From: Eledone cirrhosa | Taxonomy: Eukaryota | NCBI GenBank assembly: GCA_964016885.1 | Contig: OZ024755.1 | Span: 10,664,001 to 10,728,000 of the forward strand | Length of the DNA: 64,000 nt | Direction of reading: 5' to 3' | The notes under the pieces: generated by a model | The model's input: only the letters and a program-made list of their open reading frames with translations | The model's database searches: none | Told to the model about the DNA's origin: nothing | Shown: piece by piece, positions 1 through 64,000 of the stretch | How positions within the stretch are numbered: the stretch's first letter is position 1 | Layout: each line of letters starts with the position of its first letter | Position numbers and translations under genes: made by a program

Positions 1-1337
1 TTCAGTTAAGCCTGTGCGTAGTAAAACTATTCCCCCGATATGTATATGAAGCATTATACATGGACACAGAATGCCTGATAGAATCGTAAACATGCTGTCC
101 TTTCACTTGGCCAGCGTTTCTTGGGCTTATTTAAACCTGGAGAAACCTATTCATCTACAAGACAATTTCCTCCATAGTACGAAAAGGAACACAAGAAGAA
201 CGTACCCAACTACGAGACGTCTAAATTATTTATCGACCTCAAAGGAATGGAAGGCAAACCTGACCTAGCCAGGATTTAAATTAAGAGTATTAAGAACTGG
301 AACAAATACCGTGAACTATTTTATCTGACGCCCGAACGACTCTGCCAGTTTGCTGCCTATGTAACATTCTTCTATAACATTTACTGACCTCCTGAAATTA
401 TTTAAATGCTTCTCTCTTCCAATATTCTTTTCCTCTGCAATAAAAAAACAATGCCTCACAAAACTCTACATTTAAAATTAGAATTTAGATTTTAAATATT
501 GTTACTAACTATAAACATTAGACGTATGTTTTACTGAAACGAATGTCATATTGCTTCCACAATAAAAAATATAAAACTGAAATATTTTCTTATTTACCTT
601 TAAATATTAAATATGATGATAAAATGAGCGCACTCAACGTATTTCCACGAACCTCATATTAAATGTCCAAATATGGCTACTCATCTTGTATGTCAGTAAA
701 TGTAACTCCAGCTTCAATCATCAGCGACTCATGATATTGATAAATAAGCAGCAACACCCAAATTGCTGCATGCTCAGCGAATGTGGCCATTCGAGTATTA
801 TGCTATTGTTTAGAAATAAATACACATCCGGTTACAAGCGGTTTGTCTGGAATTTCGTGATGAAAAATATGTGTTTGCATTTGTAAATTGTTTGATGGGT
901 TTTGAAGAGACTTGGAATGAATAAAGCTTTTGAAGTAAACTACTTTCGACATTACTTTGCTAAAATTCATTTGTTTGTTTATTTATTTTGTTAATTATAT
1001 TTATAATTTTATACTATAGCATGTTCTATTAAGAGAGTTAATGTGGGATTATATTGTAGCAAGTGTTTAAATAATTTAATTGTATGAGTTTTGTTCAGTC
1101 TTTGTTTCATTTGCGTATCGTTGTTTTCTATGGCCAACACACTTAGCTCCCATGAAATTTAGTGATATTCCTACAGGATGAACAAAAATATAATTTACAG
1201 CTTTTGCCAATGCAAGTTTAGTTGACATCATATGAGTTTGCATGAAATTACTTGGGTGTTGTTATGATAGAGATTCTAGGCATATCTACAAGAGCTCAAT
1301 TGGGACGAAACAACAAATAATATTCCCGTCATATATA

Positions 1338-1413
1338 TAAACTTTAATCTGTTATTTTAATATATATATATATATATTAAAATAACAGATTTAAGTTTAA
1401 GCAAAGAATCGCT
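1338..1413. mobile_element. Two inverted element ends flanking a (TA)n tract (palindrome 1338-1399); same terminus as 34568-34604
   Basis: taaactttaatctgttattttaa-(TA)8-ttaaaataacagatttaagttta with 1 mismatch. The reverse complement of 1377-1413 matches agcgattctttgcttaaactttaatctgttattttaa at 34568-34604, which also abuts (TA)n. Confidence 0.6.
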
Positions 1414-1545
1414 AGTTGACCGTGTCTCTCGCCTTATTGTTCCGGACGTTAAATGAGTAAAGTATTAAAATTCGAATATGTAAAACAGTACCATATTGAA
1501 CACAAGAATTATAACCAATGAATGTTAGATTTATTGAAATTCTAC

Positions 1546-1812
1546 CATGTGATGTAATGGTTAGTGGTGGGCTTACGAAGTTCGATTCTCGAGATGGGTG
1601 GTGCGTTGTATGCTTGAGAAACATTTTTTCATATTGCATTTGAAAGGGTTTTGAAGAGACTTGTCACATAACGTCAAATTGAATCTACTTGAGAAATACG
1701 TTATGGTGCACGTGTCTATGGAATGCTCGGCAATTTACACGTTAATATCACCAGTAGGCAGTTCCGTTGATTTGTTCAACTAGAGCACTCATCGTCGGAA
1801 ACGACGGAAATC
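1546..1812 (+). mobile_element. Older SINE-like repeat (family B), diverged
   Basis: tRNA-like head (tggttagtgg...ttcgattc), then gcgttgt..cttgag and a 3' block gaatct..tgagaaatacgtta.ggt.cacgtgtct.tggaa shared with 49760-49895, 57340-57480 and 51738-51890 (minus). Boundaries approximate. Confidence 0.6.
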
Positions 1813-1872
1813 CAATAATATAGCCACAATATGGATAACTTAAGAGTTAAATAGAACTTGTGAAGACTTGTA

Positions 1873-1909
<37 letters not shown>

Positions 1910-1992
1910 TGTGTGTGTGCGTGCGTGCGTGTAGCTTGATGGCCCTTGCCAAAGATTCCGTGTACAATCTAAATAATTTGAGATTGTGTAAC

Positions 1993-2114
1993 AATTGTTT
2001 CTACTTTAGGCACAAGGCCAGCAATTACCCAGTGCATTACTGGTACTTTATTTTATCGACCCCGTAAGGATGAAAGGCAAAGTCAACCTCGGCAGGATTT
2101 GAACTCAGATCGTA
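1993..2114 (-). mobile_element. Young tRNA-derived SINE (family A), 5'-truncated
   Basis: Near-identical to the reverse complement of the 3' part of the full copy at 32443-32630. Confidence 0.9.
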
Positions 2115-2152
2115 TTGATTGCCTTTGATGTTTAAGTTCTCACACATTATGT

Positions 2153-2290
2153 CATGCCTGTCCGACGGGGAGATTTCCCACTCCCTTTCGTGTAGGTCGG
2201 AGATGTCTTCTCTTGTGAAAAATCTCATCATTTTGACTAATTTCTCCCAATATCAGGGCAGATTTTGTCATGCTACACCCCGTGGCAATT
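2153..2290 (-). mobile_element. Degenerate copy of the CAGACCTG-terminus MITE
   Basis: cgacggggagatttcccac and gagatgtcttctcttgtgaaaa match the reverse complement of 48765-48830 and 7605-7630. Confidence 0.55.
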
Positions 2291-3065
2291 CATGGATTTA
2301 GAGAGAATTGCAAATGCATTACCCAAGGGTGTAGCGTAGGAGATAAACTGAAAGAGCCAGTAACATCTTGGTGCTCGTCCTTGTGGAGGTTATGTTGATA
2401 ACATCCATTCTTGTGTTAGCAGATTTGTTAGAGCATCAATCAGAACATTAGATGCAGTTTATGTTCAAGTACTGAGGTATATACCATCGAGATTATCCTC
2501 CCTTCGAATTTCTAACTTTATGAATAAGAAACCGCTGCTTTAGCAACAGGAACATCTTGTTTACAAAAGTATCATTGGATTCGTCTCTATATTTTTTCAA
2601 AAAGCAATTTTATGTAATTCTATAGCAGTAAAATATGTGTAGCAGTAAAATATGATCGTGAAATATGTTGTTTAATATTGCCGGAGTACTTTATAGTAAC
2701 GATGGATTTATAATTAACATTATTAATCATTTGTCTCATTATCTTTCATGTATAGGATATAAGTGTGTGCGATGGGAGAGAGGTAGGGTGTTAGTTTTCG
2801 TGAATACTGCAGTACTATGCTGTAGTTCATCAAATATAGAAAACTAGTGTAGCGATGATATAACTTACGGCATTTCTTGTCCTTGTATGTATTTACACAT
2901 ATATACACACACACATACACTATTATTTACATTCACACACACACAAATATTTACATTCACACACGCACACATATACATATATGTCACAAACATAGATATA
3001 TGTCCACAAACAGATATATGTCCACACTCATATGTACATTTATATTTACATACAAACAAACACAC

Positions 3066-3108
<43 letters not shown>

Positions 3109-5136
3109 GAAATGTATACACACACGTGCAGACATATTTTGATATTTTGATAATGTCTGTGACCAAACTGACGGCAGAAATATTTTCTTAGTTTCTAGTA
3201 AAGACGGATTCGGTGAAGGCTTCTTCTAAAGATGAAGTCTGGAACTGTCAGGTTTCTTTATTCAAGCAACAAAGTTAATTTTGCTGATGGCATAAAGAAT
3301 TGTGTTGAATGTTAAACACCGTCTATTGAGACTGATTTACACAGATGGAGCTTGTGATTATTTAGTAAAGTTGTGAGTGTGGGTGAGTTGGTGAAATGAC
3401 ACAATTCATAGGACGTCAGATTAAATGTCTTAGTTCCAGTTCGTTGCTCTCTATGTTCATCCATTGCCTCGCATTCTTTCAACGTTGATAAATAAAATAT
3501 CAGTCCTATATACGGATCGATTCTTCCTCTATCATTCTTTATTACTTCCCCTCGCTCTTTCTCATGTTTTCGAAGAAATCATCTTTGCTCACACCTGGCG
3601 AGGGATGGACTCGCAAAGTGTAAAATGCGCAAGTCATAGTGTTTCAAGACCGCGACTTTATTATTCCAGCGGTAGTTGAGAAACCTTTTCTTTTTTTGTA
3701 AAGGCATTTGGCTCATGATTGTAATGCTATGAATTCCATTCCTGGTGATGCCTTGTGTTTTTCAGGAACACAATTTATTTTACTTTGCAATAGCCCAGTT
3801 TGCTGGCAAAAGATATATATTCGTTTAATTCAAAACCACAGACTTATCTCACACTGTGTCCCCATGTATACCTCTCGGAACTCCGTTGAAAGTACTCATG
3901 TCTATGAAATACTCGGCTGCGAGCACGGTAATTTCTCGAGCAAGGTGTTCCTTTGATCTCATTGGAATTGGTGGAAGACAAACACACACAAAGGTTAGGT
4001 AGATTGGTAAGCAGAGAAATACTACATACACAGTTACATAAACACACAGGGGAATAAAGCCGAGATAAAAGGAGAAACAAAATGTCTGGTGAATTATTAA
4101 AAATCTCTTGTCTTCGATGAGAATCATAGAGATGGAGTTTTGTGGAAGACCAGCAGTTGTCCATACTAACAAGTCTCTCTTCTTCATGTCATCTATCTTT
4201 TTCAGGGGATATGCAAACGCTGTCCAGTGACATCGCAGGCAAATTGAAAAAGTAAACGTCTGAAAGAGTTACCGCAAGACGTGACGGGCAGCACTCTGAC
4301 AATTCCAACAAAACCCCACCCCAAAATGTTATTTTATCATCGATCTGTCGACAGTATGAATCTGTTGACAGTATGAATAGCAAAAGTGGTTTAGCGGGAC
4401 GAGAATCATTGCACAAAGAGCCAGAGGAAACAACGCGAAGTATTCTTAAACAACGCGAAGTATTCTTACCGACGTTCTAAAGTCTGGTAATTCGGGTCCC
4501 TAGAGAGATAGGTAGACAAATAAGTAGGAGGAAAGCAGTAATATATATATATATAGGGGGCGGGGTGTGTGTATCAAAGCGGTGATTCTTTGAGGTATTC
4601 TCTTAAAGTTCCTAATCAACATCATTTTATCGGTACTATGTATATTTATACATGGGTGGGGGTGTAAGTATGTATACAGAGTGAGACAGTGATCTGCGTA
4701 GAGACATTGGTGAAAATATACATATATACATATATGTGTGTGTATGTGGGTACAATAATAAATGCACAAACGCATACACAGACAACTCACGGATATACAC
4801 ATACCTGGATAAGATAGATAAAAACGTATATATGAGATAAATGATAAAAGAAAAGCTAAAACAGATATCTAAGGAATAAATAGACAAAGTAAGATGAAAG
4901 AATAAAGAATCTAGAAAGTATTAAGGAATATTTAAAAGATAAAAGGAAAGAACGGGCGAAGGGAAGTGATGAGATTAACGTAAATAATTAGAAGCAATAA
5001 GTCAATAATGGATATAGTACCAAATGGTGAATCATTGGCAGAAAGAATATATGGAATATAGATTTAGTGACAGAAATGAAAAAAAAAAGTAGGGAAGTGA
5101 GAAATAGATATATAGAAACGGAGAATGAATGCTACT

Positions 5137-5173
<37 letters not shown>

Positions 5174-5177
<4 letters not shown>

Positions 5178-5357
5178 GTTTCTACGTTTTGCACAAGGCC
5201 TGCAATTACCCAGTGCATTACTGATACTTTATTTTATCGACCCCGTAAGGATGAAAGGCAAAGTTAACCTCGGCGGGATTTGAACTCAGAATGGCAAGGG
5301 CCGTAACTCTATGCGTCAAAGCATGGCGTCCGACTCTACCGATACTGCCAATCCACC
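5174..5357 (-). mobile_element. SINE family A, near full length
   Basis: Near-identical to 55137-55326; the 3' end abuts (TA)n. Confidence 0.9.
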
Positions 5358-5395
5358 TAGACAGACAGATATCACTATCTCTTTCTCTCACTCTT

Positions 5396-5428
<33 letters not shown>

Positions 5429-5432
<4 letters not shown>

Positions 5433-5530
5433 GTTTCTACTTTTGGCACAGGTCAGCAAATACCAGTGTATTACTGGTACTTTATTTTATCGACCCCATA
5501 AGGATGAAAGGTAAAGTTAACCTCGGCGAA
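5429..5530 (-). mobile_element. SINE family A, 5'-truncated
   Basis: 3' half of the family sequence (aattgtttctactttt...gttaacctcggcg). Confidence 0.85.
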
Positions 5531-5549
5531 TGCATATAATTTATATAAT

Positions 5550-5607
5550 TCATATATATATATATAAGTGAGAAAATGTATATATATATATATATAAATT
5601 TATAAAT

Positions 5608-5642
<35 letters not shown>

Positions 5643-5862
5643 AATTTATATATATATATATATAAATTTATAAATATATATATAAATTTATAAATATATA
5701 TATAAATTTATAAATATATATATAAATTTATAAATATATATATATATATATATATATAAGTGAGAAAATGTATGTATATATATATATAAATTTATATATA
5801 TATATATAAGTGAGAAGATGTATGTATATATATATATATATATATATATAAGTGAGAAGATG

Positions 5863-5900
<38 letters not shown>

Positions 5901-5944
5901 TGAGAAGATGTATGTATATATATATATATATAAGTGAGAAGATG

Positions 5945-5980
<36 letters not shown>

Positions 5981-5990
5981 TGAGAAGATG

Positions 5991-6028
<38 letters not shown>

Positions 6029-6038
6029 TGAGAAGATG

Positions 6039-6074
<36 letters not shown>

Positions 6075-6080
6075 TGAGAA

Positions 6081-6120
<40 letters not shown>

Positions 6121-6235
6121 TGAGAAGATGTATATATATATATATATATAAGTGAGAAAATGTATATATATATATATATAAATTTATATATATATATATA
6201 TATAAGTGAGAAAATGTATATATATATATATATAA

Positions 6236-6266
<31 letters not shown>

Positions 6267-6277
6267 AGTGAGAAAAT
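5550..6277. repeat. (TA)n array interrupted by AGTGAGAARATG and AAATTT units
   Basis: Directly visible tandem units. Confidence 0.95.
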
Positions 6278-6520
6278 TTGCTCCGAACGAATTGCCTGTG
6301 TCCGAAGTAACCTGCAGCCGTAGAATCAGCCAGATCCATACAGTGATCATGTCTCGAATTACCTGCCGGCGAAACAATTGTAACACGCAATAAACTGAGT
6401 CCAGATGCATCACTGATTTTTCGTTTTTTTAATACTATTCACACTCTGCTCTGTATGAATATTGAGTGCTGATTTTGGCATACCGCCTATGGAGGCACCA
6501 TAGCTACCATTATACCCACG
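6267..6520 (+). mobile_element. Penelope-like pseudo-LTR fragment in (TA)n, homologous to 50299-50611 (minus)
   Basis: Shared blocks: attgtaa..aataaa, gca.cactgatt.t.cgttt, actctgctctgta..a..at.gagtg and ggc.taccgc.ta.gga.gc. Flanked by TA repeats on both sides. Confidence 0.6.
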
Positions 6521-7074
6521 TATATATATATATGTATATACACATGCTCATATATACTAGCGCGAGTGTGTATGTTTTTAGGCAGGGAGAGAGAGCGACA
6601 GATGTACGGAGAGCAAGGAGGAAATAGTGAAGAGAATATCGACAGAATAAACGAAATTTCTGAATAATATTAGATTCTTTGCGTTTATTCATTATTTCTT
6701 AGTTTTACAATTCTTACGTTATACTATTTTACTTTGTATATAGAATGTGAATGGAAGATCAATGCAATATAAAGAAATAGGATAAAACATTTCTGTATCT
6801 AGCAATAAATGAACAATAATACGTTAGGGATTTGAGACGATTGAAATCCAATCATGTTTCTTGACGAAAATTTACGAACTACCATATCGTCCTGTTTAAC
6901 TATCATTCCAGAATATTAGGCTATATTCTATTTCAGGTATTTCTCGCTTCCTTCCAACAATATTGGAATAACTAATAAAGATCTATTGAGCTCTGCTCCT
7001 CCTCTAAATAACCAAATATCTAAGTGTGGTGTGTGGTGTGTGTAAGTATATATATGAGTATATTTATGTGTGTG

Positions 7075-7115
<41 letters not shown>

Positions 7116-7490
7116 GTTTACATTATGATATATATATATATATATATAAAGGTTTACATTATGATATATATATATATAGAGATATACACTTATGTTGGAA
7201 GTTCTGATCTGCTGGTAATATCATCAATGGAAAGTGTAATGAACTAATGGTTTCCTTGATCAGATCTGACGGTCAGATCATTTTCGTATGTGGTAATATC
7301 TAGCAGTGGTATTCTGTATATTCAATTTTTACATTACACCTTACAATCATGTATGTAGTCTCAGTCATACATTATTTCAATTTTCAACATTATCTTACAC
7401 TTAAATCCATGTACTCTACGTTAGCCGCAGTTTTATTTATTTTTAGTTTTATAATGCTAATTCCTAAGTATGCTCGATTAGAGTTAATAT

Positions 7491-7683
7491 CAGACCTGCC
7501 AACCTCTAAAATCCCAAACGGGAAGTACCATCAAATAAAAGTACCCCAAAACGGGGAGAAATGGTGTAAAATATGAAGATTTTACATAATGAAAGCTATA
7601 CCCATTTTCATAAGAGAAGACATCTCTCACCCTCTCCAAAGTGTGTGGGAGATCTAGTCGAACGGGGAGAGTTGACAGGTCTG
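7491..7683. mobile_element. MITE with TIRs CAGACCTGCCAAC...GTTGACAGGTCTG and 6-bp TSD TAATAT
   Basis: TIRs match at 12/13 positions; taatat at 7485-7490 and 7684-7689; a homolog lies at 48654-48852. Confidence 0.8.
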
Positions 7684-9184
7684 TAATATACAACTAAAAC
7701 AAACAATAATATAAACAAAGGGAACTATATATGTAACGGAACAATTTCATCCATCGTCCTACTGAAAACAACCTTGGGTGACTTAAGCGGAGTTCAATTT
7801 CTTGTAACTATTTAACCCATGTCTCTAGGTTGAGAATGACGTGATCAATTTGTTAACAGCTTCGCTAAATACTTCTACTCTAAAGGATTGCTATTTAAAT
7901 CAAAATATTCCAACGTGATTTTATATGAGAACCGTACGTTTGAGTAATATCTTAGCAATTACATAATTAAGAATGCTGCTAAATCCTTCGAACTACTTGA
8001 TAAATTTATTGAAATGGAGTATATTTCGTTTGAAATATCGTCACGAAAGGGTTGATATGCTATACATTTACTACATTATTTGCTCCCAACATTTGTAATG
8101 CATTAATTTAATTTATATAGATTCCATTAATATTGATACTTTTGAGACAATTTCGATGAACAACATCACGTTTACGTTTGTTTTTATTTTAAGATCATAG
8201 CTGACAAATGTGCGATTACCTTACCCTAGAGGATGATGAGGGGTGTGCTTAAAGGGTCAGTTTTCCTCGCAGAGCTTATTAATTCAATTAGAATATCTTC
8301 TCTTCCTTCCATCAGATTCGGTAGCCCTGGAAATAATCGTTGATACTGCCATCCATGCTTAGATTATGCCAATAAAAAAAGTAAAAAGCAAAGAATCTTT
8401 AAATTCCCATCTTATTATCTTTGTAAACAGATTAACTCTTTCCCGATATTATCTCTAAAGAAAGACACTCCATGCCATGGAAAATTTTAAGGGATGTTTT
8501 AAACTTATTTCATGGCAAATATCATAAATTAACATAAGAACACTTTAAATGGGAGTGGGGTTGTTTCCTAGAACCAGAATCGGTGTTGACCGGGTTGGTA
8601 TTAAAAGGGTTAAACGGAGCAGACAGGCAGCATATAAGCACGTTCTTTCAAATTAGAGAAATACTTGGTTAAAAACAAAAATTCTAAATGATCATAAAAT
8701 TAGAATAGTTTGTTGTTTTGTTCGTGACAAGGCTAAGAGCAAAATCGTATTAAAAACGAATTGCAAAATAGTTCAAAGTTGATTTGAAAAGCTTTTTAAA
8801 AGTAAATAATCATTTGAAGTAGATCGGGTATAATGGTACAAATTAGAGCCAGTATTATTGAGAAAAAGCTAGCTGAAAGGTTGATTAGAATTCCACTAAA
8901 TATTTGCCAGCGGCATTAGTAAATAAACACAGTGAATAAATATTAATTCTATTGATTCTTTCATTTTCTTATAATTTTTCCGACTGAAATCACTAACAAC
9001 AAAACATGAACAAAATATAATAATTGACAGAAATCGTTGGAATATACGTACATAAGGTTTGTGTGTATGTGTTTGTGCCATCGAAACAGTTTAAGTTGAA
9101 CAGTATTCTAACCTATGAGATATATATATACATATATATATATATATTTGTACTGCCTCTCTGTTTTTGTTCTCCTTCCAGTTT

Positions 9185-9225
<41 letters not shown>

Positions 9226-9231
<6 letters not shown>

Positions 9232-9488
9232 AGAAATGTAAGCTATCGCCGTATTTTGACTAAAGAAATTAAAGAAATTATTTAGCCTGATAGTGGAGTT
9301 AAGAACCCCCGGAGAAATGGAAGAAGATGAGTATTGACGTCAATACTCATCTTCTTCCATTTCTCCGAGGGTTCTTAACTCCACTATCAGACTAAATAAT
9401 TTCTTTAATTTCTTTAGTCAAACTACGGCGATAGCTTACATTTCTAATAATTTGAAATCAACTCGCTGTTTCGAAAATATTCTTACTT

Positions 9489-9492
<4 letters not shown>
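9226..9492 (+). mobile_element. Palindromic insertion in (TA)n: 113-bp arms, no spacer, plus ~41-nt tail
   Basis: 9226-9338 is the reverse complement of 9339-9451 (3 mismatches, centre TGACGTCA). Tail 9452-9492; (TA)n on both sides. Confidence 0.8.
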
Positions 9493-9525
<33 letters not shown>

Positions 9526-9528
<3 letters not shown>

Positions 9529-9708
9529 ATTAAATAAATGGAAACTATATTTATAAAACCATATTTATTTCGTTATATATATTTCAGGGATATCATATTA
9601 ACAATATGTTATGCCTTCTTCAGACAAAATACAATATAAACAGTCTTATAAATAAATAGATACGACATACCTTTCAATCACCTTGCATTTGGGAGGTTGA
9701 TTTGGCAG
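9526..9708 (-). mobile_element. Penelope-like pseudo-LTR fragment, same family as 25213-25659
   Basis: Highly similar to the left arm 25216-25398 and starts at the same boundary (gatattaaataaatgg) next to (TA)n. Confidence 0.8.
9566..9631 (-). ncRNA. Type I hammerhead ribozyme (minimal stem III)
   Basis: Minus strand: UAUUUUGU-CUGAAGA-AGG..CAUAUU GUU AAUAUG..CCU-GAAA-UAUAUA-UA-ACGAAAUA. Stem I is 8 bp, with G-C where the 25467 copy has G-U. Confidence 0.8.
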
Positions 9709-10384
9709 TAAAAAAAAAAAATATATATATATATATATATTTATGTATGTGTGTGTGTATATATGTATATATATATATATATTATCATTATTATTATTGT
9801 GAAGGTACATGGCTTAGTTGGGCTTGCAACCATGAAGTTGTGAGTTCGATTCTCGGTCCTAGTGCGTTGTGTCCTTGAGCAAGACACTTTATTTCACATT
9901 GCTCCAGGTCATGAATTTTATTTAACGCAGAGAAAGCTATGTTATGTAATATATTTATCGTTGTATGAAACACACTCACGAATATGTACAATATATGTCT
10001 ATGTGAGTATATTTCTGTGTGTGTGTGTGTGTGTGTGTGTGCATGAGTGCGTGTATGAACGTGTATGTGTGTATTTCTCATTGCAGATGCCTGGCGTAGT
10101 CTTCTTGCAGCTTAAGTGTCATAACTTTATACATTTTATGAAATAACTGGCAATTGATATATTATCACACATATATTGGCGTATATATTTATAAAGAAAT
10201 TGTAGATTTATGTGAGCAAATAAGATACTAAGCGACATACAGACAGGCCAACACACCAAGAGAGAAATGTTATTGTTATATATATATATATATATATTAT
10301 GTATATATATATATATACATATACACACACATATGTAGAATATATATATATATATATTCTATGTAAATATATATATATATATAT

Positions 10385-10577
10385 ATAGGAAAAAGTATGA
10401 CCACGACGGCAGAGCTCAAGCCGTTTCGACGGTTATTTCTGTCCAGAAATAGCCGTCGAAACGGCTTGAGCTCTGCCGCCGGGGTCATACTTTTTCCTAT
10501 TTCCCACTCTGCTACCCTAAGTATTGAGTACTCTGGTGCGTTATGGTCCATCTGGTTCCTTACCACAATTCCTTCGT
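10385..10577 (+). mobile_element. Palindromic hammerhead-derived element in (TA)n: 57-bp arms plus 77-nt tail
   Basis: 10385-10441 is the reverse complement of 10444-10500 (3 mismatches). The tail starts with cactc...gagta. Same family as 42460-42655. Confidence 0.85.
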
Positions 10578-10611
<34 letters not shown>

Positions 10612-10683
10612 TGTAGAATAAATATATATATATACACACACATATATGTAGAATATATATATATATATACACACACACATGTA

Positions 10684-10726
<43 letters not shown>

Positions 10727-10734
10727 TGTAGAAC

Positions 10735-10771
<37 letters not shown>

Positions 10772-10779
10772 TGTAGAAC

Positions 10780-10810
<31 letters not shown>

Positions 10811-10814
10811 TGTA

Positions 10815-10861
<47 letters not shown>

Positions 10862-10896
10862 TGTAGAATATATATATATATACACACACACATGTA

Positions 10897-10937
<41 letters not shown>

Positions 10938-10941
10938 TGTA

Positions 10942-10982
<41 letters not shown>

Positions 10983-10990
10983 TATGTAGA

Positions 10991-11056
<66 letters not shown>

Positions 11057-11070
11057 AGAATGTATATATA
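10578..11070. repeat. Compound (TA)n(CA)n array with CATGTAGAA units
   Basis: Directly visible; a similar unit lies on the left flank at about 10320-10345. Confidence 0.95.
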
Positions 11071-11720
11071 ATCCAGCTGCTTCTGGATAGGAAATGCATT
11101 GTCATACCTTGAATCGACAACCGTGTGTATAGATGTAAAGTCACTTTATCATTATATCAGTATATACACACACGTGTATATATATATATATGCGTGTGTG
11201 TGTGAATGTAAATATATACATAGGGTGTCACTCCAAATGTATACACACTTTTATTTAAATGCTGTATGCAAGTGTGTATACATTTTGTGCGACACCCTGT
11301 ATAAATACATTCTAGATACCAGATGAGAGAGAGAAAAAGATAGATAGGACGATACAATCACCTTTATCTTCATTTCGCATAGACTGCCACTTAGCACGAT
11401 TAATTTTTTCCATGTGTATGCGTGTACACACACACATTTATTTATCTATCTATATATATATATATATATGTAACTTCAGATATTCATTTCTTATCTTCCT
11501 GATGTCTTGCGGTGGAAAGATACATATATCATATTTATGAGGAAAAAGAATTTCCACGGTGAAAAGAGATACGGCGAGGGGAGATAATTAATAATAAAAG
11601 TACAAGATACAAACTATACAAAGAAATTCATATATATGCTTATTTGCGTATATATATCAAATAAATGAAATATATATATATATAATACATACTAAATAAA
11701 TGAAATATATATGTGTGTGT

Positions 11721-11823
11721 GTATCCCGGGTTCAATCGGGGATAACCACAGTAAGTAAGGTACTCAATACATAGCAGAGTATAAATATTTAACACAGGAA
11801 TTAGACTCTTTCATTCGAAGGAA
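11721..11823 (-). mobile_element. Penelope-like tail fragment, same family as 29030-29150
   Basis: The reverse complement actctgctatgtattgagtaccttacttactgtggttatccccgattgaacccggg matches actctactatattgcgtaccttactaactgtggttaaccctgattgaacccggc at 29093-29146. Confidence 0.7.
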
Positions 11824-12350
11824 GGGGGGGGGGGGGGGGGCAATAAATATATTGCCAAGAACCAATCAGAATGTATTTTTCTTGAAACAGGATTTATATG
11901 ACGACCAATAATTTGCTACGTTCCGGTTTTGGCAAAAATGTGTAGTGTGTTGGAGCTTAATCCCTACGTTTGCTCTATATGATCAACAGCTTAAACAGAA
12001 CCAACTGATTCTTCCCTGCTACTATTAATGGTGTCACAGCTAAGTTCAACAGAGAACGCCAGAAAACTACAGACAAAAATGTGAACTTTTCTCCATATGT
12101 ATGTAAAAAAATGTTTTTCCCATATTTTATTGATATGCAATTTAATTGCATTATACACTTCCGTCGCATGAAGAAGCCAATAAGCTGAAACCGTTACAAA
12201 TCATGCTGAAATTCTTATTTTGTAATGTATTGCTGTTATTCTGAGAGAAAATCCCTTCTGCATTTTCTACTGTTTTTTTTTACTATTATATCAACTCGTG
12301 TGTTACTTCTCTACACTTTATATATATATATATATAATATATATATATTA

Positions 12351-12430
12351 TTTAATTTTGTCTGACGAACGAGCTGGACGTTTATGTAAGAATCGTCTAG
12401 TTTCTCGAAACCTTCGGTAATGGTATAATT
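12351..12430 (+). ncRNA. Probable type I hammerhead ribozyme, slightly degenerate
   Basis: UUUUGU-CUGACGA-AC-GAGCUGGACG..CGUCUAGUUU-CUC-GAAA-CC UUC GG-UA-AUGG. Long stem II, short stem III and a GUA triplet; stem I is weak and the base of stem II is imperfect. Adjacent to (TA)n. Confidence 0.55.
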
Positions 12431-13720
12431 ATATTGTGTTGTTTATTATATAATTAAACAGCTATGCACAATACATAGAGCAATCTTCTTTCCTTTACCT
12501 TTTCTACGGAAATACTTAACAAGGATCCTCTTCATTGTTTCAGTTTATAAGCGCGGTGGGTTGACGAAGCGCCGAACAGCATAGTTTGCCGTATTTGTTT
12601 ACGGCCCTTTCCGATCTAACTTCAAATCCAACTAAGCTTAACTTTACCTTTCACTATTACGGGGTTGATAAAGTACCAGTAACGCATTGGTGTCGATGTG
12701 ATCTACTTTCCAACTCTCTTCAACCGTTGGCTTTACGTCATAACAGAAACAATTATTTCAGTCTAAAGTCCTAAACGCTTTTATATTAAATCTGTATATT
12801 TATATACACTTTCAAGTGGCATCGGTTAATCAGGTACTGTACATACACAGATATGTGTTTATCATAAATAGACTATTCAGAGAATTCAAGAGAAAGCAGG
12901 ATACACATTTCTGACGTGTAAATGCTTATCTTTATATATTTATATATAGAACAGATTTCAGATTTGCATTGCAGAGCAGATATATCTTTTCAACAAGCTA
13001 AACATATTACGTCATTGCATATAATTTACGTCTGGGCTATCACGGTCTCGGCAATTTTGTCTTATCGTTTGGTAATGAGAGATTTTAGGTAACCTGTTTT
13101 GCAATTATAGCATTGTTTTCTGTATTATAGCAACGGAAATATCGTGTGATAACTATATACTTTTTTTCCTTTTGGTTCAATACAGTTCTTTCTTGGTCAG
13201 TTAATGTTACATTGCATTAATGTTAGATGATTGTGTTATCGATGTTGTTTCTCTATTGCTAAGATTTCTTCAAGCTGAATCATTTGAGTGGTGAAAATTC
13301 TAACATTTTGCCCATGTATGATCACAGAATCTTAAGATACTGTTCACATTTTATACCTGCATGAAGACATTTGAGGATGATTTGAGTGTGTTCGGTATAT
13401 CAAATCAGCGTAGAGTCGTCGTTGATTACTTGCGCTCCGTCGATGACTTCCAGCTATACTTTTCTGCAAATATTTTAAGTAATGGTATTTTCACCCATTA
13501 TATAACAATGAATGCGACAATGAATGAAAGTGAGGTCTATTTAAAACAAAAAGCAAAAACAATACTGGTGACCACAAACTCGAACTAAGTGAATGATACG
13601 AATGTTGTGTAAGAAAGGATCACTGCAATTTATGAATCATGTTAAGTATAAAATTTACTAAACTGTGCTAAGCCATGGCTTATAGTGTGGGTGTATAGTC
13701 GTATGAATGCATAACTTGTA

Positions 13721-13756
<36 letters not shown>

Positions 13757-15199
13757 AACATTTCTACAAGGTAACCATCAAATAAATCTAGCTACTCTCC
13801 AAAAATGAAATAGACCCTCTCTTTAGTAGCATGGCTTTTTCAACCATAGTACAACCAAAAGAAGGGTTCTTGAACATTCTTTCACAATATTTTGTTGGAA
13901 TGCTGTTAGAATATAAACGTTTTAAAACAAGGTGTCATGTCAAGAGTTGAAACGTTCTCTCTCTCGTTCTCTCTCTCACGTTCTCTCTCTCTCTCTTATA
14001 TATATATATATGGGGGGGTCTATTCTGATGGGAATTGACTTATATCTGAAAGATTAGTGAAGCTAAGTCAAAAATCTTAGTAAGAATTTTACTTTGTATA
14101 ATACACATATGTACACATTTCAGGAGAAACCACACAGTCTTTGTTCTTTTCGCGTTTGGTATGTTTGTGTAGATAGAAAGTATTATTCAAATGTATGTTT
14201 AAAAGCATCATAAGTCTAAAAATGTTTCATTCAAAACTGTTTTTATTTCGTCAAACCCACATTGCTACACAGCACTTTGTTTTCTTTCTTGCAATAAATT
14301 AATCCAAATCACAATATATCATGAATTATGAGGTAAACGTGCATAATATTGTTCTGTTAGTCTTACTTCTCCCATCTCTAAATTTCACCCGTCTATTTAG
14401 AATTTACATTGTACTGGCTTTCACAAAATAATCATAATTATATATCACATAATGCTTTATATAAATATACTATATTGTTCATAATGTTTGTTTTTTCAAG
14501 CCATGACAACTGTTTTCTTTTGCCTTTCGCACAGTGTGTGTGTGTACACGTGTCTATAAAATAGTTCTGTTAAAATAGAAAAAGGAGACTGTATATAATC
14601 TGACTTCGTTGTATTGTTGAACTTAATAGTTAATATTCATAAGTGAGCTCAAATATGTTAATGCGTTGGGGAAATGTTATGCATTTCCAATGAGTCTTTT
14701 ATAAGAATATCAATATCGTGTAGTTATGTGCTCTGTAAATAGTTTTAAGCATTGCATGAGATGCACAATTGTAGGTTTCTAGTATCTAGATAATTCTTTT
14801 TACATTCAGCTTTACCAATTGTTATTCATAAACTCTATCATTGCTTTCGTAGTTATTGGTCGAAGTAAATGGAATTATTTCGGATGATGCGTATGAACAA
14901 ATATGTTCCATCTATGACCATTACCCATTACGTTTCAAATACTGTACATCGAGAACATCATGATTCAATGTGTATTTTGTTGGTTTTGTTTAAGTGCGTT
15001 TAGACATAGATATGGCTGCTATTTTCAGCACGTCAATCGTCCATTTAGAGGCTCTTGTTCATGCAATACTCAAGGGTATAGTTTTGAAGTATAGGATCTA
15101 CTGAGTATTTTGTATTAATAAACGGAATGAGACATCTTATAGTCATGGTTGGCCCTATCCCATGCACCGGCGACTAACTAAATGCAGGTTTGCTTAAGA

Positions 15200-15432
15200 A
15201 ACTTATAAGCAGTGGAAGACTAGCTATCGCCCTTGCATGTCGCTCTACACTCTACTAATGTTATCCAATGGAAATGTAAAATCCGATTAAACTTAACACC
15301 GTAATTGTTTCTAGATGATTGTATTGGGACAACGTGATAGAAAGTTATGCTCCAGAACACAACGCGCCACCCGTTCAGATATCGAACCCACCACTTTTTA
15401 ATCGTGAGCCCAGTATACTAAACATCAAGCCA
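15200..15432 (-). mobile_element. Older SINE-like repeat (family C)
   Basis: The reverse complement shares gca..ggg.ga..gct.gtcttcc and ggtg..aag.t..atcgg with 56830-57110. Confidence 0.55.
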
Positions 15433-16071
15433 TGCAATGTTTTCGTATTCATATATCTATAGATGAGTCATTGATTTTAACTGATCGCCACGATAACCTT
15501 ACTAAGATATATCTTCACATTATATACACATTCAGTGTTATTGGTAGTTACGATTTACGCTTCTTTGTGTCTACTTCTTGCTGTTATGTATCAGCTTCGT
15601 TCAAGACTTTTCACATCACCAAATCAGTGTTAGAAGAAATAAGATGACACAACTCATTAAGAAATTGTATATCAATTGCATATTCATCATGCCTAGATCT
15701 AGTGTACATCTCTCTCACTCTCCTCCTCTTATTTTATTTATTTCTCTCTCTCTCCTTCAGCCTATATATATATTATACACACGCGCGCGCGCACACGCAC
15801 TTTAAATGACAGGTCAATATAAAATTAGTGTGTGTTCATTTGCTTGAAACTTTTACTAGATCTAATTAGTCCTAAATATGAACAAAGACGACAGTCAATT
15901 GATTTGGTTAAATACCGAACTAAACGTAAAATGACGAGGTTACTGACCTATTATCAACGCTGCATTTTCCCCGTGGCGAAGACTTTTAATACTCCACAGC
16001 ATTGAGATGGGTTATTAACATGGTTGCTTTAATTCATTACAGTAGGCTAAAATATCGGCATGAGATTAAAT

Positions 16072-16258
16072 AATTGATTCTACTTTAGGCACAAGGCCAG
16101 CAATTACCCAGTGCGTTACTGGTACTCTATTTTATCGACCCCCGTAAGGATGAAAGGCAAAGTCAACCTCGGCGGGATTTGAACTCAGATCGTAAAGGGA
16201 CGTAACTATGCTGGAAAGTATGGCGTCCGACACTACCGATACTGCCAATCCACCGCCC
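16072..16258 (-). mobile_element. SINE family A, full length, TSD TGAGATTAAATAAT
   Basis: Full family sequence. TSD at 16061-16074 and 16259-16272, and the right copy is additionally duplicated in tandem. Confidence 0.92.
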
Positions 16259-17751
16259 TGAGATTAAATAATGAGATTAAATAATGTTTGCGTATCGATT
16301 TAAAGTATTATTCCTTCCATATGAAAAGTTAAACTACATAAGTAGTGAATTAGGGTGGGGATAGTTGGGTTGTATACGGAGGACGTACATCATATGAGTC
16401 AACGGAAACTGTGCAGAAGGACTTCATGTATTTATATGTATATGTGTGTTTGTCAGTGTAGGCTTAGTGTTTGTTTGTGTCCAGTAATTGTTTGATTTAT
16501 CAATCGATGAAAAAGCGCCTGAATTGGAGAAAAAACAAGTTGGAGGTCTATGTGGTTGACTAAATCTCTTCAGGGTGGGGGTCACAGAATGACCGCAGTC
16601 TGATAACTGAAACCAGTAAAAGAATAAAAGGATAAATAATTCAGTTAATTTATTTGAACCTTCATACTTGAAAACATCAATCATTGAATCGCTTCTTTGA
16701 TATCATTAGCCTACTTCTAGCGAACGTGGTCTCACCTATTTTCATTGTTGACAGATCTACAGGAAAACTGAAACTAGTAGAATGTGTAGCCAATGAATTA
16801 CATTCGAAATACACACAGTGGACTTTAGTTCCTTACCTATGAGATTTCATGCGAATACCTTATTCACATGAGACGGGCCAAGTCGACATAATGTGTTTAT
16901 TCAATATAACTTATCTTGGTATAATGTAATCGACATAGTTGTACATATTTTTTTGTATTTATCAAACACGTAACTTCTTTTCTCCAATGAACAAGAACGA
17001 CATAAATTCTTATTATTGTATGTGGATATAGCTAAACTGGTAAGTTTCGTTTCTGCAATCGATACGTTAATTTGTAATCAATCCAAGGATTATATTTGAA
17101 ATCACCTACATATCAAATCGATATCTACAGTTTTTTGCCGTTGGTCAATCGAATCGTACAGAAAAAAGCCACCTTGGATCATGACTGGCCATGAGTTTTA
17201 TTTTCCGTGGTACAAGCTTGAGCAAGAATGTTTTGTGAAGACTATCAGTCACCCATACATGCCAATAACCACTATCCACGTCCCCCATGTCTCCAAGACC
17301 AACGCCACCACAACCAATTTCTTTTTCTAGCTGAAGAGACTGGTAAAACGAAAAATAAAATTTCTAGATCAAAAACACAATGTCCGACACCACCCCACCT
17401 CATCCGCCCGCCAAGAAATCGAAGTTGTGGTCTTTCTAATAAACCCTAACCACTGAACCACACTTTTCACATAGATCAGACCACTTAGAACTCACAAAGA
17501 CGTGGCATATATCCACGCTCCTATCGTTGACATGGGAAAGATTATTTTATAGATTCGTTTATATTTACTGGATTTATAGAAAGAGTAAATCTTTTATTTT
17601 GATATGATTTACGGCGATGTAGATAATGTATTGATATATCTTGAGAACCATAATATATCTGATAGTTTTACTACTGGCAATATATACTCTACAATAATCC
17701 TCTGGCGGATGCGTCTAAATTATCCTTCAAACTATATTTTATCTGTAAATA

Positions 17752-17925
17752 GGTGTGTGGCTTAGTGGTTAGTGTTGTACTCAGGATCGTTCTGAGTTCA
17801 AATCCCACCGTGGTTAACTTTGCATTTCATACATACTGGGTCGATAAATAAAGTACCAGTAACGTACTGGAGTGAATTCAATCGTCTTTCCCCTCCCCTG
17901 AAATTGTTGGCCTTGTGCCTAAATC
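17752..17925 (+). mobile_element. Older SINE related to family A
   Basis: tRNA-like A/B boxes (tggcttagtgg, gagttcaaatccc) and the core gggtcgataaataaagtaccagt. Confidence 0.7.
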
Positions 17926-18145
17926 AGCACCCATTATACGGGGGGATTGGCTGTATCGACATATATCTGCTGATTAGCAAAATCATTGGAGCGTCAGACA
18001 AAGCACGCTTTAGTATATATCACAGCTAAAGCTCTTTACTTCCTGCGTTGAAATCCAACCGAAGCAAGTAATCGATTTGAGTTGATCGACTAACCCCTCT
18101 TTCCAAAGAGCTGACTTTGTTGTCTGAATTAAAAACACTTTATAA

Positions 18146-18200
18146 CTCCGGGGAAACGCCTTCTCCATTCTGTCCGCCGGAGCTGTGGGGAGGCTAGCAC
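18146..18200 (+). mobile_element. Short 3' fragment of the CRE-like retrotransposon at 62450-62760
   Basis: ctccggggaaacgccttctccattctgtccgccgg.gctgtggg is nearly identical to 62708-62751 (LRGNAFSILSAG). The right boundary is uncertain. Confidence 0.7.
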
Positions 18201-18679
18201 ATGAGACTCCATTTGCTCACCATACAGAGAGATGGGGAGGGCGAAAAAGATGGAGTCGATTACAGTGGGAGTTCGGCTCTTCCATGTTACTTGTGGTTGT
18301 GCTCATTATCTATAGAGTTCCTTCTATTATTCAGCTGCTTTAATATGACTGAATTTTCGATTTAACTCCTGGTTCTCACAACTATACGCACACACAACTT
18401 ATAAATGGGGATTACCATTAATATACACAGGTACACACAGATACCCACGCGCATTCACATACCCGCATACCAACAGACGCATACAATCACACAGGAAACT
18501 AGAATCACACAGACAGACACAGAGAGAGAGACTCTCTCCAAAACAAAATGATACACCCATAGGTACACATACACAATTACAAATACACCCACTTCTTAAT
18601 AGCCACATACAGAGATATATCCTGTCATTTGGGTGGTAAGAGATTCAAAAGCAATATTGTCACAGTTCATTATTATAAG

Positions 18680-18841
18680 GGGGTCGGACGCCATGCTTTG
18701 ACGCATTGAGTTACGGCCCTTGCCATTCTGAGTTCAAATCCCGCCGAGGTTAACTTTGCCTTTCATCCTTACGGGGTCGATAAAATAAGTACCAGTAATG
18801 TACTGATTATTGCTGGCCTTGTGCCAAAAGTAGAAACAATT
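18680..18841 (+). mobile_element. SINE family A, 5'-truncated, TSD ATTATTATAA
   Basis: Family sequence; attattataa at 18669-18678 and 18839-18848. Confidence 0.9.
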
Positions 18842-20970
18842 ATTATAATCTCAATTATACTACACACAGTAGCGAGATTAGTGAGTTGGTTTATGCCTGT
18901 TATTTGGCGATGTTTTCTGTTTTCGTTGTTATCGCCGTGGTTGTCAATGGTTGTTGGTTTTGTAGTTGTTGCTGTAGTTGTTGTCTTCGTTGTGGTATTT
19001 ATTCTGCTTCATCTTTATTCCATATAAATTATTTCTTTTGTTAGTGAAGCTTTAAGAGTTATGAAGTAAATTATAGAATCGCAACACGGTAGGCAATGAA
19101 TGACAGGGCGTAGAAGAAAGCAAGTAATGAAGCTCCGTCTAAAAACACACAATCATAATGTTTCATAATTCTTTCTTCTCATGAGGATTTTCTTTATATC
19201 ATTAATTCTTCTCCACTTTATAATTCTAAATCATTTTTTATCTTTTTATCTTGAATCGACCGTAGTCTCTAATTGGATTTGTTACTACTACCACTACCAG
19301 CACCACTATTACTACTACCAGCACCACCACTTCTACAACTACTACTACTACCGCCACTACTACTACCACTACTATTATATTTAGTGGTAAGTTTTCTTTT
19401 AGCACAGCTAACTATAACAGCACTGTGTATCTGCATGTTCTGTTATTTGGCAATCGTCATTTGGATATCTACGTGTGACATTACGAAAACCTTAGGTATG
19501 CTTATGGGAAGAAACGAAAATTGAAATTTACAGCGCACCTATATGAAAGCAACGTGGAAGTATGAAACATTTTACTCAAGAAACCAACCCGCCGCCTGGG
19601 TTAATCATCAAACCAATGACCTCGTGATCGTGTAGCCAATTCTCTATCCACTAGTCAATACACCTTCACCGAATGAGAAGAAAATTGTATGTTGGATAGA
19701 AAATAGACAGAGAAATAATTTGTGAAAATGATGTTTCGTAATAAATTGAAAAGAGAAAATAAGTTTCTTTTTCATACACCAGCAGATTCGCTGACATTTT
19801 CCGACTGAATCACTTAACGGAAATTTTCTTCGAACTAAGAAATTTCCATTAATTAAACTTGTATGTAGCATTCAGTACACCTCTTTGTAACTTGTTTACT
19901 CGAATCCACGTCATTGACATCTTTGAAGTATTTTACTTAGCTCCACTTATTTTGTAATTATGCAAATTATGCTGGCAAAATATTATTAGTACATATTATC
20001 TTTTTGCAGATAAGATGTAAGGTAATCTTTGTATTTTGACGTCACTTTCTGAGTGGGTCTTTTATTCGAGTGGGTCTTTTATTATATAAGCTGTTCACGT
20101 GAGTCTAATACATGCAATATTTCATTCTTACAACATTCACAAGATATAAAACTTCTCAGGAGTTCTCTATGATAAATGCAAAATTTGTCGAAGCTGTATT
20201 CACTGAAAACATTGAAACTGTGGAACATATAAATATGTCAATATTCAATAATAGACCCCCAATTTTAAGGTTGCAGGTTCTATTATAGAGCAACCTAGCG
20301 TGGTGTATTCTTGAGCAAGATCCTTCATTTTTGCTTGCTTTTTCAAGTTACTATTAGGGCACCTATCATTTAAACACTCGAGAAACATTCTGTGAGATGC
20401 TGCGTCAGTGAAACTTTCACAGGTGTTAGCTGTAAATTTCGTTGTTTATTCTTTTTGAAAAGGACTCTATAATTTCTGAATTCTATCTGCAATTTCCTCA
20501 AGATTTGTATTCACGTTCAACTTATAATCGACAAAACTAAATAATGCAATGTCAATATTTTAAATGTCATGTCGTTCCGTAGCATCATTCTAGAAAACCA
20601 AACAATGCTAGGACTCGCATATCCAACAAGCAAAGGACCATAAACGATTCTCTTCAATAAAATTAACTGGGGGATATACATTAGAGCTGAACATTATTAC
20701 AATGAAAGAACATCACAAGCTTTTGTGGGCTGCATCATGCTGTTACTGTTGGCCACCTCCACTATGAATCAATCAAACAGTGACCATAAAAATAGGAAAC
20801 CAACCAACAGATTCCAACCCCCACTAAGAGGCTAAATACTGAATCAGGAGCAGGAAACTACCGCGTATATATTGGCTAACCAATTCTTTGCAGAAAGAAA
20901 ACGAAGCAAAATGTAACACAGTCGCAATTCAAGAGAACGGGGAAAAAACAACTACTTCAAGCTACTCCAG

Positions 20971-21008
<38 letters not shown>

Positions 21009-21291
21009 TGTGTGTGTATCTTAGGTATGCTTATGAGGAGAAAGGAAAATCGCTTGGCTTACGAGGCTGCATTTCAACATGAAAGAAACATTGAAGAATG
21101 GCCAGTGTGTGTTTATGATTTTGAAATCTCGACGCTGGTGAAAAAGAAAACGATATTGCGTTAAAATAATAATTTCAACTGTAAATGAATCTTAGATCGG
21201 TGAAGTGTGTCCAAAACAGATAAATACTGAGGCTGTTATAATGCAAAGCTATGACTGCAAAGCAATAAAAGTATAGAAGACTGTAAAAGTG

Positions 21292-21326
<35 letters not shown>

Positions 21327-22852
21327 AACGATCTTTTATCTGTTTATGAAGCAAAATTCATCCACTAACTCACTCATATGCTGAAAAAGAGATATCTTGT
21401 TGTTTATCTGTGTGGCCACAATTCATTTCTATGGATAATTTTGCCTTATTATCTTAAAACTATACACGCACACACGCATACGCACATACACACACACACA
21501 GATAGACAAACCGGACCAAAGATCAGTAAAATACACGGCAAAAAGGAAAAACATATACGTGATCATGAACACTCTGGCTCACATATATAACTAAGTACAT
21601 GAACAAACGTACTTAAAGTCCTACACTTATATGTACCAATGTGTGAGATAGACACCAATATACACGTGTATTTGTGATATATATATATATACATTCTGAG
21701 ATGCGTACGTAAGCAATTATTTATTTCAAAATGACATTTTTATGAGAGTTCTGCCTTTGTTGAAGATAAAAATCGTAGTATTCTCAAAGGAAGCAAACAA
21801 AATAAGCTAATCTTACACTTGTATCAAGTTATACAAACCTAGGTTTATTCACTTCGGGCTTATAAAACAATACATGAGCTTGTGAAAAGAGGTTGCATCA
21901 CAATGTGTGCGTATATATTACATATGGAATGAGATGCTGTTTGAATTTCCTTTTGTACAAACACGAAGAGTTTCCTATCTCGTTAACCCTTTTTTGTTTT
22001 CCTCCTCATATTGCCTGCATGCAAAATAATCCGCAAAACAATAGCAATGTTTGGCGTATAATAGATGATTCAATATGTGGTGGTTGTGATGGTAAGAATG
22101 TGTAGCAGGTATACTAGGTTTATCGTTGTCATCTACTGTTACATATCATCGTATGTTACACAATCTCAGAAGCTTTTCTGACTTTGTGCTTATAAACTTT
22201 TTGCTCACCTTCACTGCACTTTTTCTTTACCGAAATGATTGGTTACATACTAAAAGAAGACTTGCATTCATATAGTCGGTAGATCCTAATATGACTCTCT
22301 TGAAGACGTGGCTGAGGACACAGTCCCCATGACTCTACCAGGTATAATTGGGTGAAGATATTAAGACTCTTATAATAAAGTTAATAAATCGAGATGATAT
22401 AATTAATAGTAATATTGTTAAACCATGGATTCTGCATTATAATGAGCAACGATAATGCTGTCGATATTATACAATTTGACTTTCAATTTATTATGGTGGA
22501 CTTGTGACTTCTCCGAATTGAGAGATCAGAGCTCCCATACTATCAGCATGGAGCGAGAATGTCTAAGGAAAGAATCGCTGGACAGATTTTACGAGCAAAA
22601 CCAACCGGAGGGAGACCCAGTGGTAGACCTTGCACAAGATAATTTGTGTTGCTATTTTTAGCAGGTTGAGACGATATACACATAATAGTTGGATATATGT
22701 AGAAATAGTTTGTTTATAATAGTATCCTATTTCACCCAGGTAGTGTTTTATGCTGTTTGGTAAAACGCAATGTTTTAGAATATCTTATTCAATAAACAGT
22801 TCAGGCGAAGGCTTCTATTTTTTTTTAAATTTCAATTTTCGAACTTCGCTCA

Positions 22853-22884
<32 letters not shown>

Positions 22885-22887
<3 letters not shown>

Positions 22888-22952
22888 TCCAGTCCTACAA
22901 ACTGTAGAGTGCTACTTATTCGATATTTGCATTGTGCTACAATAAAACTCGC

Positions 22953-22961
<9 letters not shown>
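22885..22961 (+). mobile_element. Tail-only insertion in (TA)n starting at a TACTC...GAGTG hairpin
   Basis: 77 nt of unique sequence between two (TA)n tracts, starting tactccagtcctacaaactgtagagtgc, like the tails at 25580 and 10505. Confidence 0.55.
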
Positions 22962-23016
<55 letters not shown>

Positions 23017-23237
23017 AATTATGTGTGTGTGTGTGTTAGAACTCATGAAGAGGCGTCAGCAGAAAATTTCAATTTTTTTTTTTTACCCAATATTTTGTTA
23101 ATATGGATGGGGCATTTATAAATGACTTAATGTTTTCGAGCATATTCTTAAACCAAAATATTAATATACATGTATTATATTATCAGTGCACGAAATTATA
23201 CATATTTGTTAGGAATATGTAATTTACGAAGTCCTCG

Positions 23238-23700
23238 CTTGCACTCACAAATCTAACATTATAAACCTGGTTTGCCAGTGGTTTTCGGCGCTGTCAAAAC
23301 TAATATAAAAAAAAGTGCTGAAACAAAATTATTTTGCTTAGGGTTTTAAACACACCAATTATTTAGCAGTTGGTGAGGTTGTCAACAACGAATATAAAAT
23401 TACTGTTATTTGTTTTACTCATCGTGCATATCCATATACCCAAATATTTACATCTACCGATGTTCGTGCACATAGCATCTACTTGCAAAGGTAGCAAATA
23501 AACATATACTACGAACATATGTTATACAATCCGTTCTTGCACTCAAGCTAACATTAAAAACCTGATTTGACTGTTTTCACCACATTGCCAAAACTAATAT
23601 TTAAAATGTGCTGAAACAAAATTATTTTGTGCGGGATAAACTTCATCGCCACAAATACACCAGATATTTAGCAATTAGTGAGCTTTTCAACAATATATAT
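23238..23700. repeat. Old tandem duplication, period about 300 bp
   Basis: cttgcactca..ctaacatta.aaacctg.tttg, aaaactaatat, gtgctgaaacaaaattattttg and tatttagca.tt.gtgag recur from 23238 and from 23537. Confidence 0.8.
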
Positions 23701-25255
23701 AATAGATTTGTACATTTAACGTACATCAGAGTATGTTGTTCCTTTTTTCTTATATAATTACTTTCTGCTTACCACCTATACATGGACACTTATCAATTGA
23801 TGGAGCCCTACGTGATATGGGGTGTCTTGTGCATTATAATGAAGACAAAAGGAGTGGACGGACGTCAGGTTTGAAGGGCTTGAAAAGATTTGTAATGTTA
23901 CAGCAGGTAGTTTATTGGTTTGGGTGTTAAACTTAGTTTAATTCCTTCGAGTCGCGCATTGTGTTCTTTTACGAAATACTTTTTGGCGTAGCTCTTTCTG
24001 TTAGGAGCTGCGACCGGCTGATAGTGTCAGCAATAGAAAGACCAATAGAAAAAGAGATTGGTCCTATATCATGATCGACTTCTTTTTTTTCTGCGTTTTC
24101 CTTTTTTCCTTCAGCGTCTATGGTTTTATTTTAATGAAAATGATCAAAATTCAAAGACACACAATCAGTGAGACAGCGATAGGTAGAAAGAATCTTTGTT
24201 TGAAGGAAAGATAGTGCATATGTAGTTAAAACAATATAAAACGTTGGAGGGCTGTGAACTCTACGTAAAGATTTGAGATGCTTTAGATGGCTTCAGCATC
24301 AAATTAAATTTCTTGGTTTGGGTTTTAATAACGACACAATCTCCTAACTTAACGCATTTCTTATCTATATTTCATGTAACGATGGCTACACATTTCATCA
24401 GGTCGTTTACCTTCATCTGTGTAAACGGCTGACTCTCTATCTGGAGTCACCATCACCAACCAACACACTACGTCACTGTAAATACGCTGCCATCGCTGCT
24501 ATGACTCCTGCTTTTGTTGATGATGATGGTGATGCAGTAGATAAATTGTCAATAAATGGGGTGAAGAAAATTCGATAGAGATGTTAGGATCACGAAGAAG
24601 AAATGAGAGAAAATGTAAACAGAGGGGTGGATGAAGAGGGGTCGGGAAGGTGTGAAAAGAGAGGAGGGTGTGGATGGAATTGCAGAATTTAAATGCTACG
24701 TAAAAAGTAGAAATGAAGAGGATAATAAGGAGGGTGGATAGAAATATGTAAACTAAGGGGAGGAAAGAAAGCAATAGAGGATAATATATCAAGAGGAATT
24801 AGATAAGTGATAGAATATAAAACAAAGAAAGGATAGAAGAATTGGAATAAAGAAAGTGAGAGGAAGCAACTTACGATGAACGAATGAGAGGAGGGGGAAG
24901 GAGAACGTAACATGTGAATATTTGGAGGAGGAGACGACTTAGAATGCGAGAAGGAAAGCCAAGACATGGACGCTAAAAGATAAAGAGGTTTAGAGTAGAT
25001 TGGAGAAGAGACACAAGAGACTTGCTTAAGGAAATTAAATGATTGATAACAGTAAACAAGTGAAGGGTAATATATATAGACATTGAGAATGTGTGGGTGT
25101 GGGTGTGTGAGTGTGTGTGTGATTTATTTAATTTGTGCATATTTTTATATTTGTATTCCATACATCATACACACATATATGTACACATGCTTTAAATATA
25201 TATATATATATATACGATATTAAATAAATGGAAACTATATTTATAAAACCATATT

Positions 25256-25321
25256 TATTTCATTATATATATTTCAGGGATATCATATTAACAATATGCT
25301 ATGCCTTCCTCAGACAAAATA
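25256..25321 (-). ncRNA. Type I hammerhead ribozyme (inverted arm copy)
   Basis: Reverse complement of 25467-25532. Confidence 0.8.
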
Positions 25322-25466
25322 CAATATAAACAGTTTTATAAATAAATAGATTTGACATACCGTACAACATCGACTTGTATTTGAAAAGTTGAATTGGCAC
25401 TTTTCAAATACAAGTCGATGTTGTACGGTATGTCAAATCTATTTATCTATAAAACTGTTTATATTG

Positions 25467-25532
25467 TATTTTGTCTGAGGAAGGCATAGCATATTGTTAA
25501 TATGATATCCCTGAAATATATATAATGAAATA
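25467..25532 (+). ncRNA. Type I hammerhead ribozyme (minimal, self-complementary stem III region)
   Basis: UAUUUUGU-CUGAGGA-AGG..CAUAUU GUU AAUAUG..CCU-GAAA-UAUAUA-UA-AUGAAAUA. Stem I UAUUUUGU/AUGAAAUA; the core is intact. Confidence 0.82.
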
Positions 25533-25654
25533 AATATGGTTTTATAAATATAGTTTCCATTTATTTAATATCGTAAATATACTCCAAATACTTGTCGAGT
25601 GCTTTTATATCAGTTATAAATATTTACTAGTTGTAACCCAACAATTTAAATATA

Positions 25655-25685
<31 letters not shown>

Positions 25686-25711
25686 CCATATCCACACACC
25701 ACACATCTGTG

Positions 25712-25747
<36 letters not shown>

Positions 25748-26107
25748 CAAGGACGAATTGTTAAGCCTTCATTGCGTTTATTGATTGATTGACGCGGATT
25801 TCGCTATTGATCAGCTCAAGGTTCGATCTGGCCCGACTCTGGAATCAAAAGGTAGTCGGACCGCTGCATTGTTTCCACTCCAGCCACCATGTCAAATGAG
25901 TTCACTGAGTTCACTCACCGATAATGGTGACAGAACCCCTACACAACAGCCAAAATTAGAGGATTCTCATGTGTTGATGTGGGTTCTGATGACTCCATTC
26001 ACCACATGTCAGAACAACACACTACGTAGATGTCTCTGGTTTTTGCGACCCACGATCAAGATGGGCTTATCCAAAGTAACGTGGCAGATTTGCATGAAAT
26101 TAGAAGA

Positions 26108-26325
26108 CGATGATGATGTTGAAGGTGATGGTGTTGATGGTGATGATGATGATGATGAAGGTGATGGTGATGATGATGAAGGTGATGATGATGAAGGTGA
26201 TGGTGATGATGATGAAGGTGATGGTGATGATGATGAAGGTGATGATGATGATGATGAAGGTGATGATGATGATGATGATGATGAAGGTGATGATGATGAT
26301 GATGATGAAGGTGATGATGATGAGT
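26108..26325. repeat. (GAT)n array with GAAGGT interruptions
   Basis: Directly visible. Confidence 0.95.
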
Positions 26326-26474
26326 GATAATGATAGTGTTAATGGTGATTGATGATCATGGTGATGGCTTTGTTGATCATAATGGTGGTGGTTATGGTTA
26401 TGGTGCTGATGATGTTAACTGCAGTGCTAATTGGGGGGAATATGAATAAAATGTTAGTGCAAGATTGTGCTGAT

Positions 26475-26673
26475 AATTGTTTCTACTTTAGGCACAAGGC
26501 CAGCAATTTGAAGGGATCGATCAAATGTATAACTGGGCTTTAATTCATCAACCTCATAAGGATGAAAGGCAAAGCTAACCTCAGCAGGATTTGAACTCAG
26601 AACGTAATATGTCGTAACTCTATGCTGTAAAACATGTTGTCCGAGGCTCTACTGATTCTGCCAGTCCACCGCC
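26475..26673 (-). mobile_element. SINE family A variant
   Basis: Family termini and core; flanked by tgctgataat on both sides. Confidence 0.85.
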
Positions 26674-26688
26674 CGTGTTGCTGATAAT

Positions 26689-26872
26689 AATTGTTTCAAC
26701 TTTTGGCACAAGGCCAGCAATTAACCTAGTGTATTACTGGTATTACTGGTACTTTATTTTATCGACCCCCATAAGGATGAAAGTCAAAGTTAACCTCGGT
26801 GGCATATGAACTCGGATCATAAAGGGCTGTAACTCTATGCTACAAAGCATGGCGTCTGACCCTCTACTGATA
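26689..26872 (-). mobile_element. SINE family A, adjacent to the previous copy
   Basis: Family sequence with an internal duplication of gtattactg. Confidence 0.85.
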
Positions 26873-27344
26873 CTGATAATTGATGGCTTTCTATCATTTC
26901 AGGGTATTTTTAACATTTTTTTTTTTTTTTACCCTTCTATCGATCTTGGGTTTGTTGGTGGTATTTTGTTTGTACTTATTTCTCTCCTCCTCCCCCTTGT
27001 TCTCTTTCTCCTTCTTTGCTTAATTCTCTTTCACGTCCTCCTCCTTTTTCTCCTTCTTCTTCTCCTTCTTCTCGTTTATCATTTTTTAGTTGTTTTGTCT
27101 TCCTCCCTATACTCTTCATATTTATCTTCATTATCACCACCCTACTTGTCACCATAATCTTTATCATCACTATCCCCATCATCAGCATCCATCAACGCCA
27201 TCTCTACCTCCTCATTTCACCACAATCGTCCTACTCCTACTCATGTACTTCCCTCGTGGACATGTCTTCATATCGGTTATGCTTTGGATCTCATCTTTTC
27301 ATATTTACTTTTACTATTCTCAAAATGAATCTTCGTATATACGC

Positions 27345-27830
27345 GTGTGTCTGTCTGTGTTTATGTGCGTCTGTGTGTCTGTTGGTGTCTGTGCATCTGT
27401 GTGCATCTGTTGGTATCTGTGCTACTGTGCGTCTGTTTGTGTGTGGGTGTCTGTGTCTCTGTGCATCTGTTGGTCTGTGTGCTACTGTCCGTCTGTGTGC
27501 GTCTGTGTGTGGGTGTCTGTCTCTGTGCATCTGTTGGTCTCTGTGTGCTACTGTCCGTGTGTGGGTGTCTGTCTCTGTGCATCTGTTGGTCTCTGTGTGC
27601 TACTGTCCGTGTGTGGGTGTCTGTGTCTCTGTGCATCTGTTGGTCTCTGTGTGCTACTTCCGTCTGTGTGCGTCTGTTTGTGTGTGGGTGTCTGTGTCTC
27701 TGTGCATCTGTTGGTCTGTGTGCTACTGTCCGTCTGTGTGCGTCTGTGGGTGTCTGTGTCTGCGTGTGTATATCTGTTGGTCTATGTGCGACTGTTCGAA
27801 TATCCGTCTGTGGGTGTCTGTCGGTGTCGA
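27345..27830. repeat. GT/CT-rich minisatellite (ctgtgcatctgttggtctctgtgtgctactgtccgt...)
   Basis: Tandem units of roughly 50-65 bp. Confidence 0.9.
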
Positions 27831-28170
27831 TGCGAGCGTGTTTGTGTTCATGTGAGTGTGTTTTCTTTTTATGTTAGTCGTTTGGGCTTTATTTTTCACC
27901 AATTCCATTCCTGCAACATAAAAAAAATATGTATCAACGAACCATCAATTAGATCTCATAAAGATTAATAATATAAGAGACACTATGGCTTCTATCGGCT
28001 ACACATTTCTTCATCATCAACACTAACATTTTCATTGTAAATATCATCACCTTTATCTGTGTCTACATTATCATCATCATCATCATTATCGTCACCACCA
28101 TCATCATCATTGTCATCATCATTGTCCTCATTATTACGATCAAAATAATGTTCATTATCATTTTCAACAA

Positions 28171-28357
28171 GGGCGGTGAATTGGCAGTATCGGTAGAGGG
28201 TCAGACGCCATGCTTTCCAGCATAGTTACGTCCCTTTACGGTCTGAGTTCAAATCTCGTCGAGGTTAATTTTGCCTTTCATCCTTACCAGGTCGATAAAA
28301 TAAAGTACCAGTTATGAACTGGATAATTGCTGGCCTTGTGCCAAAAGTAGAAACAAT
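28171..28357 (+). mobile_element. SINE family A, full length, TSD ATTATCATTTTCAACA
   Basis: Full family sequence; TSD at about 28154-28169 and 28356-28371. Confidence 0.92.
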
Positions 28358-28575
28358 TATCATTTTCAACATTGTGTTATCCCTTATCTTCATCAACAAC
28401 CTTTTGACTATATTAACATCTTCATTATCACTAATATCATCAACATCGTCTGCAACAACAGCAGTAGCAGCAGCAATAGCAACTTTATCAGCAGAAACAG
28501 CAATAGTAATAGTAGCAATGTCAACAGTAACAGTAAAACTATCATTAATGTTGGGTCATTATGTGCCAGTATCTT

Positions 28576-28764
28576 GGGCGGTGGATTGGCAGTATCGGTA
28601 GAGGGTCGGGCGCCATGCTTTGAAGCATAGAGTTACCTCCCTTTATGATCTGAGTTCAAATCCCGCCGAGGTTAACTTTGCCTTTCATCCTTACGGGGTC
28701 GATAAAATAAAGTACCAGTAATACACTGGTAATTGATGGCCTTGTGCTAAAAGTAGAAACAATT
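28576..28764 (+). mobile_element. SINE family A, full length, 18-bp TSD ATTATGTGCCAGTATCTT
   Basis: TSD at 28558-28575 and 28762-28779; A box tggcagtatcgg and B box gttcaaatccc. Confidence 0.95.
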
Positions 28765-29029
28765 ATGTGCCAGTATCTTACCTTTTTTTCTAATGTTGTG
28801 AATTGGCAGATGTTAGAACGTCGGACGGGATGATTCGTCATATTCGCTCCAGCTTGTTGGACTGTCTATTCGAATCCTGCCGATATCTACTTCGTCTCTC
28901 AGTATAAAATTTGAAAGTATACGAGTCAAATACTGGGATCGATCCTTCGCACTCACACAATCACACACACACTCTCTTTCTCTCTTTCTCTCTCTCTCTC
29001 TTTCTCTCGATATATATATATATATATAT

Positions 29030-29150
29030 CATGTTCAACATAAAAATGGTTTCTACAGGACTAGAACTGTTTCATTCAAAAGAAACATTTACACTCTACT
29101 ATATTGCGTACCTTACTAACTGTGGTTAACCCTGATTGAACCCGGCACTC
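29030..29150 (+). mobile_element. Penelope-like fragment in (TA)n with an inverted 5' segment and a tail
   Basis: The tail matches 11721-11781 in reverse, while acagga.tag..ct.tttcattc (29056-29077) has the same orientation as 11795-11816, so it is inverted relative to the tail. aaatggtttct and agaaacattt form an inverted pair. Confidence 0.65.
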
Positions 29151-29856
29151 ATATATATATATATATATTATACTTGGGGAAGTTCATATCGTTGTAATAA
29201 TATTGCCAGAAATAATGACAGAACACATGCATTGTTTGGTTGGTTTTCGCTTCTGTATCTTTTATATCTCCACAGTTAATTCATTCGGTCCTCAATGTTT
29301 ACCATTGAGTGACCAATATGTGTTTCGACACACGATTGCATATCAAAAACCTCGCAAAACAAATATATGTATATGTATACATCATCAGTTGTGCTCAGAC
29401 CTACACGGTGGTGGGTTCCACCTGTTTCAGTTGCTCAAACCCGAGTTAAGGGATCAAGAATCTTATTTCATTTCTGTGCTTACAATGCGATACAGAGAAC
29501 AGATCTGTGCGTCTTCATTACGAGCAGAATTATGCTTTGATTTTGTTTTCTATTGTATTTAAAGTACTGTATATTATAAATGGGAAGTGTATAGCAGTTA
29601 TTTTCTGCGCTGTCGTTTTGTTATATATGTATCTGTATCTTTACTAAACCATGCCAAATTTATATAATTATAGGTATTGTTGCATTATCAATGATGTTAT
29701 TGCCGTTCATTTTTTTCCAGAGCCGATAAAATATAAATTAATCAAGTTTTCAGGTAAATACAATCGCCTATACACTTCTCTAAAATGTGCTTTCTGTATA
29801 TTAGAAAATATTTTTATTACCAGCATTTTCACCATGAGGACGTGTAATTCGACTGT

Positions 29857-30117
29857 TTAGTGACTCTGACTCCCGCGTTTTGCGACGCATGAGGCATTCA
29901 TAGTTTTCAATTGCGTTCGGTCAGCAGCCAGTTGCACAGCGTCCCGCCATTGTCTGTTTGTCGATCGCAGGTCCCTCTCAACTGTCTGGCGCCAGTTCAT
30001 TTTGGGTCACCCTCTCCGTCTGCTTCCTGTGGGCTCCATTTAAGTACTTGGTTCACCAGTCTCTCCGGGGGAAGTCTCAAAGCGTGTCCAAACCAGCCCA
30101 GGCGTCGCTTGCAGATG
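29857..30117 (-). pseudogene. RTE-clade LINE ORF C-terminal fragment with frameshifts
   Basis: Minus translation ICKRRLGWFGHALRLPPERLVNQVLKWSP/GSRRRG/PKMNWRQTVERDLRSTNRQWRDAVQLAADR. The RL.W.GH..R...G.R.RGRP...W...A.DR pattern is typical of the RTE C-terminus. Confidence 0.85.
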
Positions 30118-32281
30118 TTTAGTGACGGCACTAAGTATTTCATCTTTTCGTGTCCTATTGTCAGAACGTTAGGGCCTCGGATTAAATGCCTCGTTGTTTG
30201 TTCTATTTCTCTACGCTCAGAGTTTAAATTCTGCCGAAATCAACTTTCCATTATGACATGAAGTCTGCTTAGTTATAACCTGTACAATTAAGAATAACGA
30301 TACTATCTTATGCAGTTGCTCATTTAACAGCAGTGAAGGCGTTTGTATGTTTGAGTTGATGTGTAGTATTAAAGTTGTTATTTACAAAGCCATTCCCCTC
30401 CAGGATGAACGTGTTTTAATGCTATAAATCTTGACAGTTTGTCATTTACTATATTTTGTTTAGCGGCCCATTAAGTTATGTCAATATATTTTAATTTGTG
30501 TCGCTTTAACCTAAAGATTGTGGTTACATTAATGATGTAAAATTACAGGACACCTGTTCCAGACACTTGTTAATTATACAGCTCTCGGTCAATGTTGGGC
30601 CGGTAATACCCACTACATAAAACATTACATTCAACTTACGACATATATACCCTTTGGTCACACGCTAGAGAAAAAACAATGTTTAAGGAAAACATTTTAA
30701 AAGAAAGAATTTTACATCAAATCATATTAGAATCGTGTAAATCCGGTGTGAAATGTATCTAAATTTCGTTCGTAGAAATATTTCTTTGCAGAAAATGTTT
30801 TCGTTTGGTGAAATTATCAGTGTGTACGGTTTTAACGATTATAATTGTAGCATTGCTAGATTCTTGAGGACAAAACTACAGAATTAATATCTCTAGAAAA
30901 TCTGTTCTTGCATCGTGCAGGGAATTAGTGACTGAAATTTCACTAGAATTTCTTTATAAAATGATAACGTATTGTTGCTTTCTACATCTAAAATTAGTTC
31001 TACTGGCATTTCATTGATTAATGTCGAAGATCCATCGGAGAAGAGTAATTTTAACCATTCAGAAACACACACAGGCTGTGAAATTTACTTTACATTTGTT
31101 ATTAATTTCTTGAGTCAAGATTTCTGTTGCACGTTTTACGATCTGGTTACTAATACAGTTTAACTGCAGCTCAAGACAACAAAATAAACAAAGGTAAATG
31201 TAAGTTGTTGTTTCTGAATTTCTAAAATAAATATTCCACTATGTAATTGATATAGTTTCAGCACAGAATCTCTGATAAAGTCACTTGTCAGGCACATACA
31301 ACTGTGACTGAAATAACCGCACGAAATAAATGAAGACTGAATAGGTTTTTGTGTATTTTCAGATAGTTAAATGGATTTTTCGCGATATAATTGTTTTAGT
31401 TTCATCCCATGGTTTCCGATCAAGTTACCTGCCAGGGGAAATAGAACTCGCAAATAGCAAGAACGTTGTACTGTTTCAATAGGATGCAGATAAATGAAAT
31501 GTATTATCACTATATTCATAAAGCTTTTGTTCTTAAGGTGATCTGTTTCAAACTATTATATAACCTTTGCAATATATTGTTGCTAAGTTGAGGTTATGTT
31601 GAGGTACTGTTGCAGCGTTGGTAGTTCTGTCCGTGACTGGTAGTGGTTGTCATGACTGGACGTAGCATGTTATCATGAGTTCGCTTCACCATCGTATGTT
31701 TCAGATTTTGATCCCACTTCGTTACATCGTGGGCAAATGTCATTTACCATCTCCTTTGCTTCCCCCAAGCCTTGTGAATGAAATTGGGCAGACGGGAACT
31801 GTTTGCGAACCCTTTTTATGGATTGTACCTGTTATTCAAAGGTTCAGCTTTGTCACACTCTCTGCTATGATATGAATCTTCGAAAGAATTAGGCTAAATG
31901 TAGACAGGCCTAACTATGGAATACTCAGTTGATAGAATATTAATTTCACAAGCATGCTGTTCGGTTGATCGAACAGATGGAACATTTATTGTTGAAATAG
32001 ATGAAGGTTCATTCTATTCCAGTTATTATGATGGTGTTGAAGGTAATGATGGCGTGAGTAAAAATGGCGACATTAGTGAGCAAACTACCGTTAATTCATT
32101 TGTCGATCTCATCTTTGTATTTGTTATTATAGCGATGTATTTTGAAATAGAATGTCGTTATTATTTTTACAGCTGCATTTCATGTTGTTAATCTTGTTTT
32201 AAGATGTTACTGCTGCTGTTCGTTTTCTTCTTTCTCCTCTTTTTTTCTTTTTCTTCTTTTTCTTTTTTTTCTTTTTTTCTT

Positions 32282-32353
32282 ATTATTCGATAAAATAAAG
32301 TACCAGCAAGGCACTGGGGTAATTGCTGGCCTTGTGCCAAAAGTAGAAACATT
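32282..32353 (+). mobile_element. SINE family A 3' fragment
   Basis: tcgataaaataaagtaccag...ccaaaagtagaaac followed by (ATT)n. Confidence 0.8.
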
Positions 32354-32442
32354 ATTATTATTATTGCTTTTTCTTTTCCGGCAGTAGTGTTTCTGATATA
32401 TGCCAAGTGTCATCCTGACACCTATTATTACTATTATTATTA

Positions 32443-32630
32443 GGGCGGTGGATTGGCAGTATCGGTAGAGGGTCGGACGCCATGCTTTGCAGCATAGTTA
32501 CGTCCCTTTACGGACTGAGTTCAAATCCCGCCGAGGTTAACTTTGCCTTTCATCCTTACGGGGTCGATAAAATAAAGTACCAGTAATGCACTGGGTAATT
32601 GCTGGCCTTGTGCCTAAAGTAGAAACAATT
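32443..32630 (+). mobile_element. SINE family A, full length, TSD ATTATTACTATTATTATTA
   Basis: Full family sequence with tRNA A/B boxes; TSD on both sides. Confidence 0.93.
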
Positions 32631-33951
32631 ATTACTATTATTATTATTATTTTGATTATGATTGTTATTCTTACTTCGTTGTCTTCTGCTGCTCATGAGG
32701 ATGATGATGATGATCATGAAGTTGTTTCTATTTTGTGGTTGTCAGTTCAAGTGTCATATAATCCACTACCAGATTGTGACTGTATAAACAATGAAATAGA
32801 CGTAGTCGTCTACTTCGGCTTAAATTGTCCTGTCTTCCGGAAGACACAATTGAAGCAAAACGCCATCATTTCACAATTATCACTGTTATACAACGTACCT
32901 ATAAATATTACTGTCGTTCATCAATCTTCACTACAACCATATAGTCGACAATATCTGTTCAACTGCGTAGTTTCGGGTTGGATCCTAGTGATTCAAACCT
33001 AGCGAGTTTTTTTTTTTTCTATCATAATCATGAGTTTTCCAGAATATAAAAGAAATTTGCCATAATGAAACAACGTCGAGCCCTGTCGAGCGGTTGGTGG
33101 TATTGTTGGTGATTGTGGTGGTGGTGATGGCGGTGGAAGTTTCATGTCCTTGAGTAGTCAACATTATCCTGTTTACGAGGGTCAGCTGAAACATTCATAG
33201 CTTGACCAAGATACTATTATGGAGTAACCAAATGTGGTTCATTTCCTAACAGTCTCTGGAAAGTTTCAATGCAGTTATTAATAAGAAAAGTTAAAAATTA
33301 ATGCAAGCAAGATTTCACAGCCCTAGCATCAATTCTTCATTGTCAGCCGTACCTCGTAGTCCACTTAACTGGACCTTGTGTGTTTTTAACATTGTCCCAT
33401 CTAAGGTAAATATCCGAGCCAGGTCTATGACGTAAGAATAACTTCCTATCAGAGGCTTGAAAATTATAGTGTTATAACTGCTGTCGTTTCATCTGTCATT
33501 TAGCAGTAAAAGCATCTATAATTATGACAACCTAACACGTTATAATATACAATAATTGGTATTCCATGCGATAATAAAATTATTCTATCGCTTATCATAT
33601 TGTGCAATTCTATATATAATTCAATGAAACATTACTGTCAACACGTGAAACTAGTTACTTTCGTTTTGTTGTCCTTTATTTAAAGATAGTATAAGGTTTA
33701 CTTTCGGTAGGCGTAGAGTTACAATGTACATGGAGTGCATCTAGTTGCGAAATCTTTCTCTGAGTTTACCAGGCAAGTTTGGGGGACGAAATACGACCGG
33801 AGTTGTTAAAATCTTTAAATAGAACAATATGCTCTGGCTAACATACATGACAGGTAGCCTAGACCTCTGGAAAGGCATCATCACATATACATGCTCACAC
33901 TCCCACTCTCTCACTCACACTCTCACTCACTCACTCGCTCACCCACGCTCA

Positions 33952-33971
33952 CACATACAAATGCATTAACA

Positions 33972-34042
<71 letters not shown>

Positions 34043-34428
34043 GCGCGCGCGCGCGCACACAAATGCATTAACACGCGCGCACACACACACAAATGCATTA
34101 ACACACGCGCACACACACACAAATGCATTAACACACGCGCACACACACACAAATGCATTAACACACGCGCACACACACACAAATGCATTAACACACGCGC
34201 ACACACACACAAATGCATTAACACACGCGCACACACACATACAAATGCATTAACACACGCGCACACACACATACAAATGCATTAACACACAGTCACACAC
34301 ACATACAAATGCATTAACACAGTCACACACACATACAAATGCATTAACACACAGTCACACACACATACAAATGCATTAACACAGTCACACACACATACAA
34401 ATGCATTAACACACAGTCACACACACAT
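33952..34428. repeat. ~30-bp minisatellite ACAAATGCATTAACAC...(CA)n with a (GCAC)n tract
   Basis: Directly visible tandem units. Confidence 0.95.
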
Positions 34429-34603
34429 ATATACATCTATACATATAACAAGTATGTACACACATGCAATATACATACACGTGTGTGTGTGTTTGTGTGT
34501 GATAATAATACGTTTGAAGACTAAAATCCAAAGAAGGCTCGATAAGGATCTCGTTCAGGGTGAAAGCAGCGATTCTTTGCTTAAACTTTAATCTGTTATT
34601 TTA

Positions 34604-34635
<32 letters not shown>

Positions 34636-34919
34636 TTGCGTGTGTGTGTATATAGGAAGGTATACTATTTATCCAACGATATAACCTAGAAGTCTTAACA
34701 TTAATATCTCAACCTTGCTAGGTGTTCGTTACAGATATTACCATGGAAACACTAATACTACAGATGCTTTCAATTGTGTATATGGTTATGTATGTGTGTA
34801 TGTAGATGCTTTCATTTCGCTGTGTGTGTGTGTGTACACTTATATCTATGTATGTACATATGTATATATACACTTATATCTATGTATATGTGTGTATATA
34901 TGAATTTATATACTTATAT

Positions 34920-36114
34920 CTATGTGTATATATGTATATATATGAGTAGACACATATATATGTATATATATGAGTAGACACATATATATGTATATATATG
35001 AGTAGACACATATATATGTATATATATGAGTAGACACATATATATGTATATATATGAGTAGACACATATATATGTATATATATGAGTAGACACATATATG
35101 TATATATATGAGTAGACACATATATATGTATATATATGAGTAGACACATATATATATATATGTATATATATGAGTAGACACATATATATATATGTATATA
35201 TATGAGTAGACACATATATATATATGTATATATATGAGTAGACACATATATATATGTATATATATGAGTAGACACATATATATATGTATATATATGAGTA
35301 GACACGTATATATATGTATATATATGAGTAGACACGTATATATATGTATATATATGAGTAGACACGTATATATATGTATATATATGAGTAGACACGTATA
35401 TATATGTATATATATGAGTAGACACGTATATATATGTATATATATGAGTAGACACGTATATATATGTATATATATGAGTAGACACGTATATATATGTATA
35501 TATATGAGTAGACACGTATATATATGAGTAGACACGTATATATATGTATATATATGAGTAGACACGTATATATATGTATATATATGAGTATACACGTATA
35601 TATATGTATATATATGAGTATACACGTATATATATGTATATATATGAGTATACACGTATATATATGTATATATATGAGTATACACGTATATATATGTATA
35701 TATATGAGTATACACGTATATATATGTATATATATGAGTATACACGTATATATATGTATATATATGAGTATACACGTATATATATGTATATATATGAGTA
35801 TACACATATATATATGTATATATATGAGTATACACATATATCTGTGTATATATGAGTATACACATATATCTGTGTATATATGAGTATACACATATATCTG
35901 TGTATATATGAGTATACACATATATCTGTGTATATATGAGTATACACATGTGTATATATATATATATACATATATATATGAGTATACACATATATCTGTA
36001 TATATATATATATATATATGAGTATACACATATATCTGTGTGTGTATATATATATGAGTATACACATATATCTGTGTGTATATATATATATATGAGTATA
36101 CACATATATCTGTG

Positions 36115-36151
<37 letters not shown>

Positions 36152-36352
36152 GAGTATACACATGTATATATGTATATACACATACATGTATGTATATATG
36201 TATGTATATCTGTATATATATGTATGTATATCTGTATATATCTGTATGTATATCTGTATATATCTGTATATATATGTATGTATATATCTGTATATATATG
36301 TATGTATATATCTGTATATATATGTATGTATATATCTGTATATATATATCTG

Positions 36353-36387
<35 letters not shown>

Positions 36388-37406
36388 GTATGTGTATATG
36401 TATGTATATCTGTATGTATATGTATGTATATCTGTATATGTATGTATATGTATGTATATGTATGTATATCTGTATATATATATGTATATCTGTATATATA
36501 TGTATATCTGTATATATATGTATATCTGTATATATGTATATCTGTATATATATATATCTGTATATATATATATATGTATATCTGTATATATATATGTATA
36601 TCTGTATATATATATGTATATCTGTATATATATATGTATATCTGTATATATATATGTATATCTGTATATATCTGTATATCTGTATATATCTGTATATCTG
36701 TATATATCTGTATATCTGTATATATCTGTATATCTGTATATATCTGTATATCTGTATATATATGTATATCTGTATATCTGTATATATATGTATATCTGTA
36801 TATCTGTATATATATGTATATCTGTATATCTGTATATATATGTATATCTGTATATCTGTATATATATGTATATCTGTATATCTGTATATATCTGTATATC
36901 TGTATATATATGTATATCTGTATATATATATGTATGTATATCTATATGTATATCTGTATATATGTATATCTGTATATATATATATGTATATCTGTATATA
37001 TATGTATATCTGTATATATATATGTATATCTGTATATATATATGTATATCTGTATATATATATATGTATATCTGTATATATATATATGTATATCTGTATA
37101 TATATATATGTATATCTGTATATATATATATGTATATCTGTATATATATATATGTATATCTGTATATATATATATGTATATCTGTATATATATATATGTA
37201 TATCTGTATATATATATATGTATATCTGTATATATATATATGCATATCTGTATATATATATATGTATATCTGTATATATATATATGTATATCTGTATATA
37301 TATATATGTATATCTGTATATATATATATGTATATCTGTATATATATATATATATGTATATCTGTATATATATATATGTATATCTGTATATATATATATA
37401 TATATA

Positions 37407-37469
<63 letters not shown>

Positions 37470-37542
37470 CTGTATATATATATATATATATCTGTATATA
37501 TATATATATATATGTATATCTGTATATATATATATATATATA

Positions 37543-37589
<47 letters not shown>

Positions 37590-37758
37590 GTATATATATA
37601 TATCTGTATATATATATATATATATATCTGTATATATATATATATATATATATATCTGTATATATATATATATATATATATCTGTATATATATATATATA
37701 TATCTGTATATATATATATATATATATATATCTGTATATATATATATATATATATATA

Positions 37759-37789
<31 letters not shown>

Positions 37790-38734
37790 CTGTATATCTA
37801 TATATATGTATATATATATGTATATCTATATATATGTATATATATATGTATATCTATATATATGTATATATATATGTATATCTATATATATATATATGTA
37901 TATCTATATATATGTATATATATATGTATATCTATATATATGTATATATATATGTATATCTATATATATGTATATATATATATGTATATCTATATATATG
38001 TATATATATATGTATATCTATATATATGTATATATATATATGTATATCTATATATATGTATATATATATATGTATATCTATATATATGTATATATATATG
38101 TATATCTATATATATGTATATGTATATCTATATATATGTATATATGTATATGTATATCTATATATATGTATATATATATATGTATATCTATATATATGTA
38201 TATCTATATATATGTATATATATATGTATATCTATATATATGTATATCTATATATATGTATATATATATATGTATATCTATATATATGTATATCTATATA
38301 TATGTATATCTATATATATGTATATCTATATATATGTATATCTATATATATGTATATCTATATATATGTATATCTATATATATGTATATCTATATATATG
38401 TATATCTATATATATGTATATCTATATATATGTATATCTATATATATGTATATCTATATATATGTATATCTATATATATGTATATCTATATATATGTATA
38501 TCTATATATATGTATATCTATATATATGTATATCTATATATATGTATATCTATATATATGTATATCTATATGTATGTATATCTATATGTATGTATATCTA
38601 TATGTATGTATATCTATATGTATGTATATCTATATGTATGTATATCTATATGTATGTATATCTATATGTATGTATATCTATATGTGTATATATATATGTG
38701 TATATATATATATATGTATATCTGTATATATATG
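34920..38734. repeat. Large compound TA-derived satellite (GAGTAGACAC/GAGTATACAC, then TGTATATC units)
   Basis: Directly visible; the unit changes stepwise along the array. Confidence 0.95.
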
Positions 38735-39311
38735 TTGTTATACTTTGGGAGGGTCATGTTGCCAATAAGAAACACACGCACCAGTTGCTTTCACTTCAAT
38801 TTATTATATATTTATAAATTTATAAATTTACAAATTTACAAACTTATAAATTTCTGGTTGGTTGGTTGGTTCCACAACCAGATAGTTGTTTATATATAGT
38901 CATAGTCCTTTCGTCACACACTGTGACCTCTTCAGTGACTGGGGATTCCTTCTTTGTTTCTGTGCCTTTTGTGCCTTTCCTTTCTTCTATCCTACGCCAT
39001 TTTGTTTCTGTGTGTGTGTTGTTTGCTCAGTTTGCGCATGCGCCACATCCGGGTGTTTGTGTGTGTTTGTGTTCATTTATCTATTTGTTTATTTATTTAT
39101 TTATTTATTTATTGTTGGTTGGTTGTTTGTTCTGTGTGTGTGTGTTTTCATTTTGTCCTGTGTGTTTTCATTTTGTCCTTAATTGTAAGTTGTTTGTTTT
39201 ATGTGTGCGTGTGTTTCTTATTGGCAACATGACCCTCCCAAAGTATAACAATATCGGTTTCAACACACGATTTCAGATAAAGAATCTTGCTAAACAAATT
39301 CAGAAACGAAA
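38735..39311 (+). mobile_element. Penelope-like insertion within the satellite: long inverted segment, 47-bp inverted repeat, ~60-nt tail
   Basis: 38735-38781 is the perfect reverse complement of 39205-39251. A hammerhead and an AATAAA lie on the minus strand inside. Tail 39252-39311. Confidence 0.75.
38898..38940 (-). ncRNA. Minimal type I hammerhead ribozyme
   Basis: Minus strand: AGUCA-CUGAAGA-G-GUCACA GUG UGUGAC-GAAA-G GA C-UA-UGACU. Stem I 5 bp, stem II 6 bp (one extra G after the core), minimal stem III. Confidence 0.75.
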
Positions 39312-40223
39312 TGTATATATATGTATATCTGTATATATATATGTATATCTGTATATATATGTATATCTGTATATATATGTATATCTGTATATATATGTAT
39401 ATCTGTATATATATGTATATCTGTATATATATGTATATCTGTATATCTATGTATATCTGTATATATATGTATATCTGTATATATATGTATATCTGTATAT
39501 ATATGTATATATATGTATATCTGTATATATATGTATATCTGTATATATATGTATATCTGTATATATATGTATATCTGTATATATATGTATATCTGTATAT
39601 ATATGTATATCTGTATATATATGTATATCTGTATGTATATGTATATATATCTGTATGTATATCTGTATATATATGTATATATATCTGTATATGTATGTAT
39701 ATATATATGTATATATATCTGTATATGTATGTATATATATATGTATGTGTATCTGTATATGTATGTGTATGTATATCTGTATATATATATATATATGTGT
39801 ATGTATATCTGTATATATATATATATATGTGTATGTATATCTGTATATATATATATATATGTGTATGTATATCTGTATATATATATATATATGTGTATGT
39901 ATATCTGTATATATATATATATATGTGTATGTATATCTGTATATATATATATATATGTGTATGTATATCTGTATATATATATGTGTATGTATATCTGTAT
40001 ATATATATATATATATGTGTATGTATATCTGTATATATATATATATATATGTGTATGTATATCTGTATATATATATATATATGTGTATGTATATCTGTAT
40101 ATATGTATATATATGTGTATGTATATCTCTATATATATCTGTATGTATGTATATCTCTATATATATCTGTATGTATGTATATCTCTATATATATCTGTAT
40201 GTATGTATATCTCTATATATATG

Positions 40224-40280
<57 letters not shown>
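39312..40280. repeat. Continuation of the TGTATATC/(TA)n satellite
   Basis: Directly visible. Confidence 0.95.
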
Positions 40281-40282
<2 letters not shown>

Positions 40283-42459
40283 TTGTTACTACACTCCTGT
40301 TCGGTTGTATTGCGTCTATGTATGCATATCGGTTGATTAGTTTGTTGTCGGTGTGTGTGTGTGGTTGGTTACCTTACCTTACCTTATTTTTATTTTTATT
40401 TTTATTATTTTTGCAGGGACGAAAATCTGCTACTAAAATCGCACAGCAATTTGTCTGATATGGCGTTTTGGGGAAATGTCCATCATGTCGACCCGAAAAT
40501 TTCTATTCTATTTATTTTACTCTGCTGATATAACTAAAGATATATTTGCATATCTTATATGTTGATATATCTAAGTGATTCCGTGTGGAGGAACGAGTCA
40601 CTGTTTGTCTGTATTTGTATGTACGTGTTTGTATGTGTGTGTATATGTGTATATATATCTATAAATAATTCTCATCTGTAACAATATTATCACCATAGAA
40701 ATATTGGATATCTTCACAGCGATATCCTCCCAAGTCTTGCAACAGTAATATCATTACAATTATATTCGCATCTTTAATATAATATCTCCACTAACAATCA
40801 TGAAATCATTTATTGATATCCTTGTTATTTTTCCACTTTATTATATCTTTGGCTACGTTAAAAAGTATATGCTAACTTTAATACAACCTTCCCATTCGTA
40901 GTTTTCTTGTATATTATATTAATGGTGTTTGAAATCGGTCGCCACATTGCTGATAATTATATTTCAAAACTATAAATAATTGAATAGAGTACAGTAACCC
41001 TGGAGACGATAAAATGATATGGCATCCGAGGGAAACGTAACCGCAGACACCTTTTACTGTCTGTGTTGGGTCATTATCTGATTTATTCAACTATTATTTA
41101 GTTATCAGGTATAAATTATATTTATTTGCATTTTAGTGACGGTTTTCAAGCTTCAGACATCATCAATGCTTTGTAAGACACCCAATCTAATGAAATCATT
41201 TTTATGACACCTTCAATATTAAATACCCTCCATCAATGGGCATAAATTATTTAATATGTACAAGAATGGTTTCAAATTTAGGCACAAGGGCAGATGATAT
41301 TGCCCCACTACTTGATCAGGGGCGGTGGGAGGTTTTCTGAATGGGGGGGACGGTCAATTTAGTTGTAGTGTTTTGCTTAACTGTCATGATCAAGTATCAA
41401 CCAAGTTATAAAAAACGTTTGATATACGATAAACATAACATGTACATAAATTGTAGCGCATATACAAATAGATGTTTGTTTTGGTAATTTGGGGAGAAAA
41501 ATACAATTGTTGGGAAGGGGTGCATGACTCCCGTAACCCCCACAGTTCCACCGCCCCTGTTGATTGATACATTGTTTTATCGGCCGCAGCAGGGACGAAA
41601 ATCACATTCGACTTCGGTGTGGGATTTGAAACCAGAAAAATCTGCTACTAAAATCGCACAGCATTTTGTCTAATATAGCGTTTTGGGGAAATGTACAGTC
41701 GATCATATCGACCCGAAAATTTTACTGGTAATTTATTTCATTGATGCTGAAGGGATAAAAGACAAATTTAACCTTGTTGGGTTTTAAGATCCGAACTTAG
41801 GGCTGGAAATAAATACCAAGTATTTTGTTCAACGTCCTAATAATTCTGCTAATCCATCGTTATTTTCTATTGCATTGTAATGTCATCACGACATTGTCTT
41901 TGTTTGGAACCCAGACATCAATGTACCGTTAATTAGATACAAGAATTGCACATTAGGAATACTTTGATACCTTGTGAACTATAGATAAGTCCCTGGTGAG
42001 GTGAAGTCATACTCTATTAGATTGTTTTAAAAGGTTTCATCTCACTTGTAACATTCGTGCCCTTCAGAAGGACAAGGGAGAATATTTCATTACTCAGATT
42101 TCTGATTTGATGTGAACGCTGTTAGATCTAATTTCCTATTTATCTAAGTAATGTATGACGTAAAATGTCCGATGAACTTTAACCGTTCATAAACACACGG
42201 CTGACATGTTTATTTCTAGGGACATCATACTAATAGTTTTTATAACACGGTAGTCTGTTCAGTACATACGGAAATTGTATATACGAGACGTTACTGAGGC
42301 GAATTACTCTTACATCAAAACATTAGCTTAGCTGGTATTTAATAATCTGTTAAACCATAAATATTTATGTCTTATCAACCTCAGTTAAATAGTGTATCAA
42401 GTTTTCCCCATCCAGGTTTGAAATTCAAACTAGATATGTGCACTATATATATATATATA

Positions 42460-42655
42460 TAATAAGAACGAGTAGGACCCCGACGGCTGAGCTCAAGCCG
42501 TCTGGACGGCTAATTCTAGTCCAGAATTAGCCGTCGAAACGGCTTGAGCTCAGCCGTCGGGGTCCTACCCGTTCCTATTACCCACTCTACTACCCTAAGT
42601 ATTGAGTACTTTGGTGCGTTATGGTCCACCTGGTTCCTTACCACATTTCCTTCGT
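42460..42655 (+). mobile_element. Palindromic hammerhead-derived element in (TA)n: 58-bp arms plus 75-nt tail
   Basis: 42460-42517 is the reverse complement of 42523-42580 (4 mismatches). Contains GAAA-CGGCU-UGAGCUC-AGCCG-UC. The tail is nearly identical to 10501-10577. Confidence 0.85.
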
Positions 42656-43298
42656 TATATATATATATATAGTAACCTACTCCATTACGAGTTCAACTAC
42701 TTGTATCAAACAAACAGCCCTAATTTTACTTCCTTTTGCTAATGTACAAGAGGAACGCACGAACGTCACATAATTTAATTTCCTCGGCTTAATAAATATA
42801 TAGCATTCTTGTGTATTTACGAAATCAATATTCAGCTACATATAGACGTATCTAAATGGATTTTTAAATGGTTTTACGACTCAGAATGACTTCTGAATAT
42901 TTTATAAATATATAGATGTTCAAATCCTGTAATCACTGGATATTAAAAGCCCAATGTATGAATGAATAAACTAATTTTAAATATTACAGGTATATATCAA
43001 TCATAAATTTATCCTATCTAATTGAGCGTTTACTTAGACATATTTCTATTAAAGGGTTTTTCATTGCTACTCGTACCATCAAACATACACATAAGTGTTT
43101 TAAATTAGCACAATTGAATTCATAGATATATATTCGATCTACATGATATCTTAATTCAGATTTATGTGTTCTAAATTGAAAGATATTTAATAATCTGTGT
43201 TTAACGTTTCGATGACGACTCGAAAGATTTAGATATTTGTATGTTACAGTAACAATACGTTTTCTCGTCTGTCTTCCTTTTCCTCTCTCTCTGCTCCT

Positions 43299-43335
43299 AT
43301 TCTACGACGAAGGAATAATCTGAAATGTTAAGAAT
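43299..43335 (+). ncRNA. Degenerate hammerhead remnant
   Basis: AUUCU-ACGACGA-AGG AAUAA UCU-GAAA-UGU-UA-AGAAU. Stem I is perfect but the CUGA core is mutated. Confidence 0.35.
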
Positions 43336-43499
43336 ATTTTCCAACTTTATTGAACGCCAACCTAAAATAATATTTCTGTACTGTTCTCTTGTATTGTTTT
43401 CTGTTGACTTTTCTTACCCGCGCGCGCACACATTGCATGTGTGTTTGTGTGTGTACAGAATTTGGTGCTGCCAACACGGGTATCCAAGACCACATACAG

Positions 43500-43857
43500 G
43501 GAGAAGCCGGCATTATATTAATTGGTCTAAATTCACCTCCCAGCATCTAACAAACAAACCTGCTGTCTCTCCCTTCTTCCTCGGTACCTTTCCTTCAATG
43601 GCCTCAGATCTCCTGAGCCTGATGAACTCCGCTCAGATCGTTCCATTTCAACCAAGTCCTCTCCTCTCATCATTCATGTTGTAGTCAACCCTTCCATGCT
43701 TCACACTAACAACTATGTCCAGGTTTTCCTGCCCAGAAAATCGATTCACTGGAACCTCTGCACTTGCCCAAGGTTCCACGCAGTAGGACAGGAATGAAAA
43801 TGTATGGTTGTGAGGCGAACCTTCAACCAGAGTGCCATGTCTGCACCTAATGTCCAA
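43500..43857 (-). pseudogene. Degraded LINE fragment, probably RTE clade
   Basis: Minus translations SFLSYCVEPW (compare LLYG.ETW) and AIEGKVPRKKG (compare .L.GK..GKR.RGR), with stops and frameshifts. Confidence 0.5.
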
Positions 43858-46800
43858 AACGTTATTTGTCGCAAAACATAGAAATATCTATTAAAGTAGC
43901 ATGCATCATATTTCTGACATTACTGGTACACTTATCTATTGCGATGTATGTAGTTCACTGTACGAAACAAATCTTTTCACCATCTCACTAACCCCTACAG
44001 CCATTGCTAGTTATTATCTATAGATACTTCTAATGTAGAGTGGGTGTGTTATTGAATCTTACATATATTTGTCCGCAAATACATAATGAAACCGTCTAAG
44101 CCAGCTGCAATTCTCTATATATTTCAAATATAATGTTAAGGCTTTAAGTCATTCTTTCATATCTTTTCTATATTTATTCGATAAAACTGTAATAATTAGA
44201 CAGTGGTGTTTACATATGTTTGTACATGTTTCCAGAATTTCTTTTTCGAATGAAAATGAACAAATTGTATTTCTCTCTTCTCAGACTTTTATTTGTTAAC
44301 TACATACATGTCTTCTTGTTTGTCCCAATGTCTTCTGCTACCCCGCCTCTCTTTCTTTAAATAATCATTTGTTTGGAGAGATTCAGTGTATGTCTGTTGT
44401 TGGTTTTGTTTGGGGAGGAAGGGAGGGGAGAGAGAGAGATCTTTTATGGACATCATCTGATGGAGGTTCATTTTATTCAGTAAAATAACTCTTCCGTCTT
44501 GAATCAAAATACATTGTATTTCCCTTCCATAAACCATTCCTCTTCTTTTGTTTTCCCCTTTCATTTTCCATCTCATTGATGTCAGCCTTTTTACAGAATG
44601 TAGTTTGGGAAACTGCCAGAAACTGATATTATAAATTATTGAACTTCTGAAAGCAGATGAAGACTAAGTGACAGGAATTCTTAAGAAGTTTTTGCAATTG
44701 CAATTACATGCAAGAATGAATTTGGTAGGAAAATATTAGTCATATATACAGTGGTCGGTGTTTTAAATGGCTTATAGCCATAAAAACCTTGCACAGCAGG
44801 GGTTGAGAGGTCCTTTCAGACAGAGCACAAAGAACTCTTGTGTTGGTGTCACAAAATTGCACCCAGTCTAGCCAGTGAAATGATTTGTGGATACTAAAAG
44901 TATCTAGCCATAGAAAACATGCCAAACATTGGTCGAGAGTATAATTCAGGTTTATGAAGGTCACAATAACCTTGTTCGGGCTACAAGTAAACGCACCCAG
45001 TACTCGCTGTAAATCTTTGGTGATACGAAGTGTATCCAAGCGTAGAAAACATCACAAAGGATAGAGAAGTTTCTTTCGTGGAATCACGTCCACGACCACC
45101 TCCCTTGTGCTGATTTCATCATAAAACGCACCCAGTACTCTCTGTAGATTACAGGTACGTATATATATGATATATGCTGCAGCCTTCGGCCCGTCTGATA
45201 GATCAGTGGCTTCAATTAAGTACTGACTGTATCTGTGGAGGAGACCCGACCGACGTTTTCCTGCTAAGAAAGCAAACCTTAAAGGGAGAGGATGACAAGA
45301 ATAATAATTTCGTTAAAAGAAGTTTCGTAAGAAACAGAACTCCACATAAGACAATATTTATACAAGCAATGTTTGTTTGTCTTGTAGGATTTCTTTGTTT
45401 GTTTGTTTTTAATTTGTTTTGGATATTGGGGCAGTTGATCATTGACGTTCACGTTTTTGTGTTCCATAAAATAAAGTAGTAGACTTGAAGTGAAGTATTA
45501 CTGGAATTGTATGAGCGCCAAATAAACTTTTTTGCGGATATGTACGTATGTATTTCTCCCTCACTCTCCCCCTCTCTCCGTATATGTATGTGTGTGTGTA
45601 TATATATATCTCTCTATATATATATATATATGCATATATATATATATATAATATATATAATATATATCTATAAATATATATGCATATATATATGCATATA
45701 TGTGTACCTATATATGCAAATATAGATATATACATACAAATTAGTATATACATAAGTATCAATGTAAAATCATCTGACATACACAATTAGTATTTTTCTT
45801 TTGTATATGTTTGTTTTAAGTCACTCCATATGTATTAGGCACATTCTCAGACTGACAGTTATAATTTATGCCTATTACGTCGTATGGTTATTACTCATCA
45901 TAGTTCCGTACTCTAACTTCCATGAGAACGTTAAATATATTCATTTTGAAATGAACCTCCGTCAGTTTAGACGATGAGTGTTCCAGCTGCTCGATCGCCC
46001 GTACACCCTTTCAATTAGCGTTCATGTGGAAATGAATTCTCCTCTTTGCTTTTTTGTTAACTTTTTGCAAGTTTAAACCAAACATAGATTTGACCCTTGG
46101 TTCTGTTTAGTACTTTAAAAGATTTGGTGAGTTGACCGTAGGGAATCTATTATTTTAATATTTAGATATCTTCTAATTTTCTGTCTGTTAAATTTCCTAT
46201 TTTTGTTCTTTCTGTGAACACTATTTTTCTAATGTTCTAAATTATTTAGTGTCCGAAAATATTGTGGATAAAATACTCATTTGTTTCATCATTTATATGG
46301 TATAGTATACCTTATAATCTTTACTATATAAACTGTGTAATAAATGTATGGCTCAATGCCGGAGAGTAATTAATATTTTTATAATAGAAAGGTAATCTAT
46401 TGGTAAAGACGATAGAATTCCAAAGTAAATACTGGGTGTTTAGTTAGCACTCATTTTATTGTGAATAGAAGTCCCATTGGGATTACTTTTCTTTCATCGC
46501 TCTACGTTTGAACAATATATAAAGTACCACAATTAAGGTTAATGGACAACACTTCTGTGTAGCACAATCGTGGCCCAGTTCCAATAAAAGAAATTACTTT
46601 TGATAGAAGTAACTGCAATTTTTGCTGGCATTATGCTGCAGTCAATTCTGTCGACGTATGTTACATATCAATGGAACAGCCAGCTCTTGAAATCGCTGTC
46701 CTTGTGTTAGAGCTTCTACACAAACGTGCTCCCTGAACGTAATTCCCAGGGACATTTTTAGTGACCGAATTTGTGTTACATTGTGGTACAATTTTTCCAA

Positions 46801-48653
46801 CTTAGTGTACTGGAGCAAACGTAAAGTGAATTGTGTTGCTCAAGGACACAACTTGCTGCCTAGAATTGAAATTAATCGTAAGCCGAACACCTTAATCACT
46901 AAGCCTTCACATTAACATCAATGATAGTAGCAGAAACATTTGAGTACTAAGTTAACAATAGTTGCAATGCTATATTGATCTCGTTGTGCTGACGTTTAAA
47001 AATCGCTAAGATAGAAATTAATTTTAATCTCTACAATCGAAATATATAAGCGCAAATAACAATTTGCAAATTATTCAATCAAAACGACTCTCACTTAAAT
47101 TGAGACAATTTAAGTGCATGGACAAAATGTCCCGTTGTATTTTAAAGATCACAGGTTGGCTATTGACTATTCTAACATATATAGGCTGTGGGGTTAAGAT
47201 GTTCATTCCGCCCACACGTGGTTTTGGATTCAGTCCCACTGCACGACACCTTGGGCATCTGCTTTAACTATATCCTCCTTTTGACTAATGTCTTGTAATA
47301 TATATTTGCTCGACGAAATCTGGAATCCTGCCGTATATATGCAGTGTAGCGACTGAAATCAGTAAAGAAAATGAAAGAGTTAATATTAGATGTTTGATTT
47401 TGTCTAACTTGATATGTAAATCCCGCTGTGTATCAGCTATTCGTTAATATACTCTAGAATTCTTTAGATGCTTCCATTTAGTGTCTCTGTATTTCAAACG
47501 TCAAGTGGACAGAACATTGTTTTAAATCCCTATAGAAAATACATCTTATTCGTAACTATTTCCATTGTAGAATTCAAATTCAGCTTTGTTAGTTCTAAGT
47601 TCAATTATGATGAAGTGTTTACCTTGCTTCTCTCGGAGTTAGATATAATTGATCCTGGTCCAATGACAGAGCCACTTAAATCGAATTTACTGCCTAAGCT
47701 TGGGTTTGAAGATTGTCAGAATCGTTGGAGCGTGGAACAAAATATAGTTACGACGCATCACGTTCTGTGTTCCAATCCGGTCGAGTTCAAATTTGCCTTT
47801 CATCGATAAAATGAACCAGTCACTTACTGGGGTCGATTTAATATATTCTCCTCACCCACGACTTGCTGGTCTTGTGCATAATTAACAAACCAACATTTCT
47901 GTCGGTTATTTCATATTACTACGACTTACACTAAATATTATAGATACATTTCCGGTATGTCTTACATTTTAACGTGATATTCCTGGTCTCACTTGTTACT
48001 TTGATATTTGTTTCATCTCACATTATATTTAATTTATCACGTATGATAGTACTTATAATGTTTACTACCTTGAACATTTCAGCTAGACAGAACGTAGAAA
48101 CTAGCAATATGAAAACCCTATTATAACATCAAGGCTATCAAGTTTTTTTTTCAACTTTTGAAATATTCTGTACCCATTCTCTGGTATGTCGTACATATTA
48201 ACATCATTCATTTATAGTTAGCAGATGTAGTGTTAAATTAAACTGAGCATAAACATTGGCCACGTGGTTAAAACGTTTGCTTTGCGATCAGGTATTTCCA
48301 GGTTCTGGAACCACTGTACAGTACCTTATGTAACTGTCTATGACTCCCGGGTTGACAAATATAGAAATATTGAGAAAACTCTAAACAGTTGCTTCAAAAC
48401 CAACGTCACTTGTAATATTTGTTCTTCCACCCGCTCGAGTTACAGTAACAATACCTAGTGGATACGTCATTAGAGCTATCAGCCTCTATGGATACTTCAA
48501 TACCACGACATATATTTAGTTAAATAATTTGTCAGAATCCGTAATTTAACACTCCTAGATCACATAAATACTTTGAATGGTTACCAAATTTTTGAGACAC
48601 GTTGCAACAAAAGATTGTCCTACTTTCCAGTGAAAATTAGCATGACATAGTGT

Positions 48654-48852
48654 CAGACCTGTCAACCTCTAAAAACTCAAACGAAGAGCACCATGGAGAA
48701 AAGTGCCCCAAACGGGGGAGAAATGAGACAAAAGGGGGAGATTTTACATAACCAAAGTTATATCCATTTTCACAGGAGAAGACATCTCTCACTCACCCCA
48801 AAGTGAGTGGGTGGGAGATCTCCCCGTCGAACGGGGAGAGATGAGAGGTAGG
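48654..48852. mobile_element. MITE, same family as 7491-7683
   Basis: Starts cagacctgtcaacctctaaaa with colinear internal similarity; flanks tagtgt/taatgt form a 6-bp TSD with 1 mismatch. Confidence 0.75.
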
Positions 48853-49749
48853 TAATGTGTAACAACGGTTACCCTTTAAATTACAGGAACAACTCATTAT
48901 TTCCTGTCGAATGGCCTGGAAGAGTATGAAATAAAATATTTTCTTCAAAGATAAAATCATCCAAATACATCGATGTTAAATATATAGTAATTCTTTCTGA
49001 CATCATCGACTTCAGGATTTTAGATCAGAACATAATTAAAGAGTGACACAACTGAATACCATAATATATATAAGCAGGCACACAACTGTATCTATCAACT
49101 AGAAAAAACAATATTAAAATATTGGAAATATTCCAGGCATAAAGAACACTTTTAGGCTCTCTCATATGGCAGACAGCGCATAGTAAACTTCAATAAAATA
49201 TATTTCATAAACAAATGAATTACCCTCTCAAGGTTTTCAATAATCAGTGTTACTTACAAATATGCATGCACGCACAAACACGCACACAATACGCGCAACA
49301 CACGACATATGCAACGCGCACGTAACAGACTTTCAGGCAATACAGACAATCACGCAAACACACACGCTAACACACTTGCAACATACGCACGTAACACACG
49401 TACGCAAAGAGGAGACAGAGAGGGAAACAGGCGGACAGATGTTTATATATTTTTATACAGCATAGCTATGATGTTTCAGCAAAAGAAACGGATAATTTAC
49501 TGTATGTGTGTACGTATTTGAGTGTGTACGGATTTGAGTATGTGTATCTATTTGTATGTATGCATGTGTATATGAATGCAGGAGACGTAGTAGCTGGGGT
49601 GTTGAGGTCACACTGCTAAAGTCATCAAAAATATTCCAAGGCGAGGAATTGCATCATTGTGCTACCAAATTTCATGTTTCTCCTTCCTACTAAGCTAAAG
49701 AGGAGATATGGGTGTCATTCAATGTCTAGTTTTGATACATACCGTACAT

Positions 49750-49897
49750 CCTGTTACGCTGGATCTCCCTGAGAAATACGTGAATGGCACACGTGTCTGT
49801 GGAATAGTCAGCCAATTGCATTTTAATTTCATGAGCTGGTGTTTCATTGTTCGAATAAACGAAACAGTGGTCGTCTGAACCGAAGGAGGTCCCACAA
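49750..49897 (+). mobile_element. SINE family B 3' part
   Basis: atctccctgagaaatac.t..atgg.acacgt.tctg.ggaa...gacggaggtcccacaa shared with 57345-57480. Confidence 0.65.
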
Positions 49898-50298
49898 GCA
49901 AGCAAAGGGGGGAGGGAGGGGTGGAGGGAAATTATATATACATACATATATACATATATACAGGTTGTGCCAAAACTGTATACACACATCAACAGCATTC
50001 TAATAAATATATTGCCTGTACAAGTAATCAAAGTGTGTGCACATTTTTGTGGGGTAGTATGTATGTATGTATGTATCTCTCTGCACTTGTCGTCACATGG
50101 TACCATGGGCCCAGCACTGTGTCAATAATTGTCACAGGTGTAGTGTTTGTACCAGAGTTTTCAAGTCGCTGGCTGGACTAAAAAGTCACACTCGCTCAGT
50201 GCATCGGTAGGGGTTCTCCTACATGGATATAAAGTAGTGGCCGTACTTGAAAACGAGTTGGCAGCCACCATGTATGTATGTGTGTGTATATATATATA

Positions 50299-50611
50299 AT
50301 TGGTGTTGGATGCTTAAAGCGTCCGTAAGCGGTAGGCCGTTTGACCACTCGATGCTCTTACAGAGCAGAGTATATCACATAAGAAACGGAGAATCAGTGG
50401 TGCGACGAATAAAATTTATTAGACATATTACAATCGTCTTTGGCGACCAGCTCGAGGCACGATCGATGTAATGATCGAACCTGACTCTGAAATCGCAAGG
50501 TCCTCAGGAACGTCTCGATTCTACGTAGAGTTCTGGTCGCCAGAGAAACGATTGTAATATGTCTAATAAATGATATTCGCCGCAACACTGAGTCTCCGTT
50601 TCCCGTGTGAT
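50299..50611 (-). mobile_element. Penelope-like inverted pseudo-LTR element with degenerate hammerhead and tail
   Basis: Arms 50374-50450 and 50533-50611 are inverted. The spacer has minus-strand CUGAGGA and stem I-like pairing. The minus tail starts tactctgctctgtaagagcatcgagtg and ends at (TA)n. Homologous to 6267-6520. Confidence 0.7.
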
Positions 50612-51737
50612 TGTGTGTGTGTATGTGTGTGGGACGGACGGAAGATTGTAGGAAGTAAAGTTGTAGTAGTGAAATACAAGACTATAGAAATTTAAATGTA
50701 GATTTAGTTTCATTAACTATATACATATATATATATATATGTTGATAATGTTTTACGATATTTTTTTTATTTTTGTATTTTTTAATTTTTTAAAAATTGT
50801 TTTATCATTTTTTTTCCTTTATCCACTCTTTATTGGTTATACAGAAACTATAAATATTTGGAATAAATGGTAAAGTCTGTATACACACGTGCCTGAAATT
50901 CACAAAAAAGGCAAATTCCTTATATTTTTAGCAACTTATTCATTCTTCTAAATAGTCGTAAATCAATGTGAAACTCATTAGCATACCATTTATATCGTAT
51001 TAATTACAAGTAGTTAAGGTCGTGGATTGGCAGAATCGGTAGGGTCGGACAACATGCTTAGCGGCGTAGTTACAGGTAACCCGAGGTTACGCATATGTCC
51101 ACACAGTGGGCATGAACTCGAAACCTTATAGTTGCTAAGCAATTTCCTTAACCATGCAGCTTTTCCTACCCTCAATGGGAGAGATATTTCATTAAGAAGT
51201 GTCAGCTGTTGTCAAGTAATTTGTTTCTATGTATGTGTATATGTTTATATCTATGTTGGTTTTAGACCAAAACTTTCATCCAGCTTTAAATCGACTCATG
51301 GGTAGAAAAGGGTGAAGGATTTCAAACCTTGGTTAGTTACAAATAAACAAAATTATGGGAAAAGTTATCAACTAAAACTGAAGATAAATAAAGCTTAAGT
51401 AAAGATATGAAGGATCGACGGAATAATGTAAAGAGATAACTAGAGGAATGGAGAAATATGAGATAGTTGTGTGTAAATATATATATATATATATATATAT
51501 ATAGTGTGGGGTGGGGGATATTTACTTTTTTAAATATGGATATGGATGGTGAGAAAAAAAAACGGAGGGAATTGAGACGAAGAGAAGAGAATGAATGAAA
51601 GCATGATGAGGGAGAAGACATGAGTGAAATAACGAAAATAGGAAGATAATAACTTAGGGGGATAAGTAGAAATGTCAAGAAGACTGAAAAGGGAAGAACA
51701 CCATAGAAGATAACTGATGTGCTGCCATAGTAATGGA

Positions 51738-51890
51738 TCTCCGTCGGTTTTGGCGACGGGTACCCCAGTTGTTCGATCAACGTAAAATCCTGCTAGTAAA
51801 ATTAACTTGCAACTGATTGTATATTCCACAGACGTGTCGCCTTCAAGTATCTCTCGGGGAGATTCAGTAAGGCACAGTGTGTGACAAAAT
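51738..51890 (-). mobile_element. SINE family B 3' part
   Basis: Reverse complement of the family B 3' block (ctccgtcggtt..., tattccacagac..gtg..., ctc.gggagattca). Confidence 0.6.
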
Positions 51891-52978
51891 GGATATTTTG
51901 ACTTATCATTGATCCTTTTTTTTTATTGTTCTTCATGCAGCTTTGTACCTTATAAAATACTACATGCGCTTTAATGGGAAATGATAGTTAAAAATCGTAA
52001 ATCACTCGCAAAATGTTTTAAATTGTCCTTACAAATGCTTCTCTGACTCAGTAAGTGTGTGTGTATGTGTATCCGACGGGCTTCCACAGTTTCTATCTAT
52101 TCGCGTGACATTGTTTAACCCTAAGCTTTTGTAGAAGGCACTCCTCCAACCAGCGACGCACTGGGACTTAACCCGAAACCAGGTGGTGCTTAATCAAACT
52201 CCTAAGTCACACAACCAGCCTACGCCTATCACCATATACACATATTAGTATACAAGAAAATAAATTTGTTTGTATGTATGTTTTACGTGCGTATGTGTAA
52301 TCGTAAGCTTTTAACTCTTCTGTAATGGCAAAATAGCGAAAATAATTGCAATTAGAGTTTGTTTCCCTCAACATGATAAAATATACATCCAATAGGATGC
52401 AGAAGAATGTTATTTCCATGATGGAATAAATGTTCAACGGAGCTAACAATTTCCAAGAAAATTCACTTCAGGTTTTTAAAATCTAGTTGATCTTTAAATT
52501 ACTTTCTTTGGCTGTTTTATCTAGAACTGCTCATTCTAAATGATTTACAAGCCTCCGTTGCGGTATCTCTGTTATCAAATGACATATCTGAGGTAGAGTC
52601 GACGTCTGCTTACGCTATAATGGGCGCACAGTTTTTCTAGCTCTGCTTCGCATTCTTCCTAATAAAATAATTTCAAGATATAGTTTGGTATGTTTCCGAA
52701 GCTAGTTTTGATACTTCTTGATCTGACCACACTACGAAAATTACTAAGACAGCATTTCCTACTACAGTGCACACCCACTCACTCCCAAATATATCACAGT
52801 TCATAACGGCATACGATCATCTCCGCCTTTGTTGATCTAAATATCGGTTCTCTGGACCATACAATATTTAGTATTTTCTTTCGATTACATGTACCTTAAA
52901 CTGTGTGTGTGCGTATGTATGCGTGTGTGTGTATATAACACACGCACGCACGCGTGTATGTATATACACGTATGAATG

Positions 52979-53019
<41 letters not shown>

Positions 53020-53677
53020 ATCTTTGGATACAAACTTACATATTGACGCAAACATATATCATCTATTTTAGAATGAGGGGAAAGCCTGCCAATAGCTGAG
53101 TCTACACATGATGATATGCGGTGTACGGTGTTGAAAAATCTAATTAGGCAACTAGCTTGATATATTTGCGTAAATACAGTTAAAGATCATCCGATAGACA
53201 GAGGAGGTCTACACAGTGACGGCGCTACTGTTAAAGCCAACCTGGTAGCACACTATTATTCAGAACTCAATAAAAGTAATAATAATAATGGCTTCTAATT
53301 CAGGCACAAGGTCAAAGTGGACTGTGGCAATATTTTAACTCAGATTGAGAAGGACCGCAACATTTATTTTAAAGACACTGCGGAAAGCGCTTGTTAGTTC
53401 AAACTATATATACATTTTTTTCTCCTTATAACACTTTACAATACTTCGGATAATTTATTTACTTTGTAACAAACAAAAGATTTATTAACTAACTATAGAT
53501 ACATTGATAAACGAGCTATATATTGACAAACTCGAAACTTTGTTATAGAATAGATATTTTGTGAGACACCACTAGAGATTTACCGACAATCTAGAAAGTC
53601 TATGGTACGCGATTAAAGAGTTATTCACAAATTCACTGGGATTTTTATAGCCTCTTTGTCTCTCTGTTACTCTTTTT

Positions 53678-53940
53678 GTCTCTATCTCTCTCGCTCTCTC
53701 TATCTCGCTCTCTCTATCTCGCTCTCTCTATCTCGCTCTCTCTATCTCGCTCTCTCTCTGGCTCTCTCTCTCTGGCTCTCTATATCTCTCTTCTCTCTCT
53801 GTTCTCTCTCGTTCTCTCTTCTCTCTCGTTCTCCTCGTTCTCTCTATCTCACTCTCTCTCGTTCTCTCTATCTCACTCTCTCTCGTTCTCTCTCTCTCGT
53901 TCACTCTATCTCTCTCGTTCTCTCTCTATCTCTCTCTCTT
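53678..53940. repeat. (TC)n-derived compound microsatellite
   Basis: Directly visible. Confidence 0.95.
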
Positions 53941-54518
53941 CGGTACACATATAAACATGTCACACTCCCCTCTTCTTTCTTTGTTTCGTTGCCTAATATT
54001 CCTTGCTCTTTCCTGCCTTTTCATTTCATTTATAGCATTTATAGTCGTTTCCAATACCACATTACTTTTCCATGTTTGATTAAATATTAAATATTAAATT
54101 CTTATGTTTATGTAAATTATAAACAAAAGAAAATACGAAATATAGGTTGTTTCTCTGATGAGCTAATGGTTTCTAATTTAGACACAAGAACAATAATTTA
54201 GAGTGAAGGGGGATAGTCCATTATATCGCCATCAGTACTTTACTGGTAATTTAACTTATTGATCCGAGATGGGTGAAATTTATTGTTGACCCTGGTGGTA
54301 TTTGAGTTCAGAATGTAAAGAGCCAGAATGTAAACTGCCAAACATTTGTCCAATCCATCGCTTTAATGATAGGATCGAAACAGGGCCAAGGCACTCTATT
54401 CGCTGTGTGTGCTAAAAGAATGAGAACAACCTCTATCATTTAATAATATTGCTTTTCATCGTCCTACAAATATTTATTATTAGATTTTTAACGTTAAACG
54501 TATTAATGAAAATATTAT

Positions 54519-54974
54519 TCACCTGCAGGAAACGGCAGATGAGTGGTTGCGTTCTCACATGCGTCTCTGTCCAACTTTCGCCGGCTCCTGGAATATGCTT
54601 CGCTAATGGGTTCATATCGGGACTAAAACATTTCCCGAGTTAGCTGCAATACATGCAAAAATGTTACGACAATCTAAATGAATGCCCGTACTCTCAACCG
54701 CCACAGCATAATTATATATAGCTTGCTTCTCAATGCTTGGTGCTTCAAAATAACTAAACAGTTAATAGAAGATTAATCAGTACTGATGCAATTACAAAGC
54801 TATTAGACAAATAAAAAAGAAAATGTTTGTCTTGTCTTACGTTTTGAAAATCTTCCGTATTGCATGTGAACTATAAAATAGACGAATACACAAATAGGTT
54901 GCACAGAAGCCGACCAAGTTTGGACAGACGCCTGTGAGAACGCAACAACTCATCTGCCGTTTCCTGCAGGCGGA
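54519..54974. mobile_element. MITE-like element with ~70-bp terminal inverted repeats
   Basis: cctgcaggaaacggcagatgagtggttgcgttctcaca..gcgtct..gtccaa...ggctcctg (54522-54590) is the reverse complement of 54904-54970 with few mismatches. TSD unclear. Confidence 0.75.
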
Positions 54975-55136
54975 TCTTTCTATTTTTCCGTCTCCAGGGG
55001 TAAGTTATCAAATTCATTCAACTAATTCATGTATTGCTGTAGATTTTCAAATAAAAAAGCAACAGGTATAGAATTTTACAAAAGTTAACAATTAATTATT
55101 GAAGCTCAAATAAACTTTGAATTATATTCAATTTAT

Positions 55137-55326
55137 AATTGTTTCTACTTTTGGCACAAGGCCAGCAATTATCCAGTGCATTGCTGGTACTTTATTTTAT
55201 CGACCCCATAAGGATGAAAGACAAAGTTAACCTCGACGGGATTTGAACTCAGAATGGCAAGGGCCGTAACTCTATGCATCAAAGCATGGCGTCCGACCTT
55301 CTACCGATACTGCTAATCCACCGCCC
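55137..55326 (-). mobile_element. SINE family A, full length
   Basis: Full family sequence; imperfect TSD ttattcaatttataat / ttatttagtttataat. Confidence 0.92.
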
Positions 55327-56054
55327 TTATTTAGTTTATAATGATTCATTGACAGTATTAAATTTACATCCAGGGCATTGTAAAAAAATAAAAAAGAGAG
55401 ACCATGGTTGTTACTAAGCAGATAGCTATAACAATATTTGATAATTATTTAGAATAGTTTCAATGAAATGGGTTAAAATACAGTAGGAGACTGAAACTAT
55501 AACGCTAGATAGCAATAGAAGTGTTGAAACTATAAAAATAGATAACTATAATTGTTTCTGCTATAATGATAGTTGATAACCATAAATAATTGTTGAATAA
55601 AATCGCTCCAAGTTCCGCTGGAGACGACAAAACGAGGACTGCATTCACATTTTCTGTATCAACTAATATTAGAGTTACCTGCATCATAGTTATTTTTTTT
55701 TTTTTTTAAATCTTGCAATGTTTTGCAAATTAATCTAGTTAGTTTTTTCTCGTTCCTTCGAAATGTTTAATGATACGTATTATTGTACGTAAATTAAAAT
55801 GATTGTTATAAAAGCAATAGAGTATGCTATAAGTAGAAACTGTTGCTATAGCAGTCCCGTTAGCGATATTAAGATTTTGTAATCGACGCCATTCTATTTC
55901 AGCTCAATTTAATGACGCCCCTAAAATGCATAGATGTCCTTAAAATATATATGAATACCTAGAATCTTGATTAAAAATTAGCTGATTTCATATTCAAATA
56001 CAAAATAACCGCATCTATAGCAATGAAACTACATATAGATAGTTTATATGTATA

Positions 56055-56096
<42 letters not shown>

Positions 56097-56137
56097 GTCT
56101 GTCTGTATATGAATTTCAATCTTACGCTTTTTAGACC

Positions 56138-56173
<36 letters not shown>

Positions 56174-56829
56174 GGTTGGGGTGGGGGGGGGGGGGTGCTT
56201 TCAGAAATGCAGCAGGGAAAATTGCTTCTTTTCCTAACGAAAATACATTTTTTTTCTTTGATGGCGAGGCTTTTATAAATTTATTGAGTATATACCCATT
56301 GTGTATGCTTTTAAATATTATAATTATGCATAACTGTGTCTTAGTGCTACTATATATATATATATATATGCACGCCCGCACGCACCGTTCGTAGATAAAC
56401 AAATATTTAGATACATAGACGGATGGGTTAAAATAGAGAGATAGATTACCATGCGAATTTGTCAAATGCCTCGTAGCCATTAATGAAAATCACAATTCAT
56501 TATTTCCCTAGTTTACTGTAAAGTTATCACTTTCCATTTCCTCTAACACAAGAAGCTATGATTCACGTCGAAAATTCAATAAAATGGATGTCGTGCTATT
56601 TTCCCTGGACATCGTTGTAATAAGGGTGAGTGTTTTCTCCTCTAAGGATAATCACAAGATTTCTTAAGACATCTGATGGACAACATCGGCAATAATCTGA
56701 TTTAGAAAAAAAGAAATGTAAAGAGAACTTTTGAAATTTTTAGTGTTAGTGTCCTGTGGTATTATGTAGAGAGTTCATGTTTTATACTCTGAAACTTTTT
56801 CTGACATGAAATGACACGAAGTTGGTGCG

Positions 56830-57110
56830 TATATATTTGACTGGTTAGAGGGTTGGCTTCGCAATTGAGAGGTTATGAGATTCCCGGACCGGTGGTGCGT
56901 TGTGTCCTTGAACAGGACACATTATTTCACGTTGCTTCAGTTCATTCAGCTGTAGGAATGAGTTGTGTCGTCACTGGTGCCAAGCTGTATCGGCCTTTGC
57001 CGTTCCCTTGGAGAATATCGGTGGCGTGGAGAAAGGAGACTGATATGCATGGGTGACTGCTGGTCTTCCCAGATTTATGCCTCGGAGGGAAACCTTCTAG
57101 GTTCAAAACC
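56830..57110 (+). mobile_element. Older SINE-like repeat (family C)
   Basis: tRNA-like head and gcgttgtgtccttga.ca.gacac.ttatttcac.ttgct.cag (also at 9864-9907); 3' part shared with 15200-15310. Confidence 0.65.
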
Positions 57111-57179
57111 ATGGTCATTAGTGACAGATGAGGGCCGTAATATAGTAAGCTCATGTACGCTATACATTAAACCATGAAA

Positions 57180-57480
57180 GTGCGTGGCTTAGTGGTTACG
57201 GTTTTCGTGAGGTTGTTCCAGTGCCGGTGGGTCGTTGAGTCCTTCAATTTTATTTATTACATTTTTTCCGAGTCTACTCGGTTGGAAAAAATTGGTCGTG
57301 CCTCTATTTTAAATGGCCGACCTTGTGACACACTGCAACATTGAATCTCCCTGAGAAATACATAGATGGGACACGTATCTGAGGAATACTCATCCACTCG
57401 TTCTTTAATTTAACGTGCAGCCTGTTCTTTTGATTAAACACTTGGAACACTCGTCATCGTTACCGACGGAGGTCCCACAA
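57180..57480 (+). mobile_element. Older SINE-like repeat (family B)
   Basis: Head gtggcttagtggtta; 3' block shared with 1680-1812 and 49750-49897. Confidence 0.65.
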
Positions 57481-58148
57481 CCACAAAGTATATATGTGTA
57501 TGTGCACGTATGTTGGATTGTTATTCCTGAATTTAACTTTCATGTGTTCAGAGAGAATTTATTCAAGATTGCTAAAACAGTTTAGCCAGGGATTGGCAAA
57601 AGGATGAAATGCTGAATGGTGTGAATATGGAGAGGAGAAAGAAACTAAAGGAGTGAGTAGAATGGACAATAGGAAGGAAAGGTACGGAAGACGTAGAAGT
57701 AGGGGTGAAGTCATGGAGATAGTGATGAAGAGCAGTGGAAAGGACGTGGTGGAGAGAAAAATGGAGGGTGAAGAGACGGAAAATATGTGGTGGGGTGAAG
57801 AGATGAAAAAGCGGGGAGCGAAGAGGTATGGAAACGGGAGTTGATATAGTGAAGAACTGGGGAATAGAAAGGAAAAAAAGTGTGAAGTAGACAATAACAT
57901 TAGAAAATAAGAATTGGAAATAAAAAAAATAATTGGATGATGAGTTCTTGCAAGTGTGGAGATTATTGGGAGATTATTGGCAGAAGTAGACCTATTAGTA
58001 TTATTATTGCGATTATTAGTATTATTATTATTATTTTTTGTTATTATTGTCATTAGAACTAGTGGTGGTATTGGTGGAGGTGATGCTGGTGGTAGAATAA
58101 AAGGAAAAATAAATAGGAAGGGTATAGTTGCGAGTAGTCCGGACATTA

Positions 58149-58152
<4 letters not shown>

Positions 58153-58209
<57 letters not shown>

Positions 58210-58218
58210 GTGTGTGTA

Positions 58219-58297
<79 letters not shown>

Positions 58298-58576
58298 ATA
58301 TATATATATATATGTGTGTGTGTATATATATATATATATGTGTGTGTGTGTATATATATATATGTGTGTGTGTGTGTATATATATATATGTGTGTGTGTG
58401 TGTGTATATATATATATGTGTGTGTATATATATATATATATATATGTGTGTGTATATATATATATATATATGTGTGTGTATATATATATATATATATGTG
58501 TGTGTATATATATATATATATATGTGTGTGTATATATATATATATATGTGTGTGTATATATATATATATGTGTGTG

Positions 58577-58607
<31 letters not shown>

Positions 58608-58650
58608 ATATATATATGTGTGTGTGTGTGTATATATATATGTGTGTGTG

Positions 58651-58699
<49 letters not shown>

Positions 58700-58726
58700 G
58701 TGTGTGTGTATATATATATATATATA

Positions 58727-58797
<71 letters not shown>

Positions 58798-58880
58798 ATA
58801 TATATATATATATATGTGTGTGTGTATATATATATATTTATATGTGTGTGTGTATATATATATATATATATGTGTGTGTG

Positions 58881-58929
<49 letters not shown>

Positions 58930-58994
58930 GTGTGTGTGTATATATATATATTTATATGTGTGTGTGTATATATATATATATATATGTGTGTGTG

Positions 58995-59025
<31 letters not shown>

Positions 59026-59074
59026 ATATATATATATATGTGTGTGTGTATATATATATATATATGTGTGTGTG

Positions 59075-59105
<31 letters not shown>

Positions 59106-59370
59106 ATATATATATATATATGTGTGTGTGTATATATATATATATATATGTGTGTGTGTATATATATATATATATGTGTGTGTGTATATATATATATATA
59201 TATGTGTGTGTGTATATATATATATATGTGTGTATATATATATATATATATGTGTGTGTGTATATATATATATATGTGTGTATATATATATATATATATG
59301 TGTGTGTGTATATATATATATATGTGTGTGTGTATATATATATATATGTGTGTGTGTATATATATATATA

Positions 59371-59401
<31 letters not shown>

Positions 59402-59408
59402 GTGTGTG

Positions 59409-59497
<89 letters not shown>

Positions 59498-59654
59498 ATA
59501 TATATATATATATATGTGTGTGTGTATATATATATATATATATGTGTGTGTGTATATATATATATATATATGTGTGTGTGTATATATATATATATATATG
59601 TGTGTGTGTATATATATATATATATATGTGTGTGTGTATATATATATATATATA

Positions 59655-59695
<41 letters not shown>

Positions 59696-59758
59696 ATATA
59701 TATATATATATGTGTGTGTTTATATATATATATATATGTGTGTGTTTATATATATATA

Positions 59759-59789
<31 letters not shown>

Positions 59790-61450
59790 GTGTGTGTGTG
59801 TATATATATATATATGTGTGTGTGTGTGTATATATATATGTGTGTGTGTGTGTATATATATATGTGTGTGTGTATATATATATATGTATATGTGTGTGTG
59901 TATATATATATATGTATATGTGTGTGTGTATATATATATGTATATGTGTGTGTGTATATATATATATGTATATGTGTGTGTGTATATATATATATGTATA
60001 TGTGTGTGTGTATATATATATATGCATATGTGTGTGTGTATATATATATATGTATATGTGTGTGTGTGTGTATATATATATATGTATATGTGTGTGTGTG
60101 TGTATATATATATATGTATATGTGTGTGTGTATATATATATGTGTATATATATATGTATGTGTGTATATATATATGTATGTATGTATATATATATATGTG
60201 TATATATATATATATGTGTATATATATATATATGTGTGTATATATATATATGTGTATATATATATATGTGTATATATATATGTGTGTGTATATATATATA
60301 TATGTGTATATATATATATGTGTGTGTATATATATATATATGTGTATATATATATGTGTATATATATATATGTGTGTATATATATATATGTGTGTGTATA
60401 TATATATATATGTGTATATATATGTGTGTATATATATATATATATGTGTATATATATATATGTGTGTGTATATATATATATATGTATATATATATATGTG
60501 TGTGTGTGTATATATATATATGTGTGTATATATATATGTGTGTATATATATATATGTGTGTGTGTGTATATATATATATGTGTGTATATATATATGTGTG
60601 TATATATATATATGTATGTATATGTATGTATGTGTATATGTATGTATGTGTATGTGTGTATATATATATGTATGTATGTATGTATATATATGTATGTGTA
60701 TATGTATGTATGTGTATATGTATGTATGTGTATATGTATGTATGTGTGTATATATATGTATGTATGTATGTATATATATGTATGTGTGTATATATATATA
60801 TGTATGTATGTATATATATATGTATGTGTGTATATATATATATGTATGTATGTATATATATATGTATGTGTGTATATATATATATGTATGTATGTATGTG
60901 TGTATATATATGTATGTATGTGTGTATATATATGTATGTATGTGTGTGTATATATATATGTATGTGTGTGTATATATATATGTATGTGTGTGTGTATATA
61001 TATATGTATGTGTGTGTATATATATGTATGTGTGTGTGTATATATGTATATGTGTTTGTGTATATATGTATGTATGTGTGTGTGTATATATGTATGTATG
61101 TGTGTGTGTATATATGTATGTATGTGTGTGTGTATATATGTATGTATGTGTGTGTGTATATATGTATGTGTGTGTGTATATGTATATGTATGTATGTGTG
61201 TGTGTATATGTATATGTATGTATGTATGTATGTGTGTGTATGTATATGTATGTATGTATGTATGTGTGTGTATGTATATGTATGTATGTATGTGTATGTA
61301 TATATATATATATATATGTATGTGTGTATATATGTATATATATGTGTATATATATGTGTGTGTGTATATATGTATATATATGTGTATATATATGTGTGTG
61401 TGTATATATGTATATATATGTGTATATATATGTGTGTGTGTGTGTGTGTA
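58153..61450. repeat. 3.3-kb (TA)n/(TG)n/(TATG)n compound microsatellite
   Basis: Directly visible; source of the >1000-aa pseudo-ORFs. Confidence 0.97.
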
Positions 61451-62449
61451 CTAAATTATGTGTAACTTTGCATTACCAGCGGTACCCAGACGTAAACATA
61501 TTTCATCAGATGTATTGGAGAATATTATTTTACAAAACGTCCCATGAACTAGAAACGTGTACATCTGGAAACCGCTGGCAGTGTGAAAATAAATCATATA
61601 ATTGATACGAAAATTCTCAATTTCCATATTGTGTTGATTGCATTGTTTTTTGTTTTTTTTTTGTGTGTTTTTTTTTCATGCACGCAGAATTGCATATGTA
61701 TATGATATAGTTTCCTTTACCTATAATATTGGTTTGTAAACTAGCAGATAATATCCATGTAACTCGACAAAACCAGCCTCTATTGATATTAAATATCTAA
61801 ACGATAGGAATTGATCTAGTCTTTAAAGCCAACTTGTGAAAGCAATGGGCATGTTTCAATCTTATTACTTCTCATCAGAAATGTATATTGGGTAGTTTTG
61901 TCCTAGTTGTAAGGATAATCACACTTTGAAATGTTTCGACTCATTAGATTCCTCATGTGAAAGTACTTACTATATATGAGGTCGAGTTAATCATTATTAT
62001 ATGTATATAATCAAGGTCAAATTTGCCTATCATCCGGCCGTATATTTATGTGGTGTCCCTAAATTTCCCTCAGCAGTTATGGGATCATACATACATAGGT
62101 ACATAAACCATGCTTTAAACTTTATTTGAAACCTTAATCTAATTATGTATTGTATTAAATATCTGGCGAATTGTTTTTTTTTATTTCTTCTTTCCAAATA
62201 TATCTAATACTCCTCGAAAAAAGAGTTGCATTCTATTATATATATTTCGGAATTTATGTTTATATGTGTGTGATCTTCCTCGGACTTTAAGAGATTATTC
62301 CCACTTCTCATTACATTCTAATCATGTCCCCCCTCTTTCTTTTCTATATAGCTATTGCCACTCCATGCCCCTTCCACTGTTTTATATTACTTGTCGTTCC
62401 TTTCTCTGTCGTTTAAAGATGTGCAAGTCTTATTTCTTACGGAAGCAAT

Positions 62450-62760
62450 TCGGTTCTTTGGGACCGCAACCTGGTACAGTCTGCGACTGACCCACGTTCT
62501 GCTGCACGTCGGGCTGGGGGGGCCAAACTCCTCAAATACCGGTCGCTCTACGACAGGTTTGCGGTCGTACCCCTGGCAGTGGAGACTTCTGGTGTCCTCG
62601 GCCCCAGCGTTACCTCCTTACTCACCACCATAGGCGCTGAGCTGGCCAGCCGCAGGTGTGAGCCCCGCGAGTTCGAGTGGCTTTTCCAGCGCGTCTCCCT
62701 TGCCGTCCTCCGGGGAAACGCCTTCTCCATTCTGTCCGCCGGTGCTGTGGGTGGGCCCCA
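62450..62760 (+). pseudogene. C-terminal restriction-like endonuclease region of a CRE-like non-LTR retrotransposon (fragment)
   Basis: GC-rich island translating to AARRAG..AKLLKYRSLYDRFAVVPLAVETSGVLGPSVTSLLTTIG...WLFQRVSLAVLRGNAFSIL. This matches the K..KY..L...P.AVET.G..G...QR.S.A..RGNA signature of RLE-type (CRE clade) elements. Confidence 0.75.
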
Positions 62761-64000
62761 TCGCGTACCAATACATTAGTTAAATACCATTCTTTCATCT
62801 GTTATTATAATTGTAATGTTAATTCTTTGCTCATTTACTTAGATGAAGTTATATTCTTCGGTCATGTAAGTACATTTTTTTCTAACATCAATAAACTTAA
62901 GAACATGTTCAGTGTCCTTTTCTATGCATTCCTTTAAAACTGATATAATAATCAGCATTAAATATTTTATGTTAAAGAATATATTGTAGAAGGCCTTGAG
63001 TTCCACTTTATATATGAGACGTAAGAAAAGACAATGTTGGACGTATTCCTAAAGACAATGTTAGACGTATTCCTAATCATGTATTTTATGTAATGTGCTG
63101 GGAAATTACAAATTCGAAAATCTCTAAATATAAGAATCTTGGATAGTAACGATTGAACGCTATATATAATAGCTGAGAAATTCGAGTAACTTATCTGTAG
63201 AGACGGAGAGAATCGGCCAGAGGTGTCTCATTGACGACCCTGACTGTTAAATGACCACGACACGTCAAGACAACGCCTCTGGGGCACCATCTGGAGATAA
63301 GGACTCGCGGATTCTTTCCTAATAATCATGGTATGGTGAGGAATAAATTACGTAAATCCTGCCACAAGACTGTTAACACATTCAGCTGCATTTAAAGACA
63401 AGCTAACTAGATAATCAGAAAGGATTTATCAACATACGTAGCTGCTTATCTGTTTGAACTGAAATTAAGTGCCTCGATTAATATGGAGCGCAAGCCAATA
63501 ATATTCTTTTTTAATTATGTTGCTTCTTTTTCGGCCTTCATTTTTACTTTCTTTTCATTGCTTTTATTCACTATTTTATTTATCTTTCAATATTTTATTT
63601 TGTTTCTATTGCTTCGTGTTATATGAATTATCTTTTTTCTAAGTGTTTTACTGCTGTTGATTTTTACTAACCAATTTTTTCCCTCCTTATTTCATCGTTC
63701 ATGTTGGTCGATTTCATTTATAAATTGTTCATTTTGTATTCAATGGTCTCTGAGAATCACAAAAGGCCACATTAATTGTATAACCACAACTGGCCATAAA
63801 TACTGCTATAAAAGAATGACTGAATTGGGAAGACGATTAGTATTTCTCTCTCTTTTATACCTTAATCTTTCGATCCACTCGAATAAAAAAAAAACCCGGG
63901 TTGTTGGTGGCATTACAGTTTAATGAGTACGTAGCAGTGTATGAAGAATGGAATAGAATGAGTAATCCTTTTCAATTGTTATTTATATTGTTATAATCAC

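Follow-up and report, generated by a model that had tools for sequence, protein, structure and literature searches.

An apparently undescribed pair of bulged hairpins marks both ends of Hydra-type PLE insertions

Introduction

In L1 twin priming, two 3′ ends at the target prime on the element RNA and a 5′ inversion results; the second start is unprogrammed, and the two segments do not overlap. For roughly two decades there has been no settled account of how PLE inverted repeats and tails originate. Members of the Hydra clade are characterized by RW[KR] and DKT motifs, by CxCx5C, CxxC and CxH signatures, and by (TA)n targets (Craig et al. 2021, PMC8557442), and minimal hammerheads are a conserved RNA motif in the pLTR of PLEs (Cervera and de la Pena 2014, PMC4209133). 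The sole in vitro study, with the Poseidon protein, found reverse transcription from two internal sites bracketing the tail, with both DNA strands cut and extended, and gave no defined signal for the starts (Frangieh et al. 2024, PMC11167929). The reaction depended on RNA located 3′ of the starts and did not require hammerhead cleavage, and a dimer was predicted (PMC11167929). The Hydra clade, the inverted copy plus tail, and the two starts of reverse transcription (Poseidon) are already known.

The genome of Eledone cirrhosa (3.0 Gb) is AT-rich and contains many (TA)n tracts. The window studied here comprises 64,000 nt of the forward strand (GCA_964016885.1, contig OZ024755.1, 10,664,001-10,728,000).

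Results

The focal insertion and its relatives in the window

The focal element is 190 bp long, bounded by two (TA)n runs, and ordered as a palindrome (10385-10500), a hairpin (HP1) and about 45 nt more (Table 1). The 5′ edge of its direct arm lies at about -65 to -70 relative to HP1. As a DNA query it returned 3988 first-look candidate matches in the genome, and all 20 candidate loci examined had the same build, with varying centres.

Eight sites of a YACTC-N(9-17)-GAGTR hairpin at the start of the tail had been listed for this window in a sequence-only reading. All eight were found where it placed them, seven fitting the strict pattern and the one at 29092 carrying the mismatch that had been named. 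The pattern with a loop of 9-17 nt is above chance, occurring eight times in the window whereas 200 block shuffles averaged 0.93 and never exceeded 5; one of these eight matches (48790), outside the earlier list, has no PLE context.

Table 1. Positions in the window of the focal insertion, its hairpin and related copies
Feature	Position	Strand	Remarks
Inverted arm, focal family-A mini-insertion	10388..10440	-	Outer end adjoins (TA)n at HP1 foot; centre approximate
Direct arm, focal copy (3′ part of pLTR)	10441..10500	+	Holds 3′ half of hammerhead-like fold
HP1 of focal copy	10506..10532	+	The hairpin of the finding
Focal HP1, lower stem	10506-09/10526-29		
Focal HP1, upper stem	10510-13/10520-23		
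Focal HP1, loop	10514-19		
Focal HP1, bulge	10524-25		2 nt, 3′ side
Focal HP1, RCU	10530-32		Conserved, 3′ side
Family-A tail, focal copy	10501..10578	+	Stops at (TA)n, ~6 nt before HP2 place in intact copies
Second family-A mini-insertion	42460..42655	+	Palindrome 42460-42580, HP1 42584-42610, then tail
Family-B mini-insertion	25207..25657	+	Palindrome 25207-25581, HP1 25581-25603, tail
Canonical hammerhead core, family-B copy	25475-25516	+	
Family-C tail-only insertion in (TA)n	22886..22961	+	Starts at HP1 (22886-22913)
Family-D copy	11725..11790	-	HP1 11759-11780
Second family-D copy	29030..29150	+	HP1 29093-29112 with mutated 3′ arm; short non-overlapping inverted segment upstream
Family-E palindromic copy	50298..50602	-	HP1 50344-50371
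Family-E2 copy without inverted arm	6280..6519	+	HP1 6443-6470

The window holds other repeats as well. A further palindrome in (TA)n with 108-bp arms (9226-9480) has a short tail with a motif-like 5′ arm 9 nt past the arm end and an altered 3′ arm. At 9503-9707 lies an older tailless family-B-like segment, 91% identical to 25193-25399, which ends at (TA)n at the HP1 foot. Abundant 190-bp repeats, 86-94% alike and SINE-like by build, occur at 5168-5357, 16069-16259, 28170-28360, 28576-28766, 32442-32632 and 55131-55327.

The families are of Hydra type

The listed sites had been taken to represent unrelated families, which does not hold. The copies at 10505 and 42583 belong to one family (89% over 228 nt), as do those at 11781 and 29092 (86% over 65 nt), and five of the six window families (A-E) were traced to homologous ORFs of one protein lineage, whose proteins are 34-47% identical. 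Because of these homologous ORFs, the families are kin, yet they are unalignable as DNA. Family A, the focal one, is present as 3531-bp tandem units with an intact ORF of 717 aa from Met; intact frames of 745 codons and 821 codons are found in family B (unit about 3840 bp) and family C (22885; unit about 3895 bp), respectively, and families D (11781, 29092) and E (50372) have broken ORFs.

As in the Hydra clade, a single ORF encodes RT together with a C-terminal GIY-YIG endonuclease (domains assigned from motifs; the family-B protein had no Pfam match), and insertion is into (TA)n. The RW motif reads RWR in A and B and RWT in C; DKT, the CxCx5C linker, and CxxC and CxH near the endonuclease end are present in all three. 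The GIY-YIG core has one cysteine only (by eye) and lacks CCHH, again as in that clade. Among metagenome ORFs of relatives (see below), the RWK motif was found in 37 of 43 and DKT in 43 of 43. Canonical hammerhead core boxes are predicted in the pLTR of B, C and D. In family A, stems I-III and GAAA are kept, but intact tandem copies have an altered CUGANGA box; because its hammerhead core is non-canonical, we term family A a Hydra-type variant and no textbook member. The size of less than 3 kb given as a descriptive character of the clade is exceeded by the units of A, B and C (3531 to about 3895 bp) because of long 3′ UTRs. In a midpoint-rooted protein tree of four ORFs of this genome and 43 metagenome ORFs, with no named Hydra reference, the four genome ORFs fell together on one side of a branch against the 43 others, with support of 100/100. 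By the clade characters of Craig et al., the motif-bearing families are, as read from their sequences, Hydra-type PLEs. A Helitron/HINE end or a tRNA-like SINE head was dropped once RT-GIY-YIG ORFs were found, and no relatives were detected among viral contigs.

A signal universal to PLE tails was ruled out, as two motif-free palindromic families trace to non-Hydra ORFs. The first has a 1329-codon ORF with DKS, a CX4CxxC linker and a tail inside the ORF start, and in the second the ORF is broken, again with a CX4CxxC linker; neither family is of Hydra type. Copies of the 1329-codon family (window 39150-39320, L274-L276) show the inverted-arm-plus-tail build in the absence of the motif, their tail of 54-60 nt falling within the first ORF codons, and provide a control for another start signal.

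Several other loci deserve mention. In family A, near-identical units of 3531-3543 bp with intact ORFs, such as the one at L225:3957-6107 (+ strand), are arrayed head to tail (L225, L226, L229, L230); the family is young and, with its altered CUGANGA box, may not self-cleave. One locus (L277) holds a further Hydra-type family with a 2-kb 3′ UTR, a canonical hammerhead and a tailless end at (TA)n; nested in that TA run is a non-Hydra element, and different PLE families are often stacked in a single microsatellite. In a family-D copy at L281:1900-2100, the tail is duplicated head to tail and the second unit begins inside HP1.

A bulged hairpin with a covarying upper stem

In the hairpin, a 4-bp RCUC/GAGY lower stem is separated by a 2-nt UH bulge from an upper stem that covaries, and RCU follows on the 3′ side. 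The earlier pattern was thus too narrow, the outer pair being mostly G-C and the loops ranging from 8 to 32 nt, and what had been described as a plain loop contains the bulge and a second stem. The structure was analysed in 72 hairpins, dereplicated to 48, which had been selected solely by the lower stem and the two bases after it. The outer pair was G-C in 32, A-U in 11 and other in 5, and the 3′ bulge of 2 nt was UU in 25, UC in 12, UA in 7 and other in 4; ACU or GCU followed on the 3′ side in 42 of the 48, with the upper stem free in sequence. When the bulge was set at 2 nt, contiguous upper-stem pairs averaged 2.69, compared with at most 0.62 at 0, 1, 3 and 4 nt.

The first upper pair was C-G in 24 and U-A in 17 hairpins. 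Upper pairs 1-3 held in 43, 38 and 35 of 48, against 34, 22 and 18 in partner shuffles; the observed values were reached in 0 of 5000 shuffles, a kind of count that kinship inflates. On the protein tree (28 labelled rows), the first upper pair of HP1 switched between C-G and U-A at least four to five times. Covariation, for which the sequence-only reading had proposed a test, is present: the upper stem stays paired while its letters change, which points to a single strand. The strand itself is hardly fixed by wobble pairs, with 13 G-U versus 8 A-C in upper pairs 1-3. The bulged hairpin is the MFE structure in three of eight window copies, the focal copy not among them, with z-scores from -2.0 to +0.55; thermodynamic support for the fold is weak, and the hairpin may need a protein to fold.

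In some families, HP1 has a loop of 32-50 nt and retains the lower stem, bulge and 3′ flank (L127:2700-2812, L085:6255-6330, L046, L114:3078-3170), and the apical part seems free in size.

A second hairpin lies just beyond the tail

The motif had been seen as a single hairpin. Intact elements in fact carry two, HP1 and, just beyond the tail end, HP2, both between the hammerhead and the ATG. An alignment of 14 relatives gave 76 metagenome loci, taken from the best 80 of 232 matches. In 21 of the 76, a hammerhead lies 80-260 nt upstream of the ORF. Between hammerhead and ATG, these 21 leaders have at least two hairpins in 16 cases, one by the strict rule in 5, and zero in none, and two were present in 0.1% of shuffled leaders and 0.5% of 815 ORF windows. 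The spacing of HP1 and HP2 was 55-70 nt in 14 of the 16, the two short values being due to extra matches. The proteins concerned are 28-86% identical (median 48). When 18 leaders were aligned by MAFFT, blind to the motif, the conserved blocks were the hammerhead GAAA and the hairpin arms.

From these metagenome leaders, HP2 was predicted to lie just beyond the tail in this genome and was then found by pattern search. Family A, whose HP2 is absent from the window, gave 506 pattern matches (several per site counted; reversed control 0), family C 270 and family E 12, in five distinct leaders; HP2 is also present in intact family-B copies. A first pattern for family D gave 52 matches, mostly flanks, and its leader was recovered by DNA search instead; the HP2 variant there, seen in 9 of 11 leaders, has one stem pair swapped, a 5-nt loop and no bulge. 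HP1-HP2 spacing is 78, 90, 90, 71 and 79 nt in families A, B, C, D and E, respectively.

Six Hydra consensus sequences contained in the covered part of PMC8557442 were inspected by eye. Canonical hairpins were present in Hydra-2_Amil (coral) and in the sea cucumber consensus sequences Hydra-2_Ajap and Hydra-1_Ajap, the latter with two copies and starting 2 nt before the first; variants were present in Hydra-1_Crog and Hydra-1_Amil, and none was evident in Hydra-1_Obim. Rfam gave no match in the window at gathering score, nor any with E up to 0.5 for 10 metagenome loci, a search of limited sensitivity because the hammerheads were missed too.

Insertions end at the two hairpins, one end at each

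An inverted-repeat scan blind to the motif covered 664 kb, made up of the window, the adjoining 200 kb and 40 blocks of 10 kb across contigs. It returned 48 inverted repeats, 34 of them with (TA)n on one side only. In 22 of these 34 the motif lies within about 10 nt of the arm end, and two more are mutated copies of motif-carrying families.

Among the (TA)n-flanked ends of families A-E in this unselected 664 kb (n = 70, excluding 17 segment ends that lacked a (TA)n flank), 31 lie at HP1, 34 at HP2 and 5 elsewhere, where an end "at" a hairpin is within 14 nt 5′ of it and 8% would be expected in the two windows. In selected loci, fetched for other reasons, the numbers were 104, 112 and 9 (n = 225). 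Metagenome 3′ ends, inspected by eye, were alike: several reach (TA)n a short way before HP1 and stop there, and others do so about 55 nt past the HP1 start. Family-D ends at HP2 are more scattered. In most copies the TA run starts 4-12 nt ahead of the hairpin, and element and junction have A/T letters in common. The distance from hairpin to inversion boundary is thus non-random, as had been proposed, with ends clustering within 14 nt 5′ of the hairpins. The narrower distance of 1-4 nt given for the inverted arm stood at 10500 (4 nt) and 42580 (2 nt); at 25207-25581 it is blurred by shared A/T letters, and at 50383 the gap from BLAST arm to hairpin is 10 nt.

The two kinds of end are used together. 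Head-to-head pairs in the unselected sequence combined HP1 with HP2 in 19 of 21 cases and had one off-site end in the other two, with no like pairs; 15 of the 21 belong to family A, and a few may be local duplicates. In the selected loci 42 of 45 pairs were mixed and none was like, where a free choice of ends would give like pairs half of the time. The far ends of long insertions were examined in 10 of 30 full-length family-B loci, those with a visible inverted arm end. All ten were as predicted, seven with the inverted arm at HP1 having the far end at HP2 and three with it at HP2 having the far end at HP1; the reference copy, not counted, also fits.

Two fixed insertion ends therefore bracket the tail, as with Poseidon, and the PLE tail is the HP1-HP2 spacing less a few bases, about 60-85 nt here. 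The hammerhead cut was ruled out as the boundary: the arms extend across the predicted cut site, and between families the distance from cut to HP1 varies, from about 24 nt in A to about 55 in B.

Short copies also share a hard 5′ edge. Of 40 segments in family A, 30 extend to -70 to -56 and none beyond, and B and C show pile-ups; the edge falls on a TTCA initiator-like word at about -70 (A; L225:7227-7267), -194 (B) and -175 (C) from HP1. This edge is probably a transcription start inside the pLTR, where Penelope transcripts begin (PMC2377424), and the mini-palindromes are, we infer from both, likely copies of the mRNA leader.

Discussion

A proposed model of two docking sites

What the sequence shows directly is the presence of two hairpins with a covarying fold, the positions of the two ends, and the combination of one HP1 end with one HP2 end in each head-to-head insertion. 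We consider it probable on this basis that HP1 and HP2 are RNA docking sites that start reverse transcription on two cut DNA strands, so that insertions end 5′ of each. Since HP2 is not copied and lies outside the insertion, it cannot act on the cDNA and must act on the template or the donor; it likely acts on the template RNA, where it would dock one of two RT-endonuclease subunits. In such a process, the pLTR transcript would carry hammerhead, HP1, spacer, HP2 and ORF; two putative subunits would bind HP1 and HP2 and cut both strands of the (TA)n target; and a short A/U patch, 3-12 nt 5′ of the respective hairpin, would pair with each 3′-OH, from which cDNA would be primed internally. The two cDNAs would extend toward the RNA 5′ end and be joined head to head, the HP2-primed strand bearing spacer and HP1, which form the tail, and the HP1-primed strand giving the tailless inverted arm. 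An HP2 strand that stopped at HP1 would leave a tail-only insert. The behaviour of Poseidon in vitro, with its two internal starts around the tail, offers a precedent (PMC11167929).

Against the docking model stand the weak folding and wobble results, the deviant HP2 of family D, the published Hydra consensus sequences with a variant motif or none, and three further observations: 5 of 21 metagenome leaders have one strict hairpin only; both arms cover the same sequence in most short copies, so that strand displacement or a second RNA template would be required; and with Poseidon the start site did not differ between strands (PMC11167929). The fuller version, programmed twin priming, in which one RNA with two 20-30 nt bulged hairpins and an RT-endonuclease dimer gives one start per strand, is put forward tentatively, at a little short of an even chance.

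Other readings of the hairpins

An unlikely alternative is that the hairpins are RNA cutting sites, with the element's own protein or a host nuclease cleaving the RNA immediately 5′ of HP1 or HP2 before target-primed reverse transcription from the 3′ end. Both end positions and the loss of HP2 are explained as well as by docking, but two independent RNA pools should give about half like pairs, and none was seen among 19 classified pairs and 10 long insertions; Poseidon, moreover, starts internally on uncut RNA (PMC11167929).

We regard as very unlikely a signal in DNA, whereby the GIY-YIG endonuclease would recognise the motif in donor DNA or an intermediate and resolve it there, leaving the tail on one side. 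Craig et al. attribute the tail to endonuclease-mediated resolution (PMC8557442), the Penelope endonuclease requires the tail for DNA recognition (as cited in PMC11167929), and the strand asymmetry of wobble pairs is weak. Against this, the upper stem stays paired as letters change, which indicates a single strand, and HP2 is in neither the cDNA nor the target, the ends joining new (TA)n sites directly.

Close to the earlier reading is single priming at the tail end, with the cDNA folding back or switching template and HP1 as the stop or switch signal. Tail-only inserts that begin exactly at HP1 (window 22886 and four unpaired tail-only copies) and the near-perfect palindromes of short copies fit it. 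It is nonetheless highly improbable: tailless direct ends with tailed inverted arms occur (3 of 10), the HP1 arm is often longer, which fold-back on the first cDNA cannot produce, and an equivalent hairpin sits at the supposed sole start. Least probable is a role in translation, packaging or RNA stability, with ends set by A/U patches pairing with the (TA)n primer. HP2 does lie shortly before the ATG, and the ends share A/T microhomology with the target. But although leaders contain many A/U patches, two 14-nt windows (8% expected) take up 65 of 70 ends, with the same offset across five families with different spacers.

Of the roles first suggested (RT or endonuclease recognition, priming, template switching), priming is thus favoured: the pLTR/tail boundary is one of two equivalent ends, each beside its own hairpin, which speaks against a template-switch or fold-back stop; the reader molecule and the action on RNA are what we infer. 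What stands of the proposed cis-acting signal is a conserved, covarying structure tied to the pLTR/tail boundary; the unrelated families and the single hairpin do not.

Significance

The paired motif is real and clade-wide, marks both ends of Hydra-type PLE insertions, and is apparently undescribed. That the motif had not been described, as the sequence-only reading supposed, agrees with our searches, in which it was not found in print; neither the hairpin, its duplication nor the strict pairing of ends was found in the literature or Rfam, in a search that covered supplements in part, where they may appear. The hairpin is a marker for the ends and the non-autonomous copies of the clade, and the pair accounts for short palindromes that form a very abundant class in this genome. 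A duplicated, covarying motif gives exact mutants (stem, bulge, spacing, one hairpin or two), and intact young ORFs of about 720-800 aa are at hand for tests.

If twin priming is true, the hairpin would be a portable start tag, usable at any RNA position; hairpin spacing would account for the inverted pLTR and the tail of PLEs; and ordinary mRNA would yield the thousands of leader-only palindromes. Because the start tags would sit at the mRNA's 5′ end, tandem read-through or circles made by the hammerhead would be required for full-length copies. Telomerase starts at an internal RNA site set by structure. A portable tag would be of interest for RNA-templated DNA insertion and for comparing the PLE RT with its sister, telomerase.

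Comparison with known systems

In contrast to L1 twin priming, both starts here would be set by RNA structure, and the arms usually overlap. The PLE hammerhead (PMC4209133) lies directly upstream of HP1 and is a separate motif, as the insertions pass its cut site and end at the hairpins. With the Hydra clade as described in PMC8557442, the elements share the single RT and GIY-YIG ORF, the pLTR hammerhead, and the inverted 5′ copy plus tail. The hairpin pair is not described in the covered text of that paper, though it is visible in its consensus sequences; tails of 30-40 nt are stated there for PLEs, compared with about 60-85 nt here, where units are 3.5-3.9 kb. With Poseidon PAc (PMC11167929), they share two starts, predicted here, that bracket the tail, and an AT-rich DNA target. 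The PAc starts are described, in the part of the paper covered, at an AC-rich stem-loop inside the ORF, with no conserved repeated motif and no pairing of strand to site. Unlike in Poseidon, each predicted start here has a conserved hairpin of its own, the leader that holds the hairpins is untranslated, and an insertion has its two ends at different sites.

Follow-up and report, generated by a model that had tools for sequence, protein, structure and literature searches.

Two fold-back copies of an abundant short repeat, probably a non-coding derivative of Penelope-like elements

The window, that is the whole stretch of 64,000 nt analysed here, is AT-rich, full of microsatellites and presumably animal DNA. 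A BLAST search within this 64-kb window revealed two copies only of the element described below, copy A at 10385-10577 and copy B at 42462-42655. Both comprise, in the same order, a (TA)n run, an inverted arm of 56 nt, a loop of 4-5 nt, the forward arm, a one-sided tail of 77 nt and a second (TA)n run. Their features are the following, with the evidence in brackets.

42445..42461, no strand: left (TA)n run, likely the insertion target (sequence)
42462..42517, minus strand: inverted arm of copy B, which mirrors 42523-42578 and lacks the tail; GAAA is changed to CAGA (4/56 mismatches against the right arm)
42517..42522, plus strand: fixed left (presumed 5') end of the family and fold-back apex loop AGTCC (X1 depth, joints)
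42528..42564, plus strand: putative 3' half of a type I hammerhead, without CUGANGA (sequence, shuffles, variant positions)
42565..42578, plus strand: variable spacer that runs to 42578, the short family end with its (TA)n flank (loose ends past 42566 and 42578)
42579..42655, plus strand: one-sided tail of 77 nt, up to the long (TA)n-flanked family end (alignment, loose ends)
42656..42672, no strand: right (TA)n run (sequence)
10385..10440, minus strand: inverted arm of copy A, GAAA...GUC intact (arm comparison)
10441..10577, plus strand: loop GTCC, forward arm (GCC replaces GUC) and tail of copy A; (TA)n-rich flanks (arm comparison)

Architecture and arm symmetry of the two copies

The central stem of copy B is formed by the strands GACGGCTAATTCT (42505-42517) and AGAATTAGCCGTC (42523-42535), which enclose the loop AGTCC (42518-42522). 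It is followed by GAAA (42536-42539), CGGCT-TGAGCTC-AGCCG (42540-42556) and TC (42557-42558). The corresponding 13-bp stem of copy A (10428-10440 / 10445-10457) encloses the loop GTCC and is also followed by GAAA; the fifth pair of its stem III is U-U in both arms. The first-pass annotation had put the palindrome axis at the hairpin loop in both copies, and the axis does lie there, though by construction, the hairpin being the innermost part of the 56-bp palindrome. The GAAA, the stem III with its GAGCUC loop and the GUC were located where that annotation had them, and the GCC that it reported in one arm of the copy at 10385 was found in the right arm of A. The paired half-ribozymes that it described are there only in part: GAAA...GUC is intact in two of the four arms (B right, A left), but neither copy has two intact halves, since the left arm of B carries CAGA for GAAA and the right arm of A carries GCC for GUC.

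Chance can hardly account for two 56-bp palindromes with 3-4 mismatches each. In both window copies the inverted arm stops at the short family end (42578), which leaves the element asymmetric, a point not stressed in the first-pass annotation; the tails of A and B differ at 5 of 77 positions. Two private changes in the left arm of B, at 42502-42504, reproduce the left end of the element as a 7-nt mirror and may stem from a small template-switch event.

The alignment of the four arms comprises 56 columns, 12 of which are variable. Five of these are concordant within each copy and differ between the copies, the other seven are private to one arm, and none of the 12 pairs left arm with left arm. 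Arm-to-arm differences number 3 in A and 4 in B, against 7-10 between the copies, which bears out the earlier remark that the copies differ from each other while each is internally symmetric. All five concordant sites are common variants in the population, as seen in reads and contigs. With five concordant and no cross sites, the arms must have been copied from each other, or equalised, after the A and B lineages split. The junction loops also differ, GTCC in A against AGTCC in B, and 49 and 45 contigs show yet another letter at 42518. Snap-back priming at insertion, as had been suggested, fits both the arm concordance and the differing junctions, but priming on a native stem II is not supported as stated. 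The inverted arm was thus probably made by self-priming at insertion, a mechanism already proposed in print for Penelope-like elements (PLEs; PMC3846280).

An abundant family with a fixed left end

Four of seven sequencing runs were aligned onto 42400-42720 at 80% likeness. X1 and X2 are contigs of a single sample, from which the window may itself derive; X5 consists of RAD reads with the same species label from another study, and X4 of contigs from organism B. The alignments comprise 22,903 contigs of X1, 25,121 contigs of X2, 26,247 reads of X5 and 333 contigs of organism B, and the statements made from them draw on the listed 40 of 104 variant rows, 15 of 58 joints and 24 of 732 loose-end rows. 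We roughly infer a family of 10^4-10^5 copies, bearing in mind that summed contig depth is not copy number. Pattern scans gave 0 matches in viral contigs and 0 in metagenome contigs; two matches in prokaryote genomes, aligned over only 21 nt, were taken as chance.

The depth of X1 rises from 21,014 at 42513 to 66,587 at 42518, 682,008 at 42521 and about 4 million at 42540. The sequence shared by the family therefore begins at 42517-42521, and the palindrome axis coincides with its fixed left end. Among the 15 of 58 joints listed, seven have one side at 42517-42524 and connect it to 42572-42615 on the opposite strand. These are most simply inverted partners with other start points, although they may also be head-to-tail, since the reference is itself palindromic. 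Two X2 joints among those listed, 42668 to 42518 and 42676 to 42517, suggest head-to-tail, pLTR-like neighbours, of which the window holds none. Upstream of 42518, two long contigs continue into 35 and 40 letters of unrelated, unaligned sequence, and hence represent members without the left arm. The copies of organism B start near 42521-42524, with mixed sequence upstream.

The family has two right ends, 42578 and 42655, both followed by (TA)n, with an agreement of 0.48-0.80 in the loose-end consensus. The short and long ends are about equally frequent (173 vs 190 in X1, 183 vs 175 in X2, 4607 vs 3966 in X5). Such a balance would be expected were most copies palindromic, as are two of two in the window; reads and contigs that cross a B-like axis make up about 1% of contig depth and 4% of the reads uncut by the library enzyme, and hairpins may have been lost from short-read libraries. 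We ascribe the X5 read ends at 42525 (7186) and 42512 (74), both at AATT sites, to the library restriction cut and do not count them as element ends.

A hammerhead-like half motif

The segment 42528-42564 comprises, in order, the putative stem II 3' strand, GAAA, stem III with GAGCTC in its loop, GUC and the stem I 3' strand. Of the parts that a hammerhead requires, GAAA, helix III and the UH triplet are present in two of the four arms; the CUGANGA box and the 5' helix strands are absent. A pattern scan of both strands found CTGANGA in neither element, and the CUGANGA half is indeed missing from both copies, as had been claimed. It is also absent from all seven upstream consensus rows listed (loose ends upstream of 42517-42528; 24 of 732 rows listed). 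Agreement is 0.34-0.58 in six of these rows, and the seventh, from X2, consists of (TA)n and the first letters of a subfamily. A type II hammerhead was rejected as well, there being no CTGANGA downstream of GUC.

The 3'-half motif was defined, post hoc, after the sequence had been seen, as CGAAA, a stem of at least 4 bp and UH. Among 5000 dinucleotide-shuffled versions of the 139-nt unit, 6 contain it by chance, and it occurs four times on the two strands of the window, twice in the A/B family. The listed variants that reach at least 3% of X1 depth in 42528-42564 fall at the edge of loop III (3) and at CpG sites (2); none of those listed for X1 falls in GAAA, GAGCTC or the six letters that follow GUC, which directly adjoin the start of the variable spacer. 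On this reading of the letters it is plausible that the 3' half descends from a hammerhead. Rfam gave no hammerhead match at the element or at 12362, where only generic hairpin families were matched, below gathering scores. In organism B, the letter before GAAA is T in 64% of the depth (671/1046), against the conserved G10.1-C11.1 pair. The ribozyme-like part is likely an inactive relic.

Folding predictions give a rival hairpin over GAAA a probability of about 0.37 against 0.62 for stem III in the long unit, and of 0.90 against 0.10 in the short unit; for solo long units, the probability of stem III is about 0.6. In the predicted fold of the whole palindromic copy B RNA (-111.9 kcal/mol), stem III is given a probability of 0.0 and full pairing extends to both the stem I strand and the C at the cleavage site, so that palindromic copies should be poor trans-cleavage substrates. 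The idea that the half motif could serve as such a substrate is therefore disfavoured for these two copies, whose predicted GUC site is fully paired. Since the 13-bp hairpin is the palindrome centre, its presence alone is uninformative about a native stem II. Against its earlier identification as the native stem II stand an axis that is the fixed left end of the family, non-palindromic members with the same start and the lack of CTGANGA in all seven listed rows, although rare longer copies may exist among the others.

The window contains further fold-backs and hammerhead-like motifs. The CTGANGA...GAAA pattern gave 8 matches in the window, with 2.0 expected in shuffles. A candidate entire minimal hammerhead lies beside (TA)n at 12352-12425 and comprises CTGACGA, a predicted long helix II, GAAA, a short helix III and UA. 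Further matches lie at 17331-17353 (plus strand), 24357-24401 (minus), 38909-38935 (minus) and 61854-61878 (minus); 38909 aside, the folds tried on them were not convincing. Two features belong to another family.

25215..25660, plus strand: different family with 175-nt arms, a 9-nt loop, a one-sided tail of about 87 nt and (TA)n on both sides (window scan)
9525..9710, minus strand: non-palindromic solo copy of the 25215 family, which starts at the axis of that palindrome (alignment)

Each arm of 25215-25660 harbors an entire minimal-hammerhead-like motif (CTGAGGA at 25475), and the axis lies 77 nt upstream of CTGANGA. The fold-back point of the 25215 family is thus again the family's fixed end, and no stem II lies at it, so that fold-back at a fixed end occurs in this genome with or without stem II. 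The copy at 9525 could form a 6-bp stem I and has a T in place of C11.1. On the strand that does not hold the motif, the fixed end of this copy bears an A11 run; in this single case, an antisense template may have left a poly(A) trace. A further fold-back at 9228-9492 has 111-nt arms without a loop, a one-sided tail of 43 nt, (TA)n on both sides and no CTGANGA.

Older, degenerate inverted repeats of about 73-74% identity, MITE-like or decayed fold-backs, are found at 50374-50611 and 11204-11312. The window also contains more than ten copies or pieces of a dispersed SINE-like repeat of about 190 nt (5175-5357, 16070-16258, 18678-18846, 26473-26875, 28170-28360, 28576-28766, 32440-32632, 55135-55330, plus fragments), which we presume to resemble octopus SINEs. 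Finally, a 120-aa frame at 62417-62779, which resembles the restriction-like endonuclease end of a non-LTR retrotransposon, had no Pfam match at E 0.01.

A Penelope-like derivation, its alternatives and related systems

Published descriptions of PLEs include a 5'-truncated copy lying inverted next to the 5' end, a tail of 30-40 bp confined to one end, a bias for (TA)n and non-autonomous derivatives (PMC8557442), and palindromes at their inverted junctions have been interpreted as self-priming (PMC3846280). In the Poseidon element of Anolis carolinensis (PAc), the tail is the stretch between two internal starts of reverse transcription, and the ORF starts at stem II. A PAc template shortened to +20, which removes the C3/G8 core, was still inserted, and ribozyme mutants did not affect insertion (PMC11167929). 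In the hammerheads of PLEs, helix II is long and loop 3 palindromic, and pairs of them on opposite strands have been reported (PMC4209133).

Several of these features are present here: an inverted arm adjoins the 5' end in two of two window copies (orientation being taken from the GAAA/GUC strand), the one-sided tail has two alternative 3' ends, and (TA)n flanks both copies. With a probability of roughly 0.6, we consider the abundant repeat of about 140 nt to be a non-coding PLE derivative that uses a borrowed RT-endonuclease and whose mirror arm is remade, insertion by insertion, at a fixed end. PLE membership is what we infer from these features and not a proven assignment, because no parent ORF was found. 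Neither the unit nor 69 low-repeat window frames searched with Pfam contain a telomerase-like RT or GIY-YIG ORF; the frames gave 3 weak matches below curated cut-offs, none to RT or GIY-YIG, and ORF absence is expected for a non-autonomous copy. A 45-codon open frame runs through the unit and has no match among longer proteins. Its three representative-protein matches, of 5-24 matched stretches each, were set aside: the two inspected are tandem repeats, and none has RT or GIY-YIG.

On the PLE reading, the RNA of the unit would be bound by a PLE protein nicking (TA)n. Reverse transcription would begin internally, at 42655 or at 42578, the intervening 77 nt becoming the tail, and synthesis would halt at 42517-42521. 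The DNA end would then re-prime on itself with 0-3 nt of pairing and recopy the unit to the short end, which would give a head-to-head palindrome with the tail on one side. The remaining copies would be joined to the target without fold-back, or re-enter further along. The GAAA / stem III / GUC block would likely be a remnant of the parent's hammerhead, maybe kept only because it lies within a protein-binding region; with CUGANGA missing, such a remnant could not self-cleave.

A rather unlikely alternative is that a longer PLE with an entire hammerhead gave rise to the copies by truncation, and that stem II itself causes the RT stop and the fold-back. The native stem II would then be TAG / 7-nt loop / YTAGCCGTC with an upstream GACGGC extension, and not the mirror-made 13-bp hairpin. 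The fixed end does lie 19 nt upstream of GAAA, the place expected of stem II, and in two subfamilies (that of B, at 42517-42529, and the one seen as loose ends before 42528) the first letters of the family could close a 7-nt loop by pairing; in the solo unit, though, the TAG/TTA pairs are predicted with a probability no higher than 0.011. A GGC that would lengthen this stem lies immediately upstream in the X5 consensus of 1591 reads before 42528 (agreement 0.74), although that consensus is perhaps dominated by few loci. Motifs with a long helix II occur elsewhere in the window (12362, 25475), and the listed variants spare GAAA, GAGCTC and the stem I strand. However, the seven listed upstream rows, with their low agreement (0.34-0.58 in six, (TA)n in the X2 row), all lack CTGANGA, organism B also starts near 42521-42524 after mixed upstream sequence, and the 25215 family combines a fixed end and fold-back with no stem II at the axis.

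We hold it improbable that the element is a non-autonomous Helitron (HLE1) on the minus strand, the fixed end being its 3' end and 42578 and 42655 alternative 5' ends. The minus strand does show a 3' end of Helitron type, with a 6-bp hairpin, a TTCG loop, 9 nt and then CTAR. The hairpin is the most stable DNA fold of that end (-6.7 kcal/mol, z -3.5), yet, barring compensation by a hidden variant, 91% of organism B depth has a mismatch in it. The end reads CTAR then T in (TA)n-flanked members, but copy A is without CTAR at its junction. The 3'-end pattern arises in 4 of 5000 shuffles and so fits about as well as the hammerhead half. At the other end, alternative left termini are known (PMC11417382), and the long end of organism B reads A then TC on the minus strand (loose-end consensus of 24 contigs), whereas neither end begins with TC in organism A. 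An inverted arm and a one-sided tail are not among the features given in the available text of PMC11417382, and the same architecture carries an entire PLE-type hammerhead motif elsewhere in the window.

Also improbable is a palindrome stably inherited as a MITE-like or fold-back element, its arms homogenised after insertion by conversion or hairpin repair. The two window copies share axis and outer end, and the short and long ends are about equally frequent, as such an element would have them. Against it, seven private arm mutations stand uncorrected and the five shared ones are common subfamily variants, the junction loops differ, and non-palindromic members and other inverted partners exist. 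The terminal inverted repeats, moreover, do not bound the element, because the tail lies outside the repeat. An ancestral fixed palindrome of the plain MITE kind, which the first-pass annotation had named as the contrary case, is disfavoured by the absence of left-with-left pairing in all 12 variable columns and by members without a left arm. A non-LTR retrozyme was dismissed, as the copies are dispersed with a half motif and are not tandem units each with an entire type I hammerhead; the definitions of the rival classes were also drawn from the retrozyme preprint (bioRxiv 10.64898/2026.07.22.740005) and PMC8969392.

Within the PLE derivation, a more specific version seems doubtful to us: a self-propagating, SINE-like PLE parasite with a natural minimal template of about 140 nt that lost CUGANGA before the A and B organisms diverged, reached 10^4-10^5 copies and has its mirror arm rebuilt at each insertion. 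If it were true, the fixed end inside stem II would document in nature the way in which the inverted ends of PLEs arise, and the parent's ribozyme might cleave solo copies in trans.

The structure is the published PLE signature, and hence reveals no new ribozyme system. What remains unusual is a very abundant family, common to a second organism, with a fixed end that cuts through the ribozyme; its residual interest is possibly that of a natural minimal PLE template with half of its ribozyme lost. The formation of PLE inverted ends and tails is still treated as open in print (PMC8557442, PMC3846280), and an abundant family with a single fixed fold-back point and two start sites offers thousands of natural junctions for tests of self-priming and of sense or antisense templates. 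Such a family would also show that the ribozyme is dispensable for spread in vivo, as it is in vitro for PAc. A literature search, with subscription journals and repeat databases outside its scope, found no paper describing the A/B family, which may already be catalogued.

The closest likeness is to endonuclease-positive PLEs (Penelope/Poseidon, Neptune, Naiad), which share the head-to-head inverted 5' copy, the junction palindrome, the one-sided tail, (TA)n flanks without discernible target duplication and a hammerhead-type motif upstream of the 3' ends (PMC8557442, PMC3846280). Unlike those elements as described there, the present one has no ORF, a unit of 62 or 139 nt, a tail of 77 instead of 30-40 nt and a 5' end that is fixed and not scattered; it lacks the CUGANGA half, and its parent was not found. 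The RNA of PAc has the same order of stem II, cleavage triplet and two RT starts that bound the tail, and its template likewise dispenses in vitro with the 5' catalytic core (PMC11167929). PAc, however, is autonomous with an ORF from stem II, whereas here the open frame is without a found relative and the start sites are deduced from the ends of copies.

The minimal type I hammerheads of metazoan PLEs resemble the half motif in the C before GAAA, the palindromic loop 3 and the UH triplet (PMC4209133). They differ in having CUGANGA and both 5' strands, and in a stem III of 1-2 bp with a loop of 2-4 nt, against 4-5 bp and 7-9 nt here. The non-autonomous HLE1 Helitrons share the minus-strand hairpin with its CTAR end and insertion among A and T (PMC11417382); the lack of a 5' TC in organism A, the inverted arm and the one-sided tail set the element apart from HLE1 as presented in that source. 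Non-LTR retrozymes (bioRxiv 10.64898/2026.07.22.740005) and Chlamys MRC1 (PMC8557442) are likewise short non-coding PLE derivatives thought to borrow PLE enzymes. Retrozymes are described as head-to-tail tandem arrays with entire ribozymes, whereas the copies in this genome are dispersed fold-backs with a half motif.
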